64,000 nucleotides of DNA from Rhizaria sp. SCN 62-66 (lineage: Eukaryota). The stretch lies in contig MEDY01000001.1 of the NCBI GenBank assembly GCA_001724265.1, positions 1 to 64,000 on the forward strand, given 5' to 3'. The notes under the pieces were generated by a model, which did no database searches, was not told the origin of the DNA, and saw only the letters and a list, made by a program, of their open reading frames with translations. Both the position numbers and the translations under genes were made by a program. The stretch's first letter is position 1. Every line of letters begins with the position of its first letter. Below are positions 1 to 64,000 of this stretch, in pieces.

Positions 1-34
1 TGTATTTTGTTGCCAACTTGACTTGAACGAAATC

Positions 35-104
35 CCTCTGGGCTCCCTCCCCACGGCCCAGAGGCCGGTCCGCGCCATCCTACGACGGACCGATGGTTAG
101 GATG
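35..104. other. Hairpin plus H-type pseudoknot candidate downstream of the gene 1 stop
   Basis: Perfect complementary pairs: CCTCTGGGC 35-43 with GCCCAGAGG 56-64; CGGTCCG 66-72 with CGGACCG 86-92; CATCCTA 76-82 (inside the loop of the previous stem) with TAGGATG 98-104. Confidence 0.4.
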
Positions 105-166
105 TGATTCGATGAGAGCACGCAAACTATCGAGATTGTGTTGCTAGAGTAACGTTCAGGGCGAGC

Positions 167-3097
167 TTAGTTTCTCAACGCCGTTTTCAGGACGTGGAGG
201 AGCGCAGAAAGCGTGTCGGCGTCGGCAAAAGCAGATGCAAAATGCACAATTGTGGCTTTGTTGTCATGGTCACTAGATTGGCTAATGCCACCACACGACA
301 AGCCCATGAACGCGCGAACATTGTCAGCAGCTCCGGTCTGAAGTGCACTTCTGGCTAAGCGCACTGCCACGGGTAACAGCACGCGCGGCCGCGCAGCCAC
401 AGCGAGCACAACAGGCGGCAGCGTCGCGCAAGCGGGTCCAGTGCAACCTGCCGAGTCAGGAGCATGGGCTGTTGCCGCCGGTGGGAGCGCAAGCGCGCGC
501 CACGCATCGGGATCGTTCCAATCCCAGTCTTCGTCAGAGGAGGTCTTGGTCTCAGTCTCGGATTCGCAGTCGCTCATCGCAGCGCCCCCCGCGCCGCTCT
601 GCACACTGTTGTCTCCGTCGTTGTTTCCGCGGGACGAAGTAGTCGTAAGCAGCGCGCGGGCCTCTGCGGCGAGCACGTCGAGCTCGGCCGCCGCTGCGCA
701 CACCTGCCGCGGCAGCACGCTATACGGCTCCGGGGCCGCGCCATGAACACCATCATCAAGAGCGACATCAGCGGCGACATCACCGGCGGCATCAGCGGTG
801 ACGTCGGGGCGATCGAACCACGCGCACCCGCCGCGGCGCGCGCGCTCGGCCGCGGCGCCGCCGGCGTCGGCCCACAGAAGCAAGAACGACAGCGCGCGAC
901 CGTCATCACTGGCGGCGCCGTCGGCAAAGGCCGCTATGCGTGCGCGGACAAAGACGGCGCGCCAGCAGCGGCGCAGCGCGGGGTGCGCGCCCAGCCACGC
1001 GAGCAGTGCCGCGCGCATCGGCGCCGCTGCGGACATCGGCGGAGACAAACTCTGCGCGCCGCCCCAGTCCTCCGCCGCCAGCTCCTCGCCGTCGCTGTCT
1101 CTGCCGCTGTCGTCGTCGTCGTCCTCGCAGCAGTCGGTTGCAACGACGGCGTGGCACGGGGCGGGCTCGCGGAGCCCGGGCCAGAAGGCGGGCAGTGCGC
1201 CGCCGAGCTCAGAGGCGGCCTCACTGCGCAAGTCTTCCTCCCGCCCCCGCTCTTGCTGTTGCTGTTGCAGCGCGTCTGCCTGCGCAGGGGCCTGTGTAAG
1301 TGCTTCCGTCGCCTCAGCCTCAGCCTCCAAGCCAGCGTAAGTGTCAGCCTCGGCGTCAGCGTCCGCACCGAGGTCGATGTCTGCATCAGTGTCATCATCA
1401 CTGAACGCAATATCGCCGTCGCCCGCATTCTGGTCTATGTTAGGGCCTTCTGTGACAGCGTGCTCAGCGGCAGCGTCAACACGCGGGTGGCCGCCACTAA
1501 CCGAGATACCCATCTCCTTGCACGGCCGTTCCACGCCCACAAGCGCGCCGATCGCGCCCGCCTTGAGCGCGAGCAGCAACGCCGCCGCCACAAACGCCGC
1601 CGCAGCGCGCTGCGCGGGCGCCAGTGCGCGCGCGGCGGCAGCCAGCGCGGCGTCGGTGGCCGCGGCGCCGTCGCCAGCCCCTGCCCCCGCGCCCGCGCCC
1701 GCGCCCGCGCCCGCAGTCACTGCAGCGGCCGGGTCCACGGCGGCGCGCGCGAGCGGGTGCGCCGGGGATAGCGCGCCCTCAGAGAGCCAGTGCTCGCGCA
1801 GCAGCAGCAGCGCGTGCGCCGCGCACTCGCGCTCGAGCAGCGCCAGCAGCCGCCGCAGCGCGCCCACGCGCGCGCCGCGCGCAGTCGACCACAGCGCGCT
1901 CGCGCGGGCCAGCAGCCGCGCACCCGCACTCGCTGCAGAGCCACCGTCGTCGCCGCCGCCGCAGTCGCGGTCGCATTCGCAGTCGTCATGCGGCGACAGG
2001 AGCGGCGAAGACATAAGCGACGAAGACACGGCGGCCGCGACGAGACCGACAGCACTCGCGGCGCGGTCTGAGACGCTCATTGCGTAACCCGCGGTGATTG
2101 CTGCGTGGCCCGCGGCGTCTGCGGCGCGGCACAGGCGCTTAAGGCGGGCGAGCGGGAGCAGTGCCGCGGGCGGCAGCGCGCGCAGCCCCAGTGCGGGCAG
2201 CGCGGCCACGACGGGCAGCGCCAGGAAGCGCCAGCACGCCGGTGGCGACCGCGCAGTCACCGGTCCAACACCGGCAGCGACTGCGCCGTCAACAGAGACA
2301 GCAGCGTTCGCAAAAGCGGCTGCGGCGGCGACTGCGACGGGCCCCCGGTTACGGTCACCGATGTGCAGCCGGTGCGGGGCGAGCAGCGAGGCGTAGGCAT
2401 CCGCGGCGGCCGCGGGGCTGGCGCACAGCCCGTGGGCCGTGAGCACTGAAAGCGCAGCGAGCGTACAGGACCAACCGGGGGCGCGTAGTAGCGCAGGCGG
2501 CAGCGGGCGCCACGAGGCTGACAGCAGCAGCCGCGGAGACGCCGGCGGGAACTGCAGCGTCGCAGACTCAGAAACAGACGCAGTATCGAGTGCTGCGGCG
2601 TAGGCTGCGGCGGCGGGCAGCAAACGCACGTAGAGAGCGACGGCGGCGGGGGAGCCCCAGTCAACGGCAGCGATGAGCGCCTGCTGTGCACGCGCGCGGT
2701 GCGCGGAGGCGAACAGGTCCGCGCCGCCGCGGGTCGCGCGCTCGGCGAGGGAGACGAGCGTTTCAGCGACCTCGAGTGTGGGGCGCGCGAATGCGGACGC
2801 GAGCACGAGGCCGTGGAAGACGACGTCCAGCTCGGCGGCGGCCACGGCAGCAGGCGTGGAGCTCTGCGCGGTAAGGTGGAGTGCGATGAGGTCGCGCACA
2901 AGCGCGGGCGCGCCGCGGGCCACGGCGTGGGAGAGCACGGACCGGCCGCAGAAGACCGTGGTGGGCGTCAGGTGCCACGTCGAGAGCAGCTACAGGATGC
3001 GCTCGGCGGAGGTCCCGGCGTCAATCAAACCGCATATGTCATTAAACGCCGTGGCAAGGGCTGACGCGTAGGCGGGGACGCGCAGCGGAGCCTCCAT
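167..3097 (-). CDS. Ala-rich protein with divergent ankyrin-like repeats, 976 aa, with an in-frame TAG at codon 36
   Basis: The ORF track starts at a GTG (2938), but the frame extends to an ATG at 3097 in ACCATGG context: MEAPLRVPAYASALATAFNDICGLIDAGTSAERIL*LLSTWHLTPTTVFCGRSVLSHAVARG. TAG at 2990-2992. Ankyrin-like segments GRSVLSHAVARGAPALVRDLI, ALIAAVDWGSPAAVALYV and DNKATIVHFASAFADADTLSALL. Ends in TAA. Confidence 0.7.
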
Positions 3098-3256
3098 GGT
3101 CTCTCACAAAGGCCGGGGCTCGAGTCAGACAAAATGATATCAGGTCTCCTCTTTGCTCACAAAGGTCGACTGAAGGGAGGTATTGCCTACACTACTGGGC
3201 AAAGAAAGCAGCAAAAAACAAATGAAGACTGCGCCGTGAGAGTATTTTCATTATTG

Positions 3257-4369
3257 TTAACCTTGTGCAGGAGCCATTACGTGCGCTTTTGCGGGTCGTG
3301 CTTGACAACATGAGTTACAACTTTCACGTTGCTGATCTTGATAAAGTTTAAGCCAGCACTGAGTGTATATGACATTTGGAAGACGTATAATGAGCAGATC
3401 CTGTGAAACACTACGTAGTATATTCCAATTTAGCGCCATGTCTGTCACTGACGGTCAATGTGAAGCAGTCTCTAGGAAAGATATGCTTGCAAAGCAACGG
3501 GTTGAGGACTTAAAGAACGCACTGGCGCGCGGGCTTGCTTAACGGAGGTTCGCGTTGCCCTGGCAACACATGCGTCTTTTTGTTGTTCCGGACGGTGTGC
3601 CTAGTCCATTGTTGGGTGCTTCTACGAGCTGTCGCAGACGTACGGTGATTGTGCGTTCGTTAAGTGCCAAAGAGCATTGTTTGGCTGCCATATCTTTCGA
3701 CAGCTGCGCTCGACAATAGCGGTTCATAATGACACGCCGACGGCATAATATTTGAGACATTGTGCGGCATAACATGTTCTACTACTCCCACTTTTTCTCT
3801 CAAAGAACCTGCGACGGCAGACAGGTCAACGCGGTAACTGTTGCGTGCGAGCTTCTTGTTACCACCCTCGGGCAAGTCACTGCTATCAATGTCATTCCCC
3901 TCTCTTTGTACACTCTACCCTCACCACACAGATTGTGAGAACACCAGACGCCATTGTATGGTCTTGTCTTGCGTTGGAACCTCTTGTCGATCAGCATTGA
4001 CAATCCCATATCCGCCCCGTTCACGGTTACTCTCACTTTTTACTTTGTTCCGGTACTAACACCAACACGATGTGACTGTTCCAGCTGAGAGATGCGCTCA
4101 TACAGTTGACACAGCGAGCAATCGAGATGCAGTTATACTTAATGCGCACATTTGACGCACCTCTAGTGCGTTCCACGCATTAACAGCGTGATGATCGCCT
4201 CGGTTCGTCGTAACTTGTTGACTGCGTTGCCATTGAAAGAAGTCGGCCCCTGACACCTAGGCGCGTCGCAGAGGCTACAGATAGTGATATCCGCGTTTTT
4301 CAATCGGGTATTAGTATGATTGCGTGGCCTAGCATCAACACTCGCTCTGCAGCGTGTGCAGTCCCACAT
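3257..4369 (-). pseudogene. Decayed Cys-rich (W-x-C-x2-C / RanBP2-like zinc finger) coding remnant
   Basis: Minus-strand fragments in shifting frames: WDCTRC...ITICSLCDAPR, *RCVKCAH / KYNCISIARCVNCM, WDCQC*...HT...LTICVV, and RESCNSCCQARP. Several stops and frameshifts; GC intermediate between genes and spacers. Confidence 0.4.
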
Positions 4370-5137
4370 AAGAAGTCTTGACCAGCAAAGTTACAAGTGG
4401 GCGCTCCGTTGCTTTTCACAAACACACGTCATAATAGAATCATTGAACGAAAAAGAAACACTCCTATAATACATCTTGCATTAATAAATGTTATACTTAA
4501 GTTTTAAGCCAGCCTGACTTGCTAATCATGATGAAGTCACTTAAAAGCGGCAAACAAAACGAGTATTGGAAGTAATCCTTTTAGTCGCCCCATTTGCTCG
4601 GTCAGGAGCGCGGCTTGACTTCAAAGGAGTCCGACGGATGATAACAAATACCGGATTTATTCACGGAGCTTGTTGACATGAGCAATATTATATGAATATA
4701 TTTAGTGACATGATGCTTTGCATACTATATTTCAACTGTGTTGGTATTCGTTGGAGTCTTGTTGTCGTACCGCCTCGTTCATGGCACCTCGTCGTTGCCT
4801 CACGTTATCGCTCTGAGTTCATGTTTTTCTCTCGGACTACTCGCCAAGATGTGTCTTGCTTTTAAGACCACCCGGGCAAAACAATTTTTGACTTAATTCA
4901 CGCATTTCTCTTTTAAGCATCCTTTAAGACCCAGTGCATCGTCGCTAGAGACTTTGCTTTTGATCTCCTTTGGCTTACACCCGCCTACCCGCCCCTTTGT
5001 CACCGTTGTCTTATCTTCAGCATTTGTCACCGCCACATCACAAGCAGGAGTTTACAGTGGGCGCAGCACAAACCGACAGACCACAACGCACCGTTTGACG
5101 TTATCTCGCTGCTTCCGCGCGCGGTCTAAGCACCCCA

Positions 5138-8100
5138 ATGTCTGACGATTCCTTGCCAGACATGGAGGTTGAGGAGCTGCGCCAGCACTCGCGTACGCCC
5201 TCGCAGTCGCGTGGCAACGCCGAACACTCTCAGTCGCGCAAGGGCACTGGCTCTGCGCATTAGTCCTATGGCGATGGCTGCCAGCCTTCGCGCGGCGACG
5301 CGCATCCTGAGCCGTCCCGCTCGCAGTCGCGCAAGCGGTCGGAGCGCTCCGTGTCGCGCAGGAACGAGCCTTCGCGCTCGCAGAGGGGCCCCGTGGAACA
5401 GCCCCCGCAGGCGTCCTACGGCGACGTTGTCACCGCCGCCCCCGTCGCGGCGGCCGCCGCCGCGGCGGCTGTGAACGCGTACGAGCCCTCGCAGTCGCGC
5501 GGCGAGCCGGCGCTGGTGGCGCCGCTGACCAACTACGAGTCTGTGGACGCCGGCGGCGGTAGCGACCGCGAGTCCGACCCCGGCGTGGACTCCCGCGACC
5601 GCGACCGCGACCGTGACAACGAGCCCGAGCCGAGCTACGCGAGCCGCTTCTCGCAGAGCTACGCGACGCGGCAGCCCGGCACGCCGCGCCGGTCCATCTT
5701 CGCGCGTTCCAACAGCCAGCGCTTCCTCGACCTGCCGCGTCTGACGTCGTCTTACGACGCCCCGCTCCGCGTGGCGTCGCCCGTGGCCGCGGCGCCCACG
5801 CCCAAGCCAGTCAACGACGGACCCGTGCTGCCGCCGCGGCCCGGCTACGTGCCCGCGGACGTCCCCACCTCGGCCTTTCACGTCGTCACGCACTGGCACA
5901 AGACGCGCCGCGCCAACAACACGTACATCTGGTTTGACCTCGCGCCCGCAGAGGGCCGGCTGCGCGGAATCAACGTCATCGTCCGCTTCTACGTCGACGA
6001 CGAGACGCACCCTAAGGGCACGCGCGGCTACCGCGCCGGCGCCACGCAGGACGCGCTCGCCACGGGCCAGTACGGCCGCTTCGCGCTCGAGTCGCTCACG
6101 CAGTACTTTTTCGGCGTCGGCGAGCACGCGCGTTATCTGTACGACACGCCACACGAGCGCGCGATGCAGCTGCACTACGAAGAGTGGGTGCGCGCCGACG
6201 TGCGGCTGATGCTGCTCGAGTTCGGCACGTCGGCCGAGTGCGCTCTCTTCACGGCGCTGCTGCAGCAGTGGATCGCGCTCTGCCGCATGCGCTTCGTCGA
6301 GCGCGAAGTGGGTCACTGGACGCGCACGTGGACCGACACAAAGGTGCGCCGCGTGCTCGAACACGGCTCGCTCGTCAACGTCTACGACCAGAACGCGAAG
6401 CAGACGGTGTGGCTGTTGTTTGACCAGGCGGGCATCCGCACGTGCCGTCCCGAAGACTCGCTGCGCATTGAAGACATCGCGGACATCGTGTTCAAGCCGC
6501 CGGAGGACGTGTCGCCCGTCGACGACGACGCCGTGGCCTCTGCCAACGCGCTCGAGACGGCGCTCGCCAAGGCCGGCATCGCGGCCGCGGGCGCGGCAGA
6601 GAAAGAGGGCATTCCGTCGTCGCTCGACGCCGCGCCCGGCTCGCTGGCACTGATTGAGGCCGGCAAGCGCGTGCGCTCGCAGGGCTACACCGTGGTGATC
6701 AAGACCGTGAGCAAGGAAACGGGCGCTGTGGGCGAGTTCAGCCTCATCGCCATGTCGGAGCCGGCGGTGCTGGAGTGGCTCTTCCGCCTCAAGGACGAGG
6801 TGCTCAAGTACACTACCGCGGCCGCCGACGCCGCCTCCACGGGCTCTCCCACGACATCAACCACACACGCCGAGGGCCACCAGGAGTTCTGGTGGAGCGC
6901 GTTCGAGAACGAAGAGTCTGATAAGCAGCTCAAGGCGTGCAACACACTGCTTGACGACGAAGACATGGTTCTGGTCGGTCCCCCGCGGTCGCTGGACCCG
7001 CCTGAAGTGGCCCGCTTCAAGCGCGCGCGCTGGTCGCTGACCGAAGAAACGCGCCTCGCCACCACGGCGCTGTCGCGCGGCGTGCTGCTGCGTCTGCACA
7101 GCGCCAACGCGCCGCCCGCGCTGCTTATCTTCTCCGTGCGCCAGGGCCGTCTCGCGTGGTTTTCCCCCGCCGAGGCCAACGTGCCGCTGTCCGACACCAA
7201 CTCGATCTCGCTCGAGACGGTCTCGAAGGTCATGCTCGGCAAGCAGACGTCGGGCTTCACCTTCATGGAGTCGGCCAAGGCCGTCGCGGCCGCGCACTGC
7301 TGCTCCATCATGTTCACCCCGCTCGCCGCGGTGGAGCCGCCGTCGACGGCGTCGGCCGCGCACCTGCAGAAGCTCGCGCTCACGGCGCTCAACAAGTGCC
7401 TCGCCGCGGGCGAGCTGTGTCTCGAGGCTGAGAACGAGGCCGCGATGCTGGCCTTCCTGACGCACCTCAAGGTGCTGACGGACGAGCCCGACCTCGTCAC
7501 GGCGGGCTTCCGCGTCGCGCGCAACGCGCTGAGCGACGACGTGCGGTCCATGCTTACGCCGCTCTACGCGGGCACCGAGTTCATCTGGTCGTCGTTGTCG
7601 ACGCACCCTGTGCAGCCCGGCACGGCGCTGCCCGAGGGCTCGATCCTGAGCGAGGACCGCAGTGTGTACTCGCTGCATTCGCCGCCGCAGATCCGCCGCG
7701 TGCTGTTCCGCTCGGGTCGGCTGTACTTCTGCACGCCGGACCACTTTGTGTCGCTGTCGTCGCTGCGCGCGCTGTGCCACGGCCTCCACATCCCGTTCCA
7801 GAAGGCCATCGGGCTGAAGCAGATCCCACCCGGGCACTCGTGGTCGATCCTGTACGACCCCGCGCACAACCACTTCGTCATGTCACAGGGCCTGGTCGGC
7901 ATCGAGACGCTTGCGCCCGTCAACGATTTCACACACGCGCTCACGGCGGCCGCCACGCAGGGTATCTCCTCGTTTGCCGGCTGCGTCGCGCTTAACGTCG
8001 AGTTCGCTTCGCGCGAGACGTTCATTAACTGGCACGAAGGCTTTAAGGTGCTGCTCGCCGACGCCGGCATGTCCGTCTCGCACAGCGCCGGCGCGCTTGA

Positions 8101-11100
8101 CCGCAAGACGGGCCCTATCTACGCGTGCGTGCCGCGCCGCCAGCAGTCTCTGCGCGAGGCCGCGCTCAATGGCGTGCGTTTTCTCACGCACTCCTCGTCC
8201 TCCGCGGGCGCCGGCTCCGGCGCGGGCAACGGCGGCGGCGTGATTGCGCCGCCGACCAAGAGCGTTGTCTACTGCACGCAACAGGCGCTGCTGTGGGGCC
8301 CGCTCGGCGAATGCATGTCGCTGCGCCACGTGCGCGACGTGTGGGCCGGCGGCGCGCCTGACGCTGTGGTCGAGTCGCAGTCGCGCCAGGAGATCTCCAC
8401 CGAACATATCGAGCTGCGCAAGGTCAACAAGGCGCTGGGCCGCAAGTCGGGCGCCGCGGCTCTGGCGCAGGCCGAGGCCGACGCCGCCGCGCGCACGCTG
8501 CCGGGCGACTCGAAGCGCGTGCGGCGCCAGCGTCTGCGCGACGCCCTGGCGGCGAACCGTATGCTGGACGCGTCTGACCGGCTCTCGCTGCTGGTTGAGG
8601 AGCAGTGCGTGCTCGACGGCAAGCTCGCCGTGCACAACAAGGTCGTGCGCTTCTACGCCGTGCCGGGCACCAAGTCTGAGGCCGAGCTGGCGCTCGAGAA
8701 GGACAGCAAGGCGGCCTCGGCCACGGCACTGTCGGACACGCTCGCCAAGGCCCGCCAGGACGGCGACGCCGCCGCGCGTGGCGGCGACAGCGGCGGCGCG
8801 AGCCGCGACGAGAGCAAGTCCAACGCTGGCGGCGTCAGTGGCTCGCGCGTGCGCTCCGAGGAGAGCGACGACGGCTCGTCGAGCGAGGACGAGTACGAGG
8901 ACGACGCCGCAGGCGCGACTTCGGCCTTCTTCGCGCGCGCGACGGCGCTGACAGGCAAGGCCGCCGGTCTGCGCTCGAGCATCAACTCCGCGCACCCGGC
9001 GGCGAGCCAGACGAACGCGTCGCCGCTCGGCGGCTGGGTGCTCGCGCTTCACGACGCGTCGGTCATGGCGCACGCTGCGGCCATGGCGGCCACGCGCGAC
9101 CCCGCGCGCATGCGCTTCCGCATGGGTGCCAAGTGGCACAAGTACATCGAGATGGAGGAGTTCGCGCCGCTGACGCAGGGTGTGGTGATGAACGTGCACC
9201 GCGGCGACGGCCCCGCGGAGCCGCGCCTGGTGTACTTTGCGCAGGGTCGTATTTGCATCGAAGACCCCGAGACGACGACGCGCGAGGCGGGCATCAACTC
9301 CTTCTCCGTCGACGGACTCGACATCATGGTCGGTAAGCAGACGGCTGTGTTCCTGCGCACGCAGTGGGGCATGGAGGCCCGGGACATCTGCTGCTTCACC
9401 ATGATGCTGCGCGACGACTCGATGAATGAGGTCGAACTCAACCTCGAGATGGGCTCGCCCGTGCACCTCCAGCACTACATCGACTGCGTCGAAAACTTTC
9501 TCCGCTCCGAGGGCGCCCGCGTCGTGCGCTCCGAGGAGCCGTCGGCATTCCCCGAGGCGCCGCCCGCGCGCTTCATCTCGTTCCTGCCCGAGAACGCGAA
9601 GCTCACGGCGCGCGGCTCCACGCGCCAGCGTCTGCAGCGCCTGCTCAACTCGGGCACGCCCTTCATCATGTTCGACGGCCCCAACTCGCCGCCCCAGGAA
9701 GTGCTGCTCTTCGTGCGCAACAACGCGCTCGTCTGGGTGCCCAAGGAGAACCGCATCGGCATCTCTACGGTGCAGTCCGTGGTGCTGACCAAGACGGCTG
9801 CCATGGCGCGTAACCCCTACGCCGCGAGCGCCGACGCCTTCGAGTGCGCCGTCGTGACGTTCGAGGACGCTGCCGCGGCGGACCGCGTCGGCGAGCTCCA
9901 CATCGAGGCGCCGGGCCACATCACCAAGTTGCACTCGTGGTTCCTCGGTCTGCACCTCGGCCTCGAGCGCGCCGGCGTCGTCGTCGCGCCAGAGACGCAC
10001 TCGGCGGGCGGCCTGCTGGGCTTCCGCCAGTGGACCGTTGCACCGCCGATCGAGTCGCACACGGCCGTGTCCGGTCCCGGCGAAGTGCTCATTTCGCTGC
10101 CGACTGGCGAGAAGCTGCGCATGTTCGCTGATTGCTCGCGTCTGTACCTCTGCGGCGCCGAAGTGGGCCGTCAGGCCGTCACGGCGCGCTCGCTGCACTT
10201 CCGCGACCTCATCGCCATTCACATCGGCTCCGCCGCTGGCGCGTTTGACGCGACGACTAAGGAGCGTCACGCCGCGCGTATGCTGCGCCGCGAGACGCTG
10301 AACATCAGCACCGCCGACTCGTCGTCGACGTCGCTTGTCGACAGCAGTCTGCTCGACGTGCGCTCCTTCTCGCTGCAGTTCTTCGACCCGATGTACCGTG
10401 CCGTCACGGTCGGCTTCCTCGCGTCGTCGCACGCGCAGCTGTCGCGCGTGATCGACATGATCCTCGTGCAGGTCAACTCGCTTGGCTTCCAGGTTGTCGA
10501 GCCCTCCGGCGTGCGTATCCCTGGCACGCGTATCTCTATCTGGTCCCCCAAGCGCATCCACCTTCTCCGCGACCTCTCGCCCTCGGCCGCCGCCATCGGC
10601 GCGCCGTTCCTGTGCTCGCCCGCACAGTACTTACGCGCGCTCATGGCGGCGCCGCTGCGCGAGCTCGTGCGCGGCCGTGAGTTCACGGGCATCGCCATCG
10701 GCCGCAACGGCCAGATGCACAAGCTGCCCGTGTGCATGTTTTACGACGGCCAGGACCGCACGCTCAACGCCGCGCGCGGCGCCTTCACCACGGACGGCTC
10801 GCTCACGACGGCCGCGCAGGGCGCGTACGATGAGGACGACGAGTGGTGCACGTCGGGCAGCGCGCTGACGCACGGCAAGATCTATTGGTGCCCCACGGGC
10901 CGCCGCGAGCAGATCCCCGGCTGCGCAGTGGCGCTGCGCGACGTGCGCCACATTTACGTCGGCAAGCAGACGCCGGCCTTCGTGTCGCCCGTGGCAATGG
11001 ACCTGGACCCGGCGTGCTGCTTCTCGATCGCGACCGAGACGGACACGCTCGATATGTGCGCACCCAGCCCGCACCTGCTGCGCACTTGGGTGCACGCCAT

Positions 11101-13627
11101 CGTGCTCGCCATGAACGCCTCTTCCCTCGCGTACGGCCTCCGCATCCCGGGCGACAAGACGATGCTGCTGTCGCCCACGCCCGCGGCGCGCCACGCCATG
11201 CACCCGGGCGTGATCGCACTCCAGTCGCGTCTGCTGCAGGCCGTTGTGGAGACCGAGACGGACGTCGCATACACGCACGAGATCATCCACCCCACGGCCG
11301 AGCTCTCGGCACTTGCGCGCGCGTCGGTGACGTCGATACTCGCCACGGCCGTCGCCGAGCCGCTCACGGGTGCGCACGCCATTTCGCTCAACGCGGCGCT
11401 CGAGCGCGGGCTGAACATCGCCGCTGAGGAGGCGCTGCTGAGCAAGGGCGTGTCGGCCACCGCGGTCGACTACGTCTTCGCGCCGTCGGAGCAGCAGCTC
11501 ATCGACGCCGCCGCGGCTGGCCGCGACCTGACGTCCTTCACGGGCGCGCACGACGTCTACGACGTGGTGGAGGCGCGGCGCGAAGTGACGGAACTGGTGC
11601 AGGCCTTCTTCATGCCCGACGCCGACACGGGCTCCGCCACGGCGTCCTACTCGCCGCTCAACTTCTCCTCCGTCGTGCTGGCTGACGGGCAGAGCCGCGA
11701 GGAAGACACGGTTGCAGCCGACTGGGGCGGCGCCATCTACTGGTCGCGCTCCGGTCTGCCGCGCCGCTGCCTGCCCGCGCAGTGCGTGCCGATCTGCGCG
11801 CTGACCGAGATCCGCGTGACAAACTCGACACTGACACTGTCATCGCCCGTGCTGCGCGGCCGCTGCTTCCAGGGTGTGCTGCGCCTCACGTCGCAGGACC
11901 ACATTGCGCTCGCCGCCTTTGCGCGCGCCGTCACGGACCGCTGGCAGCGCGTGCCGGCTAACGTCAAGGCGCGCGCCGTGCTGCTCGCGTCGGATGGCAC
12001 GCTCCAGCGCTACGCCGCCGAGGCCGCGACGCTGGCGTACTCACTCGCCACCGGCAACGCCGGCTCCGCGGCCACGTTCGGCAACGTCGACCCTAACGAC
12101 GTGTTTGACGGCCAGGGCACCTCGGCGCTGGTGCGCGCCGCGACGGGCAAGGAGGCCGGCACAGTGTCGCTGGACCTCGTCGACGACGATGCCACTGCGG
12201 CGGACCCCGCGGACGCGGAGGAGCGCCGGCGCAAGATCGCTGAGGCCGACGCCGAGGTGAAGCTGTCTCCGTCGACCGCCGAGGCGGGCTCCGTGTTTGC
12301 CGTGTCTGCTCTCGACGGCGTCCCCAAGCCCGGGCAGCTGGTCAGCTCGGTGGTGCTGGACGCGCTCTTCACGGGGCTGTACCGCCCCGAGTTCCCATTC
12401 GGCCCGCCCACGGGCGAGAAGGACCCCGTGGCGCCTGCGCTCGAGGACGACCTGTCTGCGGGCGCCGACGCCGACGACGCCGCGCTGGCGCTGGCGCTGG
12501 AGCGCGAGGCGCGTGCGCGCTGGGATGCCGCACAGGCCGCGCTCGAGGCGCAGCGCGCGGCGATGCTGGCTGACAAGCTGCGGCGCGACCGCGAGGCTGC
12601 GATGGCGGCCGTCGAGTCCGAGTCCGAGGAGGACGAGGACGAGTACGAGTGGGTCGCCGAGGACGAGGAATTCGTCGTCGAGGAGGAGGACGAGGACGAG
12701 GAGGAGGACCAGGAGGACATTTGGGAGCAGATTGCCCGTCGTGCTGAGGCTGCCAAGCGTCGTGTTCACGAGCGCGCGCGCCAGCAGCTGGCCGATGTCG
12801 TCGCTGCCGCCAGCCGCGGCGAGCTCATGCCGCTGCCCAAGGTCGTGCCCTCCGCCACTGCCACCGCTGCTGGCGACGCCAACGCGTCTGCTGCACCTGC
12901 GGTCGCCGGTCCCGAGGACGCCGAGCGCGCGCGCTCGCCTGCGCCCGCGTCCGTCACCCCTGCCGCACCCGAGGAGGGCGCTCCCGCTTCCTCCGCGGCG
13001 ACGGCGACGACGACGGCATCCGCGCCCGCCTCCACACCCGCGTCCGCGCGCCAGTCGCGCCGGTCGTCGCTGGCGGGCATCACGGCGGCGACGACTGTGC
13101 CGGCCGTTAAGGTGGACGAGCACGCCGGCGCCATCTCGGTGCCCACGACGGTGTATCGCGACGCCTGGCAGATCGGACTGCTCGAGGCCGAGGAAGAGGA
13201 GAAGGTGCTCGAGGCCATGCTCAACAAGGCCCGCCGCGCGCGTCTCGCCGCGCAGGCGCGCGTCGCTGCTATGCAGGAGGCGCAGGCCGCCGAGCTCGCG
13301 CGCCAGGAGGCCGCGCGTAAGGCCGCTGAGGAGGCCGCGCGCCTCGCCAAGGCCGAGGCCGCCGCCGCGCGGGCCGCCGCGCGGGCCGCCGCGCGCGCCG
13401 CTGCGGGTTTTGATGGCGAAGAGGACGAGGACGAGGACGAGTACGAGGAGGAGGACGATGACGCTGACAACGAGGAGCAGGAGGTCGGCCACATTGACGC
13501 CACCGCCGACGCTACCGCTGATGCCACCGCTGAAGTCTCCACCGTTTCCGCCTCGGGCGCCACCGCCTCCGCCAGTGGTGTCGCTGGCTCCGCGTCGGCT
13601 TCTGCGGCAGACTCGCGCAACGAGTAA
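5138..13627 (+). CDS. Large tandem PH-like domain protein with acidic/coiled-coil C-terminus, 2829 aa, with an in-frame TAG at codon 42
   Basis: The ORF track starts at a GTG (5351), but the frame extends to an ATG at 5138 (MSDDSLPDMEVEELRQHSRTPSQSRG...GSAH*SYGDG). TAG at 5261-5263. Repeated PLC/Mcp5-type PH-like signatures (GKQTxxF at 7238, 9332, 10961; CCFSI...LDMCAPSPHLLRTWVHAI). Strong C/G third-position bias; ends in TAA. Confidence 0.8.
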
Positions 13628-13947
13628 GCAAGCGCAACCGTTCAAGCAATCATGAGTAAAGTAGATTCTAGTTTTATTAATTTCTGTAACGCTTATAACA
13701 ACAAGTACACCTACGTTTTTGCACATTTTTTTTTTTGCGTTTCTATTTGCCTGTAACCACTAGTCAGTTCTCAAGTCAACTGATCGGAGTTTCCGTCTCA
13801 AGTGAAGCAATACACCAACATAATTATCAACTAGTTTACTTTAACTATGAAGATGATTTATTCTTATTGATAAAAACATGGAGGAAATCCTGTTCTTTGT
13901 GGATACGTTTATGCTATGTAAAAAAATGTCGTTACGTGCTCTGTAAC

Positions 13948-16900
13948 TTAGTGTTGAAAGTGGCATTTCGGATTCGTGCAGTTGGCACCGTTGCGACACG
14001 GCCGGTTAAGTTTGAGCAGCCCAGACCGTTCTTGACTTTGTCCAGCACCGCCGAATACACTGATGCCAGCGCCCGTACCGCCACCAAATGCGCCCATATC
14101 AGCCCCAGATGATCCGGCGAAGGGACCGCCGAACGAGCCTCCAGAAGCGCCGCCACGGCCGCCACGGCCACCGCGACTGCCACCACGGCCGCCGCGCATG
14201 CTCGTCCCCGCGCCCGCGCCGCCGTCGCCGGGCGCGCGGTCAGGGTGGAAGAACTTGCAGTCGTCGCCGCGGGTACAGCTGGCGCCGAAGCGGCACACCG
14301 GGTGCTCGTAGGGGCAGCTCGCGCCGCGTGTGCAGTTGGGAAGGAAACGACACTTGGTTCCTGCCACGCCGCCGGCGCCGCCGTTGCCCCCAGCGGCGTC
14401 GTTCTCGCCCATGCCCGCGCCACCGAAGGCCGAGGAAGCGCCGATGTTGCCACCGAAAGCAGACGGTACACCGCCAAACGCTGTCTGCGCAGCGCCATAT
14501 GCGGTGGGCGCAGCACCAAACGCGGGTTGCGCGGTGCCAAATGCAGTTTGCGCGGTGCCGAACGCTGCCTGTGCAGTGCCAAAGGCCGAAGGCGCGGGTT
14601 CACCCATTGCGACGCTGCCGCTGTAGGCGGAGTGCTTGGAGCCTCCAAACGCCGTCTTCGGCGCGCCGAATGCTGAAGACGGAGCTCCGAAGCTAGCTGC
14701 AGCACCCTTGCCGAAACTCTGCCCCTGTCCGCCAAAACTGCTCGCAGCGGGCGGCGGCTTCTGCGCCCTGGGGAACGCAGAGGCTTGCGCAGGGAACCCG
14801 GTGGGCGCAGGCGCTATGGGCGCTGCGGGGCCCCACGCTGCGGCGGGTTGCGCGGTTGGCTGCTGTTGCCAGGTGGCGCTCATGGGTGCGGCCGCCACAG
14901 CCGGTTGCGGCAGAGCGGGCGAGCCCATGGGAAAGCCAGTCTGTTGCTGCATCTGCTGCGCGGTGCTGTTGTGCACCGGTTGCGCCGCAAACGGCTGCTG
15001 CGCCCCGATGTGAGCGTGCACCTGCGCATGCGTCTGCGCCTGTGCCTGCGACAGAGGGAAGCGCGGCTTGAGTCCCTGCGCAGGCGCGGGCGCGGGCGCC
15101 AGTGCGGGCTTCGTGAGGCGCGCCTGGACGGGGAGGTCGGCCCCCATGTCGACGTCGCGGCCCGCCGCGCTGCCGAAAGCCGACGAGGCGGCACCCGGCG
15201 CAGCAGCGGGGCGGCCCGGCCGCGACTGCTGCTGAGGCTGCTGCTGCTGCTGATGTTGCTGATGATGTGACCGATGCTGTTGCGGATCGGAATCGTACTC
15301 CGAGCGCTGCAGGCCGCCGCGGCCTGGGCCGCGGCCGCGCTCGCCACCGGCTGCACTGCCACGTTCACTGCCACGCTCGATGCCGCCGCCGCGCCTGAGC
15401 TCGCCGCGACCCGCAGGTGTGGGTGTTGATAATCCATCAATAACGTCTGCGGGATTATCATTCGCATGGATGGCCGGTCCAGCAGCGCTGTCACCGTCGG
15501 CCACAGCAGCTTGCGCGCGCTTCGTAACGACCGTGCGTCGCTTCGCCGCAGGCGCAGCGTCGGTGACGTCGGAGCCAGCGCTGCCATCAGCAGTATCAGT
15601 AGCACGCTCGCGTTCACGCTTCTTGGCCTCAGCGGCGGCCGCAGCCTGCGCCTCCTTCTCCGCCGTCTCGGCGGCCGCGGCTGCAGCGGCGGCGGCGGCG
15701 CGGGCGACCTCGAAGCTCTCTCGATCGCGTGCCTCCCGCTCCGCGCGCAGCTGGGCCTCGCGCGCGCGTCGCTGCTGCTCGTGCTCGCGTGCAGTCTGCT
15801 CGCGCTGCGCACGCACACGCTCAACGCGCTCCCGCTGCCGCCGCTCGCGCTCGGCGATGCGCGGCTTGACCACGCGGTCCCACTCAGCCTCGGCCGCGCG
15901 GAGCTCGCCATGGCGACGCTCCAGCGCGGCGAGCAGGCCGTCGACCAGGGCGCGCGTGGCGGCGTCGTCGCCCGTCACGCAGAAGTCGCCCAGACTCGCG
16001 ACGAGGGCATTGGCGCCCAACCCCTGCGCCAGTGCAAGCCGCAAGTACGCCAGGAAGCACTCGCGCACGGGGGCTTCGGTCGAGTGGGGCGCTAGAGAGC
16101 GCTCGACCAGGGCCGAGGCTTGGACCTGCGAGAGGGAGGTAAGCCCCACCAGCGCCACCGGGCCCTCGGGCACCGTCGGCCGTGGCGGCAGCGGCTCTGT
16201 GTCGATCTCGGCGCCGGCGTCGTCGCCGGCGCCGTTGCTGTTTGAGGCCGTGGCCGCCGTTGCGGGGACAAACGCCAAGCCGCGGGCGGCGGCAGTGAAC
16301 GGCGCTGGCACGGCAGCGGCGGCGGCAGATACAGCGGGGGCTCTCTGCGCATTCGCCGCAGGCGCTGGCGATGTGGACGCGAAGAGCGCCCTGGGCTGCA
16401 CCGACACAGCCGCGGACAAGGGCGCGGGCGCGTGCGGGCGCGCCACAGGCATCGCCGCTGCTGAAGCAGCACTTGCCTCGAACTGCGCAAAGGCGTTAGA
16501 GTTGGTGTTAGCGTCGCTACCGTCGTCCTCTTCGTCAAACATGCCACCCGCTCCCGAAACACCGAGTGCAGCAGTGTTGCCGTGCAAAGCGTAGCTGTGG
16601 GCGGAAGGCTCGTGCCACGAGTCGGTCATGGAGCTGACCGCAGCCAGGCTCGTCGCTGCGCCGAACCCGCTCTGCGCAGCAAAGGCGCCGAGTGACTGCA
16701 CGCCGAAGTTGAAGCCTGGCTGCGCGCCGCCGCTGCTCCGCACTCCGAAGGCTTGTGCGTTGTCATCAAAGCTGCCCGACGCAGTGCCCGGCACGGCGGT
16801 GTTGAAGCCGAACGCGGACGGCTGTTGCTGACCGCCGGGCCAGGCGCCGCCGGACGCAGCGGCGGCGGCAGGCGCACCATGGGGATTGCGAGGGCCGCGC

Positions 16901-17772
16901 TGCTGCTGCTGTTGTTGTTGATGCTGCGGCTGCTGCTGCTGATGATGCTGATGCTGCTGCTTGCCGTGGTGCTGCCCATAATGCGTCTGTCCGCCCTGGG
17001 CTTGGAAACCGTTCTGTGCCTGCGCGCGCGCTTGGTAGCCTCCCTGCTTGCCACCGGGATGCTGTTGTTGCTGTTGCTGCTGCGGCTGCGGCTTGCCGCG
17101 GGGGCCACGCGCGTTGGCATCATTGCCGCTGAATTGCGGTGTCGCGCCAAAAGCAGAGCCAGCACGACCAGTGGCCCCAGCGCCGCCGCCGAATGCGCTG
17201 GCCACGGCTCCCGCGGCGCCACCACCGAAAGCACCGGAACCACCGTTGCTGGAGTTGCCGAAGTTGCCGAAGGCGTTGTTGTTGCCGTGCTGCTGGCGCG
17301 GCCCGGCGCCGCGCGGGTTAGAGCCTGCAGTAACGGGGCGTTGTTGAGCGCCCGCACCGGGCTGGCGCTGCCACGCCTGACCCCCCTGCTGGGCCTGGCC
17401 CATTTGGCCTCCGAACTGCTGCTGCTGTTGCTGCTGGTGCGGGAACTGGCTCTGTTGCGCACCAGCGGATCTACCAAAGGCGGTGGCGGGCCCGCGGGCC
17501 TGCGGAGTCTGACTGCGCGAGCGCGCGCCATCGGATTGCATGTTGCCAGCGTTGGGCGCTATCCGGCCGCCGCGGGCGTTGGCGTTGGCGGCGCCAGCGG
17601 GGCTAAACGCGCCGAAAGATGAGGAGCCGCCATGTGTGGGGCCGGACTGATGCGGGTTAGTCCTGCCGCGACCGGACAAGGACCGCATGCCACCGGACTG
17701 ACCGCCACCGTGCCCGGCTCCTCCTTGGTTAGAACCTTGAGGCCGGGGTCCACCCGACGTGCGCTGAGACAT
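13948..17772 (-). CDS. Nab2/ZC3H14-like CCCH zinc-finger protein with PWI-like domain, RGG box, Q-rich and FG-repeat regions, 1274 aa
   Basis: Three C-terminal CCCH fingers (CRFLPNCTRGASCPYEH, CRFGASCTRGDDCKFFH, CRNGANCTNPKCHFQH; C-x5-C-x4/5-C-x3-H spacing as in Nab2-type fingers). RGGRGGSRGGRGGRGG box. Helical PWI-like segment at about 15910-16130 followed by a coiled coil. Many xAFG/SFG repeats. Confidence 0.75.
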   Translation of the reverse strand: MSQRTSGGPRPQGSNQGGAGHGGGQSGGMRSLSGRGRTNPHQSGPTHGGSSSFGAFSPAGAANANARGGRIAPNAGNMQSDGARSRSQTPQARGPATAFGRSAGAQQSQFPHQQQQQQQFGGQMGQAQQGGQAWQRQPGAGAQQRPVTAGSNPRGAGPRQQHGNNNAFGNFGNSSNGGSGAFGGGAAGAVASAFGGGAGATGRAGSAFGATPQFSGNDANARGPRGKPQPQQQQQQQHPGGKQGGYQARAQAQNGFQAQGGQTHYGQHHGKQQHQHHQQQQPQHQQQQQQQRGPRNPHGAPAAAAASGGAWPGGQQQPSAFGFNTAVPGTASGSFDDNAQAFGVRSSGGAQPGFNFGVQSLGAFAAQSGFGAATSLAAVSSMTDSWHEPSAHSYALHGNTAALGVSGAGGMFDEEDDGSDANTNSNAFAQFEASAASAAAMPVARPHAPAPLSAAVSVQPRALFASTSPAPAANAQRAPAVSAAAAAVPAPFTAAARGLAFVPATAATASNSNGAGDDAGAEIDTEPLPPRPTVPEGPVALVGLTSLSQVQASALVERSLAPHSTEAPVRECFLAYLRLALAQGLGANALVASLGDFCVTGDDAATRALVDGLLAALERRHGELRAAEAEWDRVVKPRIAERERRQRERVERVRAQREQTAREHEQQRRAREAQLRAEREARDRESFEVARAAAAAAAAAAETAEKEAQAAAAAEAKKRERERATDTADGSAGSDVTDAAPAAKRRTVVTKRAQAAVADGDSAAGPAIHANDNPADVIDGLSTPTPAGRGELRRGGGIERGSERGSAAGGERGRGPGRGGLQRSEYDSDPQQHRSHHQQHQQQQQPQQQSRPGRPAAAPGAASSAFGSAAGRDVDMGADLPVQARLTKPALAPAPAPAQGLKPRFPLSQAQAQTHAQVHAHIGAQQPFAAQPVHNSTAQQMQQQTGFPMGSPALPQPAVAAAPMSATWQQQPTAQPAAAWGPAAPIAPAPTGFPAQASAFPRAQKPPPAASSFGGQGQSFGKGAAASFGAPSSAFGAPKTAFGGSKHSAYSGSVAMGEPAPSAFGTAQAAFGTAQTAFGTAQPAFGAAPTAYGAAQTAFGGVPSAFGGNIGASSAFGGAGMGENDAAGGNGGAGGVAGTKCRFLPNCTRGASCPYEHPVCRFGASCTRGDDCKFFHPDRAPGDGGAGAGTSMRGGRGGSRGGRGGRGGASGGSFGGPFAGSSGADMGAFGGGTGAGISVFGGAGQSQERSGLLKLNRPCRNGANCTNPKCHFQH
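14420..14745 (-). repeat. Coding FG-repeat array with ~21-bp (7-aa) period
   Basis: SAFGTAQAAFGTAQTAFGTAQPAFGAAPTAYGAAQTAFGGVPSAFGG, preceded by SSFGG/QSFGK/ASFGAPSSAFGAPKTAFGG. Confidence 0.85.
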
Positions 17773-18403
17773 GGGCGCTGACTAGAGCCTGGTGGTGTCG
17801 GTTTTGAAGCGGTCTGTGTTGACATTGCCAACATGATTTTTTAAATGCCAGTAATATAAAAGTAGTTTAACGTGAGTTGATTGTTCGAATGCGCGCTCGG
17901 ATTTCAATTTGACGAACGTTTAATGCGGGTTTCGCTAATTTCCACGAAGTGCGTTTGGTATGTGGTTGGTGGCGCCTCGCGGTGGAGCAAAATCCAAGCA
18001 TTAGCGGGTTCATAGATCTACCGTGTATCATCCGATGAATCAGAGACGAATTATACTTTCAGTAAGGCACTGTACTCACAGTTAATATTTTATTTTAGAA
18101 CGTTCCGATCTCGCCGTCATCCTGAGTTTCGCAGGCCTTGCGTGAGCCTAGTTTCTGAGTCATCTCGCGCGAACGTTATCACTATCACCTTTGACGCACA
18201 CGTCGCTCATTTTTATCACCTCACGGACACATGCACCGTCTCGCCCCTCTCTGCTATTTAGCCTACTTACCACCAGACCTAATCTCAAGAGCTACGAGAG
18301 CCACCCGTCGGACTTCATCACACTCACTTCGTTGCTGCATCGCCGTCGTCGCCACCCTCTTCTTTTCGTCAGTGCTGTTTCAGCAACTCCCCCTGTTTCT
18401 GCG
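17773..18403. promoter_or_regulatory. Putative bidirectional promoter between the Nab2-like gene and poly(A) polymerase
   Basis: About 630-bp spacer between divergent ATGs, with an AT-rich core and a pyrimidine-rich leader toward the PAP gene. Confidence 0.5.
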
Positions 18404-20783
18404 ATGTCTATCCTTATGAAGTCCACGCATGATTCTGGGTACGTTTGCAGCCGCGTTTCCTTCTGTTATATCTCTTCATACCACAAAACGAACTCAACTC
18501 ATGTAACCTACCCCGTATTCTTCGTATTTTACATCATCACACACAGGACGCGGAGGCAGTGGGGCGTGTCCCCGCCCGTGTCCGAGGCGCCCTCGACGGC
18601 GCATGACCGCGCGCTTACGGACGAAATGGTACAGCTGCTGCGCGACAACGGCCGCTTCGAGTCCGAGGCAGAGACCGCGCTGCGCGTCAACGCAATTCGC
18701 GGCATCCAGGACCTCGTGCAGGAGTGGGTCCAAGACTGCTGTAAAGCGCTTAACTACGCTGAAGACATGCGCAGGAACATCCGCGCACGGGTACGCGCAA
18801 TAAATTTAACCGAAATATCTTACGACAACGTATCTCCATCTGCGTACTAATTCATTTTACCACTCTCTGTTGTCCCTTTTTGCGCAGATGTACACGATCG
18901 GCTCGTTCCGGCTGGGCGTCAACGCCGCGGGCGGCGACGTGGACATGGTCGTGGTGACGCCGCGCTGCATTACCCGCGACATGTTCTTCACGGCTATGCT
19001 CGCCAAGCTCCGCGGGTGCCCTCGCGTCACCGAGCTCAACCCCGTGCCGAACACCTACGTCCCCGTGATCAAGTTCTACTTCGACGGCGTGGATATCGAC
19101 CTTCTATTTGCGCAAGTCGCGCTTAATATTATCCCCAATGACTTCAACATCCGCGACGACTCGGTGCTGACGTCCATCGACGAGGCCTCCCAGCGCTCGA
19201 TGAACGGCGCCCGCGTCAACGACGGTATCCTCGAGCTCGTGCCCAACCGCGAAGCCTTCCGCACCACGCTGCGCTTCATCAAATTCTGGGCCAAGCGCCG
19301 CGGCATCTACTCGAACGTCTTCGGCTACCCGGGTGGTGTCGCCTGGGCCATCATGACCGCCCGCGTGTGTCAGCTCTTCCCCAACCTCGACGGCGCCGTG
19401 CTTGTGCAAAAGTTTTTTCTGACGTACCGCGTGTGGTCGTGGCCCAAGGCGGTGGACCTCACTCCGCGCGTAGTCCGCGCCGACCTGCGGCTGGCGATCT
19501 GGGACGAAAAGCGCTCACAGGGCGACCTGATGCCCGTCATCACGCCCGCGTACCCGTGCATGAACAGCACGTTCAACATCACCGTGTCGACGAAGCGTGT
19601 GCTGGAGCAGGAGCTCGCGCGCGGCGAGGAGCTCTCCCGCGCGATCGGCCCCACGCTTGCGGTGTCGGAGGCGCGGGCCCTGTTCGAGCGCATCGCCACG
19701 CCGACAGACTTCTACTCGCGGTACAAACACTACCTGGATGTGACGGTGTCGGCGGACTCGGCCGTGGAGATGTCGACGTGGCAGGGCTTCTGCGAGTCCC
19801 GCATGCGCACGCTCGTGGCGCTGCTGCAGAACAAAAACCCCGCTGGCGGCGAGGCCACGACGTTCCTCCGCGTGCACCCGCACCCGGTGCCGATCGAGGG
19901 CTCATCGCCGCAGGAGCTGCACTACTACTTCGGGATTGCGTTCGACGCGGCCAAGGCGCCACTGCCCGCGGGCGCGCCGACGGGCACGAAGCCGACGCTG
20001 GACATCGGGGCAGATATTGCGCAATTCACCGCGACGCTGATGAAGGACGACAAGATTTGCAAGGGCGGGATGAAGATCGCGGTTGACTTCCTTCGCGCGG
20101 CGCAGCTGCCAGACACGGCGTTCCCGGCGGGCCGGCCTGTCGCGCCAGCCAAGAAGACCGTCAAGAAGGCCAAGACTGCCGCAGCCGCCGCTGTGGCCGC
20201 TGTGGCTGCAACCTGCGCGGACGGCGCTGCAACCGAGGCTGACGTGCAACTGCCCGCGCCCGCGCCCGCGATTCCGCCTGCGGCTGTAGCTGCAACCCCG
20301 CCTGCGCCCATGGCGACTGCGCCCTTGGTGGCTGTGTCCAGTGCGCCCGTGGCTGCGACCGTGACTGCCAACTCGGCGCCCGTCGTCGCTGCTGCCGCTG
20401 CTGCTGCTGCTGATGCTGCTGTTGCTGCTGGTGCTGATGCCGCTCATGCTGCTGTGACTGTCGCCGCCGCCGCTGCAGAGGACGCTAGTGTCCCGCGGAC
20501 TGAGAGCGCTGTCACTGGCGCTGCCGGTGGCCCCGGCGTTGTCGCTGACGCGAATGCTGGCGCTGAGGCGGGCTCTGACGGCGTTATCACAACAGGGACT
20601 CGCGTGGCGCCGATGGTCATTACACAGGCTGCGATCGCGGCGGCCGCGGCGGCGGATATGGTCGCGCCCACGCCCGTGGCCGACGTTGTCGCCGCGGGCC
20701 CGCCCGCGCAACAGCAGCTCAGTGCGACTGAGGCCGAGACTGCAGTTGAGACTGCAGTCGCGACTGCGACGAGCGCCATTTGA
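18404..20783 (+). CDS. PAP1: Canonical nuclear poly(A) polymerase, 724 aa; exons 18404-18438, 18547-18790, 18888-20783
   Basis: WGVSPPVS N-terminus, GSFRLGV and GDVD nucleotidyltransferase motif, VPVIKFYFDGVDIDLLFA, SMNGARVND, WAKRRGIYSNVFGYPGGVAWA, MPVITPAYPCMNSTFNIT. Splicing of two GT-AG introns restores one frame. Ala-rich low-complexity tail; ends in TGA. Confidence 0.95.
18439..18546 (+). other. Spliceosomal intron 1 of PAP (108 nt)
   Basis: GG|GTACGT ... ACACAG|G; AT/pyrimidine-rich interior. Confidence 0.8.
18791..18887 (+). other. Spliceosomal intron 2 of PAP (97 nt)
   Basis: CGG|GTACGC, branch-like TACTAAT at 18845, pyrimidine tract, GCGCAG|ATG. Joins IRAR to MYTIGSFRLGV in frame. 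Confidence 0.92.
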
Positions 20784-21484
20784 GCGCGCGACTCCTTCGG
20801 CCGCTGGGTTGTAGGGGTATTTATATGTGATATAAGTGTATGTACGTTACTATTTAGGCATATCACGCCGATTTTGCATGATATACGCTTTTGTGATATC
20901 GTTTTCGGGCCACATTATGCGTGTAAAGCTGTGTGCGCAACAAAGCCCGTGTCATTTTTTTGAATGACGATTTCCTTAAATCAATGATTACACTTCAAAA
21001 TCTTGCAGAATTAACATTTATAATGCGCATTTTCTGCTGTCTAAAAAATAGCATGCCAATAAAAACATCATTTGAGTTTTAAAAGCACCATTATGTTACG
21101 TTAAATCCAGACAAAATGCAGATCGTGCTATTTTGTGGTGGCGCGTGGTCAACCGAAAAGTGCATCTGGCAGTTGACGACATCGCAAGTTTGCCACAGCT
21201 TTTACTCGTCGCTAGGAGCGTAATACGGTATTGCGTTTGATTTTACATTGTAATATTGGCACTTTAGAATCTGATTCTATTGCAAACAATGCATGAGCTG
21301 TGAATTTATCGCACTATATTCCTCGCGGTATCCTACCCTGCCAGTCGACGCGCTCACCCATAGCATTTGGCTGCCCTTGATTTGTGCGCATCGCTCCGTA
21401 GGTCTCCTCGCACCCGCTTTGGTAGATTAGCACACAGCTAGTGTACCTTAGTCCCCTCACGTACTCGCACTTTGCACACTGTTT

Positions 21485-22196
21485 ATGCAAGGTCGCAACA
21501 AGCACACCCGCTTCCCCTACGCGCTGCTGCTCATTGTTGTTCTCCACGTACGTCTTTAACCTTCGCCAGTGTGACCGCCCGACTTCATTCTCGTCGTAGA
21601 GCAGACCCAGACTGACAGCCCCACATTTTTGTTACTTTTTTGCACCCCTACAGTTCTTCGTCTACAGCGTTTGCTGCGTACACGCCCCCGCCCAGCAGTA
21701 CCTGATCCGCGAAAGCGCCAACCTCCGCCGCGTCGACCCCCAGTTCACTTCCTCCGTCGTCTCCAACACTCAGCCTCAGCCAGGACTTCCGAACCCAGGG
21801 GGCGCAGCCCCGCGAGGCTTCTCCTCGCACAACTCCGACTCATCTTCTTCCTCCTCGAACAACACCAGCAGCAGCAGCGGTAGCGGCGGCGGCGGAACCT
21901 CCTCAGCAGGCTCTTTCGCTTTCGTCCTCGCTTCCAGCGCAGCACTTCAGTCCTACTTCTGCGACCTCACCGAGCAGCAGCGGACCGAACGTAAGCGCTC
22001 CTCGCTTTTCTTCTCGCGCTCTCTCACCAAGGCCCTCTCTGGCGCTTCGTCGACCTCAGCGCTCCTCCGCTCCGCTCCGCCAACTAAGCCCGGTCCCGGC
22101 CCAGCGCACTCTTCCTCACTCTCACCAGCCGCGTTACAGTTCCTCGCGCGCATTGTCGAAGCTCTCCCCGCTTTTTCCCCCGTCTTTGCCTTCTAA
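21485..22196 (+). CDS. Spliced 201-aa ORF (putative uORF of the bZIP mRNA or small membrane/secreted protein); exons 21485-21547, 21654-22196
   Basis: Exon 1 MQGRNKHTRFPYALLLIVVLH, intron GTACGT...ACTGAC...CCCTACAG (106 nt), exon 2 continues in frame FFVYSVCCVHAPAQQYLIRESANLRRVDPQF...LPAFSPVFAF-TAA, 180 stop-free codons with many C-ending codons. Absent from the ORF track. Confidence 0.7.
21548..21653 (+). other. Spliceosomal intron (106 nt) in the upstream ORF
   Basis: Same GTACG donor as the other introns, CTGAC branch-like motif at about 21612, T-rich tract, CAG acceptor, phase 0. Confidence 0.75.
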
Positions 22197-22574
22197 AGCC
22201 AGCCCCCGCGCGCTTTAAAACCTTCAAGTCAGTCCCTTTCGCTCTCACCAGACCGACTGACCGACTTCCCTCCCCGCACCCCCCGCACACTCACACAGCT
22301 CTGCAGCACCCCACCCGCGGACCCAGCAACAGCGCCTCAGGTTTACCTAGCCCCGAGCCCGCCTACCTCTTGGTGCAAACAACTCCCTTCTTCACGCAAA
22401 GACACCAAACGACGAAAAAGCACTTGCACGCACAAGACACTTTTTTTCAGTCTCCTCCACAAACCACAACTACACCTACACCACCACTAGAAGCTTAATT
22501 TTCGTTTCAACGCTTCTTGTTTTCAAAACTTTTTTATTTTCTCTCTCTCAACGTCTCACTTCTCCGTCATCACC

Positions 22575-23457
22575 ATGAACCCCAGTCTCGGTCAGTTGCA
22601 TGAGTCGGTTGCGGGTGCGCTTCAGTTCGCACACGCGCGCGGCGACCTCGAGGAGGACGGCTTCACCGTGCCTGGCCTCGCTTCATACGTTACGGGGCTT
22701 CTCTCCGCGCGCTCTAACGCTGACGCAGCGCTTTCTGCCGCTACAGCCGCCACTACTGCCTCTGCCACCGCCTCCGCTGCTCCCGCCGCCGCTGCTGTTG
22801 CCGCCGCTGTCACTGCCGACGTCGTCGCCGCCGCTGAATCTGTCCCGAGCGCGAGCATGAATGATATGGCTGAGTCCCCGGTCAAGGTTGAGCCCGCCAC
22901 CGTTCGCCACGCCGCCGCCCCCGCCCCCGTGGCCGCCAGCGCGTCCTTGTTCCCTTCCGCCGCCGCCGCCGCCGCTGCCACCGATGCCGGCGTGCGCCAT
23001 GCTGCCCATGGTCACGCCCACGGCCACGGGTACGGCCGCTCGCACCGCGCACCCCCCGTGTCTTCAGAGCACTACGGCACCAAGCCCGCCTTCCCCACGG
23101 CCTTTCACGCCGCCGCCCCCTCGGGCGCTGCGACCGGCGACGACGGCGTGCTGGCTGACGTCTACCCCGTCCCGCTGGCGATGCCGATGCCTTTCGCCGC
23201 GGCGCTGGCGCGCGTGCCGTCCCCGGGCTCCGTCTCTGCGTCATCGGATCTCCCGTCCACCCCCGACACGTCGTCGCCGGCCTCGATGGGCGCCTTCACC
23301 GGCCCCCATGGCCACGGCGTCCACGGCCACGGTGCTAACGGGTTCGGATACGACTACAGTCAGGACAGCGCCAGCTCCGTTCACAGCGCGGACCTCAACG
23401 ACGACAGCGTCATGTTCGGTGCCCCGCCGTCCAACAACGGCGGCCACGCACAGCACA

Positions 23458-23497
<40 letters not shown>

Positions 23498-24959
23498 GCA
23501 GTGGCGTCAGCGGGCGCAGGAGATGAGCTCGCCGATACTTTTCGCCGTCAATGCCAGTGCCAGTTCCAGCAGCAGCAGCAGCAACAGTGCGCACAACGGC
23601 GTGTTGCCGCGCTTTGCCTCGTTTCCCTCCTCGTCCCGCCATGACGGCCGTGGCTCAGCTTCGTTTGTCTCCGTCTTGCACGGTGGCGAGGGCGACGCAG
23701 GCGCGGCCGCCGCCCCTGCGCCCGCCCCCGCCTCCGCGCAGGAGTCCGGCGCATCGCGGCAACTGGTGCAGGCGCAGCGCGAGGCCGCTTTCCGCGCGCA
23801 TGAGAGCTACGCGCTCATGACGGGCGACTCGGCGGGCTTCGTGCAGGTGCCCGGCGTCCGCAACTCCGCGTACGGCGCGCAACAGCAGCAGCAGCACCAC
23901 CACCACCAACCTCATCAGCAGCCTCCGCAGGGCCAGTACTCCGCCTACGCTGCCGAGCAAGCACAGCGGCGCCAGGACCGCTTCGACCAGCAGCAGCAGC
24001 ACCAACAGCAGCAGCATGAGCAGCAGCGCGCCCACGAGGAGCAGTACGACCAGCAGGAGTACGCCGGCGGCATCGCGAGCGAGGATTTCGACGACGAGGA
24101 TGACGATAGCGACGCCTCCGTCGCTCCGCAGCGCCGCGTGTCGGCCCGTGGCGCCAGCGGTGCCGCGGGGGCAAGCTCTTCCGCCCATAGCGGCGCGCGG
24201 GCGAGCTCTGCCGCGATTGCGGCCCAGCGCAGCCAGATTCCCCCGGTCAAGCGCGGCCGCCCGAAGCTCCGCCGGCCCGCGCCGGTCGCGGCGGCGGGCG
24301 ACGATGATGACGACGACGACATGGACCTGCTCGACAGCAACGGCGCGCCGCTGTCTGCGGCCGAGCTCAAGCGGCGGCGCCTCGCGCGCAAGGCCGAACT
24401 GGCCCGGCTGTCCCGGCAGACGAAAAAGTCGCGTTTGGCTGAGCTGGAGGACGAGGTCGTGGAGCTGCGCAAGCAGCTCGAGGACGCCCGCCGCGCGCGC
24501 GACCGCTCGACTGTGGCTGCGGTGTCGAACAACGGCGCTGCCCCTCGTGGCAACGCTGCGTCGCCCGTCAACGCCGCGCACCTTGACGACATCCAGAACC
24601 TGCTGCAGGAAGTGGCAAACGTCGTGCTGCCCGCGCTCAACGCGCTGTCGACGCACACGCGCGTCCCTGTCACGCTGCCCGGTGCCGCTCACGGCGGCGC
24701 GGCCGCCCCGCCTGCGCTCGGTGCGCCCTCTGTCGCGCGCCCGATGCCGCTGATCCCGCAGGAAGTCGGCATCGCCGCTGCGACTGCGGCCGCGGCTCTG
24801 CAGGCCGCCACCAACTCGGGCGCCGCAGCGCTACAGCAGCACCAGCTCGGTCAGCAGCCGCACCAGCACCAGCACCAGCACCAGCAGCAGCAGCAGCAGT
24901 CGCAGTACCCGCATACGGGCCGCTACTCCTCTGGCTACAACGGCCAGCAGAGGATGTAA
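22575..24959 (+). CDS. bZIP transcription factor with poly-Q and Ala-rich regions, 794 aa
   Basis: Basic region plus heptad zipper KRRRLARKAELARLSRQTKKSRLAELEDEVVELRKQLEDAR (about 24367-24490); AT-hook-like KRGRPK at about 24250; ACCATG start; ends in TAA. Confidence 0.88.
23460..23495 (+). repeat. (CAG)12 coding microsatellite (poly-Q)
   Basis: Uninterrupted CAG run inside the bZIP CDS. Confidence 0.9.
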
Positions 24960-25716
24960 GTGTGCTGACAAGAACAGGCGCAGAAGTGCGAGATGATCAT
25001 TTGAGTAAGAAGAACAAAAGTTAAAGAGAAAACAAAGAAATGGCTTTTAAACAGTCCACCTAAACTTTAAATCCAAAAACAAGAAAATAATGAATGTGCA
25101 ACGCAACAAAAACATCAGAAGTTGAAGGAAATCAAACAACAATGCGTTGTTGGACTAGTGACAGTATGTTGTAAATGTATGAGACGAAAGATTGTATCGC
25201 AACGTTCTTGCCCCAACAATAACCTAAAAAATAGTGGTGAGAAAGCTTTGTGTAGGTATTTTATGATCGTATAATCATGTGTATAACTTTGGTAGAGATA
25301 TGGATTCTTGTTTGTATGCAAGTGTTTGCAGACGCGTTCTATTTTCCAAATATGAGGCGTACTGTTGTTTAGTTTCTGCATGTTTTATAGTATTTGTAGT
25401 ATGTTTAGTGTGCGTTGTCGTCGCAAGACGGCGACGCGGGAAGACGAGCCTGTGACTGATCATTGATGATGTCAATAATGAAAATGTATTTACGTATGCT
25501 GGCTTTTAAAAGCGCATGCTTTATATTTGCAACTCTTGTTGGCGAGTTATGATGAGAGAAAATACACGTTCGTTGCCCCAAAGGAGAGATTCTGGAATAG
25601 CTATATAAATTTAAGTGAAATTCACGTATGAGTTTGATTAATCGAAATATGAAAGCTAGAAGTAAACAGTATGTAAGTTAAAGAATATGTGAGCGCGTAA
25701 CGATGATGTTACACGA

Positions 25717-28700
25717 TTATACCCAATTGCGGTGGATGAGATGAGGGGTCAGCATGCGGAGAAGATCACCAAGCTGCACAGCGACACGTTTGTGCATTTG
25801 CTCTGCTACAAGATCATCAAAGTCAACCTCGGCCGCGTCGCTGGCATCGCCATCGCTATTCTTGGCAAAGAGAGCGAGTAACGAACGCAGCCACACGAAC
25901 GTAGTCACCTTGAGAAGCTGCAGCCGCTGGCTCGTGCCGATTAAGCTCAACGGCACCTCAGATATCCTGCTACCTGCGACGTGTACCCATGGCGCCGCGG
26001 CGGGCGCCGCCGCAGACACTGGTGCTGCAGCAGGTTCGGCTGCCACAGAGGCATCCTGTGCAGCATGTCGAAACTTTGCAGCGACAGAGCACAGTCGCTC
26101 ACGCCACATCGGTAGTTGCGCCCGCTGCGCGGGATCCGCACTAGGGGCGAGCGGTTGCGTCCCGTTGCCTGCACAAACTGCTGCAGCCAAATCGGCTAGG
26201 TCACCAAACCGACGGACCTGGGCAAGAAGCACAGCGATGCCGCCAACGAGCCCTTCAGCGCTCAGGACGCGGCTGTACTTGGCGTTTGGTTCGTAGTCGA
26301 GATAACCGTCCCACCAAGTCAAGAAGCGCATCAGCCGCGCGCGCGCTGCCGTGCTCTGCTCACTCTCACTGCTCGACCGCGCGTCCTCGCACGCCAGCAG
26401 CTCGAGTACAAAAGGTGGAACCTTGACCACGGTGCCCGCAACGTCTGAGCCTGTACCGCGGTTCCCTGCCTCGAAGTACACATAGAGCATTGGCTGCGCA
26501 CCCGTGTTAAGCGCGCGCGGCTGCCGACAGCTCCGGGCTGAGAGGCGTGTCCACAAGGGAGGGCCTGCAGTATAATCTGCGGCGCCAGTCGCCAGGTCCG
26601 CTACACCAGAGTCAAGTGCGCGCACGGGCACAGCAATGACTGGGTGCTGCATCAACATGCGCATCCGAACGGCGCGGCGGTCCAAGCCTTGGTCCAGGTG
26701 CATCTCTTGCTGCCGTAAGAACTCTTCCAATGCGCCCACAGGCAGCTCATCCGGCACAGTTGCATTCACACCAGCCAGTTCGGTCGCGTTGAGACGGTCG
26801 GCACGACGCACTTCAATCAGTGGCGCAAAACGCAAGGGTCCGTGCGCGTCAACGACGTGCTCGCCAACTTCGATCTTAAGCACCTCAACTGCGCGTGCTG
26901 AACTTGCCACTCGCGACGGCAATAACATGCGCCATTCAGCACTGTCTGAGGCACCGACGGGTGGATTGTCGCTCTCTTGACCACCGATTCCGACACACCC
27001 GTCGAGCGCGTCAACATCAATCGTATACAGAATATCACCCGTGCTACTGACCTCGAAACCGTTGTCGGCAACCTCGGCAAGCGCAGCGGTCGCAAGATCG
27101 TACCGCGGCAGTCGCTCGTAATAGCAACCGCCGTCAACAATGAAAATGTTGAGTTTGCTGTCGCGCTGCTCCTGCGGGCGCGATAACTGAAGGCACGCAC
27201 CGTGAAGTCCGAATTTGTTGAGAGCAGCAGTTGTGGCAGCACGCTGAGAAGCAGAGCCTGCGGAGGCCACACCGGCAAGCCAACTCTGCCCATCTGGGAC
27301 AGGCGAGTACTCGGTGAGTTCCAGCCCGACGCGTCCAAGTCGCACCGAGAGTGCACCCACGCCGGCACCGGGCACGCTACTGCCGGCAGTGGCATGAGCG
27401 GGTGCGGTGGCAGCTGGTGCAGCTGAGTCGTGGCTTTCGCTACGCTTAGGACGTGATGCAGCGTTGTCAGGGGCGACTGCACGAGGTGCAGTATCATCGG
27501 CGGGAGTCGGCATGTTAAGGCGAGCCGCGTATGCAGCGCCAGCAGCGTGGGCAACAGCTGCGGCGTAGACTGACAGTCCGCCGAGTAACTCGACAATGCG
27601 AGATGAGGTTGCCTCGAGCGTCTGCTGCGGTAAGCGTGGTGCAAGCGGGTCCGCCTCAAGCGCGGCAGCCAATGCTGATACGGGCCGCGTGGGCAGGATT
27701 GCGTGCTGCAGTAGCGCGGCCTGCAGCGTCACCGTGCCGATGCTAAGCGCCGCGCGCGGTGCGGGCAGCAAGGTGGCATCCGTTGAAAGCTCAGAGGTCA
27801 CGATGCCGCCGTCGAGCGACGCTGCACTGACGCGCACGGGCCACGGCGACAACGGCAGTAGCGGGGCCACGATGGCAAGACCTGAGGCGACAGGCACGGG
27901 GACAGCTGAGGTGCCGGCAACACCAGAAGGCAAAGCCATCCACGCAGTAGTGGCTGCAGAGGCAAGATGTCCCCACGCGCGAAGCATTATAGTAGGATCT
28001 ATCGGTTGAGCGGGAGCTTGTTGCGAAGTCGGGACCAGTGAGCGAACACTGCGAGTGTCAACGCACCAGCGCCAAAGACGAGCTCCTAACGGGCCCGTTG
28101 CGGCAATGGCGGGCGATGCGGCAGGCACAACAGGTACAAGTGCACGACGAACCGCGTCTGGCTCGTAGCCACGGTGCATGTCAAAGACGAAGTCCTGCAC
28201 ACGAGCTGAAACAAGCGTATGACCTGGAGCATACGCTACAGCCGACACAGGGTGTGTCAAGTGAAGCGACGCGACAGGCCCGTGGGCAGTCGAGAAGAGC
28301 CCGGCGAAGATATCATTGCGGCCTGATAGAGACCCGCGACGACGACCGGTATGCGGAGCTTCGGGGGGCGCATCAGCAGCAGCAGACGCTACAGCAAAGA
28401 ATGTTGCGTCAGCCTCGGCAAGCCGAAGGTCAACTTGAGGCAGCGAGATGACTAATCGCGTCACAGAGGGCTCCAGAATACGTAGCGGTACCGAGCGCAT
28501 TTGTGACGCAACTGCGGCCACAAGAGCGTTCGATGCTGCAACAGCCTCACGAGCAAGCAAGGTTGTGTTAAACGTCTCTGAGCTCAGCGACGCAACGGAA
28601 CGCGATAGGTGCGCGGTATTCGATGACTGCCGTTGCTGCTGCAACGCCGTCACAAGCGCAAGCTCTGCGGTAGTTGCGGCCATCTCAGCGCGCCGAAGAC

Positions 28701-31700
28701 GCGTCGTATAGCGCTGCCACGCCGCAGGTGCACAGATGTCATAGCGCAGCTGTACGGGCAGCATGATTGGCGCCTGCGTGGAGTCTGTGGCTGGAAGTGG
28801 CACGATGAGCGGTTCCACAGCAATGCCGGCAGCGCGACTTTCTGTGCGAAGACGATAGCCCATCATTGCAGCCGACGACGCAGTCATAGACGCTAACTGT
28901 GCGCGCGCTAACGCGCGCTCCGGAACACAGCTTAATGTGAGAGAGACACCGCGCGGGACATTGAGGGTGATGACAAAGGGAATTCCAGCCGCGCCAGGCA
29001 ATAATAGAGATGGTGGCGAAGAAGGATGCATGTGCATCGTCGGGGATCCGACCGTCTCTGTGCCATTCGCGGAAATGTCCCTGTCCGTCGCAGTGATTGG
29101 AGCCAGACTCACTGCAAGATCGCCCAGTGTGAGCGCCGTCGTCCACGACGGCAGCGAAAGCACATCCCAATGCGAGAGCATTGAGCTGGCCGCAACAGAG
29201 CCCACCAAGCTATCGGCTGCAGAGTCAAGCGCTGCGGGGGCCCACTGCAGTGAACCGTCATCAGTCGCCGTAGCGGACTGAAGGTCGGCGCGCAACCCAA
29301 GCGGGACGAGACACGGCGCAACGGTGGCCCTGCCGTGCCCTTCATCAATGAGCGTCAGACGCAACGCGGGCAACGCTTCAGCGGCGGCCGCAGCCCCGCC
29401 TGCCGCTGTCGCATGCGCAACGTCGTCCAAGTCGAAGCCGTCAAAGAGCGCGTCTGTCCGCGTCGTCGGAACAGGCCCAGCAGTGATGGTGAGAACGAAT
29501 GGCGTGCCGCCAGATGCTGCAGCAAAGTGGTTTGCGAGCGCTGACGCAGCAGCCTCCGCGGAGTCGACTCCTTCTGCTGCATTCGCAGCAGCTGCTGCTG
29601 CGGCGATGATGGCAGCAGATGAACCAGCTTCACCGGCAATAGGAATTGCAGCACGTACTTGGACGCGGCGCAAAGACAGTGCAGTGAATGACGCAGCCGC
29701 AGGTACAAGAAGTTCAGCTGGCACAACGCGCTCAACAACAGCACGCGTGAGTCCGCCGCAGCCTGCGCGCGCAGGCAGCGTGTCTCCAGCGTGATCGTCG
29801 TCGAGACCGTCTTGAACAGATGCGTCGTTCTTGGGCGAGTCAGCACCAGAAACACCCAGATCACCGACTTCACCGCCGTAGTTTTGTGCTGCGCGGTCAA
29901 TATCGAAAGAATCAGCCGCTGTTCCAGTTGTGTTCGCTGTCTCCCCAGGTGCACTCGATGTATCATCTTGTGAGGCTGCTTCTGTCGCGTAAACGGAGAA
30001 AACAAGCTCTTGAGCGAGCCTGTTCCACTGTGCGCCGAGACGAGCCAAGCGGACAATTGCATCGCCACGGGGAAGTGAGAAGAGCTTGATGTCAAGCATG
30101 TCAGCCTTCGCGAGACGCGTCGCAATGGGCAACCCATGTCGACGCACGCCAGGTAACCATGATGATGCCAGCGACGCACCGGCAAGGTACAGGGAGGCTG
30201 TTGTGACATCACCACCATCAGACCCAGGTAGATGTGTTCCCGCCAGCATGGCATACGTCGCCGCTGGGTCAACAAGCTCGTTTGAAGCCTGCTCAGTGTG
30301 GATCCCGTCAACACTATCACCAGATGCGTGCAGATAAGAGTTAGGCGTGCGCTGATTGATCTGAATGGCTACGGCACCAGCTGCCGCGCTCACGGTCTCG
30401 AGACGGTAAGGCACGCCAGGCTCAAGCAACGCCGACGGCGGCGCTGCCTCCGTGTCAGCAAGAACGTTGTCAGAGCAATCTCCATCACTCGCGAGGGTTT
30501 GAGATGCAAACACAGAACCTAACGGTGGCGCCGTTGCGCCACTGACTGCCTGCGCAAGCAGCGCATCGTCGGCCGTTTCAGCGTCGGTCTGCGCAGTCTC
30601 TGTGTCAAGTTCGATGTTCTCGTCGAGCCGAGCGGTAGGAAGAGCAGATCCAGGAGTGAGTACAGTGTGACTGCTGTAAGTCACCGCTAACGGCTGCAGA
30701 AGACTCATCCGTACGACGTCGATGGGGATGTGTGCTGATGTGCTGTCAGAGCCGTGCTCTGTATGCCGTGCATGTGAATCTTTGGGTCCATCCACGGCGG
30801 CGGACGTGTCAAAGATATCAGCCATATCAAAGTTAGACTCAAAGGGACGCATGAGAACAGCCGACGCAACAAGAGCTGTGGAGGCTGCGCGCGAAGTACC
30901 TGCTGCACCGGACGCGATATCCTCTGCGCGCTGCTGTGCGGAGGCCGCAGCAGCAAATGCATCAAAATATCCAGTGTGAAGCGCTGTGAGGGGCGTACGC
31001 CGCGTGTGACAGCCGAATGCTGCATCAGCAGATAGCTCGACGGCGCAGTGCGGGACAGCTACGGAGACATACACCGAGGATAGCAGCTCAGAGAGTGAGC
31101 TGATGTCATCTACAGTCGTTTGACATGCGGCGGCAAGTGCATCTAGCGCTCCAGCGGTACCTGACGCGGAGGCATCAGCCGCACCACCAGCGAGGCCGGC
31201 TGCGGCGGGATTGTCTTGCTCACCAGACGAATCATCATTCGAAGTGTCCACAACTGCGCTGTCGTTCTGGAAGTAGAAGTTCGTCAGTGCAGCAAGCAAA
31301 CGCGCATGTGTCGCGGCTGCCGCGCGCTGCTCGATCATAGCTCCCTCAGAAGTCAGCCCTAGAGTCGTGACACCGGCACGGACAAGGCCCTCCAAAGCTC
31401 CGCTTGCGGCGGACACAGCCGTAGCCGCACCAAAACGGCCACCAGCGGTCTTCACATAAGTTGCACTGTCTGCGGAAGCAGTTGCAGCGACAGAAGCACG
31501 AACGTTTTCTGTGTGTGCTCGTGCACGGATGACGTTGCGGAGAACGGAGCTAATTGCATGAAGTTGTTTAACGCGAGCAGAACCATCTTCATGAGCGCGG
31601 CGACGAGCGGCTTCGGAAACAAGATGCGCCCGGTGTGCTGCGAAGAGGAAATGCAAGAGCTGCTGAGAAAACTGGATCACCGGCACTCCCAATGTAATTG

Positions 31701-34700
31701 AAGCAACGGCGCTGCTCGCACCTGGTACAGGCGCACCAATAGGAGGAATAATCCCCATTGGTGTGTTGGTGGCCGTGGCAATCGAGCGGTCTGAGACAGA
31801 AACCCAGTTTCCATCACCTGCAAAGTATGGGCCGCGTTGCACTGAGGCCAGGCAATCTTCAAGCGTCATACTGGGCGTGGTGAAAGAAATCGCAGAGTTC
31901 GCAGTTGATTGCGCGTCATCTTGCCCGTCACTAGAGCCATCAAATTTCCGCCATGCATCATCAGCTCCACCAGAACCACTCGCGTTTGTCCCAGCATCAA
32001 GATGCATCGATGTGTTCGCGCTGTCATCACGCGACGTCGACACATCGTCACTAGCACTGCTTATCGCAAGCGTGCGATGAACAAGCCGTTTGAGAGCAGC
32101 TGCGTCTCGTACGACAATGGAGCGGTACGCCCATGATACTTGCACAAAGGGAAGCGGGTATGCCAGTACAGCACTCAGCATAGTCTCCTCGTTGACTGTC
32201 CCTTCCTCCAGCATCTCTGAAGGGTCAGCAGCGGGCGAGTGCAGGAACAGCACACCAGGACGAGACGCGATCCGCGCTGACAGCGAGAGGTTCAACGCGC
32301 GACGCGCGCGCTCCTCTTCGACACGAACTGCTGCACGACGACTCTTAATAGAATCCATGACGGGAGCAGTGCCAGCAACTGCCGGCGCTACTTCACCGAT
32401 GGTATCATCAAATGATGTTGCTTCCACAGCAGCAGCAACGGCAGTCAGGTCGTCGGCGGTCTGGGCAGCATCTGAGTTACCGATCCAGGTGAAAAGCGAA
32501 CTCAACGCGCCCTGTTGACGCCAAAGACGATGGCCAGTCGCGGCGATCTGGCGGGCGTGATTGGCCAGCGAGGGAGAAACGGAGAGCTCAAGACCGGCAA
32601 ATGCGATTGACACTGCTGCTGTCACCTGATTGTGAGGCCGTGTGAGGGCACCCGGGTTTTGTAGCATTGTCAGCATCATGCTTTCGGTCGATGCATCCGT
32701 TGAGCCCGACGCCAGCGAGGAGGAGATTATTGATGATTGTCCATGACGACGGTTGTGCCGGTGCTTCTGGCGTTCACTGCTGTGAACCGATAGTTTCGAC
32801 AATCCTGCGAGTGCAGGCACGTTTGACCTCCGAGAAGTCATACTCGCAAGATCGATGTCAATCGGAGCGAGCGCGCTGGGCCGCCTCGCTGCACGATTGG
32901 CTGGGGGGATTCCAGATGCGGTTATGCTTGCAACTGCAGCTCGTGGCAGCGGCGGAAGCGCGGAGCCATCAGCGTCCTGACTGCGGGGCGGCAACGGGCT
33001 GCGATCAGTTCCATTACGATTGCGCAGCTGACTTCGCGCGCGCCACGCGGCGGCGTTTTCATGAGCACGGCGACGAAGATCCACAGCACGCGTATGCGCG
33101 TCGGCCATCCTGCGCGCAAACGTCAAAGCGGCCTCGCGGGACGATTGGGGGCGGACAACGGGAAACGAGGCAGTGAGTGTGATTGCAGTTTGTGGCACCA
33201 ACGCAACATTACATCCAATGGCGCCACCAATGGGAACATAGACTTGTCCATTTCCGTTATTAGTGGCCAAGACTGACGGTAACGACTGTAACAATTGCGT
33301 TAGATCATCGTGGCTAAAGCTACCATCTCCAGCGGCACCGGTGGTAGGAAGATTCGCGTCCCATGAGTTCGCGTCGTGCCATACATCCGGACGTGGAAGC
33401 GTTACAGTGAATACGACTGGAGTTGACCTGGCCGCGGTCGATGTGGCACCCTCAGGAGCGGACACAGAGTTGCGCGACGCGTTGGGTGCGGACCGCGGCA
33501 GCAGCTGCTGCACACGCAGAAGTAGGCGGCGCGCAAGAAGCCTGCGGTGGTGCGACAACGTATTGATTTGCGCGACAATTTGCGGGCGTGGACTCCCATC
33601 GTCACGAATCAGCATGGAAGCAGGCAATGCAAGGGTGCTCGCAAAGCCGCGATGGAGAAGAGTCCGGAAAAGCGGTGCGTTAGCGAGGGCAGGCGACACG
33701 GCAATCGTGATGACCTTACTGGCGGTACGCTCTGCATACTCAGCAAGCCGTGCATCGTTATTCGCAGCGGCGTTATAGGCAGCCGCGCTTGAGTCATAGA
33801 CGCTGGGCATAGACCACGCAGAGGTACGGTAGAGTGCCGACGCAGCCTCAGGAGCAAGCAATGAAAGCTCAACACCAGCAACAGTTGCACGCAGTGTAAA
33901 TGAGTTCACTTCGTGTGCTTGAGGTGCCCATGCGCGTTCCATCGTGATCGCATCACGTGGAATTGCACCCAGTGCTTTACTCGTAGGGTCGTCGGCGTTT
34001 CCACCTGCAAGGATGCTAGAAAATGCACGCGTGGCCGTAAAGAGTGCGTTACGTGCTTCGGAACCGCTCCCAGTCTGGCTGCCAGCTCGCTGACCAACAA
34101 GACTACTGCGACGAGATCCCGCGTAGCTACCGCGATCGCCACCCGCCGTAATGTCACTGTCTGCCGAGGATCCGCGTGCTGCTGTCGGCGAAGGAGCAGC
34201 TGCAAAGCGTGGTGTCGCTCCAGGCGTAACAGCACCAAGCTCGTTGGTACCCCCAGTGACACTCCTTGTGGCAAGCGCCTGATGCATTGCCTTGAGTTGC
34301 GACCACAGCATGCGTCGGCCTTGGGCGGCAGCGGCCTGAGGCGGGGGCGCCATGTGCCACACAAACTCAGCCTCATCGATACCACCAAGGAAACAGTTGA
34401 CTGTGATTGGTCCGGTGGGTTTGCGAACGCTACGTGGGCGGCGAGGCACCACAGCTTCGTCGACGCGAAGCTTGTTAACAGATACCGGCTCAGCGGAGGA
34501 TGTCTCCATGGCCTTCGCCCGCCCTGCCGCAGCAGCTTCTGCAATCACAGCGCGGCGCGTCGCAGCGTACGCCTTGAGAAACGCACGCTGGCGTGGCTGG
34601 GAAGACACAGACGGCGCGTCATTAATAGCAGGTGTTGCCTCTAAAGCAGCTCCATCGTCTGAAGCGAGCACCGACGGCTTACTGGCGCGGCGTGCGGCGG

Positions 34701-37700
34701 CAGCAGCGTCAACCCCAGAAGCCTTTGTGAGCGACGCAGTGTCCACAGTCGCGGGCGACATATTAGCACCTGGATCAAAGTCAGACTCCATGACGATAGT
34801 AAGGCTGCTTTCCGTGATCATGAGATGAACCAATGTCTCTGCCAGCGGAGTAAAGCTCGCGCCCAACCCTGCCAGACCTGCCGCCATCACTGTGTCAAGA
34901 GTTGCGCTTTCAAACGATTCACTAGCTTGCACCCACGACGAACCGCGCGACCGCGAGGAGCGCGTGCGTGATCCTCCCGACGTCGAAGCTCCACTGTGAG
35001 ACGATCCAGGGTGGACTGCGAAACCACGATCCGAGAGAGCGCCACTATACGCGTACGACTCATCGCCGGATGTTGTGTTCTTGACATCGGAAGAACCATA
35101 CTCAGAAGCGCCTGAAGACAAGGGAAGGATTGCTAATGCGTGGCTCGCTGTATCATCGTCGTTCATGTCTGGAACAGAATGTCGCAAACTCGCACCAGGG
35201 TCCAGCAGTGACGTCTCTACCGCACTCAAGTCTGAGAGTCCGTCAACATCCGAGCTGCTGCCACTCTCATTAATGCCAGAGCCGCCATTTGCAGTGCGAG
35301 TGCGAGAGGCAGGAGCTGCGCTGGCGTCAGTTGTTGAGGCGAACGAGACCTCCCCAACGCCAGTGTCATCCGCATCCCGCGCCGCCGGAGTTTGCACCGA
35401 TGAGGCTTCGACTGCACTCGCGTAGTGGCGCATAGCTCGGAGGCGCCAAAGCGCAAGCGACTCTTCATAGTACTGCGCTGCGAGTGCGTTGACCGCAAGA
35501 AGCTGACGAGTGCCGAGATAGCACTGAGATGCTAAGCCGTGAACGCGAGCGTCTGCTAACATCAGACCCATAGACGCTTCCGAGCAACCAATCGCGGAGA
35601 AGTTGAGGCGACAACGCAGCGGCGTTCGGGCTAACCGCGCATGCGAGCTTGCGTCTCTGCTGACAGAAGCGCAGTTTGCTCCAGGAGTAGGTTGAGAATC
35701 TGTCTGCTCGTCCACAGTGGCACGAACTTCCGCGCCCCAGAGTTGTACTGCAGCGATGAAATCTCGATTTGCCACACGTGGAGGCAATTCGGAGCGGAGT
35801 GCAGCAACTCCAGCGCTGTAGCCTGGGTCACGCACAACTGAGAGTTTGCTAAGGTCGGCCGCACGCATATGCTTTAGGGTCTTCTCAGAGCTACTGTTGA
35901 GCGCCGCTGTCGCTTCAGCGATCGTGGCAGCATCCTCTTCTTCGGCTGTCGCTGCAATGGCGGTGCCAGTGTGTGGCAGCGTAAAGGACCATTCTGCCAC
36001 AGGACGCCCGTAAAGCACGTCCAGTGCGCACAGACGACGGGCGTGTGTCTTTGCAGCAGGTGAGCGCGCAAGCGCTGCTGAGAGGTGAAGCAACGCGGAG
36101 CGGAGAGAGCGACGAAGTTCATAGACTTCGGCAACTGACGCGTCATGGCGAGCAGCTGACGCATCGAGCACCGGCGCAGCGCCAGCAAGAGTAGCTGCGG
36201 TACCTGTGAGCGCCATGTGGATGCGAGCAACACTGCGTGCAAGAGACGGCTTGCTCGCGTGATCTCGTGCAGCTGTAAGACCAAGGTACTCAGCTACTGT
36301 GAGTGGTTGCGCGTCCTGCACGTCGTGCAACGCGGAGGCGTCGACAACATCAAGCGCACGAGCAGCCAGCTCGGCTCCACGTTGTAAGGAAGCTGCAGCT
36401 TCACTCGCGGCGGCCAACGCGCGGCCATAGCGTTCCAGCAAAAAGCGATATTGGCGCATGCTCGGATTCGGGTGCAGCCGTACGGCCACTGTAAGTGCGC
36501 CTGTCTCAGCAAACATCGACGCACTAGGAGCCACACGCAAAGCAAGGGCTGCTGCAGACACTGCCGGAGACACCGAAGCTTCTGACTTGTCGGCGTCTTC
36601 TGATCCAATGACGTCGAGCTGTTGTTGCATAGCAGGCAGAATAGTCGAGGTCGGAATTGCGTTTTCGTCGGAGGGTGGAAGCAACGAAGTGCCGAAGCGA
36701 ACAGATGCGCCTTCAACACGAACAACAAGGTTGACAAACATGTCCTTGACCATTGAGTCAGACGCGATTGACGCCATAGTCTCTACGACGGGCGAGCTGG
36801 CGGAATCGGAGGCTGCTGTTTCGGGAGAGGGAGAGTCTAATGAACTTAACGGCGATTGCAAGCCAGTCGATGCTGCAGCGTCCTTGGCAGCAGCATTATC
36901 AGCGTCAGTAACCATCACAGGGACGGCGATACCCGGCGATGAACCTATGGACGCAGTCGCTTTGCTAAAGGCGTCGTCGCCAATGTCAAAGGGGTGTCGT
37001 GTGGCTGTGCGTAACGATTGCTGCAACTCACAGTGAGAACGAACGGATGCAATGGTAGCTTGCGTTTTGGGCAATAGTGATGCACCCATATCAAGATAGA
37101 GACGTACAAGTGCAGATGCAATACGATGTGACACGTATGCGCCCACGTGCGAGACCGTAACGGAGCAATCAACCTCAGTTAGCATTGCCGAAGTATTATC
37201 TGCTGAGGTGGCAGGGCTGCCAACCTTGCCGCCTGCAGCACCGGAGGAGTGCGTGCCGTGTGGTAAGGTGGGCGGCTTCCAGGGCGGCGATGCACCAAAG
37301 GCGTCACCAGCCTCATCCAGTTCATCAAGATCAGGTAGCACGTCCACGTTTACTGCCAGTGCACGCCGCGGCGAACGGAAGAACGCAGGTGCCAACGGGG
37401 CTGGGGCGACGCTGCGCAGGTGTGCGTTGAGACTACTCTGAACCTCCACCGGTGGAAGCAACGGGTTTAACAGGAAAGCAAGAGGGTCACACTCGAGCTC
37501 CACAATGCGCGCAAGAGCTCCCTCGGCCGACGCAGCCGCAGCTGTTGCAGCCTCAGCTTCAGCTGAGGGTAGGCGCAGCTTCGGGAGACCAACACCGAGC
37601 ACTGGCGCAACCGAATCAAACAACGGACGCACTCGCCCAACACCAGGAAGTGACGTATTTCCGAGGACGAGGGCGAGAGCGCGTTGCGATGTAGCAGGCG

Positions 37701-40700
37701 CAGAGCAACTGACATCGGCCGCATCGACGGACGCCATGTTGGCCGAGTCATGAGGCGACGGGAGCACATACGCCGAATGCATCAGCACCGGTGATGCAGC
37801 GTATAATGGTGCAAGTGTGTTGACATCTTCCCACACCGAGGAGGCCTTCGATTCAGCAGACGCAGATTTCTCGTCAGCCGGACGACATACGCTCTGGACA
37901 ACAGGGCGCAGCAGTGCCGATGCATGGGTTGTGAGCGATGAGTGAGCAGTGCAGACCAGGGTGCTTCCAGGACGGACTTCAGGCAACACCAAGGGTAAGT
38001 TGGCGACTGCAGTTGCGTATGACACCAGGGCGTCAGCGGAGCGGTAATGCGCACGCCACGCCGTGACAGCGCGCGCCGACAAAGGTCCGCGCCCAGCAGC
38101 AGCGGCGCGATCACGTTGCGTAGCACCCTTCAAAAGCACCGGGAATGTTCTCACTGGCTCAACATCAGCTGTGCAATCGGCAGCAATGGTTCCCGCAGTC
38201 TTAGCGTCGGTCACGGCGGCGCGCCAGAGCTGCCGTGGCGATGTAAACGTGTCAGGCAACAGCGACCCGAGTGCGGCAGGTGGTAGCGATGCGAGGCAAG
38301 GAGGAAGCGGCGTGAGCAAAGGAAGGGATTTGATGGGAACCCAGAACACTTGGTCACGTGCGGTCGCTAACGCGGCAGCTGTCTCGTCCGTCACAGTAAC
38401 AATCTTTCTCTCGCTCTTGATTTGTAGCCGCTGCATGCCCGCGAGCCGGCGGCGGGCGATCTCCTCTACGGCGTGCGCAGCCAGAACAGCGCGCTCAAGT
38501 GCATGCAAGCCGTCGAATGAATGCGAGTTTGCAGCACTGCCTGTGTGCACAGCGACCGATGGATCATCGGAGATCGTCACAAAGGGTGTGCTGTTGATAC
38601 CCTCAATGGCGTCAGCAAAGCGCGAGATAGCATATTCGCTCTCGTGATGACGCATACCCGCCATGCGCACAGTCACACGAGGCAACTGCAAGGACCACTC
38701 ACTCCACGACAGTTCAGTCGTAGCTTTTGCCTCGCCCCCAATCACACGCGATGTTGTCGGCCTCCTAAGATCAGAAGGAGTGCGTTTCGCGGCAACCTTG
38801 CTATAAGCGACCGCATGAGGCGCACGTGCGGATAGCTGTGGAGAAACCGGGGCTGTTGATGAATTCGGCAGCACGCCGTCTGTGAAGTGCATGCTGAGCG
38901 AATGCACGCGCGATGACTCGCCTGCCAACTCACCGTGGCCAGTTGCGTTGCGTCCACCAAAAGTGAGGTTGATTACTGCCTGTGCAGCTTGTGCACGCGT
39001 GGCCGTAAGAGTCATCGCGGCCAGGTTGTACTTGAAACAACACACAGGCGAGGGCACCACTGTCAGCTCTAGACTGCGTAGCTGCACGCGCAACCGCATG
39101 CGGGTGAAGAGGTGGCGCGCCTCAGGTACGGCTTGCGGCGGCGTGAAAATGCCGGCTGCAGCTGCCACGGCGGGTGCGACAATGATCGGCGTGAGTGGGT
39201 CTGTCAACGTGGGCAGAAGGTAGGTGAGCCAAGTCTGGCCAGTAGACTCTAGCTCCTCGAGCGCTGAGGCGCGCGCGGATGCAGATTCTGCCAACGCGCT
39301 TGCAGCCTCGCCCATGGACCGCAACCGGCTCGCGGCGCGCAGCGCAGCAGTGAAGCGCGCGCCAGTTGAAAGCTCAGCGTTGTTGTCGGGGAGATTTTCA
39401 GTCACATTGAGCTGCGGTGCTGACGAGACAGTGAGCCGCGGCAGCGAGCTAATTGTTTCGGAGACGGACGCGAAGAATCCAGGTGCAAGTGGTTGATGCG
39501 TACCGGAGATGGAGTACTGCGTGGCTTTGGGTGATGCCAATACGCTGGGATCAGGATGATCATGTGGAGTCTCTTTAGAAGACTTTTCCGTTGTACTTGG
39601 CAAGCGCAACAGGACAAGCGGGGCAGACAAGGGCGTCCGTAATGCTGTGGCCTCCGCAACCGCGCCTTGTGCAGCGAGCACGGAGTCGACCCAGGGCGCA
39701 ATGTATTGGTCCTCACGCGCCGTAAGCAGGTTCGTGAGTAGCACTAATGCACGCTGATTCGTTGCTGAAACAATGATATCAACACCGGCGCGCAGGTTGC
39801 GGCAGCCCGGGCGGACGGGTGCGGAGGCAGCGTCCTCTGGTGTCGCAGCCACAAAAGCTGCAGGCAGCGCAAATGCGTACGACCATGCGGGGTGGCGGGC
39901 AGGCACCGACAAATCAGCGAACGCAGAGGACACGACGCCAGTCTCTGCATAGACGGCGTGCGAGATGTTGACGCGCATGCGCTGCGTTTGCCACAGTGCA
40001 ACAACGCGTAGTGGCGGTGATGAAACTGAGCTATGCGCACCGGAGGCAGTGGGGGCAGGGAAATTCGATACGCGCAACTTGGGATGGAGCAGCGCGGACA
40101 GCACGCGCTGCGTGAGCTTTGTTGATCCAACAGAACGTTTATCACGCGAACGTAGGGGAGAGTCAAGGTACTGCAAAGTGAACTGGTCACACGTTGTAAA
40201 GAGATACGTCTGCGATTTAATCGGACCTTCTTCTCTCTTCTGTTGCCCTTCGGTCGCAGCAGCATCCGCACGCAGGCGCTTGACAAAGCCCGGCACTGTA
40301 TAAACGCCTAGCATTGTTGAAACACCGGTCATCTCTGCCGCAATCACACCTGCGCTAGGAACAGCATCATCACCGATATCTGATGCAATAGTTGTCGAAA
40401 TGCTCTTAATCGCAAAGTTCGAGTGCAAGTTCAGGGCAGAGGTCGCGAAAATGCGCGAGACAAGCTGCAGCACGGTCTTCTTTGTCGCCGGCATCTCCTC
40501 CGTTTCCTGACTCTTCTCATCGCGAGGTTTCTTTGTCACAGTACCTGCTGAAGGCTTCGCTGCGGCTGTGAAAGAGCGCGCCTTTCGATGACTCACTAGA
40601 TGCACAAATGGTGCATGAGTCGGCACCATTGCGGGAGGTAACTGAGAGGACGTTGAGAGAGTTGGTTGCGTAAAGAACTTTCTCCGGTGTTCAGCCATAG

Positions 40701-43700
40701 CAACAGCAGGGGCGTCATCAGTTGATTGTGACATGTCAGCAGAAGAGTTCAGTGAGTGCTGCACAGATGCTGCTCGAGCTGCGCTTTGCGTGCGCCGCCA
40801 GTGGGCGTACCCGGGCTCAGTGCCACGTGGCAGAGATGCACCCTCTGCGGCGGCGTCGCCGGCCGAAAGATTCTGGATAGCCGCGACAGTATTGGCTGAG
40901 AAGAACACAAAGCGAGGCGTAAAACGCAATTCGAGTGCATCGACGCCCATGAACACAGACACCACCGAGCCAAAGTGCATGTGGACGGCACCTGCAACAA
41001 CATGACGACCAAGCGCCGACTCCGTTGCCACAAGAGCGGCGTCAGCCGCAGCTTCTGCGTCGGCAGTCATAGTCGGCAGCCAGCCCTCGTTCATCCAGAC
41101 GGACAGGATTTGCGCAAAACGCTGCGCCTCCATCGTGAAGTCAATCATGGAGTTGACCTGCCGCCGCTGCATACGTGTAAGCCGGCGCGCGCGAAGATCA
41201 AGAGCAGATTTGTCCACTGGTATCGCTGTGGCGACGGCAGCGGGCCGGGCTTGCGCCGCTCCGGCCTCACCGCGGGCACCCGCGCCTCGGCCGCTCCACG
41301 CAGTGCGCCCTGCAGTCGCAGCACCCGCAGCAGAGCCACTATCAGCAGCCTGGCGTCGCTCCTTCTGAGATTTGACGATCTGGGATACTTCGACACGATA
41401 GCGGTACTCAAGCGCGCGCTTCATCTCGGCCGCAGCAGCAGCTGATGAGGACGTCGCGCGGTCACCGCCACCAGCAGCGCCACCAAGGCTACTGCTGCTG
41501 CCAAGCGCACTGACTTCCGCGGTCCCGCTGCCGACGTTTTTAGCGCCTGTAGCAACGCTCGATCCAACCTCACTGCCACGGCGATCGCGAGAAAAGCTTG
41601 AACGCCTACTCTCAGGGTATCCAGTACTCATCGCAGGGCTGGGCGCCGCAACACTACTGCGCGGTGTCAAAAAGGCGTCATGGCGGCGCGAGGCGCTCGG
41701 TGTCGGTGCGCGCATGAGCGCAACCGGACGGCGGTGTAACAAAGTCTCGGACACGTCGGTTGCAATAGTGGAACCTCGGGAGCGGGGATCGGAGCCGAGT
41801 GCAGAAGCGGTGGCTGAAGAAGGTGTGTGTGGAAGCGAAACCTGTTTGGGTCCCCAAATGCGTGTCATGCGGCGCAACATCGGCGCTGGCGCACTGCCGC
41901 CCTCCGTTGCCTCCGACGCCGGGGTGGGCGGTGCCGACAGTACGGTTGACATCGGAGGCGGGGAAACGTCCTCAACAGATTGCTCAGTAACACGGTGCTT
42001 GTCGGCGATGCGGATGCCAGCGCCTGAGGCAAGACTTGCATCAACGTACACAACCTGAACCATGCGTTTAAGCGCGCCCAGCAGAGTGTCGTCGTCAACA
42101 CCAGGCACAACTGCATCGGCACCTAGCGCACTGTGCAGAGCATGTGCAAGACGGCGCGTCGACGAGTGGCTGGGGCTGTGAGGCAGCAGTGCGAGCACGC
42201 TGTCGGTGAGAATACTGCCAGGTGAAATCGTGTGAGTGTGCGGAAGACCCGGAGGCACAGACTGGTTTCCTGAGGCAGAGACCATTAATGACTCTGCAGC
42301 GCCGCGCACTGTCACGGCTAGCAGGGTGACCGCGCCAGCAGGCTCGTACTGCGAGCGCGCGATGAGCAGATAGAGCCAGGGCGGGATACGGCTCGCAAGC
42401 GCCCCTGAGGCTGAAATGGGGATCGTGGGCAGTGCTGATGCCGCGACATCGTTCTCGGCGGTGCCCGCTGTGAGCCAACCAATATCGGCTGACAAGTCGG
42501 CGAGCGACGCAGTTGGCAATGCCCAACCGCTGGCAGGCATGTTCGACGACACACGACTCGACTTTGCGACGGTGAATGCAAGATGAGCTCCACGGGTGAC
42601 GTATGAAAAGGCGTGGCGTAAGCGAGGAATGCGGACCCGTGTCGGCACAGCGATCGCATCTATGTTATCCGAAGACGAGGGGGAAGTTCCAGATCCCTTC
42701 ATATCCGCTGGCTCAATATGGACTGAGGTGAAAAGGGCACTTTCAACTGCGGAGCTATCAGGCAGCGACGATGCACGCGCACATGTGGCAACAGTCTCTG
42801 CGTGCGTCGTGGTATCATGTCCAGCAGCAATAATGGCAATAGAAAACGTGGTGCCGCGAAGATCGAGAATGTAATCCACAGGTCCAACCTTGTGGCCCCA
42901 TGCGGCACCGTCGCTGCGCAGTCGTGCTGAGAGTGCTGATACATCTGCAGGGACGCGAGCGTGTGATGTGGCATCCGTATCCGCGTCGGCGTAAGATGGG
43001 ACGCCAATGATGGCAGGTGCCGTGACACCAGGAGCAGAGCTTTCGTCGCCCAAGAACGGGTTAGGCGCAGTGATTCCACTGTTGCCCTCACCAATAGCGG
43101 CAGGAAGTAGCCGCATGAACTCACCCAATGTCAGCGCAAATAACTGTTCCGTCGGCGTTTGCTGCTGCGGATCCCGGCTGCGCAAAAGCTTCATCGTCGC
43201 GCGGGCAACGGGAGTCGCCTTATGGAAGGCATCTTCAACGGCCGACGAGTCCGCGGCTGACGCCGCAGCCGCAGCGACAACACGCCGGAGCTCGTCACGG
43301 CAGTCAAGAGGTAGATCTGCCAGCTGCGGAAGTAGTAAAGCGGGCGCCGCGGAAGGAAGCGCGAGCCAGCCGGCATCGTAGGCCGCAGCGCCACCAGCCG
43401 CCGAGAGCGCAAGAAGTGGGAATTGGGCTCCACTAGAAGGGTTGGCCAGCGCCAGATTGAGATCAACAAGTGGATGACAACCGTACGAGTCTGCAACGCG
43501 GCCTAACAAACGCGCGGCGGCGGCACCGAACATGCCTTCGCCACCCTGCGATGAGCGCGGGGCGCGACTGTTGAGGAATGCGAAGAAGCGCAGTTGATCA
43601 GACAGAGAAAATCCAGACTCTGTCGACGCGGATGACGAGCTAGCACGCGAAGACGTGCCAGCCGCAGTGCTAATGCAGTCCCACTCCCCAGATGGCGCGG

Positions 43701-46700
43701 ACTTTGAGCGCGCACGCGAGCCGCTCTGCCAGATCCAGTCAGGGAGACGGCGCATCATACAGGCCACAGTTGCCATGCGAATCCGGAGCGCGCGTTCACC
43801 AGGAGTCACGACAGTTGCCAGCGCGGTGCTCACCGTTGTTGCCGTATCACGGAGCTCAGAAACAAGAGGAAGCAGGAGTTCAAGTCCACGCTCGCTTGTG
43901 GTGACCGTGAGCGCACCCACCGTGGCTGACACCGCAATGGCATTGTGCTGACACTGGCGCATCAGAGTCCTCTGTGATTGCGCAGGAAGCGCGGCAAGAG
44001 CAAACGGCAAAAGCATGCCACGAGACACGACCAGAGATGTGACTGTAGTTGGTGACGGAGTCGCTCCGAAATCATCTGGAGACGAAGCATGGCGAGTCGA
44101 AGCAGCGCGAGAGACGCGAGATAAGCTCGAAGTCAAAGAAGATGGAATCTGGTGTGGTCCTTCAAAGGCTGATACCGTCGTGGGCGACGCAATCACTGTG
44201 CGCTCAACACCAAAGGGCGTCATAAAGGCTGCGAGTTGACGGTTTATACGACTGCGGAGCACGGCACACTGTCCCCAAAGTAAACGCGCACGATTGGTGT
44301 GGGTGTCTGCAGCAGCTGTAGCCGCAGCATACGCGTTTGCACGCGCCGCGGGGTCATGCGGAATGTCCGTGTTGTCGTCAACAAGCGAAGTGGCCCCAAC
44401 AGCATTAGCAATCGTTGTGAACGCTGCAGTTGCGGCGTTGCGCGCGACCTCCCAGAAAACATTTCCTGAATTATCTTGGGCACGCAAAACATTAATTTCA
44501 TTCACAGCAGCACGGCGCGCGAGTAGCGCAGCTCGGAGTCCACGTGTTGACGTCGTGAGTAGTGCGGCGTCAGCACGGAAGCTTTCGAGTGCAGCCTCAG
44601 CCTGGGCCAACGCAGCCGCAAGAGCGGGCGGTGGGCGCAGTGTCCGTGTTTGAGTGAAAGTCGCGTCGACTCCATTCAGTGTCAGGGCAAGGAATTGGTA
44701 GCGCGCGCGCTGGGAAGGCATAGCATCGCGGCCGAGAACACACGGTGCAGAAGGCTCAGGCGGACCCACTGTCAGTCCTGCCGCCCGGAGATCTGGCTGC
44801 GACAAGAGCCATCGGGGCGGCGTGAGTGACGCGCTCCCACCGCACGCAACTGTCCCCAACTGCTGTGCAGTTGGAAGTCCAGCGAGAGCGGACGAGATGT
44901 GAATCCTCCCTAGAAGCACGGACGTGCGCACACGCGGCGGCAGCATCACAAGGAGCGCAGAGCGGTGCGGATCGGAGCCCGCAGCAGGCAGCAAAGTCGA
45001 CGGAACTGAGCTGCGAGGCACAGTGGCGTGGTGCATCAGCGAACCCAAAAGCATCGCGGGAGCGCGCGGCGAAAGCAGAATCCAAAGAGCTGACTCGAGG
45101 GGTGAGCGCCGGTTGGGCGGACGCAAAGTCATGCCCACAGGCGCCTTGGTGCCATGCAGCAGACAGTTGATGATCTCGCTCGGGTGCACTGCGGGCTGGG
45201 TCGCGGCGCCGGGCGACAGCGTTGCCATTGGAACAGTATTTGGGATACTTGCCGCCAAAGGAGCTGTCGAGTATGTCAGGTCACGTCCGAGTTTGAGACC
45301 ATCAAAGCGGAACGAAGAGGACCACAGTGAGTGTAAAGCGAAAAATGACGAGGGGCACCGCAGAGCCGCGAGAGCCTTTGCAGCGCTTTCCGCAACCTGT
45401 TCATGTGTAGCCGTCGATGAAATAACAGGACTGGCGCCCGCAGGCACATCGATGTCATGAACCCCGCTTTTGCGATGCAGCGCAGTCTGAATCGCCGCAG
45501 TTGCTGCTGTGGGATGAACAGCAAGATTGACTGTGGAGGATTGAAGCAGTTCAACAGCAACTGTGCCGACAGTGAGCGCCATCGATTCGCGCAGCGGCAG
45601 CGGCGGTGGGTACAGACACAAAGTACGGCGGCCGCGCGCCCGCGCGGCGGGAAAACACATTTGCGGCTGTTGCGCGGAGTACTGTGCCGCAGCAGGCGCG
45701 AGCGAGCTGCGTAAGCGCCGCTGTAACCCATCAATGGCAGCTTCAACACTGTCCTGAGCAGTCGCGTCGGAGATCGCAGCCAGAGCGTCGGCCGCTGCCA
45801 GCGCAGCAGATGGTGTGGCAGTGACAAAAAGAGTGGGCACTGACACAGAAAGATCAGTCTCGTACGCTGCAGGCTGCGTGAACGGCACGTCAACGAGGGC
45901 GGTGTTCGTAGCAACAGCAGAAGACACTGTTGCAGGCATCGCTAGTGAACGTGCTGTGCGTATAACTGCTGCAGTAAACAGCGCCATACGCTCGATGGCT
46001 TGAGGCGGAGACGTGATGTTGGCGCGGGCTGCTGCAAGTGTTGAGAGAGATAGCGCGCGATACAGAGCGTGGTGACGCATCATGCGTGTGAGTTGCGTCG
46101 CAAAGAGTGTTGCCGGCGCGATCGCCGACGCGGTCTTGTAGGCGTCTACAAACGGGGCTGAGCTCGAAGTAGAAACGCCTGTTAGCCCCAAAAATGAGTT
46201 GACAGCGGTCACAACCGCGGGCGGGACGCTGTCTAGCAGCCAAAGCCGCGGTGCGGAGTCCATGCCACTTGGAGCCGCAAAGCCCGCAATCATACGTCGC
46301 ACACCGGCAAGCCGTTCAGTTGCGACAGAGTCGCGTACACGGGCAACCGCCTCAAACGCACACAGAGGCATCGCAACTGGCGAGAAAAGAAGATAGTTCA
46401 GGTCAGGTGAGTTTGCAGCCGCGGCATGTGCCCGTAAGGACGCCTCAGAGCTCGCTAGAATCGCACCCGACACAGGAATAAAAGAGGTGCCGAAGCAGGC
46501 TTGAGAAGCTGCTGCGCGGTGCAGTGGTAACAGAGATAGCAGAGCGGCGGACGGCACGCGTGAGGCAAGTCCGTAGTCAGCGTAGAATGTTTGGGTCAGA
46601 GCAGCACTATGCTGCATTGACGAGTGTGACACCGAGTACAATGGGTTGGACGTGAGCGTCGTAAGTGAATCAAACGTCGCAACGTCAACAGCAAACACAG

Positions 46701-49700
46701 CAGGGCTGCCACTGCTAGAGGGCATGCGGGCAACGCCGGCAGGTGCGGTACCGTCCGCAGGGTGGGTCGTGTGAATTGGAGTAAGAGGAACGTAGTTTTG
46801 TTGCGCCGGTGAAAAGCGAAGACCACGCATCCAGAGCGATAGTGCGTGTGCTTGACTCAGAAGCGCCGCGTACTCCGCACCACTCAGACTCAGGCCAGAG
46901 GCGACGAACTCGCTGTCACCAGCAACATCGTCTGAGGTCTGAGTTGGCAGGGGCATCGGCGATGATTCTAATGTCGCTTCATCTTGTTGGCGACTGACGC
47001 TTTTGCGAGACGAGTGCAGATGTGCTGCGTGTGCTTGTGGCGGAAGACGCAGCGGTGACGATGACCAGGGCTCGCGAGTTGAGATTTGCGGGGGAGGCTG
47101 GGCCGCACCGCCGCGACTACCGGGACTGGCGAGAAGCATCGTGTCAAGCGGTGTCGATAGCGCTGACAGCCCCAGCACGCCGGGCGAGGACAGCAGCGTG
47201 ATGTCGAGCGCGGTCGCGTCGGCGAACTCGTCGCTGTCGGAGCTCCAATCGCGCAGTGGCACCGCCGTGGCGGCGGGCGCAGCGGACTCGCCAATAAGAA
47301 CTGCGAAGCTAGTCGCAAGAGTGGATAGGTCGGCATTTGTGACATCGTTATTGTTGCCCATTGAGGTATTGTTCACACTCGGCCTCTGTGGCAGACGCGC
47401 TGGGGGAGACGGTAAACGGAGCGAGTTGTTCGGTTTGCTAGTCCGCTGACGCGATCGACGTGCTTTGCGACGCGGAGACACAACTGGCGACGTGAACTGC
47501 GTGAAATACTTGTTGTACGTATTTGCGTAATCGGAAGCGTTTCCACTCGCGCTTGCAAGCACTGCAGCAACTCCGGCGCGCGTGATGGGAAGTGCCTCTG
47601 GCTCGAAGAAAGCATCACTGCTCCCTTCACTGCCGGGCTCGCCTGTGCCTGCGGAGCTCGCAAACAAGTTTGGGGCAGGAAGCGCCTCAATGTCGTCGCC
47701 TGATCGCCGATGTGCGGAGTGAATCGACGCGCGCGAAAGGGCACGCACCGAATGCTGAGGAGACGATCCTGACGAAATAGCGACGTCGACGTCGTTGAAT
47801 GCCGCATCCGGGTGAATGGCATGCATTGAACCGGTGGCGCCAGAAACGTAGGCGTCGGTCCCATAGTGCGAACCCTCTGGAACAGTGGGCTGCGGCAGAC
47901 CGGCAACGTAGGAGCCACCGTGACTTAAAAACAGCGACGATGACGCTGAAGATGACTGCGTCAACACGGTCGCTGCGTTCGCAGATGCAGTCGTCATCGC
48001 GTGAGCGATGGGCGCCGAGAGCCGCGCTGCGCTGAGCATGACGGGCGACAGAACGGGATGCGCCGCGGACTGGGCGTGGTGCAGAATCGGATCATGTGAG
48101 GGCTCAACAGCTGCCTCGCTGACTTGAGGCACGAACGGAAACACGGCTGAGACGTTGTGAGCGGCGGTAGGCGAGGCCCACAATGTTGGAAAGCCAGGGG
48201 AAGCACCATCGGGGGATGACGTGCTGAAGGGATGCCCGTGGTGGCGGTAAGATTGAAGCCGATGCGCACCAGTCGGGTCGCTGACGTCGCGCTGAAAGCT
48301 ACGGTGAGGCGTACAAGGTGGCTGCCACTGCGGCAGTTGGGGCGTTGCGGAGCTGGTAACAACTCCAGTGGCAGCAGAGACCGCAGCTGCTGAATGCTTC
48401 ACAGCCGCGTGAGCGACAGAGTGAGGAAGTCCCGGTGTTGCAAGCCACTCCGCAAAGTCTCGAGGGGTGACCATATCGGCTTCAATGTCGTCATGTAGCG
48501 CGCCATCGTGATCACCGTGCTTCGCAGGACTCGCTAGTAACGGCTGCACAAGAGCGGCAAGCGCTGTCATCACGGCATCAGTGCCGGACTCGGTTTGCAA
48601 CGGAGCAGAACCAACGCGAGACCCGTTGGACGCAGACTTGCGGCGCGGACCAAGAAGCATACCAAGAGCGACACCGAAATTGCGGCGCATATGCGGTGGC
48701 AGGCGTGAGGCAAGACCGACGAGGCGCGCAGCCACAGCGGCGGACGCCAGCGAAGTCATGTCTGACTGGATGTCATGATGCGTGGCGTTGAACCACAGCT
48801 GATCCTCCTGCTGCTGGCACCAAGCGCCGTCGCTATCATCACCCACAGAACGCACAGCTGCAAAGAAGCCCGCCATGGGCAGTGTGAGCAGCTCTGCTTG
48901 GCGAACACGCAAAAGGGGCAGGGTTGATGGTCGCGAACTCACCTCGACCTGCAGCGACGCACCAACAGACGCCAACGCCACCCATGCCGCAGTGGTCGAC
49001 GATGCAGCGCTAACCGTTGTACTGTGCACGGAAGTTGAGCGCTCCAAGGTTGCGGAGCCATCCAGAGACTTAGCAGAGCCGACGGGCACATTAGAAGCAG
49101 CCTTGCGAGCACGCATAGCGTTGTAGCGTTGAGTCGCGCTTTCTTTCACAGACGCACCACTCGGCCGAGTGGAGTGAGACGCAGGCTTCGTATAGCCATC
49201 CTTGCACTCCTCAGCGGGCTCTAACACAGTGGGATCATTCTCAGCCTGGTCCATCGCAGCAGCCATTGCAGGCGCCGTGGCCGCACTGACGGTCAGCGCA
49301 TCGCCCTCGAGCGTGCCACGCGCACAGACACGCAACGTTGGATGGCGCAGTAAGTAGTCCGCCGTCACCTTCGGTGCGCACACAATGGTGCGAGATGTTG
49401 ATGTCTCAGTCACCGCTGTGCTGTGGAACACTTCTGCGCCTTCGCGGAGACTCACCGAGAGGACGGTCAGGAGCGGTGTCGGCTGAGCAGGTGCAGTGGC
49501 CGACGCAGACGTGCCTTTAGCCGGAGATGATATCGTATGCAAGCCAGCGGTGGCGCTGGATACTCGTGACGACTGTTGCCGCGCGCTTCCGTGAAACCCG
49601 TCACTGTCTGCCTTCCTTGCGGACTCAAGCTGGGAGACCGTTTGCGCAGGCGCAGTGACCGTGTAAACGCCAGTCGTAGGATCGATAGCTACGGTGACAC

Positions 49701-52700
49701 CAGCCACGAGAGCAGTGCGAGTATTCGCAGTCTCGGTTGCAGGTGTTGCTGTAGTGGCATCGCGACGAGCATCCTTCCGCCGACTGCGTTTGACCGCTTT
49801 CACCTCGTTACCGTCGTCTTTAGTCTCTTCAGCAGCCGGTGCAGCAGCCGCAGCAGCTGCAGCAGCGGCTGCATCGCGGCGAACGCGGTGGTGCCTGCGG
49901 TGGCGCGCGCGAAGACTGCGCAGGGCCGCAACATGCACGCCGACTGCTGAGACTGGCAACGGCAATGGGGCGAGACGCTCGGGTTTGTCATCCTCGCTCG
50001 TGTCGTTGACCGTGGGCGCATCGTCGTCGTCAGGAGTCGCCAACGTGTTCTTGTTTGCACGCGCATCAAGTAGGACGTGTGCGTCAAAAGTACCCAGGCG
50101 AACCTCGTACGAGACGTCTGCAAGTGCGCTCATGCGCAACGTCGACTGGTAAAGCGCAAACTGGTCTTGCAACTCCGAGCTCACCACAATATCTTCGCGC
50201 GTGCGAAGCATCGCAGGTGCGAAGACGGGAACCATACTGTCGCGTCGAGCGCGCCCTGGTGGCATCATCGGGCTAACCGCAGCACTGGTGCCAGCGAGTC
50301 CCTGCGCTGATGGAAAAGGGGCGGCAAGCGTGCCAGCCACAACGCGGGCGCGTGGGACTGCAGCAACAACAGCGGTGGGGTCAACGGCAGCAGCTTCAGC
50401 TTCCGACAGCGAAACAATCTTCGCGGCGTCAACTGCATCATCCCACTGGGCTAAGCCGGCCTCCGCGACCGCAGAAAGTGCGAGGGCCTGTGCTGGCGTC
50501 ACAGTCGCCGTGATAGAGTCAATCGCAAGCGCCAAGCGCCGCGTTACCAGCACGCGACATGGGTCAGGTGCAAATACGCTCGTCATCGTCAGCGAGATAG
50601 GCGAAACAAAAATACCCGTCACACAGGCACCGGTGTCCAACGCAGTCGAGTTGCTGTTGACGGGGTGAATTTTGAACGACTGGGGCACCGCTGCTCCCGG
50701 AAGTGGCGGCGGCAGCGCACGCCAACGACCTTCGCGGAGTGCAACCGTCGTGACTGCAGCTTGGGTACCGTCGGCAACATTATCAGTATCACTTAGGGTG
50801 GATGACGACGGCTTCGTTGGCGCAGGTGCCTCAAGTGCAGCGTCAGTTGGCAGTGCGACTACGATCGGGCTGACGTCGACCGTGACTTGGCTGAATTGCG
50901 GCGTCGCAAAGAGCCCTACATGCGCAGTTTCGGCGCGGATCACAGTTGTCGTCGCACTCGCAGGCAGCGCCGCATCCAGTTGCGGCCCACACGCAGACGG
51001 GTAGAGCAGACGCGGGAGCGCAATCGCAGCGCCGGCGACATCGACGGAGAGCTTTGTCTCGGAGTGACGCGGAAGGCGGCAGCGAGGCATCACATTCACT
51101 CTGCCCATGCCACTGGCAGCAGCAGCAGCCGCGAGGGGGGCGTTCACTGTGGCGATGAATTGCTCATTGTCAGTGGCAAAAGCTCGTGTGGACTCGACAA
51201 AAGAACGGAGATTCACGCCGCCGGCGCGCACAAGCTCTTCTTCCATCACAGCAGCGGTCGCGCCCATGAAGTAGTTCTGCATAAACGTCCAAAACGGGCG
51301 CGCAAGGTGTCCGTGCGCCGACATGCGGGCACCCTCGAGACTGAGCTTGATGCGGTTGCAGTCGCGAGTAACATCCTGCGCGCCTATGTCACTGTGGCTC
51401 GGCACAGTGTGCCGCTCGGCGCCCTGGATGAAGCCGAACTCAAAGCGGCGCACAGCGAGCAAGGTATGAGCGACGTGTCGCACGGTCACCACTGCCAAGC
51501 CGGTCTCGGCCGTGAGCACGTTCGACTGAATCTGAGCGTCAAGCGCCTCTAAGTCAGGGCCAAGCGCAGACGGCCTGCCGGCCGCCAACGAAAGCCCACT
51601 GCTCGCCACCGACGGGGGCGGAGGCACCTGGGTAATAATCGGCGACAAAGGGGCCGCATGACCACGCGTGCCTTTAGCGGGTGAAGTCATTACGGACTGT
51701 GAGGCGTTCGCGGGGGCAGGAGATGATGGGACAGCTGCGGCGGGCAAGTGCGCCAAGCCCAGACCAAACAGGCCCAAACCAAGCCCCGCAGTCGTGCTTG
51801 AGGGAACCAGCGCGGAGTCGTCATCGTCCACTCTAGCGGACGGCGCGTCCAAGACTGGCTCTACAGTTGGCTCTGGCGGGGGCGGCGGCACCACAGGCGC
51901 CACAGGCGCGAGCTCCGCAACAGAGGCGCGCTGCGAAAGCGCGATACCAGCAAGAACCTGCTCGGGCGAAACCGCGCGCGTCGCCTCAATGAGAGTGTCG
52001 ATGTCCGCAGGATCGAACGAGAGGTCAGTGCCACCGTACCCGCTCGCCGCTGCCGTCACCGAAATCGCGGCCGCCAACAGCGACGTCTCCACGGAGTTCG
52101 TGTCCGCCTCAGATGTTGCAGTGGCGGCAATCGCGAGCGTGTCGTCATGAGAGACTTCACCGGGCGCCGCGTCATGCAGCTCGAGTTCCATCGCAATCGT
52201 GTCGTGCTCCTCAGCCACGTCCGTGCCGACCGCGTCCTGCACAGCAGAGCGCGCCTCCGCGGCCGCGCGCACCGTCGCAGGCAAAGGAATTCCGGCGCTA
52301 AACGCACCGGAGTTACCTGTGCCAGCGCCACTGCCTAGCGCAGCGCTTGACCCGGTGGCGGCAGCCGTGGCGGCGCTCGTAGTGTTGAGCGCTGAGTCCG
52401 TCAGCGCAGTGGCGTCGAGCTCAGTCACAAGAACGGAGCCGCCAGCAATGACAGTCTGGGGCAGCAGCGCGGCAGAGCCCGTCTGCGGCGGCGGCGCGCG
52501 CTCGCCGAACTTTTCGCTCCGCTGGATCGCGGCCAAGACGTCGGCGTTCGCGGCCATGCGTGCCGCGCCAAGAGTCTTGCTAATGTAGCCGACAGTCGCG
52601 ACGGGCAGCCGCAGCGGCACCGAGACTGGGATGCGGGCCGCATGCACCGGTGCGTCGGGAAGGTCGGCGGGAGAAACGACAGCCAATCGTGCAAGCGGAT

Positions 52701-55700
52701 GGCGATAGGGCAGCAGAACGTGCGCAGACAAGTCGTCGGCGGCGAAGCTGTACTCGGCCTGTGCATGTGCAGGGGTGTAGCTCAAGTAGGGGATCTTCGC
52801 CGCCACGCTCAGCAGCGGGCCCTTCAGCATAATGTAGGTGTCGTTGAGCAAGTCGTTAGCGGCGTTAAGCACGTGTGCCTCGTTGGCCAGCACAAACACC
52901 TCGGGCTGCTCCACAGTCATCGTCACCGACATCTCCCAGGGCGCAAACCAGAGAGGTGATCGCGGGTCATAAGGCAGCGCCAGGTCTGTCTGCGCTGCTC
53001 GGCGCTGGCCAAAAACGCTCCAGTGCGCCGACAGGTCTCCCAGCAGCTGGATCTGGTCGTTTAAGAACCACACGCGCACAGGCACGGCGGCGGCCGGGTC
53101 CGCGGGCAGCGGCGCTGACGGCGGGAGAGCCGGCGCGGCGGGCTCGAGCACGCGCGGCGGCCAGATCTGCGAGTCTGACGCGGCGGCCGCGCGCCAGGGC
53201 CGGAGAACCTCGCTGTCCATGACCGCGTCGACGTCGAGCAGCGGGGCCGCGCCAGAGCCGAGCGGACCGGCGTGCATCGCCATGACGGCGGCCGACGCGG
53301 CGCCGTTGTTCACAGGGTACCGCTGTGTGTAGCGCATCGTCAGGTCGCAGCTATCGAGCATCACACAACCGCTTGCGGGCACTTCCACGGGCTCCGGTGC
53401 GGCGAGTGCCGCATCCCCTGCTGTGGCGTCACCAGCCTGTGTAAGCGCGACGGGCACGGCCGTGGTGAGCGCCGTGGCGTGCTTGAGTGAGGTCGTGACC
53501 GTGGCGGAGCGGAAGCGCGCCTGGACATCCATGAGCGTGCAATCCGCAGCGTGAATCGGGTTTGCCGTGCCAACATAGAAGATCGCAGAGCTGGAGCCCA
53601 GTGATAACGTCACGTTGCCGGTGTCGTTGGCGTGCGGCCACAGGGCTGCGGGCGACGCACCAAGGCCAGCAGTGCCACTGTCGGCAGTTGTGGGTTCAGA
53701 GGCGTCGACAAGCTCCGGATACAACTGTGCGAGGCGTGACGCCTCCGCAAAAGGCAGCGCCACAGCCGACGCAGCCTCGAACACCACGTCCACAGTCATG
53801 TCAAAGTACGGTGCGTACATGAGATCAATCGGCGCGGCGTCAGCCTCGCCCTCAGGCATCGCTGGGAAACCACCACGCGCGCGCAACGCCACGAGTGCGT
53901 CCGAATAGCCGCGCACGGCCGCACTGCGCACGGAGTCGCGGCGCGCCTCGCGCACCTTCCGCTGTTGCGCGGCTGCACGGCGGGGATTCTGCGCGCCCGC
54001 TGCGTTCGCGCCAGAGCTTAACACAGCGCGCTGCCACGCGCGCGCGTTGGCCGACGCCAGTGCGGCAGCCAGACGGCCCTCGGCATATTGCTCGAAGCTC
54101 TCGTCTGCGCGCGCCAGCACAGGTTGGTTCTCCATTGCGGAGGGCATGAAGTACGTCTGCAGCAGCGCGCGGTGGTGGTCGTGCCACGCGCCATACTCGG
54201 TCGCAGCAGGGCGGTGAAACGACACCATCATCCGAGTGCGCGGACACGCGGCGCGCACTTTACCCGGAGAGAGCGGGCCAGCGAACAGCATCGCCAACGC
54301 GGCGGCGTGCGCTGTGGGCAGGCTCCAGCTCTCACGGTGCGCGCCGCGAACGCTGGCCAATGCGGAAAGCGCGACCGGCAGCGGCGCAGTCGCTGCCGCG
54401 CCATCGATCGCGTCCCGCTTACCGCCTCGGCGTAATCCCATCACACGACTGCGCACGCCGCGCAGGTTGCTCGTCATGATGCTGTCGCGCAGTGAGGACA
54501 GCGCGCGGCGCGGAAACGATGTCATCTGCGCGAGCATAGCGCGCGCGCCGCGGCGCCGGGATTTGCCAGGACCTGTTGCGGCAGAGGAAAACTCGGACGC
54601 GAAGTCGGAAGGCGAGTAGCCCAGCTCGAGAGCGTCGGCAGGCATGCCGTCGTCGCTGCTAAAGCTGTCGCTTCCGCTGCTGCTGTAGTCGTCGTCCGTA
54701 GATGTTTCTGCCTCAATCGCATCGGCCATGGCGGCGTCGGCGGTTGCGGCGTCGAGCGCAGCAGACAGCGCGGCGTGAGTCTGTGGACGCAAAAGCAGTG
54801 CCTTGCGGAGCACAGCCGACAACGGCAGGGGGGCGTCAACGCAGTAGCGAACTGAAAGCTCGGCACAGGAGAAAATAACGTGGTGGTACGGCCGTGGCGC
54901 ACCGAGTGGCAACATCGCAGCAGCCGCGGTGGCCTGGCCTGGCGGTGAGAGGTCAATCCGCACGGGGCGCATCGTCGGCACAGTGCCAATGCGCACGCCG
55001 CTGGCATCGGGCGCCTGCTCATCAGTGAGTTGCGGGAACAGAGACGCAGGCAGCAGAACATCGTACGATCCCTGCGTCAACACGTCGTAGCGTCGCGCCA
55101 CGCCGCTTCCTGCTGGCCCGTGTCCCGTCGGTGCTGCCACGGGCGCCGCGACGTCGTCGGGACACCGCGGCGGCGGCGGGATGTCGAAGCGCGCATTGCG
55201 AGTTGACGTGGAGCCCGCGTCGGCGGCGGTGGCTGCGGCGACAGCGGGCTCGAACCCGGGGTCCGCGACGATGCGCTTGACCTGCTTGCTGGCGGAGACA
55301 GATGTCGTCGCGACAGAACCCGACGCCACGGTAGCCGCAGACGCAGCGCCGAGCGGACCCAGTGCGGTGCCCGTGGTGGGCACGGTCAGCGGGCCCGGCT
55401 GCGCGAACGTCGCAGTGACGTCAGGGTACGGCGTCGCCAGCGAGCTAAAGGGCGTCGCAACGGCGTCCACAAACGTGCGCAGGATGTCCGTCGGGAACGG
55501 CGCGTTGGCCGCGGCGGCGCGCGTGGCGGCGTCTGCGGCGTCGATCACGGCGTCGTCGGCCGCGTCGCCGCCCGCTAGCCCGCGCAGCGCTGTCTCTGCA
55601 ACTGCGTGCATGCGCAGGATGAGCCGCTGCCGGAACACCGCCACTTCGACGGGGTCCAGCTCCTCGGCAGGCACCGCGGTGTGCGCGGCCACCGTTGTCG

Positions 55701-58700
55701 CGGCATTCGCGGCGGCCGCAGCAGCGGCAGCGGTGGCGGAGGCGGGGACGGGCCGAGCGCCGCCATTGTTAGCAGACCCGCCGGACGCGATGAACGACCC
55801 CGCCGCGTGCTCGAGCGAGGGCGGCGCGTCGGGCAAATCCGGCCGCGCGCCGTGGAAGGCGGTCAACGCGTCCTTGCGCGCGGCGTCGCCGTCGACGGCG
55901 TCCACCACCGTCGCGCTCGCGCCGGCGACCTCGGGCGCGGGGGCCAGGTCCAGCGGCAACGCGGCCAGGCCGCCGCTCGGCCCCGCGGCGGCAGCGGACG
56001 GAGACGTGGACGTTGAAGAGGGCGAGGCCGCGAAACCGGGCGCTACGGTGCGCGCGCGGCCGGAGAGCAGCGACGAGGCCAGGTTCGACCAGCTGCGCGC
56101 GCCGGACGAGAGCGTCGAGCTCCGCGACACAGGCATCGCTGCGCCGTCCTCTTCTTCGTCCTCATCGTCCTCGGCGACTGTCGCCTTCGCGTCGGCGTCG
56201 GCCTCGGCGGCGGCGACAGCTGCGCCGGCTTCGGCGTGCTGCGAGGCCGCTTCGGAGACAGAGTTCGCGATCAGCTTCGTCTCCATTGTCGGGGCCGTGC
56301 TTGTGTTAGCAGGCGTGTCAGTAGTAGCGTCTGCGGCAGCCGTGTCTGCGGCAGCCCCGTCTGCGGCCGCGGCCGCGGTGCGCCGGTCGCGCGTGCCCTG
56401 CAGCAGCGCGGCACGGTGCGCGCGCAGCGACGCCGTGCCAGCGCCAGCGCCCGTCACACCGGGACTGCCGCCGGGGGGCGCGCGCGAGTCACCACCGAGG
56501 AGCGCGGTGGCGGCGGACTTGCTGCGGAGCCCCGGCGTGCCTGGCGAGCCACCCAGAGAGCCCGGGAGGCTACCTACCACGACTGCCGATTGAGCGTGGG
56601 CGTGCAGCTGCGCGGGCTGTGGCGATGACGGTGTGGCCGCGCCGCGGTCAGAGGTGTGCGGGGGGGGTCCCACCAAGGGCGCGGAGGGCGCGCTCATGCG
56701 CACAGCGTCCGACGCTGAAGACGACGACGACGACGCGTCCGCAGGAGCGCTCGCGGCGGAGGCCGCAGCAGCAGAGCTTCCTGCGTTGGTGTTCGCTGTC
56801 ACTGCCGAGGTCGGCACGACGGGAACGGACTGGACGGCGGCGACCTCGCTGACGGTAGGCACCGCGGTAAACGCGGGGTCGTGGATGTCTACCGCGTTGG
56901 CCGCGGCGGCGGAGGCGGCGACGCAGGCCGTGTGCAGCTCACCGAGCCGCGCCTTCTCACGCGCCGCGGCGGCTGTGTCGGGCACGTGCGCGTCGTTGCT
57001 CTGCAGGTAGACAACGGCGCCGCGCAGCGTGCACTCGCTGACGCCCGTGTAGTGGACGAGCACTGGGGACAGCGCGAAGTCCCACGGACACGCCGCGCGC
57101 GGGGGCAGCCGCAGACTGGGCGCCACGCCCGTGCCCGGTGCGGTGTGCGCGGCAACAGCGGCCGCGCGCCCGCGCGCACGCGCGTTCGCAATAGGCGCGG
57201 CGGGCCGCAGACTAGCAGCGCTAAAGAGCCGCCGAGCCATGTCGAGCGCGCCGAAAACGACGTCCGCGTCGGCCTCGCGCGCAGACTCGGCGTCGTCGTC
57301 TTTGGCGCCGGCCGCGGCGTCCTTCTCGGCGGTATCAGCGGCTGCGGCGCTGCCCGCCGCCGAGTCTGGCTCGCCGTGGACGTCGGCGGCCTCGGTGATG
57401 CGAGCCGTATGCACGAGCGCGACCGAGTCCGCCTTGAAGACGAAGAACTGCGGTAGACGCACGGTGCCGACGACGACGGCGAGCGACTTGACGCGCACAC
57501 TGGTGACCGGGAACCACGAGTAGAAGCCCGGCAGCGGCGGCAGCGACGCGAGAGCACCGCCCAGTGCAGTCGCAACGGGCAGCGGCTGCAGCACGCGCCC
57601 CGGCTCGGCCCCCGCGCGCACCGCGGCGGCGCCCTCGGCCGACGGGGACGACAACGCGTCGCTGCCGCCGCTACGGTCCGCCGTCGCCGCCGGGTGCGCT
57701 GAGCCGGGCGCAACGGCGACGGCGGCGGGCGCGGCAACTGCGCAACGCCACCAGTGGTCTGGCCGCGGCAGCACCCGGCCCAAGTACGCCAGGAACGACC
57801 GCGACTGCCGCGCAGGCACCTGCAGCAACACTGTCTTACTGCGCGCATTGCTGGTTTGACCGTCGGCGCCAGCTTCACCGCGCGGCGTGGCGGTGAGCGC
57901 AAGTACCGTGGGCGCGGCGGCGGCGCGGCGGCGGGCGAGCGCGGCGCGGCGGCCCGCGGGCGTGTATGGCGCGCGCACAGCGGGGCGCGTCAGCCAGCGC
58001 AGCAAAGACGTCAGCGAGTCGGCGGCGCGCGCACGGGCCGTGGTTTGCTGTGCGGGGGCGCGCGGCGGGTGGCGAGCCCAGAGGCCGCCCCAGAGAGCGT
58101 GGGCAGTGTTGCCGCCGCTAGCCTTGTTATTCGCCACCGGGATAGCGTTGTTGGGCGCGTCGCCACTGCTGCCGCCGCCGTAGTTGTTGTTGTGCGGACT
58201 GAGTGCGTCGTCCCCATTATTGGCGCCATTGTTGCTGTAATCATTGCCGCCGTGGCCGTCGAGATCGTCGTCGTCATGGTCATGATAGTCATCGTCGAAA
58301 TCATCTTCGTTGTCGTCATCGTCGTCGTAGTCCTCGTCGCTCAAATGCTCATCGTTGTTATTCCTATCGCCGTCCTCAGCAGCGTGTCTGTTAAGCATGT
58401 CACTCAAGCCACCATCACCAGCGCCGCCATTGCCGTTGCTGCTGCCGCCACCCACAGCCGAATTGTGTGCCGCGCTGCGAGCTTGCCTGCGCGCCGCGCG
58501 CGCGCCGCTGCTCCACGCTGCGCCTGCGGCGATGCCCGCGGCGGCGGACACGGTGTGCTGCCGAGCCCGTGCATGGGGCGCGACGGGCGCGTCCTCCAGC
58601 GCCGCTTCCGCAGCGGCGGCGGCGGCGCCCTCGCCGAACTCGAAAAACGCCTCGAGCGCGGCGCTGTCTTCCTCGTCGCTGCGGTCACCGCTGTCGCGGT

Positions 58701-59295
58701 CGGTCGCCGCGTCACCCAGGTCCGCTGGGTCCGCAGCATCTTTGTGCTCTGATGCTAAGTGCGCTGCCGCGGTGGCAGCGTTGGCGGCGGTGGCGGAGTG
58801 CGCGTTAGCGCCCGCGGCGGTGGTAGTTGCGGAGGTGCGGAGAGCGCCTGTTTCGACGCGGCGGGCAAGGCGGCGCGCGAGCCAGGCCCAGCGGCCCGTA
58901 CTGCCGTGCACGAGGAGCTGGCAGCCGCTGATAGAGAGCGAGAGGCGGCACGGCAGCGCGGTGTCGAGGTAACTCGCGGGCTGACGTACCGCGCGCTCGT
59001 ACCAGTTGATATTCACATTAAGCTGGCCGATAACGAGGGAGAAGTCGGCCGTTGTGAGCTCGAGCTGCGAGAGAAAAATCTTGCCGGCCAGCAACGCGAA
59101 GCCGAAGGCGCCGGTGCGGAAGCTAAGCATGTCGTCGGCGAAGTACCACCGAAGCACGGGCTGTGTGAGCCAGCTAATCACGCGGCCGCGCGCGTGCGGG
59201 GAAATGCCCATCATGTAGAAGAGAACGACCGCGAATAGCACCACGTAGATGGTGTACATCATCGGGAAGTCCAGCTTGTCGTCGATCACGGCCAT
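25717..59295 (-). CDS. BLTP1: Bridge-like lipid transfer protein 1 family (KIAA1109/Csf1/Tweek), 11,192 aa, single exon
   Basis: N-terminal TM helix followed by Csf1/BLTP1-like blocks in the expected order: GAFGFALLAGKIF...NINWYERAVR...LPCRLSLSISG, FPVTSVRVKSLAVVVG, YGAWHDHHRALLQTYFMP, FLNDQIQLLGDLSAHWS, FAPWEMSVTM...ANEAHVL, HGHLARPFWTFMQNYF. C-terminus loosely resembles the family C-terminal region. 33.6 kb stop-free; ends in TAA. Confidence 0.88.
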   Translation of the reverse strand: MAVIDDKLDFPMMYTIYVVLFAVVLFYMMGISPHARGRVISWLTQPVLRWYFADDMLSFRTGAFGFALLAGKIFLSQLELTTADFSLVIGQLNVNINWYERAVRQPASYLDTALPCRLSLSISGCQLLVHGSTGRWAWLARRLARRVETGALRTSATTTAAGANAHSATAANAATAAAHLASEHKDAADPADLGDAATDRDSGDRSDEEDSAALEAFFEFGEGAAAAAAEAALEDAPVAPHARARQHTVSAAAGIAAGAAWSSGARAARRQARSAAHNSAVGGGSSNGNGGAGDGGLSDMLNRHAAEDGDRNNNDEHLSDEDYDDDDDNEDDFDDDYHDHDDDDLDGHGGNDYSNNGANNGDDALSPHNNNYGGGSSGDAPNNAIPVANNKASGGNTAHALWGGLWARHPPRAPAQQTTARARAADSLTSLLRWLTRPAVRAPYTPAGRRAALARRRAAAAPTVLALTATPRGEAGADGQTSNARSKTVLLQVPARQSRSFLAYLGRVLPRPDHWWRCAVAAPAAVAVAPGSAHPAATADRSGGSDALSSPSAEGAAAVRAGAEPGRVLQPLPVATALGGALASLPPLPGFYSWFPVTSVRVKSLAVVVGTVRLPQFFVFKADSVALVHTARITEAADVHGEPDSAAGSAAAADTAEKDAAAGAKDDDAESAREADADVVFGALDMARRLFSAASLRPAAPIANARARGRAAAVAAHTAPGTGVAPSLRLPPRAACPWDFALSPVLVHYTGVSECTLRGAVVYLQSNDAHVPDTAAAAREKARLGELHTACVAASAAAANAVDIHDPAFTAVPTVSEVAAVQSVPVVPTSAVTANTNAGSSAAAASAASAPADASSSSSSASDAVRMSAPSAPLVGPPPHTSDRGAATPSSPQPAQLHAHAQSAVVVGSLPGSLGGSPGTPGLRSKSAATALLGGDSRAPPGGSPGVTGAGAGTASLRAHRAALLQGTRDRRTAAAAADGAAADTAAADATTDTPANTSTAPTMETKLIANSVSEAASQHAEAGAAVAAAEADADAKATVAEDDEDEEEDGAAMPVSRSSTLSSGARSWSNLASSLLSGRARTVAPGFAASPSSTSTSPSAAAAGPSGGLAALPLDLAPAPEVAGASATVVDAVDGDAARKDALTAFHGARPDLPDAPPSLEHAAGSFIASGGSANNGGARPVPASATAAAAAAAANAATTVAAHTAVPAEELDPVEVAVFRQRLILRMHAVAETALRGLAGGDAADDAVIDAADAATRAAAANAPFPTDILRTFVDAVATPFSSLATPYPDVTATFAQPGPLTVPTTGTALGPLGAASAATVASGSVATTSVSASKQVKRIVADPGFEPAVAAATAADAGSTSTRNARFDIPPPPRCPDDVAAPVAAPTGHGPAGSGVARRYDVLTQGSYDVLLPASLFPQLTDEQAPDASGVRIGTVPTMRPVRIDLSPPGQATAAAAMLPLGAPRPYHHVIFSCAELSVRYCVDAPLPLSAVLRKALLLRPQTHAALSAALDAATADAAMADAIEAETSTDDDYSSSGSDSFSSDDGMPADALELGYSPSDFASEFSSAATGPGKSRRRGARAMLAQMTSFPRRALSSLRDSIMTSNLRGVRSRVMGLRRGGKRDAIDGAAATAPLPVALSALASVRGAHRESWSLPTAHAAALAMLFAGPLSPGKVRAACPRTRMMVSFHRPAATEYGAWHDHHRALLQTYFMPSAMENQPVLARADESFEQYAEGRLAAALASANARAWQRAVLSSGANAAGAQNPRRAAAQQRKVREARRDSVRSAAVRGYSDALVALRARGGFPAMPEGEADAAPIDLMYAPYFDMTVDVVFEAASAVALPFAEASRLAQLYPELVDASEPTTADSGTAGLGASPAALWPHANDTGNVTLSLGSSSAIFYVGTANPIHAADCTLMDVQARFRSATVTTSLKHATALTTAVPVALTQAGDATAGDAALAAPEPVEVPASGCVMLDSCDLTMRYTQRYPVNNGAASAAVMAMHAGPLGSGAAPLLDVDAVMDSEVLRPWRAAAASDSQIWPPRVLEPAAPALPPSAPLPADPAAAVPVRVWFLNDQIQLLGDLSAHWSVFGQRRAAQTDLALPYDPRSPLWFAPWEMSVTMTVEQPEVFVLANEAHVLNAANDLLNDTYIMLKGPLLSVAAKIPYLSYTPAHAQAEYSFAADDLSAHVLLPYRHPLARLAVVSPADLPDAPVHAARIPVSVPLRLPVATVGYISKTLGAARMAANADVLAAIQRSEKFGERAPPPQTGSAALLPQTVIAGGSVLVTELDATALTDSALNTTSAATAAATGSSAALGSGAGTGNSGAFSAGIPLPATVRAAAEARSAVQDAVGTDVAEEHDTIAMELELHDAAPGEVSHDDTLAIAATATSEADTNSVETSLLAAAISVTAAASGYGGTDLSFDPADIDTLIEATRAVSPEQVLAGIALSQRASVAELAPVAPVVPPPPPEPTVEPVLDAPSARVDDDDSALVPSSTTAGLGLGLFGLGLAHLPAAAVPSSPAPANASQSVMTSPAKGTRGHAAPLSPIITQVPPPPSVASSGLSLAAGRPSALGPDLEALDAQIQSNVLTAETGLAVVTVRHVAHTLLAVRRFEFGFIQGAERHTVPSHSDIGAQDVTRDCNRIKLSLEGARMSAHGHLARPFWTFMQNYFMGATAAVMEEELVRAGGVNLRSFVESTRAFATDNEQFIATVNAPLAAAAAASGMGRVNVMPRCRLPRHSETKLSVDVAGAAIALPRLLYPSACGPQLDAALPASATTTVIRAETAHVGLFATPQFSQVTVDVSPIVVALPTDAALEAPAPTKPSSSTLSDTDNVADGTQAAVTTVALREGRWRALPPPLPGAAVPQSFKIHPVNSNSTALDTGACVTGIFVSPISLTMTSVFAPDPCRVLVTRRLALAIDSITATVTPAQALALSAVAEAGLAQWDDAVDAAKIVSLSEAEAAAVDPTAVVAAVPRARVVAGTLAAPFPSAQGLAGTSAAVSPMMPPGRARRDSMVPVFAPAMLRTREDIVVSSELQDQFALYQSTLRMSALADVSYEVRLGTFDAHVLLDARANKNTLATPDDDDAPTVNDTSEDDKPERLAPLPLPVSAVGVHVAALRSLRARHRRHHRVRRDAAAAAAAAAAAPAAEETKDDGNEVKAVKRSRRKDARRDATTATPATETANTRTALVAGVTVAIDPTTGVYTVTAPAQTVSQLESARKADSDGFHGSARQQSSRVSSATAGLHTISSPAKGTSASATAPAQPTPLLTVLSVSLREGAEVFHSTAVTETSTSRTIVCAPKVTADYLLRHPTLRVCARGTLEGDALTVSAATAPAMAAAMDQAENDPTVLEPAEECKDGYTKPASHSTRPSGASVKESATQRYNAMRARKAASNVPVGSAKSLDGSATLERSTSVHSTTVSAASSTTAAWVALASVGASLQVEVSSRPSTLPLLRVRQAELLTLPMAGFFAAVRSVGDDSDGAWCQQQEDQLWFNATHHDIQSDMTSLASAAVAARLVGLASRLPPHMRRNFGVALGMLLGPRRKSASNGSRVGSAPLQTESGTDAVMTALAALVQPLLASPAKHGDHDGALHDDIEADMVTPRDFAEWLATPGLPHSVAHAAVKHSAAAVSAATGVVTSSATPQLPQWQPPCTPHRSFQRDVSDPTGAHRLQSYRHHGHPFSTSSPDGASPGFPTLWASPTAAHNVSAVFPFVPQVSEAAVEPSHDPILHHAQSAAHPVLSPVMLSAARLSAPIAHAMTTASANAATVLTQSSSASSSLFLSHGGSYVAGLPQPTVPEGSHYGTDAYVSGATGSMHAIHPDAAFNDVDVAISSGSSPQHSVRALSRASIHSAHRRSGDDIEALPAPNLFASSAGTGEPGSEGSSDAFFEPEALPITRAGVAAVLASASGNASDYANTYNKYFTQFTSPVVSPRRKARRSRQRTSKPNNSLRLPSPPARLPQRPSVNNTSMGNNNDVTNADLSTLATSFAVLIGESAAPAATAVPLRDWSSDSDEFADATALDITLLSSPGVLGLSALSTPLDTMLLASPGSRGGAAQPPPQISTREPWSSSPLRLPPQAHAAHLHSSRKSVSRQQDEATLESSPMPLPTQTSDDVAGDSEFVASGLSLSGAEYAALLSQAHALSLWMRGLRFSPAQQNYVPLTPIHTTHPADGTAPAGVARMPSSSGSPAVFAVDVATFDSLTTLTSNPLYSVSHSSMQHSAALTQTFYADYGLASRVPSAALLSLLPLHRAAASQACFGTSFIPVSGAILASSEASLRAHAAAANSPDLNYLLFSPVAMPLCAFEAVARVRDSVATERLAGVRRMIAGFAAPSGMDSAPRLWLLDSVPPAVVTAVNSFLGLTGVSTSSSAPFVDAYKTASAIAPATLFATQLTRMMRHHALYRALSLSTLAAARANITSPPQAIERMALFTAAVIRTARSLAMPATVSSAVATNTALVDVPFTQPAAYETDLSVSVPTLFVTATPSAALAAADALAAISDATAQDSVEAAIDGLQRRLRSSLAPAAAQYSAQQPQMCFPAARARGRRTLCLYPPPLPLRESMALTVGTVAVELLQSSTVNLAVHPTAATAAIQTALHRKSGVHDIDVPAGASPVISSTATHEQVAESAAKALAALRCPSSFFALHSLWSSSFRFDGLKLGRDLTYSTAPLAASIPNTVPMATLSPGAATQPAVHPSEIINCLLHGTKAPVGMTLRPPNRRSPLESALWILLSPRAPAMLLGSLMHHATVPRSSVPSTLLPAAGSDPHRSALLVMLPPRVRTSVLLGRIHISSALAGLPTAQQLGTVACGGSASLTPPRWLLSQPDLRAAGLTVGPPEPSAPCVLGRDAMPSQRARYQFLALTLNGVDATFTQTRTLRPPPALAAALAQAEAALESFRADAALLTTSTRGLRAALLARRAAVNEINVLRAQDNSGNVFWEVARNAATAAFTTIANAVGATSLVDDNTDIPHDPAARANAYAAATAAADTHTNRARLLWGQCAVLRSRINRQLAAFMTPFGVERTVIASPTTVSAFEGPHQIPSSLTSSLSRVSRAASTRHASSPDDFGATPSPTTVTSLVVSRGMLLPFALAALPAQSQRTLMRQCQHNAIAVSATVGALTVTTSERGLELLLPLVSELRDTATTVSTALATVVTPGERALRIRMATVACMMRRLPDWIWQSGSRARSKSAPSGEWDCISTAAGTSSRASSSSASTESGFSLSDQLRFFAFLNSRAPRSSQGGEGMFGAAAARLLGRVADSYGCHPLVDLNLALANPSSGAQFPLLALSAAGGAAAYDAGWLALPSAAPALLLPQLADLPLDCRDELRRVVAAAAASAADSSAVEDAFHKATPVARATMKLLRSRDPQQQTPTEQLFALTLGEFMRLLPAAIGEGNSGITAPNPFLGDESSAPGVTAPAIIGVPSYADADTDATSHARVPADVSALSARLRSDGAAWGHKVGPVDYILDLRGTTFSIAIIAAGHDTTTHAETVATCARASSLPDSSAVESALFTSVHIEPADMKGSGTSPSSSDNIDAIAVPTRVRIPRLRHAFSYVTRGAHLAFTVAKSSRVSSNMPASGWALPTASLADLSADIGWLTAGTAENDVAASALPTIPISASGALASRIPPWLYLLIARSQYEPAGAVTLLAVTVRGAAESLMVSASGNQSVPPGLPHTHTISPGSILTDSVLALLPHSPSHSSTRRLAHALHSALGADAVVPGVDDDTLLGALKRMVQVVYVDASLASGAGIRIADKHRVTEQSVEDVSPPPMSTVLSAPPTPASEATEGGSAPAPMLRRMTRIWGPKQVSLPHTPSSATASALGSDPRSRGSTIATDVSETLLHRRPVALMRAPTPSASRRHDAFLTPRSSVAAPSPAMSTGYPESRRSSFSRDRRGSEVGSSVATGAKNVGSGTAEVSALGSSSSLGGAAGGGDRATSSSAAAAAEMKRALEYRYRVEVSQIVKSQKERRQAADSGSAAGAATAGRTAWSGRGAGARGEAGAAQARPAAVATAIPVDKSALDLRARRLTRMQRRQVNSMIDFTMEAQRFAQILSVWMNEGWLPTMTADAEAAADAALVATESALGRHVVAGAVHMHFGSVVSVFMGVDALELRFTPRFVFFSANTVAAIQNLSAGDAAAEGASLPRGTEPGYAHWRRTQSAARAASVQHSLNSSADMSQSTDDAPAVAMAEHRRKFFTQPTLSTSSQLPPAMVPTHAPFVHLVSHRKARSFTAAAKPSAGTVTKKPRDEKSQETEEMPATKKTVLQLVSRIFATSALNLHSNFAIKSISTTIASDIGDDAVPSAGVIAAEMTGVSTMLGVYTVPGFVKRLRADAAATEGQQKREEGPIKSQTYLFTTCDQFTLQYLDSPLRSRDKRSVGSTKLTQRVLSALLHPKLRVSNFPAPTASGAHSSVSSPPLRVVALWQTQRMRVNISHAVYAETGVVSSAFADLSVPARHPAWSYAFALPAAFVAATPEDAASAPVRPGCRNLRAGVDIIVSATNQRALVLLTNLLTAREDQYIAPWVDSVLAAQGAVAEATALRTPLSAPLVLLRLPSTTEKSSKETPHDHPDPSVLASPKATQYSISGTHQPLAPGFFASVSETISSLPRLTVSSAPQLNVTENLPDNNAELSTGARFTAALRAASRLRSMGEAASALAESASARASALEELESTGQTWLTYLLPTLTDPLTPIIVAPAVAAAAGIFTPPQAVPEARHLFTRMRLRVQLRSLELTVVPSPVCCFKYNLAAMTLTATRAQAAQAVINLTFGGRNATGHGELAGESSRVHSLSMHFTDGVLPNSSTAPVSPQLSARAPHAVAYSKVAAKRTPSDLRRPTTSRVIGGEAKATTELSWSEWSLQLPRVTVRMAGMRHHESEYAISRFADAIEGINSTPFVTISDDPSVAVHTGSAANSHSFDGLHALERAVLAAHAVEEIARRRLAGMQRLQIKSERKIVTVTDETAAALATARDQVFWVPIKSLPLLTPLPPCLASLPPAALGSLLPDTFTSPRQLWRAAVTDAKTAGTIAADCTADVEPVRTFPVLLKGATQRDRAAAAGRGPLSARAVTAWRAHYRSADALVSYATAVANLPLVLPEVRPGSTLVCTAHSSLTTHASALLRPVVQSVCRPADEKSASAESKASSVWEDVNTLAPLYAASPVLMHSAYVLPSPHDSANMASVDAADVSCSAPATSQRALALVLGNTSLPGVGRVRPLFDSVAPVLGVGLPKLRLPSAEAEAATAAAASAEGALARIVELECDPLAFLLNPLLPPVEVQSSLNAHLRSVAPAPLAPAFFRSPRRALAVNVDVLPDLDELDEAGDAFGASPPWKPPTLPHGTHSSGAAGGKVGSPATSADNTSAMLTEVDCSVTVSHVGAYVSHRIASALVRLYLDMGASLLPKTQATIASVRSHCELQQSLRTATRHPFDIGDDAFSKATASIGSSPGIAVPVMVTDADNAAAKDAAASTGLQSPLSSLDSPSPETAASDSASSPVVETMASIASDSMVKDMFVNLVVRVEGASVRFGTSLLPPSDENAIPTSTILPAMQQQLDVIGSEDADKSEASVSPAVSAAALALRVAPSASMFAETGALTVAVRLHPNPSMRQYRFLLERYGRALAAASEAAASLQRGAELAARALDVVDASALHDVQDAQPLTVAEYLGLTAARDHASKPSLARSVARIHMALTGTAATLAGAAPVLDASAARHDASVAEVYELRRSLRSALLHLSAALARSPAAKTHARRLCALDVLYGRPVAEWSFTLPHTGTAIAATAEEEDAATIAEATAALNSSSEKTLKHMRAADLSKLSVVRDPGYSAGVAALRSELPPRVANRDFIAAVQLWGAEVRATVDEQTDSQPTPGANCASVSRDASSHARLARTPLRCRLNFSAIGCSEASMGLMLADARVHGLASQCYLGTRQLLAVNALAAQYYEESLALWRLRAMRHYASAVEASSVQTPAARDADDTGVGEVSFASTTDASAAPASRTRTANGGSGINESGSSSDVDGLSDLSAVETSLLDPGASLRHSVPDMNDDDTASHALAILPLSSGASEYGSSDVKNTTSGDESYAYSGALSDRGFAVHPGSSHSGASTSGGSRTRSSRSRGSSWVQASESFESATLDTVMAAGLAGLGASFTPLAETLVHLMITESSLTIVMESDFDPGANMSPATVDTASLTKASGVDAAAAARRASKPSVLASDDGAALEATPAINDAPSVSSQPRQRAFLKAYAATRRAVIAEAAAAGRAKAMETSSAEPVSVNKLRVDEAVVPRRPRSVRKPTGPITVNCFLGGIDEAEFVWHMAPPPQAAAAQGRRMLWSQLKAMHQALATRSVTGGTNELGAVTPGATPRFAAAPSPTAARGSSADSDITAGGDRGSYAGSRRSSLVGQRAGSQTGSGSEARNALFTATRAFSSILAGGNADDPTSKALGAIPRDAITMERAWAPQAHEVNSFTLRATVAGVELSLLAPEAASALYRTSAWSMPSVYDSSAAAYNAAANNDARLAEYAERTASKVITIAVSPALANAPLFRTLLHRGFASTLALPASMLIRDDGSPRPQIVAQINTLSHHRRLLARRLLLRVQQLLPRSAPNASRNSVSAPEGATSTAARSTPVVFTVTLPRPDVWHDANSWDANLPTTGAAGDGSFSHDDLTQLLQSLPSVLATNNGNGQVYVPIGGAIGCNVALVPQTAITLTASFPVVRPQSSREAALTFARRMADAHTRAVDLRRRAHENAAAWRARSQLRNRNGTDRSPLPPRSQDADGSALPPLPRAAVASITASGIPPANRAARRPSALAPIDIDLASMTSRRSNVPALAGLSKLSVHSSERQKHRHNRRHGQSSIISSSLASGSTDASTESMMLTMLQNPGALTRPHNQVTAAVSIAFAGLELSVSPSLANHARQIAATGHRLWRQQGALSSLFTWIGNSDAAQTADDLTAVAAAVEATSFDDTIGEVAPAVAGTAPVMDSIKSRRAAVRVEEERARRALNLSLSARIASRPGVLFLHSPAADPSEMLEEGTVNEETMLSAVLAYPLPFVQVSWAYRSIVVRDAAALKRLVHRTLAISSASDDVSTSRDDSANTSMHLDAGTNASGSGGADDAWRKFDGSSDGQDDAQSTANSAISFTTPSMTLEDCLASVQRGPYFAGDGNWVSVSDRSIATATNTPMGIIPPIGAPVPGASSAVASITLGVPVIQFSQQLLHFLFAAHRAHLVSEAARRRAHEDGSARVKQLHAISSVLRNVIRARAHTENVRASVAATASADSATYVKTAGGRFGAATAVSAASGALEGLVRAGVTTLGLTSEGAMIEQRAAAATHARLLAALTNFYFQNDSAVVDTSNDDSSGEQDNPAAAGLAGGAADASASGTAGALDALAAACQTTVDDISSLSELLSSVYVSVAVPHCAVELSADAAFGCHTRRTPLTALHTGYFDAFAAAASAQQRAEDIASGAAGTSRAASTALVASAVLMRPFESNFDMADIFDTSAAVDGPKDSHARHTEHGSDSTSAHIPIDVVRMSLLQPLAVTYSSHTVLTPGSALPTARLDENIELDTETAQTDAETADDALLAQAVSGATAPPLGSVFASQTLASDGDCSDNVLADTEAAPPSALLEPGVPYRLETVSAAAGAVAIQINQRTPNSYLHASGDSVDGIHTEQASNELVDPAATYAMLAGTHLPGSDGGDVTTASLYLAGASLASSWLPGVRRHGLPIATRLAKADMLDIKLFSLPRGDAIVRLARLGAQWNRLAQELVFSVYATEAASQDDTSSAPGETANTTGTAADSFDIDRAAQNYGGEVGDLGVSGADSPKNDASVQDGLDDDHAGDTLPARAGCGGLTRAVVERVVPAELLVPAAASFTALSLRRVQVRAAIPIAGEAGSSAAIIAAAAAAANAAEGVDSAEAAASALANHFAAASGGTPFVLTITAGPVPTTRTDALFDGFDLDDVAHATAAGGAAAAAEALPALRLTLIDEGHGRATVAPCLVPLGLRADLQSATATDDGSLQWAPAALDSAADSLVGSVAASSMLSHWDVLSLPSWTTALTLGDLAVSLAPITATDRDISANGTETVGSPTMHMHPSSPPSLLLPGAAGIPFVITLNVPRGVSLTLSCVPERALARAQLASMTASSAAMMGYRLRTESRAAGIAVEPLIVPLPATDSTQAPIMLPVQLRYDICAPAAWQRYTTRLRRAEMAATTAELALVTALQQQRQSSNTAHLSRSVASLSSETFNTTLLAREAVAASNALVAAVASQMRSVPLRILEPSVTRLVISLPQVDLRLAEADATFFAVASAAADAPPEAPHTGRRRGSLSGRNDIFAGLFSTAHGPVASLHLTHPVSAVAYAPGHTLVSARVQDFVFDMHRGYEPDAVRRALVPVVPAASPAIAATGPLGARLWRWCVDTRSVRSLVPTSQQAPAQPIDPTIMLRAWGHLASAATTAWMALPSGVAGTSAVPVPVASGLAIVAPLLPLSPWPVRVSAASLDGGIVTSELSTDATLLPAPRAALSIGTVTLQAALLQHAILPTRPVSALAAALEADPLAPRLPQQTLEATSSRIVELLGGLSVYAAAVAHAAGAAYAARLNMPTPADDTAPRAVAPDNAASRPKRSESHDSAAPAATAPAHATAGSSVPGAGVGALSVRLGRVGLELTEYSPVPDGQSWLAGVASAGSASQRAATTAALNKFGLHGACLQLSRPQEQRDSKLNIFIVDGGCYYERLPRYDLATAALAEVADNGFEVSSTGDILYTIDVDALDGCVGIGGQESDNPPVGASDSAEWRMLLPSRVASSARAVEVLKIEVGEHVVDAHGPLRFAPLIEVRRADRLNATELAGVNATVPDELPVGALEEFLRQQEMHLDQGLDRRAVRMRMLMQHPVIAVPVRALDSGVADLATGAADYTAGPPLWTRLSARSCRQPRALNTGAQPMLYVYFEAGNRGTGSDVAGTVVKVPPFVLELLACEDARSSSESEQSTAARARLMRFLTWWDGYLDYEPNAKYSRVLSAEGLVGGIAVLLAQVRRFGDLADLAAAVCAGNGTQPLAPSADPAQRAQLPMWRERLCSVAAKFRHAAQDASVAAEPAAAPVSAAAPAAAPWVHVAGSRISEVPLSLIGTSQRLQLLKVTTFVWLRSLLALFAKNSDGDASDAAEVDFDDLVAEQMHKRVAVQLGDLLRMLTPHLIHRNWV

Positions 59296-59880
59296 TGTGT
59301 CCGCTGAGGAAACTGTCGCTGCGACAGAGAGCGGAGCTGGTGGGGTGTGTGTTTAAGAGGGGGTGGCCCCCACGGCAGGGCGGGCGTGTCTGGAGCTCGG
59401 GAGTTCGGGTGTGAAGCCGCCAAGAGCAAGGCTAGTCCAGATAAAAACCTCGTGTGGAACCAGGCTAGCGCTGTCTTGAGGCAACAGCTCGTAAGGAACG
59501 CTGGTGTGGGCGAGATAGCGGGGAGAGATCGGAGACAGTGTTGTAGTGTGAGTCTGAGTCGAAATTAAAAGAAAGATTTAAAGGTCACTATAAAATTTTA
59601 ACAGCATTTTCTTGTACAAAACAAAACATTTTATAGATTTTTGTCTAATAAACTGGTCGCAGCGCTAGTGACGGATGGTACAGATACATATAGCTTTGTA
59701 AAGTTGGCGTGTCCTCGCGACTGCAGCAACTGCCTCAGCTTTCGCGCCTCGATCAGATGGTCCAAACAGAGTCGAGCATGCAGTTCTGATCGTTAACTGA
59801 CTCTGTGAACGTGTGTTTTGACCTAACGCTGTGCTTACATATACTTCTTTTAAATTATGCTTCGCTGAACCCCGCCAAAG
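59296..59880. promoter_or_regulatory. Putative bidirectional promoter between BLTP1 and SLBP
   Basis: 585-bp spacer between divergent ATGs with an AT-rich core (about 59565-59650) including TATAAAA at about 59589. Confidence 0.45.
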
Positions 59881-60973
59881 ATGAGCTATCGCCGGTCCAA
59901 AGATACCGCCGCGGACGGCTACTCCCGCCCGACCCGACTGGACTCGCCTTCGCGCGACGTCAGCGACCCCGCGCCCGGCCGCGCCCGCAGCCGCGACCGT
60001 GACCCGCTCCCTAGCTCTGTTCTTTTTCCATCCGACGCCGCGCGCGACGCCACCGTTGCCCGAGGCTCTGCGGCGACTGGCGCGGGCGCGGCGGCAGCGG
60101 ATGACGATGATGATGCCGTTGCCCCTTCGTTCGGTGAGGTTGTGGCCGGCGCCTCGGACAGCACTGCGCGCATCACGCGCGAGAAGGAGCGCGACCCGCA
60201 CCGTCTCGAGCAGGTACGATAAATCTACACTCCATCTCTGAGTCAAGAACCCGCCGTTGACCTCATGTCGTTGCGTGATAGCAACATATCTTAGCTTTAC
60301 CACACACGGATTCTCTTAATGGCATTTTTATCGTCCATGATTTCCGTATGTCATGTTATCTTACGTTTATTTTATGTGTGTTGAACTTGTATTGACTCGT
60401 CGCTCACTCCAGCGCCTGAAGCAAATCCAGATCGGCAAGAATACTCCCGCGTACTCACGCTACCTGTCACAGGTTCCACGCGCGTCCCGCGACCCCGCGC
60501 TGCGGCTGACGACGCACCCCACGACGCCGCCGCACTGGGTCAAAATGTCCAAGCGCGCGTTCGACGGCCAGATCAACGTCTGGCGCCGCCAGCTACACTT
60601 CTACGACCCGCCGGTGACAATGGCTGACCGTGAGAAGGAAGAGCAGGAGCGGGACGCGCGCCGCGCCGCCGCTGCTGCTGCCAAGGCCGAGGCCAAGGCG
60701 CGCGATGCGGCCGCTGCGGAGGCCGCGCGCGACGCCGCAGCGGCAGCGCAGTGCAGCAGTGACAGCGCGAACCCCGGTGCCGACGACGCCTCTGCCACTG
60801 CGACCGCTGCTCAGACTGCGACTGCTGAGGGCAAGAGCGCGGACGGCGCGGCGGGCGAGGACAAGTCCAAGGTCGCGGAGCCGAAGCTGTCTGCGGCTGG
60901 ACTCACGATCGGCGAGTCCCTTGGCTACCAGCACATTGACTGGACCAACACTGAGGGGCTCTATGACGACTGA
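59881..60973 (+). CDS. SLBP: Histone mRNA stem-loop binding protein, 297 aa; exons 59881-60213, 60413-60973
   Basis: Spliced RNA-binding domain ERDPHRLEQ|RLKQIQIGKNTPAYSRYLSQVPR...HPTTP...SKRAFDGQINVWRRQLHFYDP matches the SLBP signature (RQKQIxxGKNTxxY...HPxTP...SxRxxDxQIxxWxxxLHxxDP). Ends in TGA. Confidence 0.93.
60214..60412 (+). other. Spliceosomal intron of SLBP (199 nt)
   Basis: CAG|GTACGA ... CTCCAG|CGC, phase 0, AT-rich; splicing rebuilds the conserved domain. Confidence 0.9.
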
Positions 60974-61355
60974 GCATCAACAGGGACAAACTTCCCGTAT
61001 TAGATTTAGTATGTACGAGTACAATATAATGTCCATGTATACGATTTGATTGTGCATTCTCGGCCGGCCATGATGAGACTTTTGCGGAGAGTGTTTAAAA
61101 ATGCGGGCCACTGTATGACATAGTACAATAGCCACTAGCTTTCATAGTTTCAATAAAACACAACTAAAAGTATAGCCACAAGAAAGAAAAATATCATATT
61201 GTCCAAATATAGACGTACGTGTTTATTTAGAATTAACGATTTGAACGTGTCCAAAAACTCACTTATCGATAGAGAGTCATAAAACCCTCGCAATAAGAAA
61301 ATCCTTTCCACACGTCCAGCAAGCAGGCAATGCTTCGTGCGTTTCACCTTCGCAT

Positions 61356-63014
61356 TTACTTGGTGATGACGAACTCATCGGCAACGCGGCCAGTGGTGAC
61401 GTCGTAGTACTTGACGTCCATCTTGTTGTCCGCGATCTCGATCGTCAGGAAGCCCTGCTGCGTGTTGCCCGTGGCGGACCACTCCTGGTCAACCTTGACC
61501 TCACGCATGCCCTCGCGATTGCCGCCAGCGCCGGAGACAATGTAAACGGGCGCGCCGGGCCGCTCGTAGCTCTGCGTGACGCGCTTCTCGTGCGCGACGG
61601 GGAAGGAACGTTCGTAGCCGTGCTGGTGGCCCGAGATGTGCAGGTCAATACCAGCCTTGATCAGGTCAGCCTCGACGCGCTTGCGGATCAGTGACGCGAA
61701 GACGCCGCACTGCGCCTTGCTGGCCGGGGTCGTGCAGTACACGGGGCGGTGGAACGCCGCGATGCGCCAGGTCGCGTTAGCGGCGCGCGTGGCCTGCTCC
61801 TCGCGGAACCACGCGATCTGGGCGTCGGAGATCTCGGGGGTGTTGATCTGCGACTCGGAGCTCATCATGCTGATGTGCACCGTGCCGAGGCGGAGGCCGT
61901 AGTAGTGGTTCTGGCTCACGGCGTAGTTGGGCATCTGGAAACGGGTGCGGTAGGCCTTGAAGTTGAACAGCATCTCGTGATTGCCGGGCGCGGTCATGAC
62001 GGGAATGTAAGCGGCCACGGGTGCCAGAACGCGCATGAAGAGGTCCCAGTGGGCCTCGTAGCCGTCGGCGTAGCCCATGTCGCCGACGAGCAGCAGCGCG
62101 TGGTAGCTGTGGCTCTGCACGATATCGACCATGCCGTCGACGACCGCCTTGCCGACGCCGTAGTCGAGGTCGGCGATCTGGAGCAGACGCAGCGGGGACG
62201 CCTTAGTGCCGAGAATGGCGCGGGAGGGCAGCGTGCGGAAAGAGAAGGTCTCGGAGGCGATCTCGTTGGACACGACGGTGTAGGCGTAGACGGTGTCGGG
62301 GCGCAGGCCGGAGAGCGTGGCGTGGTGCACGACGCCGTTCCACTGCGACACGGTGTAGGTCGTGGAAGTGGCGTTGGCGATGACGAAGTTGTCCGTGGTG
62401 CCAGCGCGGCGGAACGAGACGAACGGGCGGCTCGTCTCGGTCTGAGCGACCCAAGATACGGTCATTTCGTCCTCGCGGTCGCCGAGCGCGATGTGGACCT
62501 GCTCAGGGGCGGACTTGTGGACGCAGCAATTGATAGTGCAGACGGGCACGATGAGCGAGCAGAACGCCTCGGCCTCCCACTCAAGCTTCAGCAGAGCCGC
62601 AGTGGCCTTAGGGAGAAGGGTGAGGACAATGTTGGAGATCTTTTGGCACGTCTCGATCTTCTTCTGCTCCTTGAACACGGTGGCGCAGCCGATCTTGGCG
62701 ATGTTGATGATGGTCGCCATGGCAGTCTCGTTCATAGACACCTTGGCGATGGTGCCGACGATGTTGGTGCACGTGTCGCACGACATGGCCTTGAAGTCAG
62801 CGTCGAACTCGGCGTGGAGCTCAGGCAGGACGTTGGCCAGCTCCAGGAACGTCGAGGGCTCGCGCATCGCGTCGGTGCGGTCAAGCGAGGTGAGAGTCTG
62901 CAGCTGGTTCATGTTCTTGTGGGGGCATGAAGCAGCCATGCCGAAGGCCGCAAACACGACCAGCAGCAGAGCAACAAACACCGCAACGCGCATGCTTGTT
63001 TTTCTGCCGCGCAT
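61356..63014 (-). CDS. Secreted/lysosomal purple acid phosphatase with an N-terminal saposin-like domain, ~552 aa
   Basis: Likely ATG at 63014 (or 62993), not the TTG at 63122. Signal peptide; saposin-like Cys pattern (CDTC...GC...TC...FC...VC); PEQVHIA / LSGLRPDTVY N-domain; metal ligands ADLD, GDMGY, GNHE, AFHRP, GHQH; YER and PVYIVSGAGGN C-domain; ends in TAA. Confidence 0.92.
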   Translation of the reverse strand: MRGRKTSMRVAVFVALLLVVFAAFGMAASCPHKNMNQLQTLTSLDRTDAMREPSTFLELANVLPELHAEFDADFKAMSCDTCTNIVGTIAKVSMNETAMATIINIAKIGCATVFKEQKKIETCQKISNIVLTLLPKATAALLKLEWEAEAFCSLIVPVCTINCCVHKSAPEQVHIALGDREDEMTVSWVAQTETSRPFVSFRRAGTTDNFVIANATSTTYTVSQWNGVVHHATLSGLRPDTVYAYTVVSNEIASETFSFRTLPSRAILGTKASPLRLLQIADLDYGVGKAVVDGMVDIVQSHSYHALLLVGDMGYADGYEAHWDLFMRVLAPVAAYIPVMTAPGNHEMLFNFKAYRTRFQMPNYAVSQNHYYGLRLGTVHISMMSSESQINTPEISDAQIAWFREEQATRAANATWRIAAFHRPVYCTTPASKAQCGVFASLIRKRVEADLIKAGIDLHISGHQHGYERSFPVAHEKRVTQSYERPGAPVYIVSGAGGNREGMREVKVDQEWSATGNTQQGFLTIEIADNKMDVKYYDVTTGRVADEFVITK

Positions 63015-64000
63015 CGAGTCGTCAAGCACAGAGGGAGGGGTCAAGAACAGGGAATGAGCCAGGAAAGCACGTGCTGCAAACGGAGACGACGAGAGTGAAG
63101 AAACATGATGCTCGAATGGCAAGGATAATGCGTTTTCAGTCGATTAAAAGTGATGTAGAATGCAAGCATAAATGCCACATCATCACGTCATCAGCGATGA
63201 ATATCGACGGTGGGTATCATGGAATAACTTCTAAATTCCCGGAGAAGACGTCGTCGGTCGGACAAACGACGGTGGGGGTTTGAAAATGCGATTTTGAGCT
63301 TTTAACTTGATCACAGCGTTGTAGCCAATGACTACGACTTTCATTCTCACATATGATATAGAATAGACAATATTATACCACGGGCTTATCGTAAATGATC
63401 GTGCAGTCAGGTGAATGTGCGTATATAACGTAAATTTGTGTATGGTGTCCGCTTCACTCGGACGTCAGGCGTCTCAGATGCGCACGCAAGTGGCGTGAAC
63501 GTGCGCTGGCATGGGTGGAATCAATCGGGCATAGGAAGCAGTTCATGGGCCGCCCGTGTCCCACCCGCACGCCCCGCCTGGTGGCGGCAAGTGGCAGGCA
63601 TGTCAGTCCCCCATTGCCTCCAGCAACGCCATATCTGTCACCAGTAACCATAGGCAACTGAGAAATCGCAGCACGCAGGAGCAATACAACTCCAAGTCGC
63701 AGAAAGTTTTGTAAAAGACTTGATTGCCATTGCACACAGAGAGACAAACTTGGCGACGAGCGTCAAGAAAAACAAGATAAACAAATCTAGAGAGAGAGAA
63801 AACAAACAGAACAACAGACATATACACATTGGGTGGGGGAAAAAAAGAGAAAACAGAACAAACAGAGAGAAAAACAAGTATAAAAAAAACGCGAACTACT
63901 CTGCAAACAAACCAAAAGAAAGAAAGAAGAGAGTCAGTTAGTCAGTCAGAACACAAGAAGATCAAAAGGAAGCCATGCGTCAAGAGAGACGAATGCATTG

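Follow-up and report, generated by a model that had tools for sequence, protein, structure and literature searches.

Neighbouring genes of an uncultured protist with early in-frame TAG codons: a hint of possible leaky or altered UAG decoding

Two neighbouring, divergently transcribed genes each carry a genuine TAG codon in frame close to the start, flanked on both sides by sequence that looks coding. The genes, here gene 1 and gene 3, lie in a 64,000-nt stretch of DNA (the window) from a GC-rich, intron-poor uncultured protist of wastewater origin. The pair hints at a leaky or altered reading of UAG in this host; as proof of a new genetic code, two cases are far too little. We tentatively favor a reading in which both are genuine premature UAGs and ribosomes would have to read through them, UAG being leaky or ambiguous and tolerated only near the 5' end; the case base is these two TAGs, both in orphan, low-complexity, fast-evolving proteins. 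Coordinates are collected in Table 1.

Table 1. Positions in the window of the two genes, their TAG codons and the introns and other features discussed
Feature	Position	Strand	Details
Gene 1	167..3097	-	976-codon frame; ATG 3097; TAA 167-169
Gene 1 in-frame TAG	2990..2992	-	codon 36; context ATC CTG TAG CTG CTC (+4 = C)
Gene 1 intron candidate, unlikely	2990..3079	-	90 nt; GTCCCC...CCTGTAG; GC 0.62; pyrimidine tract 0.56; donor not GTACG
Intergenic region, genes divergent	3098..5137		47% GC
Gene 3	5138..13627	+	2829-codon frame; ATG 5138; TAA 13625-13627
Gene 3 intron candidate, unlikely	5168..5263	+	96 nt; GTTGAG...CATTAG; GC 0.66; pyrimidine tract 0.48; donor not GTACG
Short direct repeats flanking gene 3 TAG	5197..5503	+	TCGCAGTCGCG core; encode SQSR-type peptides
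Gene 3 in-frame TAG	5261..5263	+	codon 42; context GCG CAT TAG TCC TAT (+4 = T)
Reference intron 1, poly(A) polymerase gene	18439..18546	+	GTACGT...CACAG; 108 nt; GC 0.42
Reference intron 2, poly(A) polymerase gene	18791..18887	+	GTACGC...GCGCAG; 97 nt; GC 0.40
Reference intron, small 201-codon gene	21548..21653	+	GTACGT...CTACAG; 106 nt; identified from frame and signals, not from homology
Reference intron, SLBP gene	60214..60412	+	GTACGA...CTCCAG; 199 nt; GC 0.41

An earlier note on this DNA had placed the TAGs at codon 36 of gene 1 and codon 42 of gene 3, and its coordinates and counts were correct; the approximately 940 and 2790 open codons that it reported beyond them were 940 and 2787 on recount, running to the TAA that ends each gene. 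The next in-frame ATG lies 303 codons past the TAG in gene 1 and 300 codons past it in gene 3, where out-of-frame ATGs at 5268 and 5274 come first; gene 3 also has a second in-frame ATG at 5162. The start of gene 1 has a Kozak-like context (gagaccATGg), and its product is alanine-rich. The gene 3 protein opens with about 250 disordered, Ser/Arg-rich residues followed by repeated domains, for which the only lead, a weak one, was PH-like. Neither protein had a Pfam family or a detectable homologue, so no residue could be aligned to either TAG.

Coding signal extended across both sites. Between the ATG and the TAG, frame 0 scored best in both genes (codon scores of +0.14 and +0.32), at a level comparable to the first 40 codons of other genes, and the stretches from the TAG to the next ATG scored +0.04 and +0.12 in their own frame, compared with -0.19 to -0.44 in the other frames; control segments of 120 nt upstream of genes had a negative codon score in eight of nine cases. 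The gene 1 frame was the top-scoring of the six in all five blocks of 600 nt. The coding score stayed in frame throughout both genes, within which we found no further stops or frame breaks. In gene 3, domain-like sequence begins before the first Met of the post-TAG stretch, and the short direct repeats lie on either side of the TAG, with spacings (93 and 288 nt) that are each a multiple of 3 (families D1, D6, D7 and D12), with 95% identity between 5197-5215 and 5485-5503 and 94% between 5227-5242 and 5320-5335. Collectively, these data show that frame and coding signal are continuous over each TAG.

Gene 3 is transcribed and under purifying selection. RNA contigs lie on it at 9013-9489 and 12098-12372, and among the between-sample differences listed, 27 of 36 were synonymous and 9 were not, the variant contigs behind them possibly belonging to another strain or to a related species. 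Gene 1 is overlapped by an RNA contig at 707-1077 (X7 record 24). None of the RNA contigs listed bridges either TAG; we infer that UAG is present in the mRNA and decoded.

The sequence was identical between samples of three studies. DNA contigs from two other studies matched over the sites, X3 at both TAGs and X4 at 5261-5263 only: X3 record 10 (1724-3229) spans the gene 1 TAG with 0 differences, and the gene 3 TAG was identical in X3 record 11 (3316-5575) and X4 record 18 (3124-5382), with 0 other letters. These comparisons cover the differences and joints listed; a minor alternative allele or a splice joint at either site is conceivable among the 281 differences and 358 joints beyond them. 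Every comparison assembly consists of Logan contigs built from short reads, and a systematic error common to all of them is conceivable, but contigs of 1.5-2.3 kb passing the sites with neither a difference nor a bubble, together with the very low chance of two errors that each create an in-frame TAG near a start, make sequencing or assembly error extremely improbable. This alternative, which the earlier note had raised, did not hold up against the identical Illumina-type assemblies.

Nor did we find support for the "decayed element" that had been proposed between the two genes. The intergenic region matches other intergenic regions in composition and dinucleotide indices and contains no open reading frame longer than 78 aa; it presumably holds a divergent promoter, and within it a poly(A) RNA contig extends over 4726-4999 (X7 record 25).

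Typical introns do not account for either TAG. The four defined introns of the window all start with GTACG, are 97-199 nt long, have a GC content of 0.40-0.51 and a pyrimidine tract of 0.68-0.80, and in three of the four begin 35-333 nt past the ATG; this rule comes from four introns found partly through their AT-richness, so that GC-rich introns could be missed. A consensus GTACGC at 5193, near the start of gene 3, allows no in-frame splice. Only one short frame-keeping GT..AG candidate per gene would remove the TAG (Table 1). If these phase 0 segments were cryptic non-consensus introns, with TAG as the acceptor, the mRNA would be stop-free; they resemble the defined introns in size and 5'-proximal position, preserve the reading frame and have a YAG end, and inspection by eye showed a TTGAC branch-like motif some 30 nt ahead of the TAG in gene 1. 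However, their donors are GTTGAG and GTCCCC rather than the GTACG of four of four introns, their GC content (0.62-0.66) and pyrimidine tracts (0.48-0.56) fall outside the ranges given above, and chance alone should supply an in-phase GT over a span of 40 codons. Moreover, the candidate segments are stop-free and score as coding in frame, and the one in gene 3 contains the exonic repeats in register. We consider cryptic introns unlikely.

The nine gene models (18,839 codons in total) contain exactly two in-frame stops, both of them these TAGs. Their ends are TAA in seven cases and TGA in two (PAP and SLBP), as reported before, and TAG in none; for a TAG share of 20-30% among stops, this absence would have a p of ~0.04-0.13, which is weak alone. 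These observations bear on the headline claim of the earlier note, that UAG has been recoded as an amino acid, most parsimoniously Gln. Its factual core stood, in that the TAGs are real, in frame and within coding-like sequence and no gene ends in TAG, but a full reassignment, with UAG a sense codon read by its own tRNA(CUA), UAA and UGA the only stops, and UAG very rare in a GC-rich genome, fits poorly and appears improbable. Such a code would explain two TAGs inside continuous coding frames, and the TAA:TGA ratio of 7:2 resembles the terminator ratios of 104:15 in Iotanema and 56:15 in exLh (PMC5304391). On the other hand, TAG makes up only 2 of 18,839 codons, being absent from four conserved genes (PAP, SLBP, purple acid phosphatase and a Nab2-type gene) and from an 11,192-codon gene with a GC3 of only 0.61, and AT-ending synonyms are not avoided, as CAA accounts for 163 of 688 Gln codons (24%) and TTG+TTA for 15% of Leu codons. 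A uniform sense codon also would not predict the position of both TAGs: with random placement over the 18,839 codons, the chance that neither lies beyond codon 42 of its gene is p ~4e-4, an argument made post hoc. No tRNA genes were found within the 64,000-nt window.

Among known UAG-only codes, those of Iotanema spirale (UAG=Gln) and the rhizarian exLh (UAG=Leu) likewise have in-frame UAGs in continuing ORFs and terminate with UAA and UGA only, UAA dominating; there, however, UAG is spread over most genes, where it occupies conserved Gln or Leu sites (in Iotanema, 204 in-frame UAGs in 126 genes; PMC5304391), whereas here it is confined to two orphan genes at or before codon 42. A nuclear code with UAG alone reassigned is also reported for phyllopharyngean ciliates (PMC11687900).

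The caveat that accompanied the recoding claim, that UAG would be a rare, 5'-restricted codon and possibly an inefficient readthrough, comes closer to our preferred reading than its headline did. Under readthrough of a leaky or ambiguous UAG, gene 1 and gene 3 would be lineage-specific genes with a fixed UAG in the mature coding sequence, and the long proteins could be made from ATG 3097 or ATG 5138 only if ribosomes pass it, a near-cognate or suppressor tRNA inserting an amino acid with some efficiency. In this host, UAG would then act as a leaky or ambiguous stop and would not be fully reassigned. An early UAG may be tolerable because the aborted product would be a peptide of 35-41 residues and of low cost, so that UAGs would last only close to a start; such tolerance would account for both TAGs lying within 42 codons of the ATG and none in the other 18,800 codons.

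The nucleotide following the nine real stops is G in six cases, A in two and T in one, and the in-frame TAGs precede C in gene 1 and T in gene 3. A C or T directly after a stop is a weak termination context. In this pyrimidine at +4, and in having a single in-frame stop with a selected continuing ORF, the two genes resemble programmed or basal readthrough under the standard code. Programmed readthrough, however, yields a C-terminal extension at a normal stop, usually with a downstream motif or structure, and here the stops are 5'-proximal and share no common motif: neither TAG is followed by UAG-CARYYA or another known readthrough motif, and the RNA fold of the 120 nt after each was no better than shuffles (z of +0.11 and +0.30). 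AUG-proximal premature termination codons escape mRNA decay in the human beta-globin literature, and, as there, the first few dozen codons would tolerate nonsense best; unlike beta-globin, where translation re-initiates at a nearby in-frame AUG, the next one here is some 300 codons off. Position-dependent reading of stops is known from Condylostoma, Parduczia and other karyorelicts, and Blastocrithidia, in which a stop codon remote from the 3' end of the mRNA is reported to be translated and the same codon can still terminate (PMC4967479, 10.1101/2022.04.12.488043, PMC12153298). Such ambiguous codes would accommodate a 5'-proximal UAG read as sense, but those organisms are described as having abundant in-frame stops of two or three kinds throughout genes, whereas in the present gene models TAA and TGA never occur in frame and TAG does not occur past codon 42.

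One alternative is that the TAGs are nonsense alleles fixed in a near-clonal population, the genes being young pseudogenes or giving truncated or rescued products with no special decoding. Two nonsense mutations had been suggested before, but we found no RIP-like mutational signature beside gene 1 or gene 3 around the TAGs. As orphans without a Pfam family or homologue, both proteins may be dispensable, and identity over the samples of three studies fits a widespread clone fixing mildly harmful changes. TAG is also one step from the very common codons CAG, GAG, AAG, TCG, TGG and TAC, and in GC-rich frames a long ORF outlasts the inactivation of its gene by far; here, even non-coding frames run open for 400-900 codons. 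Set against this, two independent hits would both lie no further in than codon 42, in genes of 976 and 2829 codons (p ~7e-4 for random positions), both genes score as coding in frame with no additional lesions, and the gene 3 differences are mainly synonymous. We therefore regard nonsense alleles as rather unlikely, and continue to favor leaky or ambiguous UAG.

We also considered that the ATG-to-TAG segments are regulatory uORFs of 35 and 41 codons, the long proteins starting at a near-cognate codon past the TAG, such as the CTG adjoining the TAG of gene 1. The two segments are of similar, uORF-like length (35 codons in gene 1, 41 or 33 in gene 3), and the poly(A) RNA contig upstream of gene 3 points to an extended 5' leader containing several upstream ATGs, which would imply complex translational control. 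This would require that two adjacent genes both lack an AUG start, though, and the upstream segments resemble the same coding sequence as the downstream frame; the CTG in gene 1, moreover, lies in an unfavorable context, with T at -3 and C at +4. On balance, uORFs seem quite improbable.

Restorative RNA editing, in which A-to-I deamination of the transcript would turn UAG into UGG (Trp), is very improbable. No hairpin is supported at either TAG (fold z of -0.5 to +0.3 relative to shuffles). The host fell outside the fungi in a quick single-gene PAP tree, a weak result, and the window contains a gene for SLBP, which is not known from fungi. The fungal system acts on premature UAG and needs a U at -1, which every UAG provides, and in filamentous ascomycetes (PUK1, AMD1 and 71 "pseudogenes" in Fusarium graminearum) genomic premature UAGs likewise interrupt otherwise intact, selected ORFs that still give full-length protein; the fungal sites, though, are reported to be spread along ORFs and edited stage-specifically (PMC4817773, PMC10776026, PMC11156358).

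AlphaFold, run on residues 1-240 of gene 1 as a single sequence, gave a model that was weak overall (mean pLDDT 53.7); in it, residues 11-40 formed the best-scored blocks (pLDDT 72-80), and residue 36, the position of the TAG, fell within a helix at 31-40.

Two neighboring genes had been described in the earlier note as each carrying a single in-frame TAG near the start, and we found both codons in place and in frame. Gene 1, on the minus strand, begins at ATG 3097 (context gagaccATGg), meets TAG at codon 36 (2990-2992) and then remains open for 940 codons to a TAA at 167-169. Gene 3, on the plus strand, begins at ATG 5138, meets TAG at codon 42 (5261-5263) and continues through 2787 open codons to a TAA at 13625-13627. 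The next in-frame ATG lies 303 codons past the TAG in gene 1 and 300 codons past it in gene 3. Across the nine gene models that we built, four of which required intron removal or a choice of start, these TAGs are the only two in-frame stops in 18,839 codons, and, with random placement among those codons, both would lie at or before codon 42 of a gene with p ~4e-4. The same models bear out the claim that no gene in the window terminates at TAG: seven end in TAA and two in TGA. With nine genes, a lack of TAG ends would have a chance of roughly 0.04-0.13 if stop usage were ordinary. No inverted repeats or element ends were found at either TAG.

Assembly errors, offered previously as one way to account for the two codons, are ruled out by Logan contigs of two other studies, which agree with the window at both sites (records in the table). 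As contigs this long pass through the sites, a heterozygous bubble is argued against; a minor allele outside the differences and joints listed may be present there. The surrounding region (2700-5600) is present in bioreactor, wastewater and activated-sludge runs of several studies, in metagenomes and poly(A) metatranscriptomes, and one of these may be the source of the window. The two TAGs are a real, unexplained feature rather than an artefact.

Codon usage was scored as a log-odds value trained on the other seven genes. The segments from ATG to TAG were positive in the proposed frame (+0.14 in gene 1 and +0.32 in gene 3) and below zero in both remaining frames, and 120-nt controls upstream of start codons were negative in 8 of 9 cases. 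Over the ~300 codons past each TAG, the best score was obtained in the same frame. The frame of gene 1 topped all six frames in each of five 600-nt blocks, for which reason a plus-strand ORF at 377-1771, which ends in TAG, was dismissed. Neither gene shows a frame break or further stop over its 976 (gene 1) or 2829 (gene 3) codons. In gene 3, short DNA repeats coding for SQSR-type peptides flank the TAG, and their spacings (93 and 288 nt) keep to multiples of three. AlphaFold, run on the single sequence of gene 1 residues 1-240, gave a model that is poor overall (mean pLDDT 53.7); the top-scored part of that model is residues 11-40, with residue 36 lying within a helix. As far as the DNA itself can tell, the sequence around both TAGs is coding and in a single frame. 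The 35-residue ORF from ATG 3097 to the TAG is listed in a public collection as a separate predicted protein (P0100), indicating that automatic gene calling split gene 1 at the TAG.

RNA contigs at 9013-9489 and 12098-12372 show that gene 3 is transcribed. Of 321 between-sample differences, 40 were listed, 36 of them within this gene; of these 36, 27 are synonymous, although some differences may stem from a related strain or species; together with the continuous frame score, this bias indicates purifying selection downstream of the stop in gene 3. For gene 1, the support for a coding ORF past the stop is the frame score only. Other samples hold a diverged version of gene 3 (7595-12805), with locally up to 11 differences in 73 nt, nearly all at third codon positions; the 2.3 kb around the start of the gene is identical between samples. 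This pattern points to a second strain, a second haplotype or a sister species living in the same habitats. A 274-nt poly(A) metatranscriptome contig maps to 4726-4999, ahead of the gene 3 ATG by 140-410 nt, in a region with ATGs at 4692, 4710, 4713, 4781 and 4821, and may represent either an independent transcript or a long leader rich in uORFs.

That the TAGs are plain nonsense alleles is unlikely. Such alleles would require two independent hits in adjacent genes, one within the first 4.6% of its gene and the other within the first 1.6%, and the neighboring spacer has no RIP-like bias that would explain local mutation. RIP leaves a high TpA/ApT ratio and a (CpA+TpG)/(ApC+GpT) ratio below ~1 in adjacent AT-rich DNA; we found no such signature in 3098-5137, where the values (0.88 and 1.13) are as in other intergenic regions. 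A single stop per gene, the unbroken frames and the synonymous-biased variation of gene 3 also argue against pseudogenes, although a very young pseudogene may look like this.

Introns were beforehand the likeliest mundane answer, as this genome has them. Once four introns are removed (see table), all frames close; each starts with GTACG and ends with CAG, and they measure 97-199 nt, with a GC fraction of 0.40-0.51 and a pyrimidine-tract value of 0.68-0.80. We enumerated every GT..AG pair that removes a TAG while keeping the frame and an ATG-initiated first exon, and the only short candidates were two, 5168-5263 (96 nt, GTTGAG..CATTAG) and 3079-2990 (90 nt, GTCCCC..CCTGTAG). Both resemble the real introns, which are short and close to gene starts, in size and position; they restore the frame and use the TAG as acceptor, and the GTACG rule that they break rests on only four introns. 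However, their donors (GTTGAG and GTCCCC) depart from the GTACG seen in 4 of 4 introns, their GC fraction is 0.62-0.66 and their pyrimidine-tract value is 0.48-0.56, both outside the ranges of the real introns. Removal of both TAGs by cryptic introns is, in our estimation, decidedly improbable. If the TAGs did prove to be nonsense alleles or odd introns, the finding would be an ordinary one, and the lesson would be that gene callers split such genes.

Sequence features and assembled records around the two TAGs (PAP, poly(A) polymerase; SLBP, histone stem-loop binding protein; X3 and X4, public sequencing samples; record, assembled Logan contig)
Feature	Positions	Strand	Remark
PAP intron 1	18439-18546	+	Restores N-terminal part of NTPase domain; by-eye alignment to relative P0004
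PAP intron 2	18791-18887	+	Restores N-terminal part of NTPase domain; by-eye alignment to relative P0004
Intron of 201-codon gene	21548-21653	+	
SLBP intron	60214-60412	+	
X3 record 10	1724-3229		Identical to window across gene 1 TAG
X3 record 11	3316-5575		Identical to window across gene 3 TAG
X4 record 18	3124-5382		Matches across gene 3 TAG; sole difference is a 2-base insertion at 3912

Other splice sites were considered and rejected. A GTACGC at 5193 fails as a donor, since the sole fitting frame has no ATG after the TAA at 5127 and no acceptor of the right phase lies within 150 nt; GTACG is frequent in exons too. Longer introns for gene 1 (at least 654 nt, for example from GTACGT at 3643) would be several times the known intron size and are expected by chance. 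Among the pieces listed, no RNA contig of samples X7 (poly(A) RNA) and X13 lies over either TAG, and the bins at 3336-4669 without RNA depth are no evidence of silence. The four definable introns are AT-rich islands within GC-rich exons, and neither of the two in PAP is present in a relative of 62% identity (metagenome contig L001, 659-2595).

If the proteins are made, translation must either start at the upstream ATG and pass the UAG or start at a non-AUG codon past it. The second course, with the ATG-to-TAG segments serving as in-frame uORFs, strikes us as very unlikely, and fungal-type A-to-I editing of the UAG as more improbable still. Tentatively, and at somewhat below an even chance, we favor the reading that this organism treats UAG as a leaky or ambiguous stop, in which case in-frame UAGs would persist only where abortion costs little, no more than a few dozen codons past the start. 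The base following the nine real stops (+4) is G in six, A in two and T in one, while the in-frame TAGs read TAG CTG CTC in gene 1 and TAG TCC TAT in gene 3. These +4 bases of C and T, the absence of any gene ending in TAG and the 7:2 preference for TAA point towards weak termination. The purine preference at +4 is marked among gene ends in general (8 of 9 stops). No readthrough motif is shared by the sequences after the two TAGs, and the RNA there folds no better than shuffled controls (z of +0.11 and +0.30), features that argue against programmed readthrough. Reassignment of stop codons is thought to pass through a rare, ambiguously read stage, and such stages have almost never been observed; should these UAGs be read through, the organism would be a naturally occurring case, outside ciliates, of a sense UAG that is leaky or nascent.

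Full reassignment of UAG fits poorly. No in-frame TAG occurs in the genes for PAP, SLBP, purple acid phosphatase and a Nab2-type protein or in the 11,192-codon gene, whose GC3 is only 0.61; CAA makes up 163 of 688 Gln codons, yet TAG only 2 of 18,839 codons overall. In Iotanema and in exLh, an uncultured rhizarian with UAG=Leu, UAG is described in most genes (204 in 126 genes; 71 in eight conserved proteins; PMC5304391). Those UAG-sense organisms carry the codon in many genes, conserved ones included, and at positions of one conserved amino acid, whereas here the only two carriers are orphans. The dominance of TAA is much as in known UAG-sense organisms (PMC5304391). A bolder reading, in which UAG encodes an amino acid in a deep-branching protist widespread in wastewater and bioreactor communities, either as a sense codon newly reassigned and still scarce or as an ambiguous stop that is read when the 3' end is distant, appears quite unlikely. 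Under it, UAA and UGA would be the sole terminators, and a nuclear code change would be at a nascent stage, with the codon just reappearing at weakly constrained 5' ends. Two codons make up the whole case for a variant genetic code. A full-text literature search found no description of in-frame UAGs restricted to the 5' end, nor of a variant code in MAGs of wastewater eukaryotes.

As no homologue of either protein was detected in the collections searched, no residue can be aligned to the TAGs, and glutamine at these positions is a guess. Among 1.84 billion representatives, residues 1-340 of gene 1 matched the gene's own upstream ORF (35 aa) and, spuriously, two repeat proteins. For gene 3, residues 1-520 and 262-900 had no homologue among ~8000 candidates of lengths 1555-4951, a search in which the window's own protein was absent from the matches too. 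Pfam gave neither N-terminus a match, even with E allowed up to 1, gene 3 drew no match from JGI metagenomes, and GTDB genome contigs and IMG/VR held no further DNA of the organism or its relatives. In ESM Atlas, gene 3 showed a weak resemblance to PH-type domains (best score 0.88, under the mark of 0.9), and its protein may consist of PH-like modules in a long array. A 'GKQT' motif recurs in gene 3 (5921-8440 and beyond), as in VMLGKQTSGF, IMVGKQTAVF and IYVGKQTPAF.

The organism is an uncultured, GC-rich, intron-poor protist. Coding blocks of the window have 60-75% GC and the AT-richer spacers 36-49%, and its genes include PAP, SLBP, purple acid phosphatase, a Nab2-type CCCH zinc-finger protein and the 11,192-codon gene, all eukaryotic. 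No tRNA genes or Rfam families were found in the 64 kb. In a quick, single-gene PAP tree with SH-aLRT support only, the window falls among unnamed sequences from metagenomes and EukProt and lies outside the opisthokonts, Discoba and alveolates that were sampled. The nearest PAP relative is 62% identical, and a metagenome scan with it returned one 3-kb contig that is uninformative on TAG, being intronless and ending in TGA.

The 11,192-codon gene (25717-59295, minus strand) is a single uninterrupted frame with, as read from sequence, a hydrophobic N-terminus. It matches the N-terminal region of BLTP1 at E 0.028 and 12.5 bits, far under the cut-off of 100, and may encode a giant bridge-like lipid-transfer protein of about twice the usual length. 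The 201-codon gene (21485-22196) has a hydrophobic N-terminus and a Ser-rich body and lies directly upstream of the gene at 22575-24959, in the same frame. The 378-nt spacer between the two is C/T-rich, and pyrimidine-rich 5' leaders are general in the window.
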